Shown here: positions 1 through 64,000 of the stretch, one piece after another
Layout: each line of letters opens with the position of its first letter
Position numbering within the stretch: the first letter of the stretch is position 1
Source: Tetramitus jugosus
Taxonomy: Eukaryota; Protista; Heterolobosea
Assembly (NCBI GenBank): GCA_937625935.1
Contig: OW569359.1
Coordinates: forward strand, 62,001-126,000
DNA length: 64,000 bases
Reading direction: 5' to 3'
Notes under the pieces: generated by a model
What the model was told of the DNA's origin: nothing
The model's input: the letters and a program-made list of their open reading frames with translations, nothing else
The model's database searches: none
Translations under genes and position numbers: made by a program

Positions 1-223
1 TAATAACTCAACCAACATCTATTAATATTGTGGGATTACATTCTCTGGACTTGGAAAAGAGATCGTTAAACGGTTTCCTGTGCCCTCAATCAACACCAAA
101 TTCATCTGAGCACATTGATCTCTCATATTCCAACAGACATGGCACAGCTTTCTCATCAGGAAAGAGTTTGTATACGATGAACAATCAACCAATGTCCACT
201 TTACTAAAGTGTTTTTTATCCAA

Positions 224-1234
224 CTAAACTTGAAGAGTGGATGGGTGCTTCGATCGGATGGACACTCTCTGACGACCAATAACGGAAATTGCAGGATAAT
301 ACACGATATCTTGTGTTGGAATGTCTGATATGGTCATGAAATACTTGTTGTTCTTGAAGAGATACATCTTTGCTGTGTTTGAATTGCTCAAATTCTTCAA
401 ATCGAATTTGATTGCAATCGAATCACCTGAACTGAACTTGAAACCTTCGCCATACAGAATTGATCTGTCATCGAGCTGAAAGGAGTGTTCTCTGTGAACA
501 GAATGTTCGCCAATGTTATAACTAATGCCTTGACTGCTGGAACCAATAATCTTGTCAGGCCCTGCTTCAGTGAATGGATACGTGCTTCTCTCGATCCCAA
601 CAAAAATTCGATAAAAATTGAAACTTCCATTGTCATGTTCATCCAGAATGTATTCCCAACCATGAATCACTCCCATCTCCAATTTTCTATTGGCTCTCAT
701 TGTGCCCCACTTGCTCACTCTTTCATACGATATTGTCCTGTCATTGTTGTGCATCTTAATGTCAGTATCCGGTGTTCGCGCATTGGCATCCCATTTGATC
801 AAATTTGAACGCACCAATTCACTCCACATGTTTGGTGGTGATGATGATGAGTCACCATCATCACTGGCATTAGACTGGTCTTGTTTGACTTGCAATTCTT
901 GCTTGAATGACTCGAGGGCGTCCTTGTTGTTAAGTCCCAGATGATTGGCCATCATTTTCCATACATGTTCATCTGCTTCAGCACTCCACACCAAGAATTC
1001 ACCGTGCTTGCAACTCAATGAGATTGAATAGAGGTCTTTCCCGCTCAAGAAGGTTAAAATGAACATTTGCAGATCACAGGACAACAATTCATAAATATTT
1101 TGGGTCAATTGTTCCTCATCAGCTGCTGCATCATGCAGTGGTTCTTCTTGTTGTGGTATCTCAAGAGAATCAATATTTGGGTTGCTTGTTGTGGTTGAAC
1201 TTGTTGGTAGAGGGATGATGTCGCTGTTGTTCAT
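224..1234 (-). CDS. F-box + SPRY/B30.2-like domain protein (paralog 1 of 3)
   Basis: F-box-like IYELLSCDLQMFILTFLSGKDLYSISLSCK; SPRY-like C-terminus (GWEYILD..IFVGI..GDSIAIKFDL..MYLFKNNK..YYPAISV). Confidence 0.75.
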   Translation of the reverse strand: MNNSDIIPLPTSSTTTSNPNIDSLEIPQQEEPLHDAAADEEQLTQNIYELLSCDLQMFILTFLSGKDLYSISLSCKHGEFLVWSAEADEHVWKMMANHLGLNNKDALESFKQELQVKQDQSNASDDGDSSSSPPNMWSELVRSNLIKWDANARTPDTDIKMHNNDRTISYERVSKWGTMRANRKLEMGVIHGWEYILDEHDNGSFNFYRIFVGIERSTYPFTEAGPDKIIGSSSQGISYNIGEHSVHREHSFQLDDRSILYGEGFKFSSGDSIAIKFDLKNLSNSNTAKMYLFKNNKYFMTISDIPTQDIVYYPAISVIGRQRVSIRSKHPSTLQV

Positions 1235-1876
1235 ATTCTATGTTGCTTTCTTTTTTCAGGGAATGTACCACTGAAAACTCCAACAAGCAGAGTGGTAAAA
1301 TTTGTTCGAGATGTGGCTGAAAAATCCTTCAAACAGCACTATCATTGTGTCTTGTGCTGGCTTTTCTTCGCTATCAACCTGCTGGTTCATTGGAACATGA
1401 TTGTTATCATCAGAAGGAGACTCGGCTCCTAGTGTAGGGAGAGGAGCTTGGCGCCCTAGTATTTTGAACTCGTTAGAAGATCGATTAATATCCAAAATCG
1501 TTCCTGAGCCATGTTGGGAAAGCAACTGCTCCACCTTCATCCATCAAGCCATAAAACATGACACAGCTCGTCATCGTAATAAAGAGAAAACCAAAAGCAC
1601 AAGAAGAAAAAGGCCAAAACTCCTCCAAGATAACCAGCATGCGTCGTACCCAATGCAATTACCATCTGAGTACTCGTTGACCTGGCAGAACCTCACCCAA
1701 AGCAAACAACTCTGTAAATCGGAGAAACCCATTTTTGTTCCTCTGTGATAACGGTGACCTGCGGTAACGGTTGGAACTTTTTCACCATGTGCGCGGGTAT
1801 GAGCGGGATGACGTCGGAAAACAAAGCTCCAATAAAACCTTGGCCATTTTCCAAAACAACCATACTCAAAGCAACC

Positions 1877-2278
1877 ATGGCAGATACCACTACTGATCAG
1901 GCTCAACCAACAATTACCAACAAGGAAGAAATCCAAACCTTTATCGACAACCAAGAATCTGGTGGATATACTCTTCTTGATGTAAGAACTCCCCAGGAAG
2001 CGAACTCAAAGGAAAAGCCAATGTTACCTACGGCCCACAACGTGCCAATCACCGAACTGAATGAAGCTCTCGAAATGTCCAATGAAGATTTCAAGAAGAA
2101 GTACGGATTTGACAAACCTGAACCCAACACTGTTGTCATTACTTACTGCCAAGCAGGTGGTCGTGCTTCTCGTGCTGCCAATGCCTTGGTTCAAAAGCAG
2201 TACAAGAATGTATTGTGTTACGCTGGCAGCACAAATGATTGGTATGGATTTCCTGCAGATCATCACTTGAATGTATAG
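1877..2278 (+). CDS. Single-domain rhodanese / thiosulfate sulfurtransferase-like protein
   Basis: LLDVRTPQE, LPTAHNVP, active-site loop YCQAGGRA, YAGSTNDW; start taken at ATG 1877. Confidence 0.85.
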   Translation: MADTTTDQAQPTITNKEEIQTFIDNQESGGYTLLDVRTPQEANSKEKPMLPTAHNVPITELNEALEMSNEDFKKKYGFDKPEPNTVVITYCQAGGRASRAANALVQKQYKNVLCYAGSTNDWYGFPADHHLNV

Positions 2279-2512
2279 TACACCACACACGCATGTAATC
2301 ACCATAGGGAACAAAGGTTCAAATAAACACTGTACTTGCAATTTATGCCAAATCCAACTCTTCAGCTGATCCCACAACAATCATAGATGTGGACTATCTC
2401 CACAAATCGGACGTTCGAGTCCAAAAGATTGGGCACCTTTCTCATCGACAGAGTTTTTGTACAACGTTCAATAATAAACCAATGTTAATTTAACTAAGTG
2501 TTTTTTATTCCA

Positions 2513-3481
2513 CTAAACTTGAAGAGTGGATGGGTGCTTCGATCGGATGGACACTCTCTGACGACCAATAACGGAAATGGCAGGATAATACACGATATCT
2601 TGTGTTGGAATGTCTGATATGGTCATGAAATACTTGTTGTTCTTGAAGAGATACATCTTTGCTGTGTTTGAATTGCTCAAATTCTTCAAATCGAATTTGA
2701 TTGCAATCGAATCACCTGAACTGAACTTGAAACCCTCATCAAACAGAATTGATCTGTCATCGAGCTGATAGGAGTGCTCTCTGTGAACAGAATGTTCGCC
2801 AATGTTATAACCAATGCCTTGACTGCTGTAGCCAATAATCTTGTCAGGCGCTGCTTCAGTGAATGCATACGTGCTTCTCTCTATTCCAACAAAAATTCGA
2901 TAAGTATTGAAACCTCCATTGTCATGTTCATCCAGAATGTATTCCCAACCATGAATCACTCCCATCTTCAATTTTCTATTGGCTCTTATTGTGTCCCACT
3001 TGCTCACTCTTTCACACGATATTGTCCTGTCATTGTTGTGCATCTTAATGTCAGTATCCGGTGTTCGCGTACTGGCATCCCATTTGATCAAATTTGAACG
3101 CACCAACTCTCTCCACATGTTTGGTGGTGATGATGATGAGTCACCAACATCAACCTGGTCTTGTCTGCCTTGCAATTCTTGCTTGAATGACTGGATGGTG
3201 TACTCGTTGTCAAGTCCCAGATGACTGGCCATCATTTTCCACACATATCCATCTGCTTCAGCACTCCACACCAAGAATTCACCATGTTTGCAGCTCAATG
3301 AGATTGGATAGAGGTCTTTCATGCACAAGAAGGTTAAAATGAACATTTGCAGATCACAGGACAACAACTCAAATATGTTATGGGTCAATAATTCCTCATC
3401 AGCCGAGGCATCCAGTGGTTCTTGTTGTTGTGAGATCGGTAATGATAATTCAACAACCTCATGAGAATCAGATGAGTCCAT
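2513..3481 (-). CDS. F-box + SPRY-like protein (paralog 2)
   Basis: Highly similar to 224..1234, same motifs. Confidence 0.75.
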   Translation of the reverse strand: MDSSDSHEVVELSLPISQQQEPLDASADEELLTHNIFELLSCDLQMFILTFLCMKDLYPISLSCKHGEFLVWSAEADGYVWKMMASHLGLDNEYTIQSFKQELQGRQDQVDVGDSSSSPPNMWRELVRSNLIKWDASTRTPDTDIKMHNNDRTISCERVSKWDTIRANRKLKMGVIHGWEYILDEHDNGGFNTYRIFVGIERSTYAFTEAAPDKIIGYSSQGIGYNIGEHSVHREHSYQLDDRSILFDEGFKFSSGDSIAIKFDLKNLSNSNTAKMYLFKNNKYFMTISDIPTQDIVYYPAISVIGRQRVSIRSKHPSTLQV

Positions 3482-3584
3482 AGTATGTGTTCGTGACCTA
3501 GTGTTGTTTTTTTTGGTGTTTTGGAACTCTTTTTGAAATGACGTTTTGTCAAGTTCCTGGAAGTCGCGAAATAAAAAAGAAACA

Positions 3585-4475
3585 ATGGCTCATCCAAAGC
3601 AACAACAAGAGGTAGATGTATTGACCCAAAACATATTTGAATTGTTGTCCTGCGACTTGCAAATGTCCATTCTAACATTCTTGTGCATGAAAGACCTCTA
3701 TCCAATCTCATTGAGCTGCAAACATGGGGAATTCTTGGTGTGGAGTGCTGAAGCAGATGGATATGTGTGGAAAATGATGGCCAGTCATCTGGGACTCAAC
3801 AATGGAGAGAGAGAAGAATCAACTTTGTCTGGTGTCGACAAAACACCACCACCACCAAACAAATGGAGAGAATTGGTGCGTTCCAACTTGATGAAATGGG
3901 ATGCCAATACGCGAACATCATTGAATCAAATCAAGATGCACAACAATGACAGGACAATATCGTGTGAAAGAGTGAACAAGTGGTACACAATTCTAGCCAA
4001 TAGAAATCTTGACAAGGGAGTGGTTCATGGTTGGGAATACATTCTGGATGAATATGATGATAGTATTGGCAATTCCTATCGCATTTTCGTTGGGATAGAG
4101 AGAAGATTGGCATTCACTGGAGCAGCGCCTGACAAGATTATTGGCTACAGCAGTCAAGGCATTAGTTATAACATTGGCGAACATTCTGTTCACAGAGAAC
4201 ACTCCTATCAGCTCGATGACAGATCAATTCTGTTTGACGAAGGTTTCAAGTTCAGTTCAGGTGATTCGATTGCAATCAAATTCGATTTGAAGAATTTGAG
4301 CAATTCAAACACAGCAAAGATGTATCTCTTCAAGAACAACAAGTATTTCATGACCATATCAGACATTCCAACACAAGATATCGTGTATTATCCTGCCATT
4401 TCTTTAATCAATCGTCAGAGAGTATCCATTCGAATGAGATACCCATCCACTCTTGACATTGAGAACCAAGTTTAG
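3585..4475 (+). CDS. F-box + SPRY-like protein (paralog 3), divergent from paralog 2
   Basis: Same F-box and SPRY motifs; first ATG at 3585, about 100 bp from the ATG of paralog 2. Confidence 0.75.
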   Translation: MAHPKQQQEVDVLTQNIFELLSCDLQMSILTFLCMKDLYPISLSCKHGEFLVWSAEADGYVWKMMASHLGLNNGEREESTLSGVDKTPPPPNKWRELVRSNLMKWDANTRTSLNQIKMHNNDRTISCERVNKWYTILANRNLDKGVVHGWEYILDEYDDSIGNSYRIFVGIERRLAFTGAAPDKIIGYSSQGISYNIGEHSVHREHSYQLDDRSILFDEGFKFSSGDSIAIKFDLKNLSNSNTAKMYLFKNNKYFMTISDIPTQDIVYYPAISLINRQRVSIRMRYPSTLDIENQV

Positions 4476-4823
4476 TCGCATAAAAAGAAATTTAGTAAGT
4501 GGGACATGGGTTGATTGTTCGTTGGATCAAAAGTTTCCCTTAATTTTCAGAATAGTAATTGATTCTCATTGATCGTGCAATCTTCCAAAACAACACCGTC
4601 AATGACTAACCATCTTTTCGTAAAAAGAACTGGACAACTCGGAGAAAACTGGCTCTTCCAAAAAAGTCTGAACCTATGCCATAACTACGTCGGAGATATA
4701 TATTTTCGAAGGATGTCCATCCTTCAAAATCTGAACAAAGTTTCCGGTCTGAGGGTAAGTGGATATGAGCTTGCAGGATTTTCTAAAAGTTGAAGGCTAT
4801 CCTCAAGAGAAAGCAAAACAAAC

Positions 4824-5408
4824 ATGAGTGACTCCACATACACAAGGTACATCGATTTTAACTCTATTCCCCCCCTCATTCAACATTCTGGAACCGCAAA
4901 CTCCGTTGCTCACCAAAGTCAACTCTATGTGGTGAGCAACATCAAGTATGAGAGAGATGATGTTCAGTTTCGTCTCAAGGAGAAGTACCTGAAGGCCAGT
5001 GAAACACTGAGAACAAGGAAAGGAGATTGTGAGGATGGTGCCATCCTAATGGCTGCTATTATGCGCAAGAATGGAATTCCAGCTGATAGAGTTAGAGTAG
5101 TAGCTGGAGATGTTACTGGTGCAGGTCATGCCTACTGTATTTTTCTGGCTGACAGAGCAGATGGCAGTCAGCAATGGGAAATTCATGACTGGTGCTACTA
5201 TCCAGATCCAAAAACTACAACTGGAAAGAAGACGGTATGGCAAGAAAAGGGAGTTGGGCAGTACAAAAAACCTTGGTTTTGGTTCAACGACAAAGAGTTC
5301 CACTCCTACAACAACATCAACCATAATCCTCAATCAGTTGATGGCTCTGGAGCTGAGGATAAATACCCACTCACACTGACTCCCAATGGATGGAAATATA
5401 GAAAGTAA
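4824..5408 (+). CDS. Transglutaminase-like cysteine protease (BTLCP/LapG-like)
   Basis: KGDCEDGAILMAAIMRKNGIP..RVRVVAG..AGHAYC..WEIHDW gives a Cys-His-Asp triad. Confidence 0.7.
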   Translation: MSDSTYTRYIDFNSIPPLIQHSGTANSVAHQSQLYVVSNIKYERDDVQFRLKEKYLKASETLRTRKGDCEDGAILMAAIMRKNGIPADRVRVVAGDVTGAGHAYCIFLADRADGSQQWEIHDWCYYPDPKTTTGKKTVWQEKGVGQYKKPWFWFNDKEFHSYNNINHNPQSVDGSGAEDKYPLTLTPNGWKYRK

Positions 5409-5512
5409 GACCTCTGAGGTAGGACATGAATCAAAATAAAATAATCTATTGCACATAAGAACTTCTCATTGTTCCTCATTTCGGAATGGTTAATTTGGGT
5501 GCAGTTTGGTTC

Positions 5513-6414
5513 TTAGAAAATGGTACGATCGTGCCGAGATTGCACCACACGATCAATGAGATGCCTCTGTGGTCCCAATGCACTCTGTACGATATATTCA
5601 GCATTAGGTCGATCATTTTGTACTATTCGTTGTTTGGCAGTTTCACTGTCCATTCCTGTTCTCATATGACGACGATGAACTCGCTCCATGGCTTCATCCA
5701 GATCAATCTCTATATACCACAGCTCATCAAAGCAATCCGTGCAGCTCTTCCATTTCCAAAACACTTGGGACTCGTCATCATCTCCACTGCAATCACCGAG
5801 ACAAAGGTAATTTCCCTCAGCTAAAATGAGTCTCACGTTCGAGTCAATCTCAATATCATGTTCTACAGGGTCACCAGCAGCATGATCAAACGAAGGAACA
5901 CGAACACTGTTCTTGAATGCCTCCGCTCTCACCTCACGCAACACTTGACACCACTTTTCACTGTTGAACGTGTAGGGAGAGCCTCGACGAGCAAACGCCA
6001 TCGTAGAATCGGAAAATTGCATCAATTCAGACTTGTAGTAATGAAAACCGTCCATTGGTAGCATTTGACAAAAGGAGAATAAACTACCCATTTCTTCTTC
6101 TTTGGCAACAACAGCAGAAGAGGAAGAAGACGACATCATTGCCTTATTAATCATGGTAACCAACTTTTCAACAGTACTTGTCTTTTATTCACAAAGCAAA
6201 AAGACAGATAACAAAGATGAAACAACCATAACACAAGATTGCAAACTTTAGCAAACAAGCAAAAGAACCAACAGAAACAACAGTAAATCAGTACCTTGCC
6301 ACTTCCAGGAGAACCACAAATGCCAATCACCAATCTTCTCTGGACATTGTTTGAAATATCATCCGAAATCAATGAGATGAGATAATCTGCCAACTCCTGA
6401 TACACGTTCTCCAT
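5513..6414 (-). CDS. P-loop kinase, uridine/pantothenate kinase family (YFH7/YggC-like); 1 intron (6182-6294)
   Basis: GICGSPGSGK|TST after splicing a GT-AG intron; LPMDGFH, RRGSPYTF, PSFDHAAGDPVE, EGNYL, NDRPNA. Confidence 0.85.
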
Positions 6415-6607
6415 GATCGGCTTTTGTTGTTCAAAAACCAAAAACCAACAAACAAAAACTTGAACTTGTATTTCTACTCCAATTCTTGGCGCGAAATCTC
6501 CAATTGGAAACGACAGGGGGAAAAATCAAAAACAAAAGCCAAAAAGCTTTCACAACACTCACACGTGAACAACCACAGTAACAACAACAACAACACCAAT
6601 AAAAACC

Positions 6608-7858
6608 ATGTCATCAGAAAGACAAGGTCTCCTCAAATCCTTTTACATGTCAGACACAGACACCTCCCACAACAACACCACCACCTCTACTCTACAAAAA
6701 AGAGACCTCTATCTCAGTCAACAATACGACAAGGAAACAAAGCTCTCTCACATGTATCACTTGTGTCATCCCAGAACTCATCTCACACTGCTTGGTTTCA
6801 TCCTAGTGACCATTGTTTTTGTCATCTTTTCCATTGCACTCATCTGTAATTGGACTCATGTTCAAAACACGTTTATTCCATACAAGTATACTAGCTCTGG
6901 TATTCCACAAGTTGCTACATGGTTTACTCCACTTTGTCTATGCGTGTTCTTGTTGATTCACATGTGGACGGTTCTTGGTCCTGTTCAATCACTCTGTTTT
7001 TTGATTGTTTCTGTGGTGGGAAGCTTTGGAATGAACGAATTGTTGCAGATTCGGTTTCATGAAATTGCAAGAGTGACAAATATGGGTATTGTTGGTGAAT
7101 TGAGTCATTTTGGTGGTGGTGGTGCAATGAGAGAGAGTCATGTGAGTGAAGCATCATTGAACAAGGGCATGTTTGCAGTGACACAGGGACTCGTGCTCTA
7201 TTTGGCTCATTGCATGTCTGATACGATCATCTATGGTAGAATGTCAAAGCACAGAATGGATGAGAGTGATGGTAGAAGGCTCATGAGACCTCAATTGTTG
7301 TTCTTGCCCATTTTTGGAGGATTGATCGCATTCTGTATCGATGAAATTCTGTTTGGTCCCATGATGTACAATGGTGGAATCGTGTCATTTGATTTTTTGA
7401 ATCCAAAGGGATCTCGTGCGTCCTATTTTGGTATGACACTGTGGTATTTTGTGTTGGCGTCAGTGTTGAGAGTGGCGCTGTTGGCAGTGTATCTGTTGGC
7501 AGAGTTGGTACTGGATTGGTGCCTTGTTCTAGTGAGTCAAAAGTTGAATGAAGATCCGGATCAGACGAGATTTGGTGCCAATTTGATCTATAGTTTCTTT
7601 AGGCCTGCATACAGTCTCTATCGGATCAATGTGGAATGGATTGGCACGTTGGTCAACATTGGTCGCTTCTTGTTTGTCTATGTGTTCTTGTGGACGATTT
7701 GGATCTGTCTCGGTGTCATGTTCTCCACGGTTGTTGACCCATTTATATTGAGAGTCATTGGAACGATTGTGTTTGGTGGTGTCGGTATCTTGTCTGTTGC
7801 TGCCGTGTTCCGATTGGGCAGAGGAAAGGACGAAGAACCATTCAGAATCATCAACTAA
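6608..7858 (+). CDS. Multi-pass membrane protein, weakly CruF/DUF422 (carotenoid hydratase)-like
   Basis: 416-aa ORF with many hydrophobic segments; H..G..F...NE, D..GP, SYFG.TL..F pattern loosely resembles DUF422. Confidence 0.5.
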   Translation: MSSERQGLLKSFYMSDTDTSHNNTTTSTLQKRDLYLSQQYDKETKLSHMYHLCHPRTHLTLLGFILVTIVFVIFSIALICNWTHVQNTFIPYKYTSSGIPQVATWFTPLCLCVFLLIHMWTVLGPVQSLCFLIVSVVGSFGMNELLQIRFHEIARVTNMGIVGELSHFGGGGAMRESHVSEASLNKGMFAVTQGLVLYLAHCMSDTIIYGRMSKHRMDESDGRRLMRPQLLFLPIFGGLIAFCIDEILFGPMMYNGGIVSFDFLNPKGSRASYFGMTLWYFVLASVLRVALLAVYLLAELVLDWCLVLVSQKLNEDPDQTRFGANLIYSFFRPAYSLYRINVEWIGTLVNIGRFLFVYVFLWTIWICLGVMFSTVVDPFILRVIGTIVFGGVGILSVAAVFRLGRGKDEEPFRIIN

Positions 7859-7959
7859 ACAATCATGGTTACCTAAACTTAACTTATATTAACAATAATA
7901 CATAGTGCTTTTGTTATTATTCATCTGATCATTGACTATTCAGCGTTTTTTATTTCTTT

Positions 7960-10152
7960 TTAGTATTGACTTTCTTCACCGTCTCTCACACTTGGCAACT
8001 TCATGAGTTCTCTCATGAACATGGTAGCATAAGTGGACGATGGAAGAGTGAAACCAATGACAAGTGAGGTAAACTTGCCTGTGGTTGATTCTTCATCTAG
8101 CTTGAAATTCTTCAACTTTTCAGCATCAGTCACCAACAACTTCTGATCAAAGTTATCATGATGAACAATCTTCCATGTGACGTCTTGTGCCTTGGCAACC
8201 ATGTGACGATATGCACCATAGGATCCATTCTCTTCTTGATATCTCGTGAAATGATACTTTTCAATTCCGTCTTGTTTCATGAAATTGAAATAAGCATCTT
8301 CACCAAATTCATGCTGTGGATAGATGACTGATCCACCAGGAACCGTCATCACAACATCAAAGATGGTATAGTTTGGCAAATCTTCTTCGGTCAGTACCTT
8401 TGGTTCACCACGCTTCTTTGGTGCCAAAGAACTTTCGTCCTCTGCGCTGGCTGTTGTTGCGTCAGAGGAAGAAGCAGCGGCATCAGCTGGTTGCTCTTCC
8501 TCGACAATTGCGTCTTCCATGTTTGGTTGATCATCTTCTGCAAAGTCAGCATCACTGGCATCCATTAACACCAAATCACCAACAATGGGCTTATAACCAT
8601 ACTTGCGCACTCTTTCGCTCACCATGTGATTCCACACGTTGCTCTGGTACGCATGAATGAACATTGTCTTCAAATTCCTTGGCAATTTACCAAATGCAGA
8701 TGAATGATCCGTCACAGTGGACTTGGCATATCCAGTCAACAGTGCCTTCTCAATCGCCGAGTTTGTGAAACTCAATTTTTGCAATGCAGCGTTTGCGTCC
8801 TTGTCCACATAGAACTGATCAATCACTTCCTTGAGTCGATAGTTTCTGGAGCAACGAGATCGAAGCAACCTTGTCACCACTTGCTCCCAATCATTCTTCA
8901 ACACGTACTGTCCCAGTAAATGTGTTGGATTATCTGTCATGCCAAATCTCTGCATGCCAAAGTAGTTTATGAAACCAGTTTGTTGAATGGTTTCGACAGC
9001 CTTGGTGATGCTAGCGTCATCCACTTGATCATCTTGTTGAACGACTTTTCGAATCGCTAGATTGAATCGATTGCCTCTCAATTGACCCAACAGGAGCCTA
9101 TGATTGACAAACTTGTAGTTACCAACTTGAATACCACTGTGTGGAATCGAGTTCATGATTGACACCTTTTCTGGTGTGACCTTGAACGCTGTTACGAGTT
9201 GAGCAGTCACACCTCGCTTGTCCTTTGTTCCTGCCCATGTGAACAAGTTTGGTTTGACGCGAATGTGCTTTGCAATCGTGGACATTGCATTCGTCGTGTC
9301 ATAGTTCTCCTTGTAGAGGACAAACTGGAGAAAACTGGGTCGATCTCTTGGCCATGCGACACATCTAGGATCAAACAAGCTTCCACCAGAAACAGCAGCA
9401 CCACCATCTCTGTCACCACCTCTACTCTTTCCCTTTCTTCCCTTTTTTTTATTCTTCTTTGCATCTCTGCTGTTGCTCACATTGTTCAACAACAAATTCT
9501 TCAATCGATCATTTGTAAAATGATAACGCAATCGGACACAAGTTCCTCCGCCTTGTTTCTCCGACGGTGTGGTATCAGAAATGAGCACGTGACCAAAATG
9601 CGTTCGAATGACTTCGTGCATCCTCGTTCGCTTATTCTTATCCGTCTCCGCATCCAACACCAACGATGGAATATCTCCGACTGAAACCGTAGTTTGATTT
9701 TTCCCGCCAGTTTCTCCGCCTCCGCTCAACAAAGAAAGCAAATGTGCTTCCGATTCGGAATGGCGCTTCAAAAACGCTTCAAACTCCTCTGTTTTCGGTC
9801 CCTCTGCAATCAACTGTTCTTCGACAATCAATTTCAACCCTTGTTGCTCATTCTCTTGCTTCTCCTGCTCCGACAGAGCCTTTGCTTCCATTTTCATCTC
9901 ATCTGGAATGTGTTTCGATGTCAAATGAACCACGTGACCATCCATATCCACTTCATTGACCAAAAAATCAGCCACCTTGTGTTTCAATAGACCATAGAAT
10001 GGAGGAACTATTTCACGTGAGGATATGTACTCTGTGATACCGACACTTGATTCGACTTGACTTGAACTGGAAAAGTTGATGGGTGCTTGATTGAGTCTGA
10101 TTCTCTTGTTGTTGTTTTCTTCTTCTTCTTCTTCTCGAGATGTTCTCTTCAT
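7960..10152 (-). CDS. PUS7: TruD-family pseudouridine synthase PUS7
   Basis: DFLVNEVD, FVLYKENYDT, AGTKDKRGVTAQ, GNRF, GFINYFGMQRFG, HAYQSNVWN, FTLPSSTYATMFMRELMK. Confidence 0.95.
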   Translation of the reverse strand: MKRTSREEEEEENNNKRIRLNQAPINFSSSSQVESSVGITEYISSREIVPPFYGLLKHKVADFLVNEVDMDGHVVHLTSKHIPDEMKMEAKALSEQEKQENEQQGLKLIVEEQLIAEGPKTEEFEAFLKRHSESEAHLLSLLSGGGETGGKNQTTVSVGDIPSLVLDAETDKNKRTRMHEVIRTHFGHVLISDTTPSEKQGGGTCVRLRYHFTNDRLKNLLLNNVSNSRDAKKNKKKGRKGKSRGGDRDGGAAVSGGSLFDPRCVAWPRDRPSFLQFVLYKENYDTTNAMSTIAKHIRVKPNLFTWAGTKDKRGVTAQLVTAFKVTPEKVSIMNSIPHSGIQVGNYKFVNHRLLLGQLRGNRFNLAIRKVVQQDDQVDDASITKAVETIQQTGFINYFGMQRFGMTDNPTHLLGQYVLKNDWEQVVTRLLRSRCSRNYRLKEVIDQFYVDKDANAALQKLSFTNSAIEKALLTGYAKSTVTDHSSAFGKLPRNLKTMFIHAYQSNVWNHMVSERVRKYGYKPIVGDLVLMDASDADFAEDDQPNMEDAIVEEEQPADAAASSSDATTASAEDESSLAPKKRGEPKVLTEEDLPNYTIFDVVMTVPGGSVIYPQHEFGEDAYFNFMKQDGIEKYHFTRYQEENGSYGAYRHMVAKAQDVTWKIVHHDNFDQKLLVTDAEKLKNFKLDEESTTGKFTSLVIGFTLPSSTYATMFMRELMKLPSVRDGEESQY

Positions 10153-10408
10153 TGTTGATGGTATTGATAGTGTGATTGTTGATTTGTTGTGTTTGATTTT
10201 TTGATTCTTTGTTTTCACACAAAGATGGAAATTTGTCCGAATCGGCCAATTGTAGCGGAGTCTTGTTCAACTCCGTCAACTTCGAAAACAAGGGGAGGTC
10301 CGATGATGTCCATTGTTCTTGCGTCGAAATGTAAAAACGACATCAAAAACAACAACATTCTCAGCTGAGACACAAAACCCTACACAAAAAAAACAGCTCT
10401 AGCACAGA

Positions 10409-11980
10409 ATGACAACGACAATGGAATCCACTGGTCCATACGATATATCCATCAAACTGAGCATCGCAGGAGATGGAAGTTCAGGAAAAACTTGTCTGCT
10501 CAAACGGTTCATGGACCCAGATGACTACTTTGATCATTCGACGAGGCCGACTCTCGCTGTGGAAGTACTCTCCAAAATTGTCATGATTCCAAAAATGACA
10601 ATGGACACTGAACATGAAGAAACTGGTGATCATGATGGTAGTAGTAATGATAATAGTGGTGGTAATGTGCTGAGAATAAAGACAATTATATGGGACAATG
10701 CAAGTCAAGTCAGATTCCGTCACAATACCATCTCGTTGACCAAGCAGGCCGATGCAGTTTTATTGTGCTTGGATTTGGATGATTTGAAGAGGTTGATTGA
10801 ACAGGGATCTTCTTGTTTTGTTAGTTCTCAGTATGGTGATGATGATGGTGATGTTGTGGATGTGAATGACGATGATGATATTGACGATGGTGAAAATGAG
10901 AGTGAAAATGGAGATTTTGGTGGTGAAAATGTCTCTAGTGAGCTGAATGGATCATTTGTGAACAAGAAGAGCTCTTCTCAGGAGAGTACTGATCTGGATA
11001 CGAATACGAATACGAATAATACATATAGTGAGGATATTAGAACTCCATTGTCACCGTCATTGTCCATGCTTTCAAGTGGTGTGCTCACAAGATTGGAAAG
11101 AAAGCGACTGAGACATTTTTTTGCCGTGTTACGCAAGAATTGGTTGTCTGAGATCTTGTCTGATGACAAGGTGAAGATGGTGGCTGTTGTCGGTACAAAA
11201 ATGGATTTGATTGAACTGGTCAAGAACAGTGGTAGTGGTGGTGATCAAATTCCGACACCCACCAGTACCAGTAGTGATTTCTCAGCTCCAAACTACTGTG
11301 GTCCTATTCCTGCAACGACAGCAGTCAGTGTCATGTCCAAGTATTTGGAGTATTTGGATATATTGTGTGCAGAAGCGTATCCCAATGTGTGCTTCTCATT
11401 TACGGAAACGAGTGCGAAATTGAACTTGAATGTAACTGAACTGTTCCATTCGATTATTGTGAGAAGTTTGGAACGAAAGGAAGCTGAAATGTCACAGCCG
11501 ACTCCCGATGCAATGCGAAGTGATACAATGGATTCTCTGTTGCACTCCAACTCTCTGAACGACCTCTTGTCGTCTGATACGGTAGAATTGGAAGATTTGT
11601 TGTGTGATGAGATCATGTTCAAGGAAGAGGGATTTTTCACAAGATGGTCCAAGCGTCAGTGCAAACTGCAAAGAACAAAGTATGCGGATCCTCCGAGAAT
11701 CTGTCTCACTGTGACTGATCAAAGCAGCAAGAAGAAGGAACTAAAGTTTGATTTGTCGTTTGCAACCTATGCAGAGCACAAAAAATCATCTGGATTGAAG
11801 GTTACCACCAAATGCAGATGCAGAAAGGTGTTCTACATTACGGATGAGAAGCCATTGGTTGTGAACAAGTGGAAAACAAACTTTAAATCAAATGGGTTGA
11901 AGGAATCCGTACCAGATGAAAAATCGAGCTCTCTCATTGGAATATCTACTTCAGACGAAGTTGTGGGAGCACTCATGTAA
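10409..11980 (+). CDS. Divergent Rab-like GTPase with long insertions and a C-terminal PH-like domain
   Basis: G1 GDGSSGKT, G2 PT, G3 WDNASQ (deviant), G4 GTKMD, G5 ETSAK; FKEEGFFTRWSKRQCKL...W is PH-like. Confidence 0.65.
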   Translation: MTTTMESTGPYDISIKLSIAGDGSSGKTCLLKRFMDPDDYFDHSTRPTLAVEVLSKIVMIPKMTMDTEHEETGDHDGSSNDNSGGNVLRIKTIIWDNASQVRFRHNTISLTKQADAVLLCLDLDDLKRLIEQGSSCFVSSQYGDDDGDVVDVNDDDDIDDGENESENGDFGGENVSSELNGSFVNKKSSSQESTDLDTNTNTNNTYSEDIRTPLSPSLSMLSSGVLTRLERKRLRHFFAVLRKNWLSEILSDDKVKMVAVVGTKMDLIELVKNSGSGGDQIPTPTSTSSDFSAPNYCGPIPATTAVSVMSKYLEYLDILCAEAYPNVCFSFTETSAKLNLNVTELFHSIIVRSLERKEAEMSQPTPDAMRSDTMDSLLHSNSLNDLLSSDTVELEDLLCDEIMFKEEGFFTRWSKRQCKLQRTKYADPPRICLTVTDQSSKKKELKFDLSFATYAEHKKSSGLKVTTKCRCRKVFYITDEKPLVVNKWKTNFKSNGLKESVPDEKSSSLIGISTSDEVVGALM

Positions 11981-12296
11981 CAATAATAATTGCCACAAAA
12001 GCAATAAAAACAAATACAACGACGTTGAAATTTTTATTTCTCCGCTATAAAAATGTTGATAACTGTCACATTTTTATCGTTAGGCGGTTACTTTTTCGTT
12101 TCTAACAGTTTCCTTGTGGTGACTCGCTGTGAGGTGCCCCTCTTGCCGTGTGAATATAATTGCAATAAGAAATGCATACCTCAAAAAACAAAACAATAAA
12201 AAGGTAGTTCACTCGCACGCTTCCTTTCAAAACACAACCCAATAACGCCCTCGCCCTGTTGCACATCACTCTTGATCACTTGTCTTAAGAAGAAAC

Positions 12297-13223
12297 ATGA
12301 CCGCCATCGCTACCAACGTAACGAAGCAAGAACAACCGCAAGAAGAGCAAGCACAACAGTTCAAAGCGCCCCAGAACATCAAACCAACGTCGTGGAGAGA
12401 TGAGATCTCTGAACACAAGAGAAAAAACTTGTTCAGCAACATGTAAGTTTATTATAGCTAACAACATTTGCTTATCTTTCTTAATCAACCAAGGAGCTAA
12501 CAGTTTTCTTTCAATATCTAATTGTTCTATAGTGTACTAGAACTTCAAAAGAGATGCACTGTCTTACCTCACTATTGTGACGAAGAATGCAAGCGCTCAA
12601 AGTGTAGAACAGATCTCGTGTACGAACAATATGCTTCAAAACTCATTAAGAAGAATTGGAAGACATCTGATTCTTGCCTTGAGTTCCTGAACCGTGTCAT
12701 GAGAGAAATAAAACAATTGGCAATCTCAGGTAGCTTACAGGAGATTCCAACTCACAATAGCACTTTGACCAAGAGCTCTAAAGTGAAAGCGGAAGACTCG
12801 CACGACGTTGTACATTTACTCCGAAAAGATTTCCAGTGCCTTTACAGACATTGTAAGGTGATGGAACGGAAATTAAAGCAAAGGGAACGCACAGAGCAAA
12901 TGATGTTGGATTTGATCGGAATTCTGAGGGAACAAGTCGCAGATCTTCAGAGTCGTGTGCCTGTGAGCGAGACTGTGAAGGTTGAAAAAACGAAAAAGAG
13001 AAGCTTTGATGAAGCTCATTTGGTGGGCGCCGATGAACAAGAAGTCGCTGACATGTGTGGCGGTAATGCTGAGATCTGCACATTCTCAGCCACTTCAAAC
13101 TCTCGCCATCTGAGCGATGAGATAATGGTGGGTCCGCCAAAGAAGAGAGCTCGAACGGCAACATCTGAACAACCAAAGTTGGGATTAGATAAGCAATTTG
13201 TAGAAGTGGATATCAACATGTAG
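12297..13223 (+). CDS. Nuclear protein with a KIX-like N-terminus and coiled coil; intron 12443-12532
   Basis: GTAAGT...CTAAC...TAG intron joins the exons in frame; WRDEISEHKRKNLFSNIVLEL resembles KIX; NLS PPKKRAR. Confidence 0.55.
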
Positions 13224-13589
13224 GACGTGTATTTGATACTATTTCACACATTAAAGAATCTTCATTTTGACTGGAAATGAACCATTTGTCTTCCTTGCCT
13301 TGTTTGAGTTAAATGCTATCCTTGCATACCATGGAGTATCGGAATTTTATTATTTTCCCCGAAATCTGTCATCAATGTCATCGGACTGATAGGTGCTGCC
13401 CATTGGAAGTAGGTGCCTTTCTTGTTGGGAGCCTTCAACGTCAAACTTTGACGCAAACTGTCATATTCTTTGGCCCTGAAAAAAAAACGACAAACAAACA
13501 AAAGTTACTGTTACCAACCAAAAAGATTCTTCTTCTTGAAACAACCAACAACAACTTTTCCATATATTAACAACAGTAATAATAAAAAA

Positions 13590-14667
13590 ATGACAACAAA
13601 GGGAGGATGCAAAGGTACGTTCACACAGCACATCATCTTCCTCAACGTATCAACTGTTTTTTTAACACACAACCTTTTTTTTGTTCTCTCAACAACAAAT
13701 GATGATTTTCTCTCTACTCTTGGTAATTGAATGAATAGTCGTAGCAGTTGGTGATGGTGCTGTCGGTAAGACTTGTTTGTTGATGGTGTATGTCAACAAT
13801 GAGTTCCCAAATGAATACGTACCTACTGTGTTTGAGAATTATGACACAAATATCAAATTCCAAGAAAATATTGTCAAATTGTCTCTGTGGGATACAGCTG
13901 GTCAGGTATGTTGTTAATTTTATCATTTTTGCCGTTGGTGTCGTAGTAGTCGGGGGATGTAGTTGTTGATGATGGGTTGGTCGATGTCGTTGTTGATGTG
14001 TCGCACATTATACAGCTACTGCGCCACAAAAGCTTTTTTTGTGGTTGGTGTGTCTGCTGCTGTAAATGTGAGTGTAGAAAAAATTGGCGCGCGAGAATAA
14101 GCTTTGACTTGCTATTGTTAATTGTGTATTAGCTTTTAGCTTTCGACCAGCACCCTTCAGTCCCTCCTCCTCCTCACAAACAAATGTTAGTTGATAATTT
14201 TTTCTAACCAAACAACATATATTTTTTCATGTATACAGGAAGAGTACGATAAATTGCGTTACTTGTCCTATCCAAACACCAACGTCTTCCTCGTGTGTTT
14301 CTCCGTTGTCAGCAAATCCTCATTCGATAACATCAAGCTCAAATGGTTAAAGGAGTTGCAAGAGTACAGCGCTGGCACACCAGTGATATTGGTGGGAACA
14401 AAGGTTGATTTGAGAGATGATGAGGCTTACTTGAGTCAGATATCAAAGGATGACATTGTCACAAAGGAGATGGGCGACCAATTGTGTTCAGAAATCAATG
14501 CAAGAGCATATATTGAAACATCTGCTAGATTGGCCACCAACGTGAGTCAAATTTTTGAGAAGGCTGTTGAAGTCAAATTCGCTGGCAATGGAGGCAACAG
14601 CACAACAAAGGCAACGAACAATGGTGCCAACGGTGGTTCAAACGGTGGTTGCTGCACTGTTCAATAG
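13590..14667 (+). CDS. Rho/Rac-family small GTPase; introns 13615-13738 and 13906-14238
   Basis: Spliced [51 protein letters not shown]-terminal CaaX CTVQ. Confidence 0.93.
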
Positions 14668-15231
14668 ACTTGATTTTATTCAACGTTGTTGTACAAGAAC
14701 AACTCAATCAACAACAACAACAACAATAATAATAAGACACGGATTTTATATTTCTATAGGAATAATTGTACAATGAACAAGATAGTTGCCCTCCCACACC
14801 TCTACTATTGGCACACATGGAGCCTCTCTATTTATTTTTTTTATCGAGATGATTTCTTCGAATGAAAGAGCGAGACAAAAAGATGTGACGAACTGGACAA
14901 CAAAACTTGATTAAAATCACAAAACAATTTTTATAAGGAGCAACTGTTATTATCACCATCACCTACGTTATCTGCATTGTAGAACCAACTGGCTGTTTCC
15001 AGTTGCTCGCTTCACACGTGCTTTCCGAAGTTTCTTATGGGGGCATGCTATCCGTCTCCCTCTTCAATCGTTTTGCTGTTCCTTGACAGCCGTTGTAGCA
15101 TCTACAAATATGGATGTGAGAACTTGCCAAGAACGTTCGAATCCATTTGGCTGTCGGGATTATAAATTCGACAGAACTTCAACTTGGTTGGTTGAAGGAA
15201 CACAAGAAGGAACTGAATTACCAATCGAAAA

Positions 15232-17151
15232 ATGAGTGCACAACAACAATCGTCGATGACCTACAATGAACATGAGTTGGATCTGTACACAGACACAAAA
15301 ATCGAATCTGTCACACTCTTTCATGACCGAGCCATCATAAACCGAACCTTTTCAATTCCCCGTTCAAAGTTTTCAACGGCCGAACCCGCCAAAATTACAG
15401 TAAGAGCGCCAAAGACTTTTCTCAGAGATATTTTTGCGTCGACTCTGTGCTTTGACGTTTATCTTCACGCGAGTAACGATGATCATAGCTCTGTATCGAT
15501 CCTTGATCAATTCACGAAAGCTTACAGTGACCAAACAAACAAGGATGACATACATGATGAGAAACAGTACCTCAAGGAGCTAAAGCAGAAGCTAAAGACT
15601 GATGAAGAAGCTCAACTAAAGACAAAAATCACTGGTCTCAAGCATGGTGCATTGGAACAGGCAATGCAGCTAAGAAGAGCTATAGAGAGCAGAGATGGCA
15701 TGAATCAATCTGTTGTTCCTTTTTCACCAAGCTCTGTTACCTATGATGGTCACAAGGATCATGGCAATGATGATGGTGATGATGATACACAAGATACTAC
15801 TACTAACAAGCCACCATTTGTTGGAGGGCTGGTATCTGTCAATTCCTGGACTCACTTTTGTACATATCTAACAGAATTCTCTTCCAGTGTAGAGAAAACG
15901 GATCAACAAATCAATGAATTGAGAAAACAGTTGAAAACAGCGCAAAAAGAGCTAGATGAAGCAAACAAGAGATGGAGAGCATTGAAGGACAAGAGAATGG
16001 AACTGGTGAAGGAAGAATTGAACAAATCGAGACATGTGGTTCGATTTGGTGTTGTTTTAGAGGTATCCATCGATCCTAGTCAAGTGAATAACAACTCTAG
16101 TGACAACAAGGGAGATGAAATATTGTTCCATGTGCACTATCAAGCAAGAAACTGTGGATGGAAGCCCGTATATGATGTGAGACTGTTGTCCAATCAAAAG
16201 TGCTTGTGCATTGATTATTTTGCGTTGATCCAGCAAAAGACGGGTCAGGATTGGCGAGGATTGCGGTCACTGTATTTAACTACAGTTGATCCAACGCAAT
16301 CATCAGGACCAAGTTTCATTGAATCAAAATATTTGGTGGTGAGCGACAGTTCGAACGAAGGATTCCTTACCTCGGTGTTTAGAGTATTTGGTTCCAGAGA
16401 TCGCCATAATCATGATGCTCAAGCATGGGCTGAAAGTGCACCACAGGGCATTCAATCGAGCAGTAATCCAGCTCACTATTTGTTCAAAGTCAAAGCGATT
16501 ACCTCTGTTCCATCTGATGATAGCGAACACAAGGTCCTTTTGGAGAATTTAGAGTTCAGACAATATGAACAACGTCATCACTGTGTACCAAAGATAACAA
16601 CTGATGTGTATATGAGCCTAAAGATCACGAACAATAGCGCAATTCCTATCATGAAGGGAACAATGAACATGTTTGATGGTAATCATAACCTGGGTGGTTT
16701 CTACATGTCAAAATCAATCAATATTGGTGAAGAGTTCGAGCTCTATATGGGTGTTGATAGTGGCGTTCACCTAGAGTATCCGAATCCAAAGAGATTTAAT
16801 TCTGAAAAGGGAAAGACTTGGTTGAGTTGGAGCAAATACAAAAAGTGTCAGGTTGAGAGACGTATCATTGTTCGAAACAGTAAGGCTGAAGCAATCACTG
16901 TTCATGTGGAGGATCAGGTGCCAAAATCTGAAGTGAAGAACATTGCAATCGAGTTGTTACAACCATCGAAAGTGGAGCCAAAGAACAAAGTTGATCTGAC
17001 TTCGAGCAAGAAGGAGATTGTGTTCTTGAACGAAAAGGGCAATCTAGAATGGATCAATTGGGTCATCCAACCAAAACAAACAAAGCAATTCTCTATTCAG
17101 TACACTGTTGAGTGGTCTGAAGATATTCAACTGGATGCCAGCCTACTGTAA
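15232..17151 (+). CDS. DUF4140/DUF4139 (MuiA-like) domain protein
   Basis: IESVTLFHDRAIINR; coiled coil; WKPVYDVRL, QQKTGQDW, VPSD...HKV, MGVD, VEDQVPKS. Confidence 0.8.
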   Translation: MSAQQQSSMTYNEHELDLYTDTKIESVTLFHDRAIINRTFSIPRSKFSTAEPAKITVRAPKTFLRDIFASTLCFDVYLHASNDDHSSVSILDQFTKAYSDQTNKDDIHDEKQYLKELKQKLKTDEEAQLKTKITGLKHGALEQAMQLRRAIESRDGMNQSVVPFSPSSVTYDGHKDHGNDDGDDDTQDTTTNKPPFVGGLVSVNSWTHFCTYLTEFSSSVEKTDQQINELRKQLKTAQKELDEANKRWRALKDKRMELVKEELNKSRHVVRFGVVLEVSIDPSQVNNNSSDNKGDEILFHVHYQARNCGWKPVYDVRLLSNQKCLCIDYFALIQQKTGQDWRGLRSLYLTTVDPTQSSGPSFIESKYLVVSDSSNEGFLTSVFRVFGSRDRHNHDAQAWAESAPQGIQSSSNPAHYLFKVKAITSVPSDDSEHKVLLENLEFRQYEQRHHCVPKITTDVYMSLKITNNSAIPIMKGTMNMFDGNHNLGGFYMSKSINIGEEFELYMGVDSGVHLEYPNPKRFNSEKGKTWLSWSKYKKCQVERRIIVRNSKAEAITVHVEDQVPKSEVKNIAIELLQPSKVEPKNKVDLTSSKKEIVFLNEKGNLEWINWVIQPKQTKQFSIQYTVEWSEDIQLDASLL

Positions 17152-17186
17152 ATAAAATAACAACAAAGTACTTGTAATGAATGTGT

Positions 17187-18353
17187 TTATTCACTGTCAA
17201 AGTACAGCTCTTCTGGTGGGTTCTCAGGCAACTCCAATCGACTCTTCACCTCGTAGTCATTAAACAGGAATTGTAAAAACTCTTGACTGACAGCTTCATT
17301 GCTACTATCGCTGTGACTTCCACAGTGAGTCAACGGAGAAGACGACGTGGACAATGATTCTTGCAACAGTTGTTCTCGTTGGTGAAAGTCCAACACCATT
17401 TGTTTCATGATCCGATCAGTCTCTCCAAAATCATTCCAATCCACTCTCCTGACAATTGTTCTGGGCAGTGAGGAATGACTTGGATGCCTCTTGTCCACCA
17501 CATCACCATTACTATTCTTATTATTCTTGTTGTTGTTGTCATGTTCATTGTTCAAATCGAGATGATGATCCAACAGTCTCTGATACTGTCTGTCCAATCC
17601 TTGCAAATAACTCAATGGTATCCCAGATTCACACTCTCTCATTCTGACACGATTGATCCTGTGCAAGCAAACATCTGGTTTCACATCCAAGTAGAGACAC
17701 AGATCAGGATAGGGCAAATCCTTCATCATTTGTCTTCTCATTTTCCAATAGTATTCCATGCCTTGTTTACTAATGTTTCCATCCTCAAAATTCTGTTCAG
17801 CAAACACCACATCAGAAAATATACTTCGATCCAGTATGACACCATTGGAAGATTGTAGTTCTTGTTGTTGGCAGGTGCTGTCATCTGACATCGGAGAATT
17901 GTGTCGGGAATACAACAGTCGGAGTGAACGAATGTAATGAGAGTAGCGGAGTCTGAGCATGTACAGTTGCATGGTCAGGGCATACTTTTTTGGTTGGGCA
18001 TAAAACTTTGACAGGTATGGATTGTCTAGTGCAGGCTCCAAAATGAGTTGATAATTTAGCTTTTGAGCCAATTGAGAGCTAAGGATGGATTTACCAGCAG
18101 AAATGTTACCCTCTACGATGACTAGTCTCTTTTTTGTTTGTTCTGTTTGTTGTGGTTGTGCATGAGTCATTTTATTGTATTGTTGTTGTTGTGGTTGTGT
18201 TGATGTTGTTAGTGAGTGATAATGATGAAAGCTTTGGAAGCGGTGGGAGGAGTTTGGTTGTTGTTGAGAATAAATAGATGGAGTGGTGGTGGTGATGAGT
18301 CGACTTGTTGATCTCAGAGTGATGCTGGTGGTTAATGTGTTATTGATTCTCAT
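17187..18353 (-). CDS. Deoxynucleoside kinase family protein (dNK/NDUFA10-like), probable mitochondrial presequence
   Basis: IVEGNISAGKS, NPYLSKFY, ILDRSIFSDVVFA, PDLCLYLDV, RECESGIPLSYL; R/S/T-rich N-terminus; start uncertain. Confidence 0.85.
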   Translation of the reverse strand: MRINNTLTTSITLRSTSRLITTTTPSIYSQQQPNSSHRFQSFHHYHSLTTSTQPQQQQYNKMTHAQPQQTEQTKKRLVIVEGNISAGKSILSSQLAQKLNYQLILEPALDNPYLSKFYAQPKKYALTMQLYMLRLRYSHYIRSLRLLYSRHNSPMSDDSTCQQQELQSSNGVILDRSIFSDVVFAEQNFEDGNISKQGMEYYWKMRRQMMKDLPYPDLCLYLDVKPDVCLHRINRVRMRECESGIPLSYLQGLDRQYQRLLDHHLDLNNEHDNNNKNNKNSNGDVVDKRHPSHSSLPRTIVRRVDWNDFGETDRIMKQMVLDFHQREQLLQESLSTSSSPLTHCGSHSDSSNEAVSQEFLQFLFNDYEVKSRLELPENPPEELYFDSE

Positions 18354-18524
18354 TTGCTGCGCAGAAAGCCGTTCTGTCCTTCGGCAATTGTGTGTGGCCT
18401 GGGAGCTCCTCAGTTCGACAAATTTTGGGAACGTTAGCGGGTCGGGTATTTTTGTCATGAAAAATTTAACAGTAACAAAAAAGTGCGCCAATCTATTAAT
18501 CCAAGAGTTGATCCTGTCACTACG

Positions 18525-19262
18525 ATGGATCATGGCCACGATGACAACGGGAATCAATCTGTGCAGTATCAACAGTCTCAGGCGCTCATTTTCAGACTGA
18601 AAAGAAGGCATGATGAGTTGACCACAAAAGCTTCGTCCCATTTGCTGATCAATCATCACTTGCGACATCACATGCAAGCTTTGCTCACTCATCAAACATC
18701 CTCCCATGATGCATCTTTACTGCTGCAACAGACATTGCGAATGACCATGAAACAAATTCAAAATTCTCCCTTATTAAAAGAGGAAGAAGAAGGACAACAG
18801 AACAACAAAGACAGTGAGGATCAGAGCTCAATGAATCCAGTCACCAGAGAGAAGAATTACTATGAAAACAGGAGAACGGATCATGAAGAGCTTTTGCACA
18901 CTTTTCAAGAGCTCAATTCTGCTCATAGAACACAAACTCAAAAGTCAATAGAGTCAATCAAGAATCAAGGACTACTGCAAAGGTTGAATCAATTGGATGA
19001 ACAAATTTCGTTGGAAAGGGATGCGGCAATGATTGCTCATTCAAGAGAAAGGATAAGTGAGTTGGAGGAATCAGAGGAAGATATTGTTGCGGGCTCTAGT
19101 GTGGATGACTCTGAGGCAATAGAGAGAAAGGATACATCGATGAACGACATCAAGAAGAACAAGAAGGGAGTTCGATCACAGAAAAAGAAGCGAAAGAAGG
19201 GCACAAAGGGAGATGGATTGTCCATTGTTCCATTGCCAAATGGCTATTTTGTGGTTCAATAA
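18525..19262 (+). CDS. Hypothetical coiled-coil protein with a basic C-terminus
   Basis: Long ORF divergent from the dNK gene; no family recognised. Confidence 0.55.
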   Translation: MDHGHDDNGNQSVQYQQSQALIFRLKRRHDELTTKASSHLLINHHLRHHMQALLTHQTSSHDASLLLQQTLRMTMKQIQNSPLLKEEEEGQQNNKDSEDQSSMNPVTREKNYYENRRTDHEELLHTFQELNSAHRTQTQKSIESIKNQGLLQRLNQLDEQISLERDAAMIAHSRERISELEESEEDIVAGSSVDDSEAIERKDTSMNDIKKNKKGVRSQKKKRKKGTKGDGLSIVPLPNGYFVVQ

Positions 19263-19355
19263 TGGGTACTGTTGTGGTTGTATATACAATTTTATTTATG
19301 TACAAATTGGAGGTCAGCATGTAAAGAGAGGATAGAGAGAGATTTGGTCAGCTGG

Positions 19356-20597
19356 TTAGCTCTTTCTTATCTGCATGACATCTTTGTGCATGATACCTGA
19401 GTCGAAAGCAACAGAATGGAGGAAGACCAAGCGAATTGCTGTGCAGAGTAAAGGCACACACAGTTGCAAGTGAAATAGCAACACATTGGAGACCAACACT
19501 GAATTGCCAAGCATCACACCAATGACCCATAGATTGAAGAATAGATTGGCCTTTTGGATTCCCGTAACGAGTTGAACACTTGGATAGTAGATGAGAACGA
19601 GATAATTGAGGAGGACAAAGAACCACACCATCACACTCATCAACATCAAATTTTGATATGAGCTGATTCGAGAGTCAAAGTTACTCATCAATTGTGGGAG
19701 AATACAGAGAGTAATGATGATGGGCTCAACCATGAATAATTTCTTCCAAGTGGAGGGAATTTCATCATTTTCTTTGTAATGATGACCCGGTTCCAAGGTT
19801 GACAGCGACCGAATCTCCTTGACATCAGTATCCAAGCCTTTCTCCTTGAAGTCAGCTAAATATTCCTCTATTTGCTCGCTGGTTAATCCAAACATGCGAC
19901 TTTCAGAGTACTTCATGTAGAAGTCATACAGCGTACAGATAAGCAGTCGTCCAGGTACACCACTCATGAACTCTGCTCCTGCACATATTGGAAGCGCGAA
20001 AATTCCAGCAAGAAAGTAAGGATTCCTTTCGGCTTTGGGTCCAAATTTCTTGTCAGTATCGTCTGACGAGCTGAAGGACATTGGCGGAATCAAAGATTCT
20101 TCATTGTGCCCAAACACTCTTGCCAAGGTACCTACAAGCAAACCGGTGATGATCAATTCCCACCTAGTTGGCAAAAGGAAGGACAGTAAGAAAATGATTA
20201 TATAGATCACAGAGGCAGTTTTGGTGAACAGTCGATCTTCATCGGTGATAACACCCACTTCGTCCCTGGACAAATCTACTACTTGATATATCATTACAGA
20301 GAGCAGAATTACTGAGATGCCAACATGGAAATGATTGCCCAGAGCGAGCCAAAAGAAGGCATCGCTTAGAAAAGAGACATCATGCAACACCTTTGAGATA
20401 GGGCTAATGTGGTAGCATCTATAGATGAGATACTGAACCTTAAAATTTTGGCGACCAAGGTTATTCCTGAGGAACAGAACATCAGGAACCGAAATGATCT
20501 TGGCAATATCTTTCGGAATTATGGAGGCAGTGATGTAGATGGCAACACTTGTCATGACCAGGGCATAAAAGCACACGAGAATAGCAGTTTGAATCAT
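19356..20597 (-). CDS. Mpo1/DUF962-like His-motif membrane protein (long paralog A)
   Basis: YRCYH.SP.SK.LH and ARVFGHNEE..IPP motifs; multiple TM segments. Confidence 0.55.
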   Translation of the reverse strand: MIQTAILVCFYALVMTSVAIYITASIIPKDIAKIISVPDVLFLRNNLGRQNFKVQYLIYRCYHISPISKVLHDVSFLSDAFFWLALGNHFHVGISVILLSVMIYQVVDLSRDEVGVITDEDRLFTKTASVIYIIIFLLSFLLPTRWELIITGLLVGTLARVFGHNEESLIPPMSFSSSDDTDKKFGPKAERNPYFLAGIFALPICAGAEFMSGVPGRLLICTLYDFYMKYSESRMFGLTSEQIEEYLADFKEKGLDTDVKEIRSLSTLEPGHHYKENDEIPSTWKKLFMVEPIIITLCILPQLMSNFDSRISSYQNLMLMSVMVWFFVLLNYLVLIYYPSVQLVTGIQKANLFFNLWVIGVMLGNSVLVSNVLLFHLQLCVPLLCTAIRLVFLHSVAFDSGIMHKDVMQIRKS

Positions 20598-21098
20598 CTG
20601 ATAGCTAGTTGTTGTTTAGGATGTCTTTTGAACTGATTGTTGTGATCTGGATGTTGCAACCTAAATTCTGATGAACATTTATAGTTCTTGTCAGGAATGC
20701 AGGATCCTTCGTTTCTGAACCAGTTCCTGCAAAAGCCTGAAGCAACAGCTCGCTGATAGAACTCGTTTACGCAAGACATCCCGCAATGTTCCCGGAGAAA
20801 AAAAAATTCCTTTTTCAGAATTTTCGTGTCCGTTCCAGAAATTTGAGGAATTGGTTCACAACCACAAATGCATTTGATCTTCTCTTCTCCGACTGTCCTT
20901 CAATTGATATCATCGCAACAGCGTGTTGCATTATCCCTTTCTATTGAAGCGTCCCAGCAGGTTATCTGTTGCTCAGCTGTTTTTTGTTAATACTCCAAGT
21001 CAATCCATATCATGCAGATCATGTAGTGGGTATCTAAAATCATAGAACAGTCAGAAGAGGTGAACAAGCAAGTAGAGAAGCATATGAGATTGTTTTTT

Positions 21099-22112
21099 TT
21101 ACTTCTTTGGTGTGATGTCTACGCTCGCTGTGATTCTTAATTTACTCCTTTTGGTGAAAAGCTCGGTACTTCCAGAGAAGTAGAGAGTGCCTGGTAAGAC
21201 ATCATCAAGCAGTAGGGAGGAACTGATGGATGTCCCTTCACGAATATAGTCATATGCCTTCTGTTTGTAGTTGTGAGTAGTTGGATACTGCAACTCTGTG
21301 TTTGGAGAAGCATAGAGTCCACTGACCAGAGTATTGGTAAAGTCAACATTGACTGTGAATGTGATATTGACTCTAGATCGCTGATTAATGTTTGGAACCT
21401 TGAAGAACACGTATGGATTTTCTCCAGCAAGTTGATGATCTTCAATATCGACTGTAACAACAGGCTTGTCAAACACAACTACCTTGTTGTATGATCCTTC
21501 TGTTGTCACATACAAACGAAGATCACCTGGAGCATCCACTGTAAGGTAGAATGGAACATAGTAGGTGTTGGCTGGTTTCTGAAAGGCAAATGTTACATTC
21601 TGTCCAAATGCTTTCATCTCATAGTTGTGTTCACTCGGATTTCCAGATTTTGTGGACAGGTACATGCCGAATGGAGGAGCAGCACTGGATCCATTGTAGA
21701 ATGTCAGCGCTGCAATTTCAGTAAACTCTTCAAATGCCATCTCTAGGATCAAGTGTCTACTCTTTGAGGAAAGTTGAATGTTTTCTTGTGCTCCAAATGA
21801 CTCCAGGAAGAGGTAACTGGCATCTTTAGGTACATCAGAAGGCATGCAGAAGGTATTAACCGGTGAAGCCAACGGAAAATCAGTTGTGCATGCAACACAA
21901 GCTGTCATTCCATATTGATTGGTAATGGTATTTCCAGTACACTGATAAGTGTTATCATCACCAGGACAGTAATATCCACGATTACAATAAGCACATTCTC
22001 CTTTGAACCAAGGACGAGGCTGGTACCAGTATTGACCTTTTGGACATGTTGCTGTGCAGAGAGCTAGAGAGGCTAGTAACAACAATACAGTAAAAAACAC
22101 GATAGACTTCAT
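21099..22112 (-). CDS. Secreted protein with a Cys-rich TNFR/ephrin-receptor-like module
   Basis: Signal peptide MKSIVFFTVLLLLASLALC; CPKGQY..C..CNRGYYCPG..C..CVAC. Confidence 0.7.
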   Translation of the reverse strand: MKSIVFFTVLLLLASLALCTATCPKGQYWYQPRPWFKGECAYCNRGYYCPGDDNTYQCTGNTITNQYGMTACVACTTDFPLASPVNTFCMPSDVPKDASYLFLESFGAQENIQLSSKSRHLILEMAFEEFTEIAALTFYNGSSAAPPFGMYLSTKSGNPSEHNYEMKAFGQNVTFAFQKPANTYYVPFYLTVDAPGDLRLYVTTEGSYNKVVVFDKPVVTVDIEDHQLAGENPYVFFKVPNINQRSRVNITFTVNVDFTNTLVSGLYASPNTELQYPTTHNYKQKAYDYIREGTSISSSLLLDDVLPGTLYFSGSTELFTKRSKLRITASVDITPKK

Positions 22113-22293
22113 TCTGATTTGTTTTGTTGTTGGTCAACAAATCAGTTTGAGTTTCAAGTTCGTGGTTATCTTGACTCCGGAGTCGGTATCAGAACTCCAC
22201 TTTCGGAGTTGTGTGGTGACGTTGACAAAGTAATTCTAACCAAACTGTTTAATAAGGAAATAGTACGTAAGGAAGAGAGGTGGGTGTTGAAAA

Positions 22294-23607
22294 TTAGTTC
22301 TTTCTCATCTGCATAACATCGTCATGCATGATACCTGAATCGAAAGAAACAGAATGGAGGAAGACCAAGCGAATTGCTGTGCAGAGTAAAGGCACACACA
22401 GTTGCAAGTGAAACAGCAACACATTGGAGACCAACACCGGATTGCCAAGCATCACACCAATGACCCATAGATTGAAGAATAGATTGGCCTTTTGGATTCC
22501 CGTAACGAGTTGAACACTTGGATAGTAGATGAGAACGAGATAATTGAGGAGGACAAAGAACCACACCATCACACTCATCAACATATGGCTTTGATATGAG
22601 CTGATGTTGGAGTCAAAGTTACTCATCAATTGTGGGAGAATACAGAGAGTAATGATAATGGGCTCAACCATGAGTATTGTCTTCCAAGTGGAGGGAGTTT
22701 CATCATTTTCTTTGTAATGATGACAAGGTTCCGAGGATAGAGACTTGAGATAATCTATATCAGACTTCGAACCTTCCTTCTTGAAAAGATCAATATCTTG
22801 GTCGATTTGTTGGCTGGACCACCCAAAAATGCCACTTCTCCTGCCCTGGTCGTTGCGGTAGTGGTCGTATAGCACACAGATGGACAGTCGCCCAGGTACA
22901 CCACTCATGAACTCTGCTCCTGCACATATTGGAAGTGCAAAAATTCCAGCAAGAAAGTAAGGGCCTCTTTCGGCCTTGGATCCAAACTTATTATCAGTAG
23001 ATTTTAAGAAGCTGAAGGATCTTGGAGGAATCAAAGATTCCTCATTGTGTCCAAAAACTCTGGCAGAGGTGCCCACAAACAAACCGAAGATGATCACTAG
23101 TTCCCACCAGACTGGCATCATGGAAGAACATAGGAGAGATAGGAGGAAAAAGGTTGTATAGCTCACAATCGCAGTAATGGTGAACTCAAGATCCTTCTCA
23201 CGGTTACCCTTTCTTTCACAAAACAAAATGATTACTTGGAGGATCACAGCAAGCAGAGGTAATGTTGAGATTCCAAAACAGACGTAGTTGCCAAGAGTGA
23301 ACCAAGGGAGGAGGTAGTCGCCGAGAACAAACCAACAGAAGTAGTTGCTGAGAGAAAACCAACAGAATGTATCCGAGACAAAGGAGATATCATGAAACTT
23401 CTTGGAACAAGGGCTTTCATGGTAGGTTTTGTAGATTAGGTACTGAGCTTTGAAGTTTTGGAGACCAAAGTTCTTTCTGATGAACAGAACGTCAGGAACC
23501 GAGATGATTTTGGCAACATCATTGGATAAAATGGAAGAAGTGATATAGATGGCAACACTTGACATGACAAGAGCAGAAAAACACACGAGAATAACAGTTA
23601 GTATCAT
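22294..23607 (-). CDS. Mpo1/DUF962-like membrane protein (long paralog B)
   Basis: Paralog of 19356..20597 with a near-identical C-terminal part. Confidence 0.55.
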   Translation of the reverse strand: MILTVILVCFSALVMSSVAIYITSSILSNDVAKIISVPDVLFIRKNFGLQNFKAQYLIYKTYHESPCSKKFHDISFVSDTFCWFSLSNYFCWFVLGDYLLPWFTLGNYVCFGISTLPLLAVILQVIILFCERKGNREKDLEFTITAIVSYTTFFLLSLLCSSMMPVWWELVIIFGLFVGTSARVFGHNEESLIPPRSFSFLKSTDNKFGSKAERGPYFLAGIFALPICAGAEFMSGVPGRLSICVLYDHYRNDQGRRSGIFGWSSQQIDQDIDLFKKEGSKSDIDYLKSLSSEPCHHYKENDETPSTWKTILMVEPIIITLCILPQLMSNFDSNISSYQSHMLMSVMVWFFVLLNYLVLIYYPSVQLVTGIQKANLFFNLWVIGVMLGNPVLVSNVLLFHLQLCVPLLCTAIRLVFLHSVSFDSGIMHDDVMQMRKN

Positions 23608-24009
23608 CTTATAGATTGGTTGGGTGTTTAGTTGTTTGTTGTGGTCTAGAGTTGAAAATGAAACCAGCATTTATTGTTCAGAAGTGCAGGACTTCCTTCG
23701 TTTCGGACCGGTTCCTGCGATCCTTAAAATGATTCGCATGATATCCCGCTATGTCCCCGGAAAAAAGAAGAAAAATCCGCAATACACAACACTCTGGTAC
23801 ACATTTCTGATCCGCTATTGATGTTGGAAACACCACTTTCAGAACCGTGGCACCTGTGAAAGTTTCCAATCTACCAGTACAAACCAAGGACTTTCCCAAT
23901 TCAGTAAAAGTGACCTCAACACGAAATCCCGAGATATCGATACACTCACCCATTTCATGACACATTTTCAACTACACCCTTCTATTCAAACTGAACTACT
24001 CTTCAAAAA

Positions 24010-24555
24010 ATGAAACCAATCATTCTTCAAGACCCTCAAAGTTTCTCAAACAGTACCACCTCTATTGTCCTTAACTTGGTTGCCATGACCATATTGGGTG
24101 TGGCGCTGTGCAAGGGTGTGCAAAAGATGAGTCACGAAGAATCATCATCCACTCTCAAAGGACGAGTTCCTTCCTTCTGGCTCAAAATATTCAAGCCTGA
24201 ATTGCCAATTGTTGGATTTACTGTTCTCTATTGGCTCTTCTTCGGAAACCATTTCCACATGACTTCATTTGGCAAAGAAATCAATGCAAATGATCAGTAC
24301 ACCCTGTCAATGCTGGCTGGAGTCACTCTATCCTATGTTGGATTCTTCTACTACGAGGTGCTCAAACAAGAACATCTGGGACTCATGGTAATGTTTCAAC
24401 GAGCTGCACTTATCAGCGACTTGGTCATCATCATTCTCACTCTGTTGAACCAAGGAATATTCGCTTCTCCCTTCATATTTCACACTCAGTTGTCAATGGC
24501 TGTCTTCTGGACAGTTGTTCGATTGGTTTTTCTGAAGTCATCTGTCAAGTCATGA
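24010..24555 (+). CDS. Small membrane protein homologous to the C-terminal domain of the long paralogs (short paralog 1)
   Basis: FHTQLSMAVFWTVVRLVFLKS vs FHLQLCVPLLCTAIRLVFLHS; near-identical to 30919..31464. Confidence 0.7.
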   Translation: MKPIILQDPQSFSNSTTSIVLNLVAMTILGVALCKGVQKMSHEESSSTLKGRVPSFWLKIFKPELPIVGFTVLYWLFFGNHFHMTSFGKEINANDQYTLSMLAGVTLSYVGFFYYEVLKQEHLGLMVMFQRAALISDLVIIILTLLNQGIFASPFIFHTQLSMAVFWTVVRLVFLKSSVKS

Positions 24556-24905
24556 GCAAAGAACAAGAAGACACAACACAAACAAAATGAAATTTTATCA
24601 TGACAACACAAGACCAAATTGCATTCCAACTCCAAGTGTATGTTGTGGGATTTTCATCATTTCCTTCCTTGAAATTTTCGGTATTCATTACCGAATGAGG
24701 AAAACAAGGGTTACCCAAATTACTGCTCCTTCCCAAAAAGGATTTTTTCGTTTTGGTTGCGGATATCCTATGTATTGCATGTTAGTGATCAACCACCTTT
24801 CTTCCATTGACGTATTGATGCCGGGAAGTGGATGAAGCGAATCCTGCTTGAAGATAATTGCTCCGTAATTTCATTTTCAATCCCGGTCAGTTCAACACTG
24901 ACAAG

Positions 24906-26146
24906 ATGATTCAAACTGCTCTTCTCGTGTGTTTTTCTGCTCTGGTAATGACAAGTATTGCCATCTATATCACTTCTTCCATGTTATCCAAGGATGTTGC
25001 CAAGATCATCTCTGTTCCTGACGTTCTGTTCATCAGAAAGAATTTTGGTCTCCAAAACTTCAAGACGCAATACCTAATTTATAGAGCATACCACACTAGT
25101 CCTATCTCCAAGGTGTTGCATGATTTATCCTTCTTCTCTGATGTTTTCTGCTGGTATTCTCTTGGCAATTACATATCATTTGGAATCTCTGTATTGTCTC
25201 TGTTTGTGATGATAATCCAAGTCGTGGTGCTGTGTTGGGAAAGAAGGGGTACCCTATGAAGGATCTTCTGTTTTCCATTACCGTGGTTGTGATCTATTCA
25301 AGTATATTCTTTCTTTCTCTCCATTGGTTAATGAGATGGGAATTGATCATCATCAGTTTGCTAGTCGGTACCTTGGCCAGAGTGTTTGGCCACAACGAAG
25401 AGCCTTTTATTCCTCCAATGTCCTTCAGCTCGTCAGACAATACTGACAAGAAATTTGGACCCAAAGCCGAAAGGAATCCTTACTTTCTTGCTGGAATTTT
25501 CGCGCTTCCAATATGTGCAGGAGCAGAGTTCATGAGTGGTGTTCCCGGAAGACTGCTCATCTGCACTGTTTACGACTACTACACGAGGCACTTGGAAAGT
25601 GACATCTTCGGGTTAACCAGCCAACAAATCGAGGAAGATTTAACTGACTTCAAGGAGCAAGGTTTGAGCACGAAAGTTGATGAGATTGGGTGTCTATCCA
25701 CTTTGGAGCCTGGTCATCATTACAGATCGGATGATGAAATTTCCTCTTATTGGAAGGCGATGTTCATGGTTGAGCCCATTATCATTACTCTCTGTATTCT
25801 CCCACAATTGATGAGTAACTTTGACTCCAACATCAGCTCATATCAAAATTTGATGTTGTTGAGTGTGATGGTGTGGTTCTTTGTCCTCCTCAATTATCTC
25901 GTTCTCATCTACTATCCAAGTGTTCAACTCGTTACGGGAATCCAAAAGGCCAATCTATTCTTCAATCTATGGGTCATTGGTGTGATGCTTGGCAATTCAG
26001 TGTTGGTCTCCAATGTGTTGCTGTTTCACTTGCAACTGTGTGTGCCTCTACTCTGCACAGCAATTCGTTTGATTTTCCTCCATTCTGTTGCTTTCGATTC
26101 AGGTATCATGCACAAAGATGTCATGCAGATAAGAATAATCAACTAA
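24906..26146 (+). pseudogene. Long membrane paralog C with a 1-nt frameshift near 25255 (pseudogene or sequence error)
   Basis: ORFs 24906-25259 and 25232-26146 align consecutively to paralogs A/B. Confidence 0.7.
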
Positions 26147-26273
26147 CAGCCGATCGGTTGTGGGAAGTCCATCGTGGTTGACCTGCGTTCCACCCGCATC
26201 TCAACCGGGGAAATCTTGTAATTAAAAGGCTCCTCCTTCCCATGTTGTATAAATTGACTGTTATGATTTCATG

Positions 26274-27136
26274 TCAAACAAAACTGTGAGATCCGAAGGT
26301 TTTACAGCAGGAGATACTGTTTATCAAGAAAGAATCTCTTCTCCAAGGAATCTTCTGTAATCGTTTCATCGTCAATGGATCATATTCTTGTTCGTCTGAT
26401 TCGTCAGTTACATAAGTACTGCTGTCTGGAATATTCTGGTTTAATGGATATCTCATTGTCTCCCAATACCCGTGTGTATATATCGCGGCCAAATCCACTA
26501 TGACCGACAATACTATTATTCAACTTTCCATAGTCAGGTGGTTTGAAGTAGCTATTATGCAATATCATAGCTGTCGAGTAAGGAACTACCTTTTCTTATG
26601 CTATTGGTGCAGTAAGTGTTTTGTTTGGAAACCAATTTAAAGCGTCGATAAATATTCCTTTTGACATCTCTGCTAGAAGATCATCCATCAAACTTAGTTG
26701 TTCTCCTGTTTTGTTTACCGCCAAACTTGAGATAAAACGATGCAAATGCTCTTAGCGAGTTAGTGTATGGTTTCCTTGATCCCAGATTAGGAGAAGAAAC
26801 AAGAGTTACTCCAACTGGTGTCAATCTGGGACGAAAGAATGTATCCTCATACAATAACTTGATAACATAACGAGAGATCAACCCTCCTCATAAATGACCA
26901 CATACACTAAACAGTATATTCCTGTATTTTGCGAGATGTAAATAGAAGAACGATCTTATTTCATCAAACAAGCGTTCTACCCAAATATCTATTCCACAAT
27001 CTGTCCCTCTCGCAGTGACAGCAGAGTTCAATATATGAACACCTGGAATAGCGTGATTCAATGCCAATCTAAGGGTTTCCATATGGTCTGGCGAAGCGAA
27101 GTTTCCATGAGCAAGGACTGTAAAGTAAGTGATCAT
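26274..27136 (-). pseudogene. DUF676 putative serine esterase/lipase pseudogene
   Basis: VLAHGNFAS, TDCGIDIWVERLFDEI, GHL*GGLISRY (nucleophile elbow destroyed), TLVSSPNLGS, frameshifted KTGEQLSLMD..IA*EKVVPYSTA. Confidence 0.75.
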
Positions 27137-27194
27137 TTGCGACCAACAGGTGTTTGATGTACAATATCTTGGAAATCCTGTTTTAATGTCTTCA

Positions 27195-27419
27195 TTATCT
27201 ACAGATACACCCATACTCTATCTCTCGTTGTTTACACCATTGTATTGCTGCTTCAAATCCTTCGTTGGTGTTCGGAAAGCTTTTTGTTTTCCCTTCACGA
27301 CCGATTCTTGCAGACACATATGCTGATTTGTGTTTAGGTCTGACGACACATACACCTTTGACACCGCTGGTATTGTCACTGCGCATTCTTGTATTTGTGA
27401 CGTTTACGCTCTGAGGCAC
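27195..27419 (-). pseudogene. AP2-domain remnant of an HNH-AP2 endonuclease-like gene
   Basis: N..N.R.RSDNTSGVKGV...ARI...GK.KSF...EAAI.W; no ATG and no intact HNH. Confidence 0.55.
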
Positions 27420-28139
27420 TCTAGCTGTGCATTTGTTTTACAGAGAAAATACCGCACAAATTAACAAACATGTCAACATCAATAATACTGAAAGTGTTAA
27501 TCCAACTCTGTTTGGTTACCATACTGTTCGTATATATATTCTCTTACAAACAACTATTGAATTTGCATGAATACCAGATCACAAGAGAAGCGACTTTGGA
27601 AGAACAGGAGACTATTTCACAGATTGTCTGTGATCTTACTATACTTCATCTGAATACAGAAAAGAGGTAACACATCAGCTCTATTCATCAACACGTTGAA
27701 TATTTTGGCAATGAATTTACGAAGAAATCTCGCGACACAATAATAGCAAAGATGTCTTTAGATTGTGTGTCTCGTTTCCAAGAAGTTACATTCGATGCAA
27801 CATATCTTTACAGCATGGATTAAGTCTGCATGGATATGCTCCGTACTTTTCAAGAATTGCTGGATCGATGGAAGTCTTTCTCAAACCATCTGTTCGATCT
27901 GAGTGAATTCCTGAATGACATTATTTGATACTGTAGACTGATATTTGGTAACAATTGCATGATTAACTTCTGGCAAAGTTGCAGTAAACACAGAACAAAC
28001 ATTCTCACAACAAACGAATGAACAAGATCACCAACAATGCCAGCTTCTTAGTATTGAGAATATAATCACTCTGGTAAAACAATAGTGGTGATGAGGTTGA
28101 TCCCATGCCAGAACTTTACGGTGGTGTATTTTGTGATAA

Positions 28140-29021
28140 TTAGTTGAACTCAGCGTTCAGAGCTGAATCATCATCGCCCTTCAGAACATCGCTTAACACT
28201 ACATCAAGATCTTCAATAAATTGCTCATGTTCCTCCAATGTAGGTGCAAACTTCTTACCTGCAATGTTTCTTAAAGCAATTTCTACTTCTTCTTCACTCA
28301 ACTCCATAAGCAATGATTCGAGGTAGCTCGGTTCATAATTCACACCTGACTCAAGATGTTTCCTAATGTCGTTATATATAGATGGATGATATCTATACAT
28401 TAACTCAAAAACTTTGCTTCTAACACAGTAAACAGATGCCGCCAATTTTTCGTAATCAAGATGTTGGAGTGTCTCACTCACAGACGAATCAGAGATTGAT
28501 AATGAGCAGATCAAGTGGTTATCTTTTTCTGGAAATATAGATACATCAACTGCCAACTTGAGCACGCTCTCGCCAAACATGAACTCGTAAACGCGTCTCT
28601 GCACTTGAAACTCAGCCACTCTCGCCAATAAAGATATGTCTATAGGACAATAACTCTTTAACACTTCTAATGAATCGGCGTCGATCTTTCTATACTTAAT
28701 ACCCCTAAACATACTTTCAACATTATCCTTTAAGCCATATCTACCATTCACTTCTTTCAACCATATGTTATGCTCCTTCATCAATCGAAAATCTTCCGTG
28801 TCCAAAAAGTATTCAGTATAGGTATTAGTTGTTGGCTTGAGTGATAATAGAATCGAAATGAGCCAGTCAGGAAGACCAAACCTGTACTTTTGAATGGAGG
28901 AAGTGTTTGTAGTGGTTTCCCTTTGCTGACTAGTGATAGTGACGAAGTCATCCCAGCTTTTAGGAAGACTTGCTTTGGTGATTATGTGTTGAATTCGCAC
29001 GGGTTTGCTATGTCCTGCCAT
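28140..29021 (-). CDS. Divergent CYTH/triphosphate-tunnel-like protein
   Basis: EYFLDTEDFRL...IWLK...YGLK; VAEFQVQRRVY; LAVD; canonical ExExK not seen. Confidence 0.5.
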   Translation of the reverse strand: MAGHSKPVRIQHIITKASLPKSWDDFVTITSQQRETTTNTSSIQKYRFGLPDWLISILLSLKPTTNTYTEYFLDTEDFRLMKEHNIWLKEVNGRYGLKDNVESMFRGIKYRKIDADSLEVLKSYCPIDISLLARVAEFQVQRRVYEFMFGESVLKLAVDVSIFPEKDNHLICSLSISDSSVSETLQHLDYEKLAASVYCVRSKVFELMYRYHPSIYNDIRKHLESGVNYEPSYLESLLMELSEEEVEIALRNIAGKKFAPTLEEHEQFIEDLDVVLSDVLKGDDDSALNAEFN

Positions 29022-29391
29022 TGTTGTTGTTTTTGTCCGTTACACAATTTTGATTGGCTAATTATGCATCATACGCTTCAACAGTTTGCTGCTGCGATTC
29101 AACATGGTTGTGCTCGTGGTACTATCTATGATGCTACTAGGACTACGAAGAAGAATTGACCCCTCCGGTATCAAGAGATTGATGATCGTTAGTAATTCCA
29201 AGTGCAACGTAAATAGTTCAGGATTGAATGAATTGGTTTCATACAATGATAATGAAAGGAATTGGAACAACTACAGGTTACTTCAGATTGGCAAAACAGA
29301 GCTGCAATTGGAAGCAGGAAGAATTCCAAAAGTCTACAACGGTGCTGAAGACGAGTTGCCGAGATTACTTTTAAGCTTTAAATCATACGTA

Positions 29392-30745
29392 TTTTTTTTT
29401 CCATACAACCATGCGCAAGCACACGATTGCTCATTTATTGACTTCAGCTGAAGCAGATTGTTGTGACTTCAGCTGAAGCACACGATTGCTCATTTATTGA
29501 CTTGTTTTGTGAGTGACTACCCGTAGGGCGTCATTCACTCTTCTTCTCGTGTTGTCCCCGACGGTGGACCACAGGTTGGAAGAATCACTCTGGTGAGTGG
29601 TTTGGTTGATGCCCTTCATCAAAGGGTGTAACCTTGTAGTAGGACCGTCAATGGACACAGAGCCATCTGTTGTTGGTTTCTTGTTTTGGGCCTTGTTGCT
29701 CATCAGATCACCCAGTGTGATCCTAGCACTCCTCTTCTTGTTGTCATTGAGTTGTGGACTTTGAATCTCCTTTTCGGAGTCGTCCACATCCACAATGACT
29801 GGTTCGTCCTCAGTCAAACCATACCTTTTGCGTGCAGCAGCCAGCTCCATTGCAGCAATTTCCTTTTTCACCCTGGCGAACACTGGAGAAGTGGCATTCA
29901 CTTGCTCCAGAATTCACCGGTTCTCCGTACTGAGCTGCACAACAGGCACTGATGGCAGTGGTGTTGCTACAGTCCTCTGTTCTAGTGGCTCCCATAGCTC
30001 AGTAGCAGTGCTTTGGGCAACTTCTTGTTCCGGTATTGGAACCGGTTTGTTGCCCACTTGACCCTTTGTCTTTCCCAATTCCTTGGTGAGTTCTGTGACC
30101 TGTCGACGCAGTCCGTCAACCACCGTCAGCAGCTCCTCGTACATCTTTGTCAACCTCTTGTTGACAGCATTGAGAGGATCATGTGGTCTCTTGACGTATC
30201 GAGTGACCGTGGCTTTTACCTTGTTCTTTCCACTGAGCACTGCTCGTGCATAGGTTTCATCACCCATGACCACGAATGCAGTGTCACGCTTCTTGAGCAC
30301 ACTGGCAACCTTCTCAGGCCCCAGTAGCTTCTTGATGTTGTCCACTGACATGTTCTTCATGTCATGAACGACCACCTTTCTTGTGCAATCGACACTGCGC
30401 TTGGGTGCAGCAGTGCTGTTGCCAGTCCTCCTCTCTTTGTTGAAGAACTCAACACACTCATAGATGCGGTCATCCTTGACCGTCCCCCATGCAACAAAGC
30501 GTTGCTGGCCTTTCCTCTTGATGACTTGGACTCGGTTGAGCCAGTCACCAAACTCCTCTCCTATCTTTCTTGCCAAAGATGACTGAGAGACACCACCATT
30601 ACCGTTGCCAGTAATGGCGACCTCTCTGTCACTTGGCGCAGAGCCTTTCCGTGCCGTGGTCACATAACGGTTATTGCCGTATTCCTTTAAGGCCACCAAT
30701 TTTGTTGAATCACCAAATATGTGATGCCGTTTTTTTGTGTTTTTG
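29392..30745 (-). mobile_element. Near full-length ORF1-only non-autonomous non-LTR retroelement (RRM-like + coiled-coil ORF of about 400 aa, one in-frame TGA)
   Basis: Poly(A) remnant 29392-29400; candidate TSD AATCATACGTA 29381-29391 / AATGATACGTA 30746-30756; second copy at 52283-53169; ORFs 29914-30699 and 29494-29901 are in frame. Confidence 0.8.
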
Positions 30746-30785
30746 AATGATACGTAAATTAATGGTCCAGATCCGTAAAATATCA

Positions 30786-30859
30786 GCGGTTGTAGATCAG
30801 TTGGTTAGATCGTGAGCTTAACACGCTCAAGGTCGCCGGTTCGATCCCGGTCAATCGTA
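30786..30859 (+). tRNA. tRNA-Val(AAC)
   Basis: Acceptor GCGGTTG/CAATCGT; anticodon arm TGAGC-TTAACAC-GCTCA; T arm GCCGG-TTCGATC-CCGGT; downstream T run. Confidence 0.93.
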
Positions 30860-30918
30860 CATGTTTTTTCATTTTAAGGAAAGTCTCTTAGTTTAATTAC
30901 TGTTTATTCAATGGCTTC

Positions 30919-31464
30919 TTAATACGTTGCGAACCACCACAAAAACTTCACTCGAACAACTGTCCAGAAAGCAGCCATTGACAACTGAGTGTGAAATATG
31001 AAGGGAGAAGCGAATATTCCTTGGTTCACCAAAGTGAGAATGATGATGACCACATCACCAAAAAGTGCAGCTCGTTGAAACATTACCATGAGTCCCAGAT
31101 GTTTTTGTTTGAGCACCTCGTAGTAGAAGAATCCAACATAGGATAGAGTGACTCCAGCCAGCATTGACAGGGTGTACTGATCATTTGCATTGATTTCTTT
31201 GCCAAATGAAGTCATGTGGAAATGGTTTCCGAAGAAGAGCCAATAGAGAACAGTAAATCCAACAATTGGCAATTCAGGCTTGAATATTTTGAGCCAGAAG
31301 GAAGGAACTCGTCCTTTGAGAGTGGATGGAGATTCAACCTTACTCTTCTTTTTCACACTATCGCAGAGGGACACACCCAACAGTATCATAGCAAAGAAGT
31401 TTAGGACAATAGAGACGGGGCTGTTTGAGAAATTGTGGAAGTCTTTAGAAATTACAGGATTCAT
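30919..31464 (-). CDS. Small membrane protein (short paralog 2)
   Basis: 181 aa, near-identical core to 24010..24555. Confidence 0.7.
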   Translation of the reverse strand: MNPVISKDFHNFSNSPVSIVLNFFAMILLGVSLCDSVKKKSKVESPSTLKGRVPSFWLKIFKPELPIVGFTVLYWLFFGNHFHMTSFGKEINANDQYTLSMLAGVTLSYVGFFYYEVLKQKHLGLMVMFQRAALFGDVVIIILTLVNQGIFASPFIFHTQLSMAAFWTVVRVKFLWWFATY

Positions 31465-31758
31465 TATTGATAATTATTTATGTTAGAGTGTGTAGGACTG
31501 GTTTTGTGTCGTTTAGTTTGTTTTATGGAGCTACAGGTTGGCATGTTGATAAATGCTTTTATAGCCTTCCAGATTTCGGGAGGTCCCTCATTCTGAACTT
31601 TGTTTTGCAGGAGGTAAGTTGAACAACCACTTCCAGAGAACAGTTGACTTCTGACATCTTCTCGACACCCGACGGAAAAAACAGGAAAACAGGAACCGAA
31701 AAATCTCCGTTCACGAACACAAAAACACAAACAAAAAACGGAGAGAACGCAGCAGAAA

Positions 31759-32481
31759 ATGGGTGCTTGGCTATCGAAATTAACAGAATTATTTTCCTCC
31801 AAAAAATTGGAATTGTGTCTAGTCGGTCTAGAAAATGCCGGAAAAACAACATTGCTCAATGTTTTGGCCACTGGTCAATCCGTTGAGACTATTCCTACTG
31901 TTGGTCTCAATGTCAAAATGATATCAAAGGGTGGTGTAAAGATGAAGGGTATGTTGTTTTTTTACATGTATATTCACGAAGGTTGTGAATCTGTCTGATA
32001 TCACGACAAGAACAACAGTGATAGTCATGTGAAAGCTATCTTGTTTTTTTGTTTGCTTGTTGTTGTTGTTCAGTCATGTTTTTGACACTGTGATCTCACT
32101 GAATTGTTTTTTTTGGTTGTCGTAGTTTGGGATTTGGCGGGACAAGCACGGTTTAGGCGCGAATGGGTTCGGTATACAGCAAACAGTGATGTCGTGTTGT
32201 TCGTGGTGGATGCCTCTGATGCGAACACGAATCGGATTGCAATGGCGAAAAAAGAGTTGCATCAATTGTTGGAAGATGAAAATTTGAGTCAGACACCATT
32301 GCTCGTGATTTTGAACAAGGTTGACTTGGGCGCAAAATTCTCCAATAATGAAATTATTGGACTATTGAATTTGGATTATATTGATACGAGGAGGAATCCA
32401 TGGGCAATTGCTTCCATTTCTGCACTGAAGCAAACGAACATTAGTGATGTTGTCGATTGGTTGTTGAGTCATTCGAAGTAA
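31759..32481 (+). CDS. ARF-like GTPase, ARL8-like; intron 31949-32125
   Basis: MG N-terminus, LVGLENAGKTT, TIPTVGLN, K|VWDLAGQARFRREWVRY, NKVDL, ISA. Confidence 0.9.
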
Positions 32482-32831
32482 CAAAGCAATCACAATTCTC
32501 GTTGTGTGAATGAAATCGAATGTGATTGTTTCATGTCTGCAATGCTATGAGGCAGCCAATACCTTTGCTGCGTATTTGAGTGGCTCTACATTGAATAATA
32601 ATTATTAGTTTGTGAAGAATATAGTGCAGCACACGGCCGTGTCACCCGTGAAGGAGCTCCTGCTGTAATTGTTCATAGCTTGTACAAGATATAAACACAA
32701 AATTTGTTGATGTGATATGAACAACGCAATCTATGTGATTTCTATGTTTGTTCGAGTGGATGAGTATTTACATTAGTGGTGACGAAGTCGAGTTACTTGT
32801 GTGTTCGAGACAAATCTCATGACTAATATGA

Positions 32832-33857
32832 TTATTGACTCGTTTTACTCTTTGGAGAGCGAGATGAGCTTTGAGACTTTAGAAATGGTTTAGAGGACTG
32901 AGGTTCAACAAGGTTAGAAACATGTTCCACTGCAAGTCTATAGTTGACAAAGTGCCGATAGGGTGTAAACTTCTTTTGAACTCTCTCAGGTGTCATCTTG
33001 TCGTAATTGTTTCTCATTATATTTCGCTTCCTCCGCAAGTAATCAATAGTAGGGTGCATATCAACCGGAAAGTTGTCCGGGTTGAGCAAGTTTTCATAAA
33101 TTTGATGCTCATAGCCGTACATTTGAGTTCGATCAAACTCCTTAAGAGATTGAACCATCGTGTCATTGATTTGTTTTTGAGAAAGTGGTCTCATTGAATT
33201 TTTTAGTACTCTTCCCCCAGTTTTGGGTCGAGGCTGTTGCTCCTCATTCAGGGTTGGTAACATCTTTGGCTTACTCGGTTGACTTCGTTGGGATGTTACC
33301 TTCGTCAGTGAGAGTTCTTTGGCGTTGGAGAATTGGTTTCGGACAGAATACTTTTGGAGTTCCTTCTTTTTGGATAAGATGAAAGGATCTGTTGCAGACT
33401 CGTGCATGCTCGCATTAACCACATCTTTATCTATCAAGGATCTCGTTACATGTTGAAGCTCTCTTCGGTGGCTGTATGAAGTGTTCACACATCGTGGGCT
33501 GTTGTACCTCCCACCAACAAAGAAACCATACTTATCTGACACTGAGGCGAGTCGATTGGCCTTTTCCATCGATCTACCAAGATCGAGCACATGCACTCCA
33601 TTCGGCGTCCGATTCGGCAACCGTTCCCAAGTGTAATCCTTCTTTGAAAGATGTTTTGGTTTGTGTGATTTATGATTCTTAGTGTTCTGTTGCTGCTTTT
33701 GGTCGTTTTTGCGAGTCTTTGCATCCATGGTGTAGTTGTTAAATATTGGCAAGGAGGATGGGTGAGTGAAGTGCTCATTATCTCCCCGTGCCAAATCTAA
33801 GCTCAAGGTCAGCTTGTTGGGAGAGTGCAACAGAGGTTTCACAGCTGGAGAAGACAT
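32832..33857 (-). CDS. Hypothetical basic protein
   Basis: 341-aa ATG ORF divergent from the RB gene; no family recognised. Confidence 0.55.
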   Translation of the reverse strand: MSSPAVKPLLHSPNKLTLSLDLARGDNEHFTHPSSLPIFNNYTMDAKTRKNDQKQQQNTKNHKSHKPKHLSKKDYTWERLPNRTPNGVHVLDLGRSMEKANRLASVSDKYGFFVGGRYNSPRCVNTSYSHRRELQHVTRSLIDKDVVNASMHESATDPFILSKKKELQKYSVRNQFSNAKELSLTKVTSQRSQPSKPKMLPTLNEEQQPRPKTGGRVLKNSMRPLSQKQINDTMVQSLKEFDRTQMYGYEHQIYENLLNPDNFPVDMHPTIDYLRRKRNIMRNNYDKMTPERVQKKFTPYRHFVNYRLAVEHVSNLVEPQSSKPFLKSQSSSRSPKSKTSQ

Positions 33858-33940
33858 AGATTGTCGTATCTAATTGCTGAGACACAAAGAGCAATAATTC
33901 CGAAGGTGCGGAATTTTGTAATAATCTGCGGCTAAAAAAC

Positions 33941-33965
33941 ACGCGCCAAAATCTACGCGCCAAAA
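33941..33965. promoter_or_regulatory. Tandem E2F-like sites (ACGCGCCAAAA x2)
   Basis: Reverse complement TTTTGGCGCG matches the E2F consensus TTTSSCGC; 240 bp upstream of the RB ATG. Confidence 0.5.
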
Positions 33966-34204
33966 AAGTAAACCATCAACAAAAGAACAAGGCAACCACC
34001 AGAGCGTAACATAATCTTTGGTTCAACGTTTGTGTCTGCTAGCACGTCTCAACTCAGCACTGCTCTCTTTTTCTATTTGCTGATTGTAAGAAGACAACAG
34101 ATCAGCTGCTCTCCACCACCATATATCAAGTCCTAACCTTACGACTCACAACACCCACGAACAGTAATATATAAGCATAATTGCAACATCAAACCATTCA
34201 AACC

Positions 34205-37180
34205 ATGAATCCAGACTCAACCAAACCCACAACCTCCACTAGCACAAGTGATGCACTAGACAGAGCACATTACACCATCCGTGATAAAGAGATGGTGTCT
34301 GGCTATTGTCAGAAGCTTGATGTCTCACAGAACATTGAGAGATTAGCTCATTATCTGTTCGAAAAGGTCAAAACGAAAAATAATGTATGTGTGGCATCGT
34401 CCCTTCATTCATCCATATGGAAATATTGTTCATTACTCACAATCCTATTCACTTGTTTTTCTCCCGTTGTGTCGTTTGTTGATTTTGATAGAATGAGAGA
34501 GAAGCTCTGAGAGAAAATCAATACTATGCTCTGTGTTCCATATTTATCGCCAGTCGTATCAACTACAAGCCAAATGCACAAAAACAAGACGAATATACTG
34601 ACATTATGCACAATATTGAAAAATTTGACTTGAGTATCAATGGACTGTCAATTGATCAAATACGGAGGATTGACACCTCGTTAGAGTAAGTCTATATTTC
34701 TGGTTTTTTGATTAACATTTCACACTTGTTGTTGTGTTTGTTTTTTGTTGGAAGAGATGATTGAAATTGTTAATCGCTTTTTGTTGTGGTCAAACAGGTT
34801 GGTTGAATTTTTAGAGATGCTAAACTCCATGATTGCATTGTTCAAGTTGGAAGACTCTGAACTATTTACACAATTGAAGATTGTACAGAAAAAGCTGATT
34901 ATTTTGGATTGTGTCTACAAGGAGTTTAGTGACTACTTTAAAGACCATTATGTCACGGGAGACAACTATCCATTTCAGACTCTAAAATCATCTTGCTGGA
35001 TGTTATTCTTGCTGTTAGGATATGAACCTGAAGTTAAATCCACTGATTTTGAGTCCATGTATCAGTTGTTGCAAGCCCTATTGTTGTTTTTGTGGGAACA
35101 CGTGCCACAAAATTTGAAAATTGTATCTGCTGATTCCGGTATGTTATTCATGCTCTGTTTATCTCTTCGTTTTTCCCGTTGGCCATTTCTCACACTCTAA
35201 ATTGACCAACTATTAGCTTCAATATTTAAGCTGTTTGGTATCAAGTCCGAATCGGTCAATTCCTCGCTCATCGATGTTCCTAAAAGATTAGTAACACAGT
35301 TGATGGAGAGCGAAGCCTTATCTGGTGAAACAATCGGCGATAATTTCCTAAAGCTTCCAGAATTGGAAGAAACATTTGCAAGAAAATATTTAACACTTTC
35401 TAATCCAATTGACTTTGATGGCCGGTTGTTCGACACAATCAATTCAATCAACACTCCTATTGGATCATCTAAAATGTTATTATCTGCACCAGTGTACCAG
35501 CTCAATCCACAGAAGATTAGAGATTTCATTGAACAAAATCCTGAGCTACGGTCACCATTACGATCACCTCGATCGACTTTCTATCAACCAAAATCAGTTA
35601 TGCACGCTACTTTGCACTCTATTCAACTGCTTTCAGTGAAAGTGGGTGCACAAAATGACGGTCCAGATGCAGAGTTGCAGCACTTTTTTAAATCGTGTGA
35701 TACTGACCAAACCGAAGCGATCACAAACAGGCTACAAAAGTTGATTGATATTATAGCACCTGCTCTACAACTGAATGAAGAGAAACAAAACATAAGAGCA
35801 AGCATGATCAAAAAGATATATTATCAAGTGTTAAAAGATATGCTCATCGGGGAGCAAAATAGACTACAGAAGAGTAATTTTACTGCCCTACTCTCAAATG
35901 AGGATTTCCACAAGTCACACGTTGTCTGTTCTGTTGAAGCCGTACTGTTTGCATACAACATGAAGGACACACTGGAATTTGAAGATATTTTGCGACTTAT
36001 TCAATTGGAACCGTTTGGCTTATCGGTAGTGATAGAGAGCTTTGTCAATCATGCAAGTTGGCTCAATAGCACATTCAGACGCCATTTCCGCTCCATCGAA
36101 GAAAAGTTGTTGGACAGCTTGGTTTGGGCCAGTGACTCATTCTATGAGAAGATAAAACAACACACCGAGAAAGAAGAAGTCCCACTTCCACACCCAGGCA
36201 CAGTAACACCAATGGCCAAGAAGAAACAAAGAGTGTTTAATGTGTATGATCAAGCCAACCAGCAGGAACAAAATCAACAAAAGAACTCTATTGCCGTCCA
36301 GTTATTCTTTAGGAAGGTGTATCAACTAGTGTCGCAACGAATAACTGATCTATGCAAGGAATTTAACCAAAAGGGTGAGCCAGTTGATGTCATATCATCT
36401 GATATCATGAAACAAATTTGGCACATTGTGTGGTACGTTTTGAACTCTCGTCACTCACTGATGCGCAACAGACACATAGATCATATGATCATGTGTGCAA
36501 TGTATGCTGTGTGCAACAAAGTGAACAAGATGAACTGGATATCATTCAAGGACACGATTCAAAACTATAGAACGATATGCGAAACCAATAGAAATATATC
36601 CCCTGTGGAAGCTGGGAAAATATTTGGACAAGTGCTACTCGATGGAACCAGGACAGGCGATATCGTTAAGTTTTATAACAACATCTTCATCCCTGAAGTG
36701 AAAGATTTCATTTTACAGTCATCGCCAAAGGCTGGAACCAATATTTACCTTCCTGATATGCCACAAGCAACTTCAGCCCTTCAATCTCCACAGCGTCAGC
36801 GAGTCTCCAAGTCTGCCAATGTATTTATATCACCCATGAGATCTCCAAGCAGCAAGCACAACCCTCTGCGATCACCTATGGCTCATTCGAATGCAAATGT
36901 TCTGAGCCTAACACCAAGAACCAAAGCTCTTTACTCGTTTAGGGAAGCTTGCACTGAGAAGTTGATTGGTCTTGATTCTGTCGATCGTTCTGTCAAGCGT
37001 GCTTTATCATTCACCGATCCTGAGAGTGAGAGTAGTTTGGAACCATCTAGCAAGTTCAGAAAACTGCGAGGACCGAGAAGGCAAATTGATTTTGGGCCAA
37101 TGAGCACAGATGAAGCAGATACAGCACCAGAGTCAACGACGACTCAATCCGATGATGAAACAAATGCTCAATCTGAATAG
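34205..37180 (+). CDS. RBR: Retinoblastoma-related pocket protein (multi-exon 5' part)
   Basis: RB_A: YYQVL..E..RL..LL..EDFHKS..CSVE, VIESFV, RHFRSIEEKLLDSLVW; RB_B: FFRKVY, LMRNRHIDHMIMCAMYAVC, GDIVKFYNNIF; many S/T-P CDK sites. Confidence 0.92.
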
Positions 37181-37246
37181 ATATTGAAGTATTTATTTCC
37201 ATATTCGAACCGTCATTGAATTGTCATTAAGGTGGCGGTCTACCAA

Positions 37247-37277
37247 CTCCTCGTATAAATAGGGCTCCTCGTATAAA
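37247..37277 (+). repeat. Subterminal 13-bp direct repeat CTCCTCGTATAAA x2
   Basis: Copies at 37247-37259 and 37265-37277, immediately inside the left TIR. Confidence 0.85.
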
Positions 37278-37887
37278 ATGATTTTTGTTTGAGAAAAAAG
37301 AAGCAAGATGTGGGTCGATCAAAAAACATCAGAATCCATACACAAGTGTTGATCATCCACAATACTGTGAATTCTCGGTTACAAGCAACACTTTCGTGCT
37401 TTGTGATTTCTCTGCGGCGGAGGTTCGGGCTTCTTTATTTGGGCTAGTTGACAGGAACATTGAATCTCTCTGGAGAATACAAAAACACACTTGGATGATG
37501 AGTCATCCACACGTTGTCATTAAACAAGTTCTGAGTCAAAGATGCAATACTTGGTAGAGTTTCATATTGGAGTCTCCTCCAGTAGATGATTTCGGTTGTT
37601 GTGTGTATTGGTTCAGAGGATGGACGATGGACGTTTTCTTTCAAGACGCGAGATTGAACCACCACCCAAGAAGAAATAAAGCATTTGCCAAACGAGTAAC
37701 GTCATCTTTCTGTTGTCTAAATCTCAGTTTCCTCTAAGCTGCGGAATTGGTGCAGTTGTAAAAATTTCCGTTGAGACTGTCTTTACAACGGCAACGGCCA
37801 TCTACCTCGGTTTAAAAAGCGCTGTCTTTTTCGCTGTTTGATTCAACCCACACAACAAATACACCACACAACAAATACAATAACATT

Positions 37888-39816
37888 ATGCCACGAGGCG
37901 TACCTAAGGACGGCAAGAGAAAGAGAAAGAGAGAGACTGTCAAAAAGGATGAATACTCATCACATTACGTGGTCAAGGTCGGTCTGAAGTCTCTATTGTT
38001 GCATCATCCAACTCTGTTACCAATCATACAAACTCAAGCTCTGGAGATTACAAGGATTGCTCTTCGACTCACAAGATTTATAAACATATTTGTTTTGAGG
38101 CACTTGGAGAACAATTGTGATATCCCTCTCTTGAATCAAGGATTTATTCAACGAATCGGTTCAGTGTTGTTTGGACGCAAGTCGAAGACAAGAGACGATA
38201 ATGTCAACCTCATCAACGGGTCTGTCAACATGGATGACGTAATAATCAAGCTAAGGAAGATTTGTGAGAAGTTATCCAAATCCATCAATTACGTTGCAAA
38301 GTCTCTCAATGTCAATATTTCTAACATGCTCAAGTTCACATTGGAACAAAGACTGAGAAAGTATTTGAGAGTGAGGATGAATCAATTGCACAATGGTCAA
38401 TCAATACCAAGGTCTGAATACAGAAGAGTCGTAGAATACATCATCAGAAAGTTGACATTTGTCACTCCAGTTTATGATTTTGTCAAACTGCCTCCAAAGG
38501 AGTTGATAGAGACTATTCCTGTGTTGATCCAAGAGGTTCGAACACTTGTTGGTGCTGAAACCGATGAAGTGATTGATGAATCGTTTGTGAACAACAACAC
38601 CAATAACATGCTGAAGTTTTACTGGCATGCTCAACAGTTTCTGATTGGCAATGATACGAAATCATTTGCATTGTTGCCCTTGTCCCACTTTAAATGTAGA
38701 TGCATGGAGATAGGTACAACGGACCTGATAGACATGCTCCAACAGAAGAAGAAACCAGGAGTACAAAAGAAGGGTAATGTACAAGTTATTGAACCCATTG
38801 AATTGAAATACAATCTCAAGTGTTTGAATATCGGAACAAAGAAGATTCAAATCGACTCTATCAGAACTGACGGTATTCAGGCCTCTGTTGTTCTCAGACA
38901 TCAACTCGTTGGCAATCACAAGAACAATAAGGCAAGGGAATCCAAGGGCCAGAAAGAAGCAAAGAAGAGAAAGAAAGAAACAAGTATGAACGAAGGTGCT
39001 GAATATTTGGTTGGAATTGACCCGGGTATTGTTACGTTGGTGAGTTGTGCAGATTCAGATGGCAAGAAGTGGGAGTTTTCTAACAAACAATATAGACATC
39101 TGTCCCACCATTCAAAAAACTCCAAGCGATTGTTGAAATACAAAGCAGAATGGAACGAAATGAATGAGAAGAACTTGGATGAACTCCATAACTCAATCAA
39201 ACAGGCCGGTGTACCAACAAGTGGTCTGTTCCTTGAACACATCAATTCTGTAATGAAAGTCGAGGATGATTTGTTGAATTTTTATTGCACCCCAAAGGTG
39301 AAGAGACTGAATTGGGATAGCTATATAATGAGAGATAAGACGATTGCCAATGTTATGAATGACTTTCGAAAGAGAGCAAATGGAAGAACCATGTTAATTG
39401 GGATGGACAATGCTGGTTTTGGTCATTGTTACAAAGGACATGCTCCAACACCAAAAGGAAAGCTATTGAAAAAGTTGAATGAGAACTTCAAAGTGAAAAT
39501 GATCGACGAGTTCATGACAAGTCAGAAATGTCATCATTGCCATTCTCACATGAAGTCAGTCAAGCATAAGAGAATAGACAAGAATGGAACGTTGAATGTC
39601 TCTGTCGTCCGAGGAGTTAAACAGTGTGCAACCACTAAATGTTTAGTGACTCACAACAGAGACATCAATGCGGCCAAGAACATGCTCCATCTACTGAGAA
39701 CAGAAATGGATGGACAGTCACGTCCCGATGCCTTCAAGAGGAAGAAAAAGGTCGCAAAAGAATTAATCAAAATGGTGGAACACCTCCAAGGCTCACTCCA
39801 TCAAGCTGCTATGTAA
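37888..39816 (+). CDS. Fanzor1 (eukaryotic TnpB-family) RNA-guided DNA endonuclease
   Basis: RuvC-I VGIDPG (D378), RuvC-II IDEFMTSQKC (E541), CHHC..CATTKC Zn ribbon, RuvC-III HNRDINAAKN (D592); Fanzor1-type SFALLP, SIRTDG.QASV, FY.....KR..W, GQSRPDAF; N-terminal NLS KRKRKR. Confidence 0.92.
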   Translation: MPRGVPKDGKRKRKRETVKKDEYSSHYVVKVGLKSLLLHHPTLLPIIQTQALEITRIALRLTRFINIFVLRHLENNCDIPLLNQGFIQRIGSVLFGRKSKTRDDNVNLINGSVNMDDVIIKLRKICEKLSKSINYVAKSLNVNISNMLKFTLEQRLRKYLRVRMNQLHNGQSIPRSEYRRVVEYIIRKLTFVTPVYDFVKLPPKELIETIPVLIQEVRTLVGAETDEVIDESFVNNNTNNMLKFYWHAQQFLIGNDTKSFALLPLSHFKCRCMEIGTTDLIDMLQQKKKPGVQKKGNVQVIEPIELKYNLKCLNIGTKKIQIDSIRTDGIQASVVLRHQLVGNHKNNKARESKGQKEAKKRKKETSMNEGAEYLVGIDPGIVTLVSCADSDGKKWEFSNKQYRHLSHHSKNSKRLLKYKAEWNEMNEKNLDELHNSIKQAGVPTSGLFLEHINSVMKVEDDLLNFYCTPKVKRLNWDSYIMRDKTIANVMNDFRKRANGRTMLIGMDNAGFGHCYKGHAPTPKGKLLKKLNENFKVKMIDEFMTSQKCHHCHSHMKSVKHKRIDKNGTLNVSVVRGVKQCATTKCLVTHNRDINAAKNMLHLLRTEMDGQSRPDAFKRKKKVAKELIKMVEHLQGSLHQAAM

Positions 39817-39920
39817 ATCCCGATTATGTAGGAGCGTTAAGGTGTCTTATCGGGAAACCATAATTTTTTTATTATGGCTTGATCGACAGTAGACCGCCAC
39901 CTTAAACCATGGTTCCAGAA
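39817..39920 (+). ncRNA. Predicted Fanzor omega-RNA (scaffold to about 39905, plus flank-derived guide)
   Basis: Lies between the stop codon and the right end; stems TCCCGAT/ATCGGGA and CCATAAT/ATTATGG; loop TTAAGGTG complementary to terminal CACCTTAA; boundaries inferred. Confidence 0.65.
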
Positions 39921-40129
39921 AAGTCAACACAGCTGACGCACAGTGCCAAAAAAACACATGGAGGAACCTGTCAAGCAATGTGAAAGTTGTTGTCCAACAT
40001 TTCAGCATTGTCAGATCATCTCTCACCTCGGTCAGGTCTATGATTTTCATACGACAGAGGACATATTTCTGCTCGGAACAACCAAGAATGGATAAAGTGC
40101 ACTTTTTATTCGATAGTGTGTGGCTACAA

Positions 40130-40768
40130 TTACAACATAACTCTCTTTTGTTCAGATTGACTAGTGTGATCCTCAATGTCCGTCGAATCCCATGGATACA
40201 CGATCCATCTGTCCGATAGGTCCTCACCGCTTCTATAGTAGTCAATCTCATCATCAGAGTTATTGTTGGTGCCATGTGCAGCTACATCGTGTTGGAAGCC
40301 AATGGATTTCCAGTGACCATTGCATCTCTTACTCTTTTGCTTGTTGTGCACGACAAAGATACCGACCTTGCTTGGGTTCATCTTTCTGACTTGACTGACA
40401 CAGAATGCCAGTGTGGTTCGTGTATCGTCCACCTCATCCACAATCAGAACCGTTTTACCAGTAATGTCACCAGAGTCAATCCATTGAGTCATTTTCACGA
40501 CGTCTCCTGCCTGCTTTGTCTGATCATTGTATAACTCCAATGATACAGTCTTGATAGGCACTCCTAGATGTGTGCGCAACATTCGAGCGGGGATAAAGCC
40601 TCCGCCACCTATAGCCAGAATCAAATCTGGTTGAAATCCGTCTTGCTTGATCAGAGTGGCTGCGTTCTGGCATAGAACGTGAACCTGATTGTAGGAGCAG
40701 TGATATTTACCGCTGCTTTGCCCAGTAGGCGTAGTGGTGGTATTTGTTTCGACGTTGCAGGAGGACAT
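40130..40768 (-). CDS. Xanthine/hypoxanthine-guanine phosphoribosyltransferase (Hpt1/Xpt1-like)
   Basis: PDLILAIGGGGFIPARMLRT; PRPP motif VLIVDEVDDTRTTL; VVHNKQK; WIVYPWD. Confidence 0.88.
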   Translation of the reverse strand: MSSCNVETNTTTTPTGQSSGKYHCSYNQVHVLCQNAATLIKQDGFQPDLILAIGGGGFIPARMLRTHLGVPIKTVSLELYNDQTKQAGDVVKMTQWIDSGDITGKTVLIVDEVDDTRTTLAFCVSQVRKMNPSKVGIFVVHNKQKSKRCNGHWKSIGFQHDVAAHGTNNNSDDEIDYYRSGEDLSDRWIVYPWDSTDIEDHTSQSEQKRVML

Positions 40769-41217
40769 GAGAAGGAGCGGGAGACCTGGAAGTGGCTTGT
40801 TTGACAAAATGGCTCTCTTATTATTAAGAAAGGGGTGTAGGTTGTGTTTTGGTTTTCTTGCCCATCCCCTCTAACCGAGAGTAAAATGCAAGCGCGCACA
40901 AAGAGTTAAATAGCTCTGAACCTGGCCAGGTTGACCGAGTTAAATTCCTCGGATTAATATGAGGTCCCCATTCAAGATTCACCGCCCTGGGTTCTTTCCA
41001 ATTTGTGAAATTTGAGCCAATCAAAATTGATCCGAGTCAACCACGCGAAATTGAAGGCAACTCTGTTTGAGTTTGAACTCACAGTATAAAAGGAATTGGA
41101 CTGCAAATTATGAGAAACGCTTGGGAGAGGTGGTGGAAAACAAAACAACTCCCACCCCACACATTAATACAATAACAATCAAGTCTGTTCAGACCCACGG
41201 AAAAATATCTACCAATA

Positions 41218-42831
41218 ATGGAATTCAAAATTGCCCACGAAAAAATTGTAATCATCGACTTTGGTTCACAATACACGCAACTCATTGCGCGAAGAGTCAG
41301 AGAACTCAATGTCTACTGTGAAATTTTCCCCTACGACAGCCTGCCAGAAGATTTCTATGAGCGCGAGCTATCCAAAGCTCACGGTGTGATTCTATCAGGT
41401 TCCCACGCCAGTGTACACGAGAGTAATGCTCCAAGGTTTGCTCATCTACAGAGACTGAGGCGCGAAAAGAAACCTCTGCTAGGAATTTGCTATGGTGCTC
41501 AACTGATTGCTTTCGAGAGTGGTCAAGCTGCTGTCGTTGCCACAGAGCACAGAGAATACGGTAGAGCTCATTTGCGTCTCTGTCCTGAAGCTCTCAACGA
41601 TCAAGAACCATTTGGTCAACTCCTGTTTGACTCCAGTCTCGATGATAGTGTCGTATGGATGAGTCATGGTGACTCCATTCTTCTCAATGAACCCTCCAAG
41701 ATTGAACAACAAAAAGAAGAAGGATCGATCGAAGTCATTGGCAAGACGGATTCGATTCCAGTGGCTGCATTCCACATTCGTGGTGAGCCAACATATGCTC
41801 TTCAATTCCATTGTGAAGTGACCCATACAGCATCAGGCATGCACATTCTATTCAACTTTTTGACAAAGGTTGCCAAGTGTTCTCAATCATGGACACCATC
41901 TCATTTCATTCAAGAGACTGTGGACAGATTGAGGAAGGAGATTGGTTCAGAAGATAGAGTTGTTCTTGCACTTTCAGGAGGTGTTGACTCCTCTGTCACA
42001 GCCATGATACTGAAGAAGGCAATCGGTGATAATTTGCACTGCATTTTCGTCAATAATGGTTTACTGAGATTGAATGAATTTGAACAAGTGTTGGAAGGTT
42101 ACAAGGAGATGGGACTCAATATCACTGGAGTCGATGCTACAGAACACTTTTATAGTGCTCTTGCTGGTGTATCTGATCCAGAATTGAAGAGAAAGGCAAT
42201 TGGACGCACGTTTATCGAGGTATTCGACAGAGAGGCCAACAGAATTCAAAATGTGAGCTATTTGGCACAAGGAACCATTTATCCTGATGTCGTAGAGTCT
42301 GTGGGAGGTGCTACCATCAAGTCACACCACAATGTTGGTGGTCTACCCGACACCGTGAAACTAAAGATTGTTGAGCCATTGAGACTGCTATTCAAGGACG
42401 AAGTGAGAAGAGTCGGTGCTCAGCTAGATATTCCTCAAGTCATCTTGAACAGACATCCGTTCCCTGGTCCTGGGCTCGCTATTCGTATCCTGTCTGATGT
42501 CACTGAACAAAAGGTGAGGACATTGCAACAAGTGGACGACATTTTCATTAACGGATTGAGAGAAGCAGGTCTATATGACCAAGTGTGGCAAGCTGGAGCA
42601 ATGTTGTTGCCTGTGAGCTCAGTTGGTGTTATGGGTGATGGTCGAACATATGAGAATGTGGTTGCCCTTCGAGCTGTCACTTCCATCGATGGAATGACTG
42701 CTGACTTTTCTCATTTGCCATTCGAGTTCTTGGGAAAGATCTCCAACGAAATCATAAATCAAGTCAGAGGAGTCAACAGAGTTGTCTATGACATTAGCTC
42801 TAAGCCTCCAGCAACTATTGAATGGGAGTAG
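41218..42831 (+). CDS. guaA: GMP synthase (glutamine-hydrolysing), bacterial type, intronless
   Basis: [69 protein letters not shown]. Confidence 0.97.
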
Positions 42832-43128
42832 TGGATCTCTTCAGAAAGGAAAACAACATGGATGGTAAGGAAGGGTAGTTTGAGCTTAATTTTTCACAGG
42901 TGTGTACCCTGTAGAGAGGGAATTTGAATGGTGTGGAGAGGTCTAGGAAAGGTCTAATGTCTCTCATCAACATGCAATCAGATTTCTCCCAATAAGCGCA
43001 AATGGAATCATAACATAAAACTCTTGACTACATACAACCAGAGTTCACTCTGATATTTGTTCCGTATTTACAAGTATGTTCTTGACAAACAGGTAGTATC
43101 ATCTGCCTCTATCGATCTTCATCATCGT

Positions 43129-43740
43129 TTATAGAGAAGCCATACAGTAAGATACAAATGTACCTTGACCAGGTGGAGAAAAGGTTGGGCATACACTACC
43201 CTGGAATCCCCACAGATTACATAAATAAGGTAACTTATTGGGTCCACATCCTGGTGGTTGAAATGTAACAAAGTATGCATCACATGGATGACCTTCACAA
43301 CCTGCACCTTCAGATGAAGTAAATCTTGTTGTTCTACACAATTGACAGCATTCTGAAGGTGTAGAGACACATAAATTTTGTAATCGACATTGCGGGAGAC
43401 CTGGAAAGACAAGTAATGGTGCATCATTGGGACAAGTGGATACGCAATTACCTCCCACACATTTGGGTGCTTGTTGAGTACAACATGTGGCTTTATTTGT
43501 GCCCTGAGAACATGCATCAATATGGATGGCACCTGATTGAGCTGGTCCACATATGTAACATGGACCATATCCACGAGCAGCTTGAGAGGTACATTCACCT
43601 GCAGCGGAGGTGCGAAAAGTGTGGTGACAGAATTGGGCGCATTGGCTATTTCCTTGTGAATGTGCGGTACACATCAAACCGAGATCCACCACCACTACCA
43701 ATACAACTACCATCAAATACATGATTATTGCCTTCTTCAT
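43129..43740 (-). CDS. Small secreted cysteine-rich protein
   Basis: Signal peptide; over 20 Cys; GNSQCAQFC..AGECTSQAARGYGPCYICGP. Confidence 0.65.
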   Translation of the reverse strand: MKKAIIMYLMVVVLVVVVDLGLMCTAHSQGNSQCAQFCHHTFRTSAAGECTSQAARGYGPCYICGPAQSGAIHIDACSQGTNKATCCTQQAPKCVGGNCVSTCPNDAPLLVFPGLPQCRLQNLCVSTPSECCQLCRTTRFTSSEGAGCEGHPCDAYFVTFQPPGCGPNKLPYLCNLWGFQGSVCPTFSPPGQGTFVSYCMASL

Positions 43741-44257
43741 TCTTTTTGTGTGTCTTGTGTATGATCATTCTACTACCGTGTGTCAAGGTGAGGACACAGA
43801 ACCATTGGAAGTGCGATCTGACATTGAGTCCAAACCCCAAAAAAAGAACTCGCTTGAGAACTAATTTCAATTCATTGTGTGATAATAAACTGGAAATATT
43901 ACTATTAGTAAACAACAAGAGATCTCTTGTTGTAGTTGGTTGTGAAATGATCAGAATGAAAAACGATAACGCTAAAAGAAAGTGAAACAACGAATCCAAA
44001 AAAAATAAAAATAACTCAAAATTATCTTCTTGTTTCGGCCAAAAAATCTTGTTTGATTCCCAACAAAATCAAAAAAATCAACACTGAAAAAAAAAGGAAA
44101 CAACAAAGAAACGTCGTCATCAAGTTGCACCGTAACCCAGTGCGAACACTACTTTCTCCCACCACCACCTCACACATACACACCTTGATTGAGTGCGTAC
44201 CCCTATATGTGTTGTTTCAACTGTTGCTGTACTGCCTTTTTTCTCCAATATAAACAA

Positions 44258-45815
44258 ATGAATCGATTAGCAAAAGCTTTGACACATAATCGCGACAGGC
44301 GATACAAACACCTGTTGGATGTGATGCCCATTTATGTTATCCCCATTTTTCTATTGCTATTTGCAATTGTTGTGGCTGGTGGTGTTGTAATTGCTGTTCT
44401 TGTTGGTCCACCTGTCTATGCCAAGGTGCACACTGAAATTATGAATCCCAAGGTTGTTGGGCCTTTTTTGGTAAGTGATCCATGTGCTCAGACAGTTTGT
44501 TTTGTCGATTTTCGCGCTTTTTTTTCTGGCACCAATTGCTGTTTGCTTACGATTTTGTCTTTTTTTAAAAAAATGATCAACAAATGTACAATAGCTTGGG
44601 CATCGAAACATTAGCTATTCACCAGAAGTTGGCTTCAATAACTTGAATCAAGAGATTACAGTGACTCTCACACTGAGAAATGCCATGTACTCTAGTATCG
44701 TTGGTGATGACAGCATGGGTCTCACAAAGAGTGATTTGCTCGTGACTGCACGACTCGAAGGCAAAGAACCCAAGAGCTCCAATTTCTCCTCCATTCACAA
44801 AATCTCCTCTCAATCAAAGGTCATGAGATGTCCACAGAGACAAGCATACTGTGATCCTATTGTTGTTGTGTATTTGACCTATGTGCCTTATAGTCAATTC
44901 AGAGTTCACATCTCATTGGACAATATGGGTGACTTGTATGAGAATGGAATGATGATGGACTATGCAAAGATTGAGTTTGGTTATGTGACTGACAAATTTT
45001 CGAGATTTGAGGTCGGATGGAGATACACTCTGCTGTTTATCATGATTCCGTTTGCAGTGTTCTTTGTGTTGTACACGTTTGTGAGACAACCGCTGAAATG
45101 GTGGACAACGGAGCAAAAATGGACTGCCATCCTGTTGCTCATTATTATTCTGTACAATAATCCGATTGTTGGATTCCAGTATGTGGTGGACACGTGGGTC
45201 ATTGCGTTCTTGAACACAGTGTTCGTTGCGACATTTATTTGCTATTTATTGTTCACTGTGATTGTGACAACGCATGCTGCGATTAAGCCTGTGGGAGAAC
45301 GAGGCATTTTCTTTTATTTGCCAAAGTTGGTGCTCATTGGTACGATTTGGTTGTTTGTCATTGTTTCGATTACCTATATTCGAGTCAAGGAGAAGAGCGA
45401 TCCATCGTATTCACTCACTGTGGCCAACAGCTTCTCCGCTTATGAAGTCTTGGCCATTATTGTTGGTATTGGAATTGTGCTCTATATTTTGAACATTTTG
45501 TACTATTTGTTGAGAGGTATTGGCTACTTTACAAAGATTGGTGGCATTCCATTGCAATTCAGAAGTAGAATCATTGTTGTCTGGTTGTTGACATTGACTA
45601 TTGTTATCGGAACGATTGTTGATGTGTTCCTCTATGTATTTAGAGAGACATGGAACAATTCTGCTCAATTCCTGTCATACTTTGTCCTGTACAACATGTA
45701 TGCCTTCATTTTGGGCATCTTCTATCTGCCAAGTTTCACTGAGAAGAGAATGGGCCAGGACGAGGATGATCAAGCCTTCATAGCAGAAGACGAGGAACTC
45801 AATCAGATGGAGTAA
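44258..45815 (+). CDS. TMEM181/Wntless-like membrane protein; intron 44471-44594
   Basis: FSRFEVGWRY, W..EQKWTAILL..ILYNNP, FYLPK, YLPS; GTAAGT..TAG intron joins the exons in frame. Confidence 0.8.
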
Positions 45816-45877
45816 GCACTGAACCATCATATCATCACATAACATAAACAATATTGATATAGAGTTATAAATCAATT

Positions 45878-46942
45878 TTACTCTTCTTCTTCATTCTCCT
45901 GCCCTGGTTTTTTCAAATCCTTTCTAACAACTTTCGTTGGTCCCGTCTCGTATCCCAACAGAGCACAATCCCGCACATACAATCCAATAAACTTCATATA
46001 CCACGCGGTCAACTGTTGAAGGTGAATATGGAAATCATCCGAGTTTGTTTCAATTTCCGAGCTCTCAAAATTCTTCACAGTGTCCCGAAGTGCGTCCTGC
46101 ATGATGCGCTGTGCCATATTCGACAATTCAGTCACACTCTTGTCCAAGTGCTTGGAACTCGCAAAACACACCTCTGTAGCTGCCTTGCCCACACCTACGT
46201 TCATCTCTAGGTCAATCATTACTTTTTTCTGATCTTTCGTCTCCACACAATACTTGTTCAACTTCACAGGAACATCACTGTTGTTCAAGAAGCCGTAGCC
46301 TTCGAAAATGGGTTTCACAAAACGTACTTGACCTGGTTCTAGCATCTCATTAAAGATTCCATTGTCAAAATCATGACTTCTGTACTTGCGAAAAACAATG
46401 AGATAACTGTCATCGGGGCACTTGATCAACCTGCGACGGAAAACACCATAAAAGAACATGAGACTCAGTGCACCACCTAGTATGGCACTTGCAACAAACT
46501 TGTTCTTGTCCACAAATTGATCCTCAACGAGCATTTCACTGGAGCTACAATTGTCATACTCTGTCTTGTTTGATCTGAGCCATGAGGACAAGGTTTGCTT
46601 TTTTGTTGTTGTCACCGATGATGATGATGATGACTCTAGAGCTTGACCTTGTTCTTGTTGATTGCTTTGCTCATCAGCAATCGTCTCATTCAAGGTCCTC
46701 CCAGTCAAAAGCTTCTTCTTGTAGGCATAAAAAGCGCGCGAAGGAAACGCTTGAGATTCTTGTCGCATTTTGGCGGTAAGCGCCAGAGAAATTCCGCCAA
46801 ACACACTGCCCAATACTCCGATAAAGACATAGCGGCCTCTCTTGGTTCGACTTTTAATTTCTTCTTCGATGATTTTGGCTTTCTTTGCTAGTTGTTCTGG
46901 TGTTTCTCGTTTGGCTTGTTCAGCCATGCGTTCAAACAACAT
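45878..46942 (-). CDS. SPFH/Band-7 (flotillin-like) membrane protein
   Basis: Two TM segments followed by CPDD.YLIVF..G..RFVKPIFE..V.L..VETKD..ALRDTV..EI..F. Confidence 0.65.
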   Translation of the reverse strand: MLFERMAEQAKRETPEQLAKKAKIIEEEIKSRTKRGRYVFIGVLGSVFGGISLALTAKMRQESQAFPSRAFYAYKKKLLTGRTLNETIADEQSNQQEQGQALESSSSSSVTTTKKQTLSSWLRSNKTEYDNCSSSEMLVEDQFVDKNKFVASAILGGALSLMFFYGVFRRRLIKCPDDSYLIVFRKYRSHDFDNGIFNEMLEPGQVRFVKPIFEGYGFLNNSDVPVKLNKYCVETKDQKKVMIDLEMNVGVGKAATEVCFASSKHLDKSVTELSNMAQRIMQDALRDTVKNFESSEIETNSDDFHIHLQQLTAWYMKFIGLYVRDCALLGYETGPTKVVRKDLKKPGQENEEEE

Positions 46943-47539
46943 GTTTTTTTAAGCTTTGATATGAAAAATGTGAATATAAGGAGGTTTAGAAGGGAGTTGT
47001 TGAATGGTGGTAGTGGTGGTGGAGATGATGAATTGATGCGTAGCTTGCGCGTGGCTAAACAAATGAATCGTGTTTTTTGGTTGGCTTTCTCTTGTCGGTT
47101 TTCACAGAAGATTTCGGTATTATTTTCGCCATTTGTTTTTCCACAACTTGTGCGGACAAAATCAAACCTCTTTGTTATTCCGGAAAGGTTGTTTGGGGTT
47201 GTTTTGGGGTTCTTCACAATAGAAGACTCATTAATTCTGGAACTATTGATATGACTTGTTGTCCACCTCACTTTTTGGAAACAAGTGTTATACATTAGCC
47301 TTGATCTCAACATTATCTGTCAACATTAGGTGAAGTTGGACCCGCGCTCGGTGTGAGTGCCATTACCTTGCACCAAATCGATTTCACTGAGCATGCTCCA
47401 AAGAACTGATTCTGAAGTTGCCAGTTCACTATGCTTGATCCACTTCCCTTCTTAACCAGTTGCTCCCTCACACAAATTCCAATCTTGACCAGCCTCTTGG
47501 CGACGTCAATCTGTTGAGACAGAGAGATTGCAATTCAAA

Positions 47540-47983
47540 TTGTTCTTTCTTAATACAACCATTACCGTTGCTCACTTTATTGTTTATCTTTCTTTCAAAT
47601 AGTTTCTCTTATTCTCACTGTGCCGCTCGAAGATGCCCTTCTCTTTCCTTTCAGTGCCGCTCGAAGATGCATCCACAACTTCGTCAAGAGCTTCACTCTC
47701 AATGCTCATCATTCCCATCAGGAACTCCCGGCTGGTTCTTCTCAACGGTATTCTGACCACCTTTCGGTCTTTCACTCTCACATTGTCGAACCATATGTTG
47801 ATACAACAAGTATCAGCAACACCATCTTGATCATTTCATCTGCAACCGTCATAGCAAGGCATCTCCTGGCATAAACAGCTCTAGGACACCGTATTAAACA
47901 GTGGAGCACACGTTAAAGCTCTTGATTGCACCACACGCATTTGGCAGGATTTCGTAGGTGATGTAAAGAGCTCTGACAATTTC
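47540..47983 (-). mobile_element. 5'-truncated, decayed LINE (zf-RVT C-terminus) just upstream of tRNA-Leu
   Basis: Manual translation EIVRALY / CVWCNQEL*RVLHCLIRCPRA..MG / WFDNVRVKDRKVVRIPLRRTSREFLMGMMSIE is homologous to 51651-52266; tail ATACAACCAT..TTGCTCACTTTATTG is shared with the ORF1-only elements. Confidence 0.8.
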
Positions 47984-48032
47984 GAAACAAAATTTGAACA
48001 TGCAAGATTTTGAATCGGAACCCTATCGAAAT

Positions 48033-48112
48033 GGCGAGGTGGTCGAGTGGTCTAAGACGCTGTGTTAAGGCCGCAGTCCTTCGGGGCGCGGGTTCAAATC
48101 CCGCCCTCGTCA
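48033..48112 (+). tRNA. tRNA-Leu(AAG)
   Basis: Acceptor GGCGAGG/CCTCGTC; anticodon arm CTGTG-TTAAGGC-CGCAG; variable arm CC-TTCG-GG; T arm GCGGG-TTCAAAT-CCCGC. Confidence 0.95.
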
Positions 48113-48165
48113 ACGTTTTGCTCCCAATCTGAGATTTTTTGCGCGCACAAAAAACACAAAACACA

Positions 48166-49185
48166 ATGAAAACAGACAACAACATGGATCATGATCCAAC
48201 AACAACAACCACAACAAGATCCAGACGATCGTCCTCCTCCTCCAAAAACACCACCAACAAAACATCATCCTCACCACCACACCAACAACAACAACGAACC
48301 AGAGACACTGTCATTGTAAAACCCATTCTCTACGGTAACATTGCTCATCATCTAGGTAAAAAAGCCGACCCCACAAAAACTCACAAGTGGACCTGTTATA
48401 TCCGCGGTCTCAATGCTCAAGAAGACTTGTCTTTTATTCGAAAAGTAGTGTTCACGTTGCATGAGAGTTTTGCCAATCCGGTGAGAGAAGTTTTGCAACC
48501 ACCGTGGGAAGTTTCGGAACAAGGATGGGGAGAATTCGATATTCGTATACAAATCTATTTTCAGGATCAGTCGGAGAAACCTGTTGTGGTGGATCATTTG
48601 TTGACATTGTTTCCAAAGATTCAAGTCAATGCTGCAAGTGCTGCTGCTGCTGCTGCGAGTAGTAGTAGTAGTAGTACGACAAATACAGGAGGTGCTACTT
48701 CTGCTGCTTCGAATGCAATTGATGGTGGTGCGAGCAGCATTGGTATTGGTTCAGCAAGCGCGAGTGCTACAGGAGGTCCAATCATGGCCAATTTGGCGCC
48801 AAAAAAGATTTTAGTGACGGAGCATTATGAAGAGTTGTTGTTTGTGAATCCGAAACCGCAATTCTATGAACAATTGATGGCATGTTACACGACGGCTCCT
48901 GCTATTGACACAACAACGGCGACTACAGCGACGACGACGAATAGTGCTACGACAGATGCGATTGCACAGGCGAATATGCAGGGAAGTGCGAAAAAGAAGA
49001 GAAAAAAGGGAACATTTGCACTGTCGAATCAGTCTCAAGTCGAAATTTATGCACCAAAGATGGACGAGAAGAAGGATGTGGATTTATTGACGAGAACGTG
49101 CAAGGCACTCGATTTGAAAATCAATGAATTGAATGCAGAATTGGCCAAAAAGATGGAACAGCAACAGAATGCACTTCGGTCATAG
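48166..49185 (+). CDS. YEATS domain protein (Yaf9/GAS41-like)
   Basis: KPILYGN, THKWTCYIRG, KVVFTLHESF.NP.R, PPWEVSEQGWGEF; C-terminal coiled coil. Confidence 0.9.
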   Translation: MKTDNNMDHDPTTTTTTRSRRSSSSSKNTTNKTSSSPPHQQQQRTRDTVIVKPILYGNIAHHLGKKADPTKTHKWTCYIRGLNAQEDLSFIRKVVFTLHESFANPVREVLQPPWEVSEQGWGEFDIRIQIYFQDQSEKPVVVDHLLTLFPKIQVNAASAAAAAASSSSSSTTNTGGATSAASNAIDGGASSIGIGSASASATGGPIMANLAPKKILVTEHYEELLFVNPKPQFYEQLMACYTTAPAIDTTTATTATTTNSATTDAIAQANMQGSAKKKRKKGTFALSNQSQVEIYAPKMDEKKDVDLLTRTCKALDLKINELNAELAKKMEQQQNALRS

Positions 49186-49447
49186 ATTGTATGATAATTC
49201 TGCAGCATATGATTTTTGATTTGATATTACATGGATCACAATGTAAAGTTTCTGCTGTACAAAACAATATGCACATCGTGTATACGCCCGTGTTACACAT
49301 GTCATCTCTCAAATTTACATGGCAGTTGTTTATTCAAATATATTCTCACGCCTGTGTCGTCAGATTCACATACATGCTTCACTCACTAGCTTGATCTCTC
49401 GATGTTTTCAACCCATTCTATCGTTCATTCTTAAGAATGCGCATCTT

Positions 49448-50405
49448 TTACACAAAATACAAGTTGACAAACAAATGCAACAAGTTGACCCGAAACACGA
49501 AACATGAGCCAATCCACAGAATGAACCATATGGCAATCACAGGGTACAAGAACAAATAATTCACAATCTTTGATGGCACCACAAACGGAACATCAATCAA
49601 TCCTCTCAGCGTCACATACAAATAAGCAGTCAATCCCAGCGCGACACTCGTATTGCCCAACAATACTCCGATCCACCCATGACTCAACAACACATGAATC
49701 GGCAGCAAAAAATAATTGAGCACATAAATGATGAGAAACAGTGGGAAAAATGAGTTGCAATGCACATCGAAACAATACAGCCACTCCATGTTCATCGTAT
49801 TACCCTCTAATCGCTCCAACATTTGCTCCAAACTTGCATTACTACTACTACTATTGATACTATGACTACTACTACTACTAATACTACTATTACTACTACT
49901 ATTACTATTGATATTATTGGTATTGGACAAGTAATGATTGGAAAGGTACCACACACCTGTCGTCACAAACAATCCAATCAACAAAAAATCCACAATGTAC
50001 ATGTACGATATCAATTTTAGGTATTTTGTGAGAGACAGTGTGGAATGAAAGGACAATGAATAGCACAAGCTCACTACAAGAACCATCAAGCTCTCAATGA
50101 GGAAAAATGAAGGGTCATCTCTCGCATAATGGCCCTTGATGGCTAATTTGTGTGTACCAACAATGTGTGGAAGGAATTACAGTGTCAATTTTTGGCGCCA
50201 AAAAATAAAATGAGATAAAAGAAAAACAAGAAACAAACGTACCATTTCGAGCTTTGGCCAATCGAAAGACACGTGAAGGGCTGTAGCATAGCTCTAACAT
50301 CTGATTGAAGGCCAATCGGAAATCAAGTGACCTTGGTTTCCATATTCTTTGAAGATATTGCTTGAATGGTTCAATAGAGGTCTGATGATGTTGCGGTAGC
50401 ATCAT
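49448..50405 (-). CDS. UNC50: UNC-50/Gmh1 family Golgi membrane protein; intron 50143-50242
   Basis: LDFRLAFNQM..L..SP.RV; spliced KGHYARDDPSF; EWLYCFDVHCNSFFP. Confidence 0.9.
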
Positions 50406-50617
50406 TCGTGTGAGATGGTGTTGTTATGGTTGGTGATGTTGAGCACGTGTTTGTTTTTCTCTCGTTTTCGCGATCAAAAAAAAGTTATTCGAAGGGAACG
50501 GAAAAAATGTAGCGAACAGAGAAAGCTCTGCATGAGTGAAGGTTCTCGAGCAGTCTCCTACTTTGTAGCAAATAGGAGCAAGACGCAAAGTGACAAATCA
50601 CAATATTTTCACTGTAT

Positions 50618-51334
50618 TTATGGCAATTCGTCGTATGCTTCCATTGCATCACTCATAAAAACACAGTTTCTTCCCCACTTCCATGGAAGAGCCAATACCA
50701 CTATCTTCAGTAGCTCTGGATCTGTTAGCTTGCATTCGTCCAACTCCAAACGAGATCGAATGAATTGCAATGCATTCCTCGAGTATGAAAGAACATCATC
50801 TTCAAAATTAAGGACCCTCTTGATATCTTTTTGTGCTTTACTTTGAACCGATATATTCCATTGAGTGCTACATCCTTGGTCATCATAGGACCAATGTGTG
50901 ATCACAAGGCCCTCAATCTCAACTGTTGCGTTATAATTGCAGTGATAATCTGCTCTACTCATCTTGATATAGCTGTAGCTCACCTTTTGAAACACCTTGT
51001 CCCATATGAGTTGTTTCACTGTTTGGTTCAATCTCTTCATATCAATGTCAATTCCTCTGCCCCTATCAGACTTGTTCATCCACTTGTTCCATTCCCCTCT
51101 CTTCTTTTCGAGTTCACTCTGTAAAAGTGATTTGACATAGGCGGTTGCATTGTCATGGACTACATCCCAGAATACAAGGAAGAAGAAGAACAAGTCGATG
51201 ATGAAGATGAGGAAACATATGACGGCACGGATTAACTCACTTGGAAAGGTTTGTAACTTGTGTTCTCCATTTGGAGTTTGTTGCAATGACGTTGGTGGAT
51301 CAGTCACCAACGAACTTGTTCTTTTTCTCTTCAT
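50618..51334 (-). CDS. Hypothetical protein with an F-box-like N-terminal motif
   Basis: LQTFPSELIRAVICFL; remainder unrecognised. Confidence 0.45.
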   Translation of the reverse strand: MKRKRTSSLVTDPPTSLQQTPNGEHKLQTFPSELIRAVICFLIFIIDLFFFFLVFWDVVHDNATAYVKSLLQSELEKKRGEWNKWMNKSDRGRGIDIDMKRLNQTVKQLIWDKVFQKVSYSYIKMSRADYHCNYNATVEIEGLVITHWSYDDQGCSTQWNISVQSKAQKDIKRVLNFEDDVLSYSRNALQFIRSRLELDECKLTDPELLKIVVLALPWKWGRNCVFMSDAMEAYDELP

Positions 51335-51650
51335 GAAGAGTTGGATTTGTTGGTATTTGGGTTCTCTGAATTTCTCGAACTCTCTTTTGCCGCGAGACGA
51401 TTACTCTCGAAAAACGAACTGCTTCCCACTTGAACATTTTAACTCTAATTAAATATGTAATAAACGCTAACTAGGAATTCAATCTGAGATGGTTCAAATG
51501 TTCATACTTCTGTTGTTTGGGAAAGAAAATGGGACTGCAACTCGGAATAGAGCGCGATCCCACAAGCCACTTTGTGACTTTGGACAGTGAAGGCTTTCAA
51601 AAATGTGCTTGGAACTGCTTGGATATAAAATCTGGGTCTTCCATGTGTCT

Positions 51651-52266
51651 TTATAAAGAGGAAAACCATGTTTCTTCCAACACAAGAAAGTATGGGTTCC
51701 CCTTCATGAGAACTTCAAATCGCAAGTCCTCATTGATGGCATCCGTTTCTATGCCCATCATTCCTTGCAGCAGTTCACGGCTAGACTTTTTGATTGGTTG
51801 CCTCACAACCTTTCCTTCTTTCAGTCGCACCTCATCAAACCAAACATCGGCGTAGGCAGAGTCCGGGATTCCCATATTCTTGAGCTCATGCCTCACTTTC
51901 ACAGCCAATTGCCTTCTAATCATAATGGCCCTTGGACACCTGATCAAACAATGTAGCACACTTTCGGGCTCACTCTGACACCAGCTGCACATGATCTGTT
52001 CCTCACCAGTGTTGTATAGATATCGTACAACTTCTGCTGTGTGGAGTGTTCCACTGCGTACCTGTGCATGAAACCATTCCAGCTTCCTGTCTATACCATG
52101 GGGGTATTTGAGGAAGCTAAAATCTGCACCACTGTTATTTGCTGCCCTCTGTAGCCAACATCGCTCGTCTTCATCAATTCTTGCACTTCTTTCTTGATCA
52201 AACAGCGACTGTAGATGCGATCTACTTTCCACATGCAGATTCCTTTGTACAAGTCCGTCCGAGCCG
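51651..52266 (-). mobile_element. LINE remnant (reverse-transcriptase C-terminal zf-RVT region), interrupted by a younger retrocopy
   Basis: WFHAQVRSGTLHT...CSWCQSEPESVLHCLIRCP (CX2CX7-8HX4C); outer limits uncertain. Confidence 0.75.
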
Positions 52267-52282
52267 TAGAGAAGGCGGAGAT

Positions 52283-53169
52283 TTTTTTTTTTTTTTTTTT
52301 TTTTTTGTTCCATACAACCATGTGTGCTTGCGCAGCAAGCACACGATTGCTCATTTATTGACTTGTTTTGTGAGTGACGACCCGTAGGGCGTCATTCGCT
52401 CTTCTTCTCTTGTTGTCCCCGACGGTGCATCTACAGGTTGGAATAATCACTCTGGTGAGTGTTTTGGTTGATGCCCTTCATCAAAGAGCGTAGCCTTGTA
52501 GTAGGACCGTCGATGGACACAGAGACATCTGTTGTTTTTTTCTTGTTTTGGGCCTTGTTGCTCATCAGATCACCCAGTGTGATCCTGGCACTCCTCTTCT
52601 TGTTGTCATTGAGTTGTGGACTCTGTATCTCCTTTTCGGAGTCATCATCCACATCCACAATGACTGGTTCGTCCTCAGTCAAACCATACCTTTTGCGTGC
52701 AGCAGCCAGCGCCAATGCAGCAATTTCCTTTTTCACTCTGGCGAACACTGGAGAAGTGGCATTCACTCGCTCCAGAATTTGCCGGTTCTCAGCACTGAGC
52801 TGTACAACAGGCACTGATGGCAGTGGTGTTGCTACAGTCCTCTGTTCTTCTGCCTCCACTAACTCAGGAGTGGTCTCCATCCTAGCAGTGGCTTGGGCAA
52901 CTACTTGTTCCGGCATTGGTACCGGTTTGTTGCCCCCTTGACCCTTTGTCTTTCCTAATTCCTTGGTGAGTTCTGTGACCTGTCGACGCAGTCCGTCAAC
53001 CACCGTCAGCAGCTCCTCGTACATCTTGGTCAACCTCTTGTTGACAGCCTTGAGAGGATCATGTGGTCTCTCGACGTATCGAGTGACCGTGGCCTTTACC
53101 TTGTTCTCTCCACTGAGCACTGCTCGTGCATAGGTTTCGTCACCCATGACCACGAAAGCAGTGTCACGC
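52283..53169 (-). mobile_element. 5'-truncated ORF1-only retrocopy with poly(A) and perfect TSD
   Basis: TAGAGAAGGCGGAGAT at 52267-52282 and 53170-53185; T25 run 52282-52306; colinear with 29401-30290. Confidence 0.92.
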
Positions 53170-53614
53170 TAGAGAAGGCGGAGATAGCTCGAAATTCAAC
53201 AATGAATGTCTACGTTCATACAATGGTGGAACCACCTCTTCCCATTTCGAATAGAGAAGTTAAGCACCATCTGGCTGAGTTAGTATTGAGATAGGAGACT
53301 ACTCGAGAACCCTCAGTAATGTAGGCTTTTGCTCCAAACCAAATATGTTGTTGGTGAATACACAAAGGCAGTGGTTTTGGGTATTATTGGTCGTTGGTTG
53401 GTCTATGTACGGAATTTCAGAGAAGCCATCATCCTGAACACTTGATTCGAAAACTCATTGGTTATGTCACGAGGCTATCACAAAAGACGTCTGATGTTAG
53501 TTAGCTCTTGATGATTGTCAGCAAGTTTTTAATTAACTTTAACAAGTTATAGTTTTTTTTAGTTTCATGGAATGTTTGGTGAATGATTGATACAACGAAA
53601 GAAAAAACAACTAC

Positions 53615-56600
53615 ATGTCCCAGATCGCTATGATACCCTCGAGTAGCGATTACACTAACACCAACACGACATTATCCTCATTCAAAATCAATGGAGGAGT
53701 GGGTCTAACGTTACTGATCAACTCACTGATCAGTCTGTTACTTGTTGTCGTGTTCGCCACTTGTTTGCAACCGCGACTCTCCCTGTTCAACACGAAGAAA
53801 AAGTCTCATTTATACAGAAACATCTTGGAAAAGGATAATGTCAATGATGTTGAAACAGGAGAATCGAAGGACGACATGCGGCGACTGTATAGAGATGATG
53901 ACGATACGTTTGACCAATTATTACCATTAAGCAGTGTCAATGACACTGAAAGTAACGAGAGCTATTGGAAAAGAATGAAAATTTACTGTTGGGAATGTTT
54001 TCGCTTTCGAACTCAATTTCTTCTGTATTGCATCAAAACTCTCTTGTTCCCCAGTTATCGCAGCAGAGATCGGACCTACATGAGCAAGAAATTTGGTCGC
54101 GACATGGGTACTTACTTGTTTTTTGAGCAACAAATGATCTATGCAATGACGGTATGTGCTTTCATTGGATTTTCAATTCTATTGCCTGTTCATATCACTG
54201 GAACAGTGCCACAAGTGCTTGGATCATCGACAAATGACCAAGCAGATGTACTCTCTAGTTACAATCGAACCAAGATTGATACTCCTCTGCTCATCACGAG
54301 TATCAACATGAGAATTACGGAGCCAGATATCTTGTGTATTCATGTCATACTGTCCGTTGTCTTTGTGTTTGTATTCATCTATTTCATGGTGTGGCAGTTT
54401 CTGTTTGAACCACTGATTCATCGCATCCGGGTGTTCGACACAAATGTGGATGAAGAACAGAGCTTGCTCGACTCATCGCACCATAGTAAGGCTCTCTGGT
54501 TTACAAAGTTGCAGGAAGCAAATTATGCGAGACCAGTTCGATTTCATATGAATCTTGTTGGACTGTCTCTGGCAAGGAACGAGTTCAATGATGGTCAACC
54601 CACTAGGCAATCTCTCTCTTCTCCTTATGCTGTGTATATTTACAAGGTGCCAAGTTACAAGACCCAGCAGAGTTTTGTGCATGTCATTACAGCAGCATTG
54701 TTGAATATGCCCGATGGAGCAAGGTTGACCTCAAAGATTGCAAAAATTGTAGCGATACCCAACGTGAAGAAGAGATTGGACATGGAGGACAAAATGATTC
54801 ACTATCGTCTAAAGTTGGAACAAGTGAAGTCCATGAAGGAATCCCAACGTGAATACAATCCAATAGTGACTCTTTGTTGTCAACGAGATGCCTATGGGGA
54901 GAATGATGGCACAACATGGAAACTAAGGAAAAAGATTGATGCTGTAAAGTATTACAGCAAGCATATTGAGCTGTTAGAGCACGATATCAAACATTGGAAC
55001 TCTGGATACATGAATTCCTTCGTGAAAGGAGGAGAATCCAAGTATTCGGAACCTCTGCCTATCGAGGATGATGTGAAATCAAAGTATCTTCACGCGACTA
55101 AATGCAGTGGATGTGGTTTCGTGATCTTCCAGACAACTGAGGCTGCAAATGCGTTTGTGCAATACTATGAAGCAATTGGTATTGGTTTAACCCAGAAAAC
55201 GATCAAAAAGGGAGTGGACAACCATTGGACCAGTAAAATCAAACCACAAAGGAAGCTCGACAAAGAGCAAATGCAAAGAGAAGAACAGTTGAGTGATATA
55301 GATCCCAATGCTCCAAACGTAATTGACTCTGATAGTCAAACTATCATTGTCGACTTTAGAAAGGAATCGAAACGATGTTTGAAGGAATCAGATCACATGA
55401 ACCAACTCACATTTCCAACAATGGGAGTGAAACGAGTGAATTTTGAACCTGAGGATGTTGATTGGCTTGCTCTCTTCTCTAAACACAAGCTAAACAAGTA
55501 TCCGAGTGCCATCAAAAAGTTTTCCATCTATCTAACAATACTCGTACTGTTCGTGCTCTTTTCGTCGCCCTTGATTGCACTATCTGGCGCACAGACACTA
55601 ATTGGCCTGGATCTCATCAATATATCTAAATCATGGTTCGAGAGGCTAACTGGGACTTTGGGAACAATATTTTTTCAATACTTACCAACACTATTTGTGT
55701 TGGCTTGCACGGGTTTGTTGCCCATGTTGATCATTAAGTTGACCATGTTAACACCGCATATGACATACTCTGTCGTTCAAAGAGAAGTCATGAAACGAAC
55801 TTATGTGTATTTGATATTGAGTACTCTGATACTTCCAAGGTATATTCTATTGATTCTATCTGCTCTCTTAATTCTTAATCTAACTAACCTCATCACCACG
55901 TGTATCCATTATCAGTCTTTTGTTGACCTCAATACAGGGAGTAACTTCTTACTTGAATGACAAGCTTCCAGTTAAACAAGTATTTAGTCAGTTATTCCTC
56001 CCAGCATCTGGAAGCTTCTTCATCAACCTTATCCTTCAAAAAGCATTGCTGAAAAATACTTTGGATCTATATCGAATGGAAGATCTGATAGTCTATCTAT
56101 GGACTACAAGATTTACTTCACCCATATGGGACTTATTTGGAATCAGAAGATATTTGACACCAGTTCAGCGATTGAAAGCGGCCGAAGCAACTGCGCTCTA
56201 TGTCGAATACGAATACAGTTACATGCACTGGATTACAAGTATCTCACTTGCTTATAGCATGTTCTCTCCTATTGTACTATTGTGTGGTCTGCTGTACTTT
56301 ATCTACAAGTACTATGTGGACCGATACATCATATTGGACACCTATTCTCACAGAAGAGAAAACTCATTGTCAGGTGCAGCCTTTGGATTAAAATCAGATT
56401 ATATTGCACAACATCGAATGGCAGAGAGCAACATGGTGCTTGTCTTAGGTAACTTATTCATATTTTCGTTCTTCCAAGCAGCATTCTATGGTTCAAAGGT
56501 ACCTACTGACTCTCGATTCATTGTTCACACATCCGTAACAGGCCTTATGAGTTTCTCTCTCCTGATTCTCATACCTGCTACGAGATATGTCATGAAGAGA

Positions 56601-56744
56601 ATCAGAAGAACTCAAATTGAACTGAGCACTCGACCTAACGACGTCGAACAGCAAATTTCGAGCTCGATTGCAAAGAGGTGGTACGAACCATGTACCACAT
56701 ATGATTTTATCCCACCGATTCCCCAACCATGTTCTTCCGCATAG
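53615..56744 (+). CDS. OSCA/TMEM63/CSC1 mechanosensitive channel; intron 55840-55915
   Basis: FGRDMGTYLFF, ILLPVHITG, GCGFVIF, EPEDVDW, LF.SSP, GSFFIN, YSMFSPIVLLCGLLYFIYKYYVDRY. Confidence 0.9.
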
Positions 56745-56846
56745 GGGTATGGACACAATTACAAAACTACCCAACTGCTGTTAAAGCTTGAAAGTTTTTA
56801 TGATGCGTTAAAATAAATAAATGAAAGAGCAGGTTGTAACATACTC

Positions 56847-57923
56847 CTATGAAAACATGTCACCACCATAGGAAGCTCTTCGAATCAAGCTTCCATCTGC
56901 ACTTGCTCTCGGAGTACTCACAGCACTCGTTGTATTTAACTGCTGCAACCGAGCAAGATAAGTATCCTCTGTTCTACCAGAAGCACAACCACTATCGCCA
57001 CCACCATCTGTTGCTGATGCTACTGTATCACTACCACCACTGTTTCGAACAGCAGAGCTATAATAATGGTAACCACCGACAAACACATCAGACAAGTCAT
57101 GATCATAATTTAGTCTTCTTGTTGTCATCTCTGGTGTAGTCATTGTTGCATGGTACTCTGAGCCAGTGTTGTTCAAAGTGTTTGTCATTGTTCTTGTTGT
57201 TGTTGTTGTTGATCGATGCATATGAGGATGGGCATCAGGATGATGATCATTATTGTTGTTATTGTTGGTGCTGCTATAGCTATAGCTATCACTCTCAAAC
57301 GTCATTGCATCATCTTCAAAATCACCATCCTCATAATCATCCATTAAGCTGCCTGTGCCTATGTTCGAAGTGCCTGAAGGAGCTGTGCTGAGGTCAATGT
57401 TCATGCCAGCTCCTCCCAGTGATGCGCCACTGCCGTTTGACTCATATGTTTCGTGGTTGTCATCCGTATATTCTTCTTCGCCGTCATCTTCATCGTCATC
57501 AGCGTTATTGTAGTTGGATCCAACCACGATTCCCGCCATACTTTTCTCCGACTCGTGAATGGATTGGAGCAAATCTTTCCGATTGTCCAAAACGTTGAGA
57601 GATACCATGGAAGAAGAAATGGTAGAGATAGATGGCGTTCCCAACACCAATCCTACACTCTGATGATTATTTACATGTGAAAGAGAAGAGGCTTGATTAT
57701 TCCGAATAGACAAATAATTCTCCTCCAACAATCGGACTTGAGCATCCAAGAGTTGCGTTTCTGCATCGAGCTTGTGTGTCGTTGATGCAGAATGTCTACT
57801 CTGTTGATTGAGCCACATTCCGTGCACGGACTGACAGCTCACAGACTGATGGAACAACGAAGGAAGCATTTTTGGCACAAAACCGTGTAAGTATTTTTTG
57901 TTATTTCGCCAATCCTCCGACAT
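56847..57923 (-). CDS. Hypothetical low-complexity (S/T/D/N-rich) protein
   Basis: Long ORF with trinucleotide-coded low-complexity tracts; start uncertain. Confidence 0.5.
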   Translation of the reverse strand: MSEDWRNNKKYLHGFVPKMLPSLFHQSVSCQSVHGMWLNQQSRHSASTTHKLDAETQLLDAQVRLLEENYLSIRNNQASSLSHVNNHQSVGLVLGTPSISTISSSMVSLNVLDNRKDLLQSIHESEKSMAGIVVGSNYNNADDDEDDGEEEYTDDNHETYESNGSGASLGGAGMNIDLSTAPSGTSNIGTGSLMDDYEDGDFEDDAMTFESDSYSYSSTNNNNNNDHHPDAHPHMHRSTTTTTRTMTNTLNNTGSEYHATMTTPEMTTRRLNYDHDLSDVFVGGYHYYSSAVRNSGGSDTVASATDGGGDSGCASGRTEDTYLARLQQLNTTSAVSTPRASADGSLIRRASYGGDMFS

Positions 57924-58488
57924 GAACTGACAAGTGTCACTGGGCAAACAAGTACCGTGACGTCATGCTTGTGTGGCAGCACAAACCACTAACAGAACGG
58001 AAAATTTTGAAAACATCCGCAAAGTCTCCCAATCTTTCTTCCTTGCGTCTTGACTCACCTTCCAGTGTTGTACTGGTCCCTGCGTGTGCGACATTTGCCG
58101 TATCCCACTCCCACAAACGTCAGCAGCTCTCCAGCAAGCAAAACTCCACCTCATCCAACCAACACCAGAGGTCACCACTCTCATCACACAATCCGTTCTG
58201 GCCTCTTTTCCTCCAACAACACAACAACAGCGCATTCCATTATTCTCCCGTTGTGTCTGTCATCATCATTCCATCACCAAGTTTTTGCATTGCCCACCAA
58301 CCAAAACCGAACTCAACAACCAACCTGTCTGGAATCACTACACACAACACACCACCAGACAATCTGAACTCCTCCTTATCCGAACACTCATACTTATCCA
58401 TTATTTGAAGTGTACTCTATTTATACCAATTTGACCTCAACGAAAAACACTCGAAAAACAAGCAGAACAATAATATTACATCCTATCG

Positions 58489-59727
58489 ATGAAGAACCGT
58501 TTTGAGCTTTCGCCTTCACCGCCACCGACTGCCATTTCGCACCATCATCACCACCACCACCATGCTCAACAACAACAACACTCTCCACTAGTAGTCAACT
58601 CCCCACTCTCGCAACAACAATCATCATCACTCGCGCATCATCACAGTCAACAACAACAAGCGTCTCCCTTCATGTTCTCATCAATGAACACTGCCGCTCA
58701 CAGATCATCATCCATGTTCTCTCAACAACACAATCAACATCATCATCACAATAGTCATCATTATCCAAACTTTCAACCTTCCTTTGCCAATTATCATCAT
58801 CAACAACAATTGATGCAACAAATGATAAACAACAATAATCAAAACAATAACAACAACAACAACAATGGCAATCACTCTGCTACATCGTCATTTGTGGTGA
58901 TTGGTGGTCAACCATCCACTTTATCGACAACAACGAGTGTGATCCACCAACAAGGTCATCCCTTTGCAAGTAGTAGTAGTTCATTAGCCATGAATAACAA
59001 TAATAATAACATGATTACGAACACTGCGAATAGCAATAACACTGCTACAATGAACACAAGTGTGATCACTGCTACAGATTCTGTTGTAGCTCCTGGAATT
59101 GTCTCTGTTTCTGTTGCTAGTTCAGGTGCCAACAGTGCAAGCAACTCTCCTACATTGGCCATCGTAGCAAACACGACTGGTGTGTTAGCAAAGGAAGAAA
59201 AACAATACAAAAATGCATCAGAAATCGTCATGTTTTCTGTGTTGATGATCATGCAGTTTGTATTGTTTGTTGTATCGCAAGATTTTATGCCCAATTATTT
59301 TACGCCTGCTTCTGTGCTTTATTTGAGCAGCGCAACAGGAATCATTTATCATTTGGGTCGATTGAATTACAATGCCAACTCTGCTGAAAAGAGCGCGCCA
59401 ACAGAAACTCCTGCTGCAGAAGCGGATAAATTTATGATGTCATCTACAACGATGATTAATCATCGTTGGGCACTGAGAGCTACAATGAAAAGATTGAATC
59501 AAATTCGCGTTAGAATTTGGTGGATTAGCAACGCTGGATATTTAATGAGCTGCACGATGCTTCTATGCTCTTCGTTGCACCTCGTGACTACACACCCTGA
59601 GATTGTCGTTGATTTGTCAGTTGGAATTCCAATGATGTTTGTGAGCTTGCATGCACTGTTGTCTGCAGGTCTTTGCACCTATCTCTTGGAGTTTATTATT
59701 GGCGCATCATCAAAGATTACAATCTAA
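58489..59727 (+). CDS. Protein with a H/Q/N low-complexity N-terminus and about 4 C-terminal TM helices
   Basis: Poly-H, poly-Q and poly-N tracts; hydrophobic C-terminal segments. Confidence 0.6.
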   Translation: MKNRFELSPSPPPTAISHHHHHHHHAQQQQHSPLVVNSPLSQQQSSSLAHHHSQQQQASPFMFSSMNTAAHRSSSMFSQQHNQHHHHNSHHYPNFQPSFANYHHQQQLMQQMINNNNQNNNNNNNNGNHSATSSFVVIGGQPSTLSTTTSVIHQQGHPFASSSSSLAMNNNNNNMITNTANSNNTATMNTSVITATDSVVAPGIVSVSVASSGANSASNSPTLAIVANTTGVLAKEEKQYKNASEIVMFSVLMIMQFVLFVVSQDFMPNYFTPASVLYLSSATGIIYHLGRLNYNANSAEKSAPTETPAAEADKFMMSSTTMINHRWALRATMKRLNQIRVRIWWISNAGYLMSCTMLLCSSLHLVTTHPEIVVDLSVGIPMMFVSLHALLSAGLCTYLLEFIIGASSKITI

Positions 59728-60204
59728 AGCGACAGTGTAATTCACATGTAGCTGTGTGTTGCATCTATTGTCGTAGGACATTATATCTCCAATGATTTGT
59801 GCTTTGCTTGTTGCTGAGATGTCATTTTCGAAGCATAATCCGCATTTGCATTTTGGCAAAACATGCTGCTCTTGAATGTTCAACTTCTCACTTATTTCAA
59901 TTTGAAAACTCCAGGGAGTAATCGAATATGAGATTGTCAGCATTCAGAAGTGACATTAGGTCACGAGTAATTGGAGCAAACTGTTACCAGTGGACACTCT
60001 ATCCAGTAGAGAGACGAGTCTTACTTATGACATGTTCGAAGGTTTCATGTCAAAGGGACATTCAATAGAATAAATCTCTCTTGTCACAACTTTGAACTTC
60101 TTCAAACGATGTTGATTGCTTGACTGTAATTTTTCCGTTGCAGCGTTTTTTGGCGGGAAACAAACCTACAATTTCAAGCAGTTCTCCTTTCGTTTTCTCA
60201 AAGA

Positions 60205-60660
60205 ATGGAGTACACAAAATGTAAGTATGAAGGAGAGGTCATACATGGCCGTATGGAATCCAAGAATGCCACATTTCTGTTTAGCCCTGAAACTGGGATG
60301 AAGTATCAGGGAGAGATGAAAGATGGAATGTTTCATGGTAAAGGTGTCATTACCTTGAAGAATGGAGCTCGGATTGAAGGGGAATGGAAGGTTGGATTGC
60401 TCGTGTCTAGGCAGTACATTTACAGTGACGGTCTCGAATTTAATGAGCAGGTTGATGAGTGGGACTACTGCCAAGCAGGTAACGAACCGGATCGACGGTT
60501 CTATGAGGAGCGTATCAATGAAAAGAAACAAATGAGTAATCTGGAGGAGGATTGGGGATCAAAAACCTCTGAGAGTGGAGTGCAACCAGCCATACCAGAT
60601 GAACGTCAGATTGATACACTCAGCGACGAACTTCATAGAAAACATAACATCGCCATGTAA
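60205..60660 (+). CDS. MORN5: MORN repeat protein 5-like (cilia-associated)
   Basis: MEYT..KY.GE...GRME, YQGEMKDGMFHGKG, YSDGL, WDYC....DRRFYEE. Confidence 0.8.
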   Translation: MEYTKCKYEGEVIHGRMESKNATFLFSPETGMKYQGEMKDGMFHGKGVITLKNGARIEGEWKVGLLVSRQYIYSDGLEFNEQVDEWDYCQAGNEPDRRFYEERINEKKQMSNLEEDWGSKTSESGVQPAIPDERQIDTLSDELHRKHNIAM

Positions 60661-60707
60661 ACCACAACTGCCAATTTGGTGAGTGATAAGTGTACAAATT
60701 GAAGCAT

Positions 60708-62402
60708 TCAGAGTTTTAAAACTATTTTGCCAATGTTGGGATACTGTTCTACTCTTCTGTGCGCCTCTCGAACCTTCTCCAGTGGGAACGTATTAGCAAT
60801 CTTGATATCAATCGTATTCGAGTTCACTTGCTGAATCAATTGAGTCAGCATGTGAAGATACCGTCCTTGTTGTGCGCAAGATAAAACATAGCTCTGCTCA
60901 AACAAGAATGCAACTCTTCCATTCTTCATGTACAAATTCTTATAGTGAGCCATATTTAACTGACTAATAGGCGTTGTATAATAGTCGTCACTATTATCCT
61001 CACTATTACTCGACTGATATGAGGATTGATCGTCTTGGTTTGATGTCGGTCCAAACGGACAATGAGGCATCACAATTGTTCCATTCAATCCCAATATTGA
61101 TATAAAAGCATCGAGCATCGATACATCTTCATTGTTCGATCCTATGGTCCCATCCAACAACACTGCATCGACGCCCATTCCTCCTGTTTCTTGCATAATG
61201 TACTGCTCAATATTGTCAACATGTCTCGTGTCGATAATCACCAATGAGTTTGATGATTTCTTAATTGATGACGGATCACTCACATTAGTACCGTTGGAGA
61301 TATTAGTACCGACATGGCTTTCATCTTCATTCAACTCTCTATCGGCAGCGGTCATAAAATCACTCAAAATGTTATATTCGGCATCAGAGCTCACTGTCGC
61401 CCAAACATTCAAATTCAACAAAAGAGCCAATTGAACCGTGAAGCTCTGAATAGGATTGGCTCCATTCTGAACAAACAATGAACATCCTCTCTGTAAATGC
61501 TTACAATGGTCAAACAAGCAAGAGTAAGCCCTGATTCCACTCAATAAGCAGCTTGAAGCTTTTTCAAATGACATCTCTTCTGGAATTTTGACCACAAAGT
61601 GAGCATCAATTGTCACATAGTCGCTGTAACCGCCACCACCTCTTGAGAACAGATCACTCTCGCTATTGTGATCATCATCGTCATCATCACTATTGTCATT
61701 TTTGACCTTTTTGGCACTTTTCATCAAGTGAGAAGAAGCAGGAGGAGAAGAGGAATAAAACAGGTTGATTCGACTCTGTTCAACGAGACGTTCTCTCTGT
61801 CTCAATAGCTTTGCTTCTTCATCCGTTTCATCCTCCTGACTATCCTCACTGTCAAACGAGCTAGCACGTGCCACTTTGCGTCCATTGTGACTTTTTGGAG
61901 AGTGCACGGGCGGAGTGTTGCTTGGCGCCGTAGTGCGGTGCAGAATGTGGTGATCGAGCGGTAAAATTGCCGCCACATGATCTCCCAATTGAAACTTTTG
62001 CGACGCAATGTCGCTGCCAACAGAGACAACAACACCTGAAATTTCATATCCCATGACAAAGCCCAGCGTGTTGTTACTGTTATTGTTCCCTTGATTTTTG
62101 GGAGATGTGAGAAAGGAGAACATGCCCTTACGCACTTGAATATCAAGATGACTAACAGCACAAGACTTTACTTGAATGACAAGTTGATTGGCATTGTGGT
62201 GAAGGTGATCAACGGGAACATGATGACTCGAAGCTTTCTGGTGATGTTGCCATATCGATGATGATTTTTGGTGATCACCACCACTTTTGCTTGTGGAAGC
62301 AGAAGAAGCTTTTTTGATCTTGTTGTGGGTGCCGCTTCTGGAGCTAACATAGTGGAGTTGATCCACCGATCCATAAGCTTGCAAAATGACACTTCTTTGC
62401 AT
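60708..62402 (-). CDS. CRYZL1-like quinone oxidoreductase (MDR family) with insertions
   Basis: VKSCAVS, GYEISGVV..VG, GDHVAAILPLD, GIRAYSCL, ETGGMGVD, LS..QQGRYLH.L, GKIVL. Confidence 0.8.
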   Translation of the reverse strand: MQRSVILQAYGSVDQLHYVSSRSGTHNKIKKASSASTSKSGGDHQKSSSIWQHHQKASSHHVPVDHLHHNANQLVIQVKSCAVSHLDIQVRKGMFSFLTSPKNQGNNNSNNTLGFVMGYEISGVVVSVGSDIASQKFQLGDHVAAILPLDHHILHRTTAPSNTPPVHSPKSHNGRKVARASSFDSEDSQEDETDEEAKLLRQRERLVEQSRINLFYSSSPPASSHLMKSAKKVKNDNSDDDDDDHNSESDLFSRGGGGYSDYVTIDAHFVVKIPEEMSFEKASSCLLSGIRAYSCLFDHCKHLQRGCSLFVQNGANPIQSFTVQLALLLNLNVWATVSSDAEYNILSDFMTAADRELNEDESHVGTNISNGTNVSDPSSIKKSSNSLVIIDTRHVDNIEQYIMQETGGMGVDAVLLDGTIGSNNEDVSMLDAFISILGLNGTIVMPHCPFGPTSNQDDQSSYQSSNSEDNSDDYYTTPISQLNMAHYKNLYMKNGRVAFLFEQSYVLSCAQQGRYLHMLTQLIQQVNSNTIDIKIANTFPLEKVREAHRRVEQYPNIGKIVLKL

Positions 62403-62818
62403 GTCTGTGTGAGCGGAAATTTTTCCAAAGAACTTTGCTGCCAAAGTTTGTGTGGGGTGCGCACTTCTTTTCTTATCGCTCCGTCACTTTTCAGTTCTCA
62501 GCAAAAGAAAGGATATGGAGCTACCCACCATGCAGCAGTAGATGATAGTTTCCAAGCCAGCCAACTATCCAACTGGGAGTGATCAGCTTAAAATTGTCGA
62601 GTCGTTTACGACCGGAAACAAATCGTTGGCTCTGAAATGGCAAACGATGTCAAGAAACTACCTAAAAACCCGCACCAAATCGTCACATGTCACAACTTTG
62701 ACCCAACAGGAAGAAAGTGCGTGCGACTGGGGTGGGCTTGGCAAGATCCTTGTGTGGGCTACTACTAGAAACAAAACTTTCGTGGGTGTGGGAGTTCGTC
62801 TTTCAAAACAAAATCGTC

Positions 62819-64000
62819 ATGTTATCGTCTATCCAAAGATTTTCAGTTCTCTTCTGGGGATTCTGCTGTTGTTCTCTGTTGGTGTTGTCATTGGTTAATG
62901 TGCTGGCTGTATCTCAGGTGGCAGCTGTTGCCACTAAAGGTTCGTTTGGAAACGTTCGATTTCCTTATCGCTCACACAGCTTTGGTATGACGGGTGAGAT
63001 CTCTTTTGATCTGTATAACCAATCATCCATCTTCATGAGTGGTCAGCCGCTCATTGAAATGTCTTTGGATCCTGCTCTCAACAATATTACCTCCGTGTTT
63101 TTAACAAAGTTTAACAACGAGTTGAACTCATACGAGTGGCTCGTATCATTCAACAAGGCTGACCATGTTAAAATTTATGGCGTAAAGGCAGTTGACTCTG
63201 AGAATGTCCTTGTCTTGGGTGTTTATTCGAAAAAGGTGGACATGTATGGCTTCAATGATTCCTCTGTGATTGATAATAACATGTTTCTGGCAAAGCATGG
63301 ACCTATGGGTCAAGTGATTTGGGCCGAGTCCTCATTCCGAGGCTCAGGTATAGTTCCAGGTGATATCAAGGTTGATGAGACGGATGGCTCTATTTTCGTT
63401 TCTGGTTACTTCTACGGTAGTGTCAATTTCACATCTACCTTCCAAGATCCATATTCCTCAAACAATAGATTGTTTGTGGCCAAGTTTTCTTCCACAGGAG
63501 AGTATGAATGGGTAGTCACTAGCAATGCTATCGATGGTACATTCATTGATACAAGTTCTGACGTAGTCTATATCGGAGGTTTATTTGGATTCGATGCTGA
63601 TTTTGGACAACATAGGTTGACAAGTAACACCAGCAACGTCAATGCCTTCGTTGGAATGTTGAACAAAACTGATGGTGAGTGGCTAGGAGTTGTCAGTCTC
63701 GCAGGTGATTATGACACTTATGTCAGGGGAATGATTGTAAACTCAGTGGGAAATGTGTATGTGGACTTACAATCATGGCCTGAAAAAGATAGAGCGGATA
63801 CAAAGTTGATTCGACTAAATAGCAATCTTGGTAACAGACAAGATTTGATTGAGAAAAAGAATCAAGTTCTATCATGGGAAAAATGTGGACTAGCTCTGGC
63901 ATCCAATGATAACGTTCTTCTGTTATCTGTTGCTAATTCTGACAAGGACCCTTCAGTTGGACCATATACTCAAACAACCACTTCTTATGATTCAAGTGGA
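62819..64000 (+). CDS. Secreted beta-propeller (SBBP-like repeat) protein, runs off the window end
   Basis: Manual translation from ATG 62819: signal peptide; repeats such as MFLAKHGPMGQVIWA, IFVSGYFYGSVNF..LFVAKFSSTGEYEWV, AFVGMLNKTDGEWLGV. Confidence 0.7.
   Translation, partial: MLSSIQRFSVLFWGFCCCSLLVLSLVNVLAVSQVAAVATKGSFGNVRFPYRSHSFGMTGEISFDLYNQSSIFMSGQPLIEMSLDPALNNITSVFLTKFNNELNSYEWLVSFNKADHVKIYGVKAVDSENVLVLGVYSKKVDMYGFNDSSVIDNNMFLAKHGPMGQVIWAESSFRGSGIVPGDIKVDETDGSIFVSGYFYGSVNFTSTFQDPYSSNNRLFVAKFSSTGEYEWVVTSNAIDGTFIDTSSDVVYIGGLFGFDADFGQHRLTSNTSNVNAFVGMLNKTDGEWLGVVSLAGDYDTYVRGMIVNSVGNVYVDLQSWPEKDRADTKLIRLNSNLGNRQDLIEKKNQVLSWEKCGLALASNDNVLLLSVANSDKDPSVGPYTQTTTSYDSSG

Follow-up and report, generated by a model that had tools for sequence, protein, structure and literature searches.

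The best match to the protein described here, by sequence and by structure, is SpuFz1, the nuclease of the Spu-1 element of Spizellomyces punctatus (8gkh; PMC10432273), although the two proteins are only 17–18% identical in structural alignment. Akin to Spu-1, which is found in many copies in a genome where no transposase is present, our element carries a single ORF between TIRs, and it is predicted to share with Spu-1 a right-end ω-RNA of about 90 nt with a two-stem scaffold and a TAM composed of the target-site duplication (TSD) and upstream bases. Spu-1 differs in its TA duplication and 30-nt TIRs, compared to TTAA and 13-bp GG..CC TIRs here, and the present family has in addition three interchangeable end types and captured host fragments. 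GtFz1 of Guillardia theta (9cer) has the common Fanzor1 fold (TM 0.60) and a TTAA TAM, but uses Asn as third catalytic residue and a 150-nt ω-RNA, whereas our protein has D592 and a shorter predicted scaffold. By description, the element can also be likened to the Fanzor1 elements of insect viruses (SFav-1, HVav-1 and relatives), which are Fanzor-only and have 13-bp TIRs and a 4-bp TTAN duplication (PMC3627910; PMC10711439), the TIR and TSD folding into the guide scaffold (PMC10711439); these papers assign the viral elements to no superfamily.

Two further systems bear on how such an element moves and persists. Kolobok transposons, known from Naegleria, are defined by a TTAA duplication and 5'-RR..YY-3' termini, a combination that separates them from piggyBac (PMC9587614); they resemble our element in both features and in the DxxH-type transposase behind an identical TIR (in contig L080 and the homologue P0154, see below), but their listed accessory genes are KolX, a lambda-like exonuclease, RecQ, DEDDh and His-Me nucleases, not Fanzor (PMC9587614). 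The CRe-1/2/3 Fanzor1-Helitrons of Chlamydomonas show 5' truncation, 3' overabundance and captured sequence at their 5' ends, as our copies do (PMC3627910), and have 7–19 bp duplications right after TTTT that are almost absent from Fanzor-less Helitrons (PMC3627910); a role of Fanzor in this pattern has been tentatively suggested (PMC10288648), a precedent that supports the attribution to homing made below and lessens its novelty. They differ in having a rolling-circle host and TTTT, and in having been read as one-ended transposition, in contrast to the DDE cut-and-paste host and TTAA here. The mechanism we propose is that of restorative homing by IS605/IS607 TnpB, in which the empty donor site is cut and then copied back. 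Homing has been proven by experiment for bacterial TnpB and IscB only, according to review, while the evidence given here for a Fanzor is genomic.

An intact Fanzor1 element and its neighbourhood

The element lies in a 64-kb stretch of Tetramitus jugosus DNA (64,000 nucleotides, the window), between the 3' ends of two convergent genes. Its features and neighbours are as follows.

35300–37180, + strand: retinoblastoma-family (RB) gene, main ORF, outside the element (Pfam RB_A 6e-43, RB_B 1e-27)
37227–37230, + strand: 5' TTAA target-site duplication; together with the A in front of it, predicted to serve as TAM when the site is empty
37231–37243, + strand: left TIR, type A, GGTGGCGGTCTAC, with a 5'-GG terminus of Kolobok type; identical in the transposase-bearing contig L080
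37247–37277, + strand: two subterminal repeats CTCCTCGTATAAA, with a core motif common to type-B left ends and L080
37361–37618, + strand: one-ended piece of an unrelated TIR element, inserted at TA
37724–37887, + strand: upstream region common to all subfamilies, with a 16-nt tandem repeat at 37848–37879
37888–39816, + strand: Fanzor1 ORF, 642 aa, an uninterrupted reading frame
39019–39021, 39508–39510 and 39661–39663, + strand: catalytic residues D378, E541 and D592, by alignment to SpuFz1 and homologues
39889–39901, − strand: right TIR, type A
39902–39905, + strand: 3' TTAA target-site duplication
40130–40807, − strand: phosphoribosyltransferase gene, convergent with RB

The perfect 13-bp TIRs with TTAA on both sides that the first-pass annotation had described are indeed there: TTAA and TIR together form a perfect 17-nt inverted pair (37227–37243 and 39889–39905, 17/17 complementary), and this 17-nt end has two matches in the window compared to 0.01 expected by chance. 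The subterminal repeats are putative transposase-binding or promoter sites, and the region 37724–37887 is likely to comprise the promoter and 5' UTR. The element from which the fragment at 37361–37618 derives is represented by 1.7-kb copies on C14 and C28 and by a 0.38-kb copy on C45, and one copy of our element (L020) is devoid of the fragment. Six-frame reading and a Pfam search of the left arm of the 37227–39905 copy revealed no transposase, and the element is thus a non-autonomous derivative rather than an autonomous Kolobok member. While the anatomy drawn by the first-pass annotation stands, the annotation overlooked both the multi-copy family and the transposon piece in the left arm. The RB gene that it placed just upstream was confirmed by Pfam, with a stop ending at 37180, 46 bases before the TTAA.

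The ORF is free of stops over 642 codons, with the catalytic triad and zinc cysteines exactly where they had been annotated: D378 in GIDPG, E541 in IDEFMTSQKC, D592 in HNRDIN, and C548/C551/C580/C585 in the zinc finger. In an alignment of 95 sequences these residues are invariant or nearly so. The N-terminus is basic, and KRKRKR at residues 10–15 is a putative NLS. The ORF matches the TnpB/Cas12f TNB domain of Pfam (E 8e-10), and among sequences of solved structures SpuFz1 is its sole significant match (E 2e-15). An AlphaFold model computed from 95 homologues (pLDDT 91) retrieved SpuFz1, PpFz1 and GtFz1 as the top seven Foldseek matches (E <=3.5e-16, TM 0.60–0.69), compared to a TM of 0.23 against Fanzor2 (9b0l) and 0.24 against TnpB (8h1j). 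The six residues between E541 and C548 correspond to the rearranged RuvC-II of Fanzor1, in which the catalytic E stands six residues ahead of the zinc finger (PMC13565253), and the size of 642 aa fits the Fanzor1 range of ~600–800 aa with enlarged REC. An assignment to Fanzor2/IS607EU, which combines a serine recombinase with a compact protein of the IS607-TnpB kind and has neither TIRs nor a TSD, was rejected, as TIRs and a TSD are present, a second ORF is absent and the TM to Fanzor2 is 0.23; the IS607 TnpB HMM scored 16.9 bits on the ORF, against a cut-off of 350. By all the features examined (triad, RuvC-II layout, size, modelled fold and predicted ω-RNA) the protein is a Fanzor1, and the earlier choice of Fanzor1 over Fanzor2 is borne out by the sequence match to SpuFz1 and by the TM of 0.60–0.69 to Fz1 folds versus 0.23.

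A recently spread family and its carrier

We searched the genome assembly (G000; 26.35 Mb in 56 pieces), the published T. jugosus genome being described as 26.3 Mb in 55 scaffolds plus mitochondrion, with two haplotypes (PMC11106597). More than 30 large copies of the element were found, four of them full-length and 97–99% identical to the 37227–39905 element. Nineteen of 20 near-full ORFs are free of stops, all retain the triad, and dN/dS against the 37888–39816 copy ranges from 0.15 to 0.33, values by which the Fanzor1 ORF family is under purifying selection. The copies are mosaic, with trees from the 5' half and the 3' half in disagreement; over the last 80 codons, identity is ~100% even for a subfamily with 65% identity elsewhere. 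Right ends exceed left ends (37 that are ω-RNA-like versus 21 left ends scored). In three samples the contigs were 5 to 30 times deeper over the element than over its flanks, as would be expected of a multi-copy family, depth in these samples being no measure of copy number.

Empty alleles of the RB-side locus also exist. In a contig from a groundwater sample position 37216 is joined to 39904 and the element is absent, and in a minor contig from a run of organism A 37217 is joined to 39937 via four bases. The latter hints at an empty site with TTAA, ~3 flank bases and a deletion of ~29 nt across the expected cut, an allele that is represented by one contig and may derive from the source culture. 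Both empty alleles are also devoid of 11 nt present in the left flank in the window. The word ‘recent’ of the first-pass annotation is upheld by the 97–99% identity of the copies and by the empty alleles, and the element is a real, intact and recently spread Fanzor1 element.

Three types of end occur, A, A' and B (GGATGTAGTTCG, 21 places), all with GG..CC termini and TIRs of the RR..YY kind, usually paired like with like and with a subterminal motif common to the types; the TTAA duplication was present in every complete copy read. A 42%-identical Fanzor of another sample has a native type-B right end and a ~40% relative on C32 is located between B ends, so that B-ended copies of the present gene are most simply explained as chimeras. 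Two homologues (L062 and L063, 62–64% identical) are without these TIRs, and the association of TIR and Fanzor is therefore not universal in the clade. To the left of 37724 most sister copies carry other DNA, and ~20 have fragments of VPS35, which trace to the single full VPS35 gene on C22, some at 97–100% identity and others at ~90%.

A link between these ends and a transposase was provided by a metagenome scan with the 17-nt TTAA+TIR end as query. About half of the 24 matches were discarded as chance occurrences in unrelated, mostly GC-rich DNA. In contig L080, the identical 17-nt end and the subterminal motif are followed by a first short frame, which stops after two codons, and by a transposase-like ORF related to the Mutator-like/Kolobok transposase family (PF20700 E 1.3e-5 with a score of 24.8, under the Pfam cut-off of 26.5, the ORF being cut by the contig end; Atlas score 0.95). 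This ORF shows the first aspartate motif, and its homologue P0154 has DFRW, HDQD and DIGH, that is, two aspartates and DxxH; a third catalytic residue was not seen in L080 or P0154. The flank of L080 is 100% identical to C36 of G000 up to one base past the TTAA, while the element part has no DNA match in G000, indicating that a site without such an insertion here holds, in a conspecific strain, this TIR and a transposase gene behind it. In G000 itself we found no intact Kolobok transposase, C1 having a broken relic and C50 a scrap; a PF20700 profile search of the own genome was silent, as was its control, and no contig was found with both transposase and Fanzor between these ends. From its ends and from the conspecific transposase link, the element classes as a non-autonomous one of Kolobok type and seems to be moved by this type of transposon. 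Neither a 2026 review (PMC13565253) nor Bao and Jurka 2013 (PMC3627910) or Yoon 2023 (PMC10711439) names Kolobok as a carrier of Fanzors, and within the literature searched it is an addition to the carriers of Fanzor1.

Predicted ω-RNA, guide and TAM

Folding of the right end suggests the following features.

39810–39830, + strand: predicted ω-RNA stem-loop 1, 7 bp, overlapping the stop codon; three of the seven pairs changed on both sides
39837–39905, + strand: predicted ω-RNA stem-loop 2, by folding, in which an internal TTAAGG pairs with the terminal CCTTAA
39906–39920, + strand: predicted guide of ~15 nt, formed by the right flank of the host and unique to each copy

The TTAAGG/CCTTAA pairing would make the right TIR and TSD part of the scaffold, as in other Fanzor1 scaffolds (PMC10711439), and the predicted layout matches the SL1 plus SL2 arrangement of SpuFz1 and PpFz1, whose solved ω-RNAs have an SL1 of 7 bp (PMC11423790); the guide length of ~15 nt was taken from PMC10711439 and PMC13565253. 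The fold has a z of −2.96. Over nine variants 88% of cells pair, with compensatory changes in the first stem, and the covariation score was reached by 0 of 500 shuffles, a figure that for nine related rows does not translate into a probability. An Rfam search of the right end gave no match. Contigs from a soil metatranscriptome have pieces over both ends and are thin over the ORF, and as contigs show neither RNA ends nor strand. Scanning the window and the retrieved loci revealed no targets of the guide elsewhere.

The base preceding the left TTAA is T in 15, A in five and C in one of the 21 left ends; at the mirror position, just past the right TTAA, 13/32 ends have G (compared to C in 1/21 on the left, Fisher p=0.004). 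As a filled right end reads CC-TTAA and is followed by a perfect match to the guide, the TAM must reach upstream of the TTAA, and we predict it to be W/D-TTAA and not C-TTAA, which would spare filled sites.

Junction scars and a proposed RNA-guided homing

A scar scan anchored on TTAA revealed a distinct class of damaged left ends. The copy on C48 has no left TIR and begins with A-TTAA, after which come 9 nt that repeat the start of its own right flank, as read directly at the junction, this scar being joined to the element interior through a 3-nt microhomology. Four more copies without left TIR were then searched for TTAA plus 7 bases of their own right flank (an 11-nt pattern with a background of 3–6 matches per genome, ~1e-4 per kilobase of one strand). 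On C3 and C2b the pattern was found on the expected strand and at the left edge, 180–260 bp beyond the known arm, giving scars of at least 7 nt instead of the ~800 bp and TIR seen in intact A' copies; these two scars were predicted beforehand and then found, and rest on 11-nt pattern matches known by coordinates. The same search of the C1 and C2a copies did not reveal the pattern. Two other junctions, the left TTAA with a few filler bases on C38 and the right truncation at a bare TTAA on C45, are explained by ordinary excision-gap repair. As Fz1 enzymes cut 14–21 nt past the TAM, the scars agree with a model in which a resealed empty site was cut and copy-back, starting at the right end, was left incomplete.

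These observations can be combined into a cycle. A Kolobok transposase acting in trans would excise the element and insert it at TTAA. The right-end transcript, judged from homologues and folding, would provide a two-stem scaffold ending with TIR and TTAA, followed by a guide of ~15 nt from the flank. Fanzor1 would then recognise W/D-TTAA together with the guide match, a combination present only at the empty site because the filled right end reads CC-TTAA, and cut about 14–21 nt downstream. As the scars suggest, the distal end would invade a filled sister, homologue or ectopic copy and the element would be re-synthesised from its right end: complete repair would restore the element, after incomplete repair the left TIR would be replaced by TTAA and several flank bases, and mosaic ORFs, swapped ends and captured host fragments would stem from template switches. 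We therefore regard the element as probably a non-autonomous Kolobok-type transposon with an intact Fanzor1 and ω-RNA that is maintained by RNA-guided homing. The broader proposition, that the family is a natural record of RNA-guided Fanzor homing in a eukaryote with a cut-and-paste (Kolobok) host, in which guide-side repair accounts for the scars, the homogenisation of right ends, the exchange of one nuclease gene between the three kinds of end and the uptake of pieces of host genes, strikes us as evenly balanced between true and false. The annotated ‘probably active’ is supported indirectly by purifying selection, the TAM-like asymmetry and the junction scars, and the element is probably active in this sense, cleavage being a prediction.

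Several other explanations were weighed against homing. Cut-and-paste elements that have no nuclease are well known to undergo abortive gap repair and to capture gene fragments. The Fanzor1 might be a passenger or helper that does not home, in which case the scars, mosaics and VPS35 pieces would come from ordinary repair of the gaps left by transposase excision, with short switches of template from one broken end to the other. The C38 and C45 junctions look like such repair, and the role of Fanzors in native hosts has been stated as unknown (PMC10432273). We nevertheless find this explanation unlikely: the three scars share one polarity and have guide-matched flank bases behind an intact TTAA, Helitrons show a like pattern when they carry a Fanzor1 and very rarely when they lack Fanzor (PMC3627910), and a mere passenger would explain neither the dN/dS near 0.2 nor the asymmetry at position −1. 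That asymmetry could in turn reflect a target preference of the transposase, with self-protection working otherwise, an idea favoured by the small number of left ends scored (21) and by the reported TAM of GtFz1, TTAA(N), which has no stated upstream requirement; it seems improbable to us, since a filled right end with CC-TTAA and a perfect guide match needs discrimination upstream of the TTAA and since recognition by SpuFz1 involves two conserved bases that precede its TA duplication (PMC10432273).

The carrier and the locus raise similar questions. piggyBac-type termini begin with a 5'-pyrimidine, usually CC. Membership in piggyBac was rejected, as TTAA is shared but the termini are GG and no PF13843 gene lies near these ends. 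The ends could still be Kolobok-derived, with a resident piggyBac transposase as present mobiliser of the element, or with an element that is immobile in this strain and persists by homing and gene conversion only: G000 has intact-looking piggyBac transposases (PF13843 matches, with duplicated long frames on C18/C30, C18/C39 and C34) and an intact Kolobok transposase was not found in it. Either scenario appears doubtful, because no end of type A, A' or B was found near a piggyBac gene, TTAA with GG termini separates Kolobok from piggyBac, an identical end precedes a Kolobok-type ORF in the conspecific contig, and, as a point that is weak alone, type-B left arms keep a WFCSGCG remnant like that in the first ORF of L080. 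Far less credible than any of these is a role of the insertion in RB regulation. With 46 bases between the RB stop and the TTAA, the insertion may affect the 3' UTR; yet sister copies also lie within 50 bases of frame ends, two using the TTAA as stop of a long frame and one splitting a 396-codon frame, and wild alleles are without the insertion. The prominence given to RB in the heading of the first-pass annotation is not supported, the neighbourhood being incidental.

If the homing reading is true, the filled and empty alleles of a culturable amoeba make native Fanzor function directly testable, in a protist whose intact copies are many, for which a specific TAM can be predicted and whose scars fit cut and copy-back; the reading also suggests that the same cause lies behind the unexplained variable duplications of the Chlamydomonas Fanzor1-Helitrons. 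As a tool, the protein is one more orthologue, its nearest distant database relatives being ~25–30% identical; close relatives (60–97% identity) are confined to a few metagenomes and the remainder are mostly at 22–40%. The family itself provides natural REC/WED variants, down to 65% identity, with one common predicted guide scaffold.

Related Fanzor1 genes and shortened copies

Two loci hold Fanzor1 homologues 62–64% identical to the gene of the element:

L062:2437-4600, Fanzor1 homologue
L063:1631-3940, Fanzor1 homologue

The two have about 40 nt past the stop codon in common, and neither has TTAA/TIR ends; on sequence grounds they probably represent the same Fanzor1 clade in another carrier. 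In sequencing run X4, contig depth (which is not copy number) over the promoter region (37703-37869) and the right end (39707-39873) was 4–5 times as high as over the ORF, a hint that some short copies lack the Fanzor gene but retain the guide RNA. Loci L071 and L081 are examples of this kind, both with internal deletions.

Insertion sites and captured host sequence

The left flank of the window copy (37212-37228) carries 11 nt, marked by a GTCATT direct repeat, which are absent from both empty alleles and are possibly an older repair footprint. Among sister copies in the host assembly, L002 (C19:419646-422321) interrupts a 396-codon frame, while L005 (C33) and L006 (C6) were inserted at the stop codons of long frames, which stay intact; the frame on C33 resembles, by eye, prolyl-tRNA synthetase, and the C6 insertion site is common to samples L087 and X15.

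Fragments of the host VPS35 gene (C22:81999-84489) have been captured in the left arms of about 20 Fanzor elements, adjoined by an antisense frame judged by eye to be F-box-like. Because the identities of these fragments vary, from about 90% to 100%, they suggest that the host gene was copied repeatedly into the elements.

In the window, a 261-aa ORF (29914-30699) with a coiled-coil-like C-terminus had no Pfam match, and phosphoribosyltransferase and 537-aa GMP synthase frames, the latter intron-free, lie head-to-head at 40130-42831.

Other transposons of the host

A second TIR family, with 30–31 bp TIRs beginning after TA, the only feature by which it would be classed as Tc1/mariner-like, has one end nested inside the Fanzor element (37361-37618). 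Elsewhere in the assembly we found its copies, long ORFs matching PF13843 that encode piggyBac-type transposases, and variant-TIR TTAA-GG ends with no linked Fanzor match, which possibly mark other Kolobok families or arose by chance:

C14:514043-515791, second TIR family, 1.7-kb copy
C28:86541-88272, second TIR family, 1.7-kb copy
C45:332440-332820, second TIR family, 0.38-kb copy
C18:150044-151294, piggyBac-type transposase
C30:266267-267517, piggyBac-type transposase
C18:38735-39766, piggyBac-type transposase
C39:393561-394592, piggyBac-type transposase
C34:198515-199333, piggyBac-type transposase
C8:617476-617492, variant TTAA-GG end
C38:404503-404519, variant TTAA-GG end

Two pairs of the piggyBac-type transposases are probably recent duplicates, since PF13843 scores are equal within each pair. 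A recent survey put the TE content of T. jugosus at only 0.14%; the Fanzor family alone would occupy more of the genome than that.
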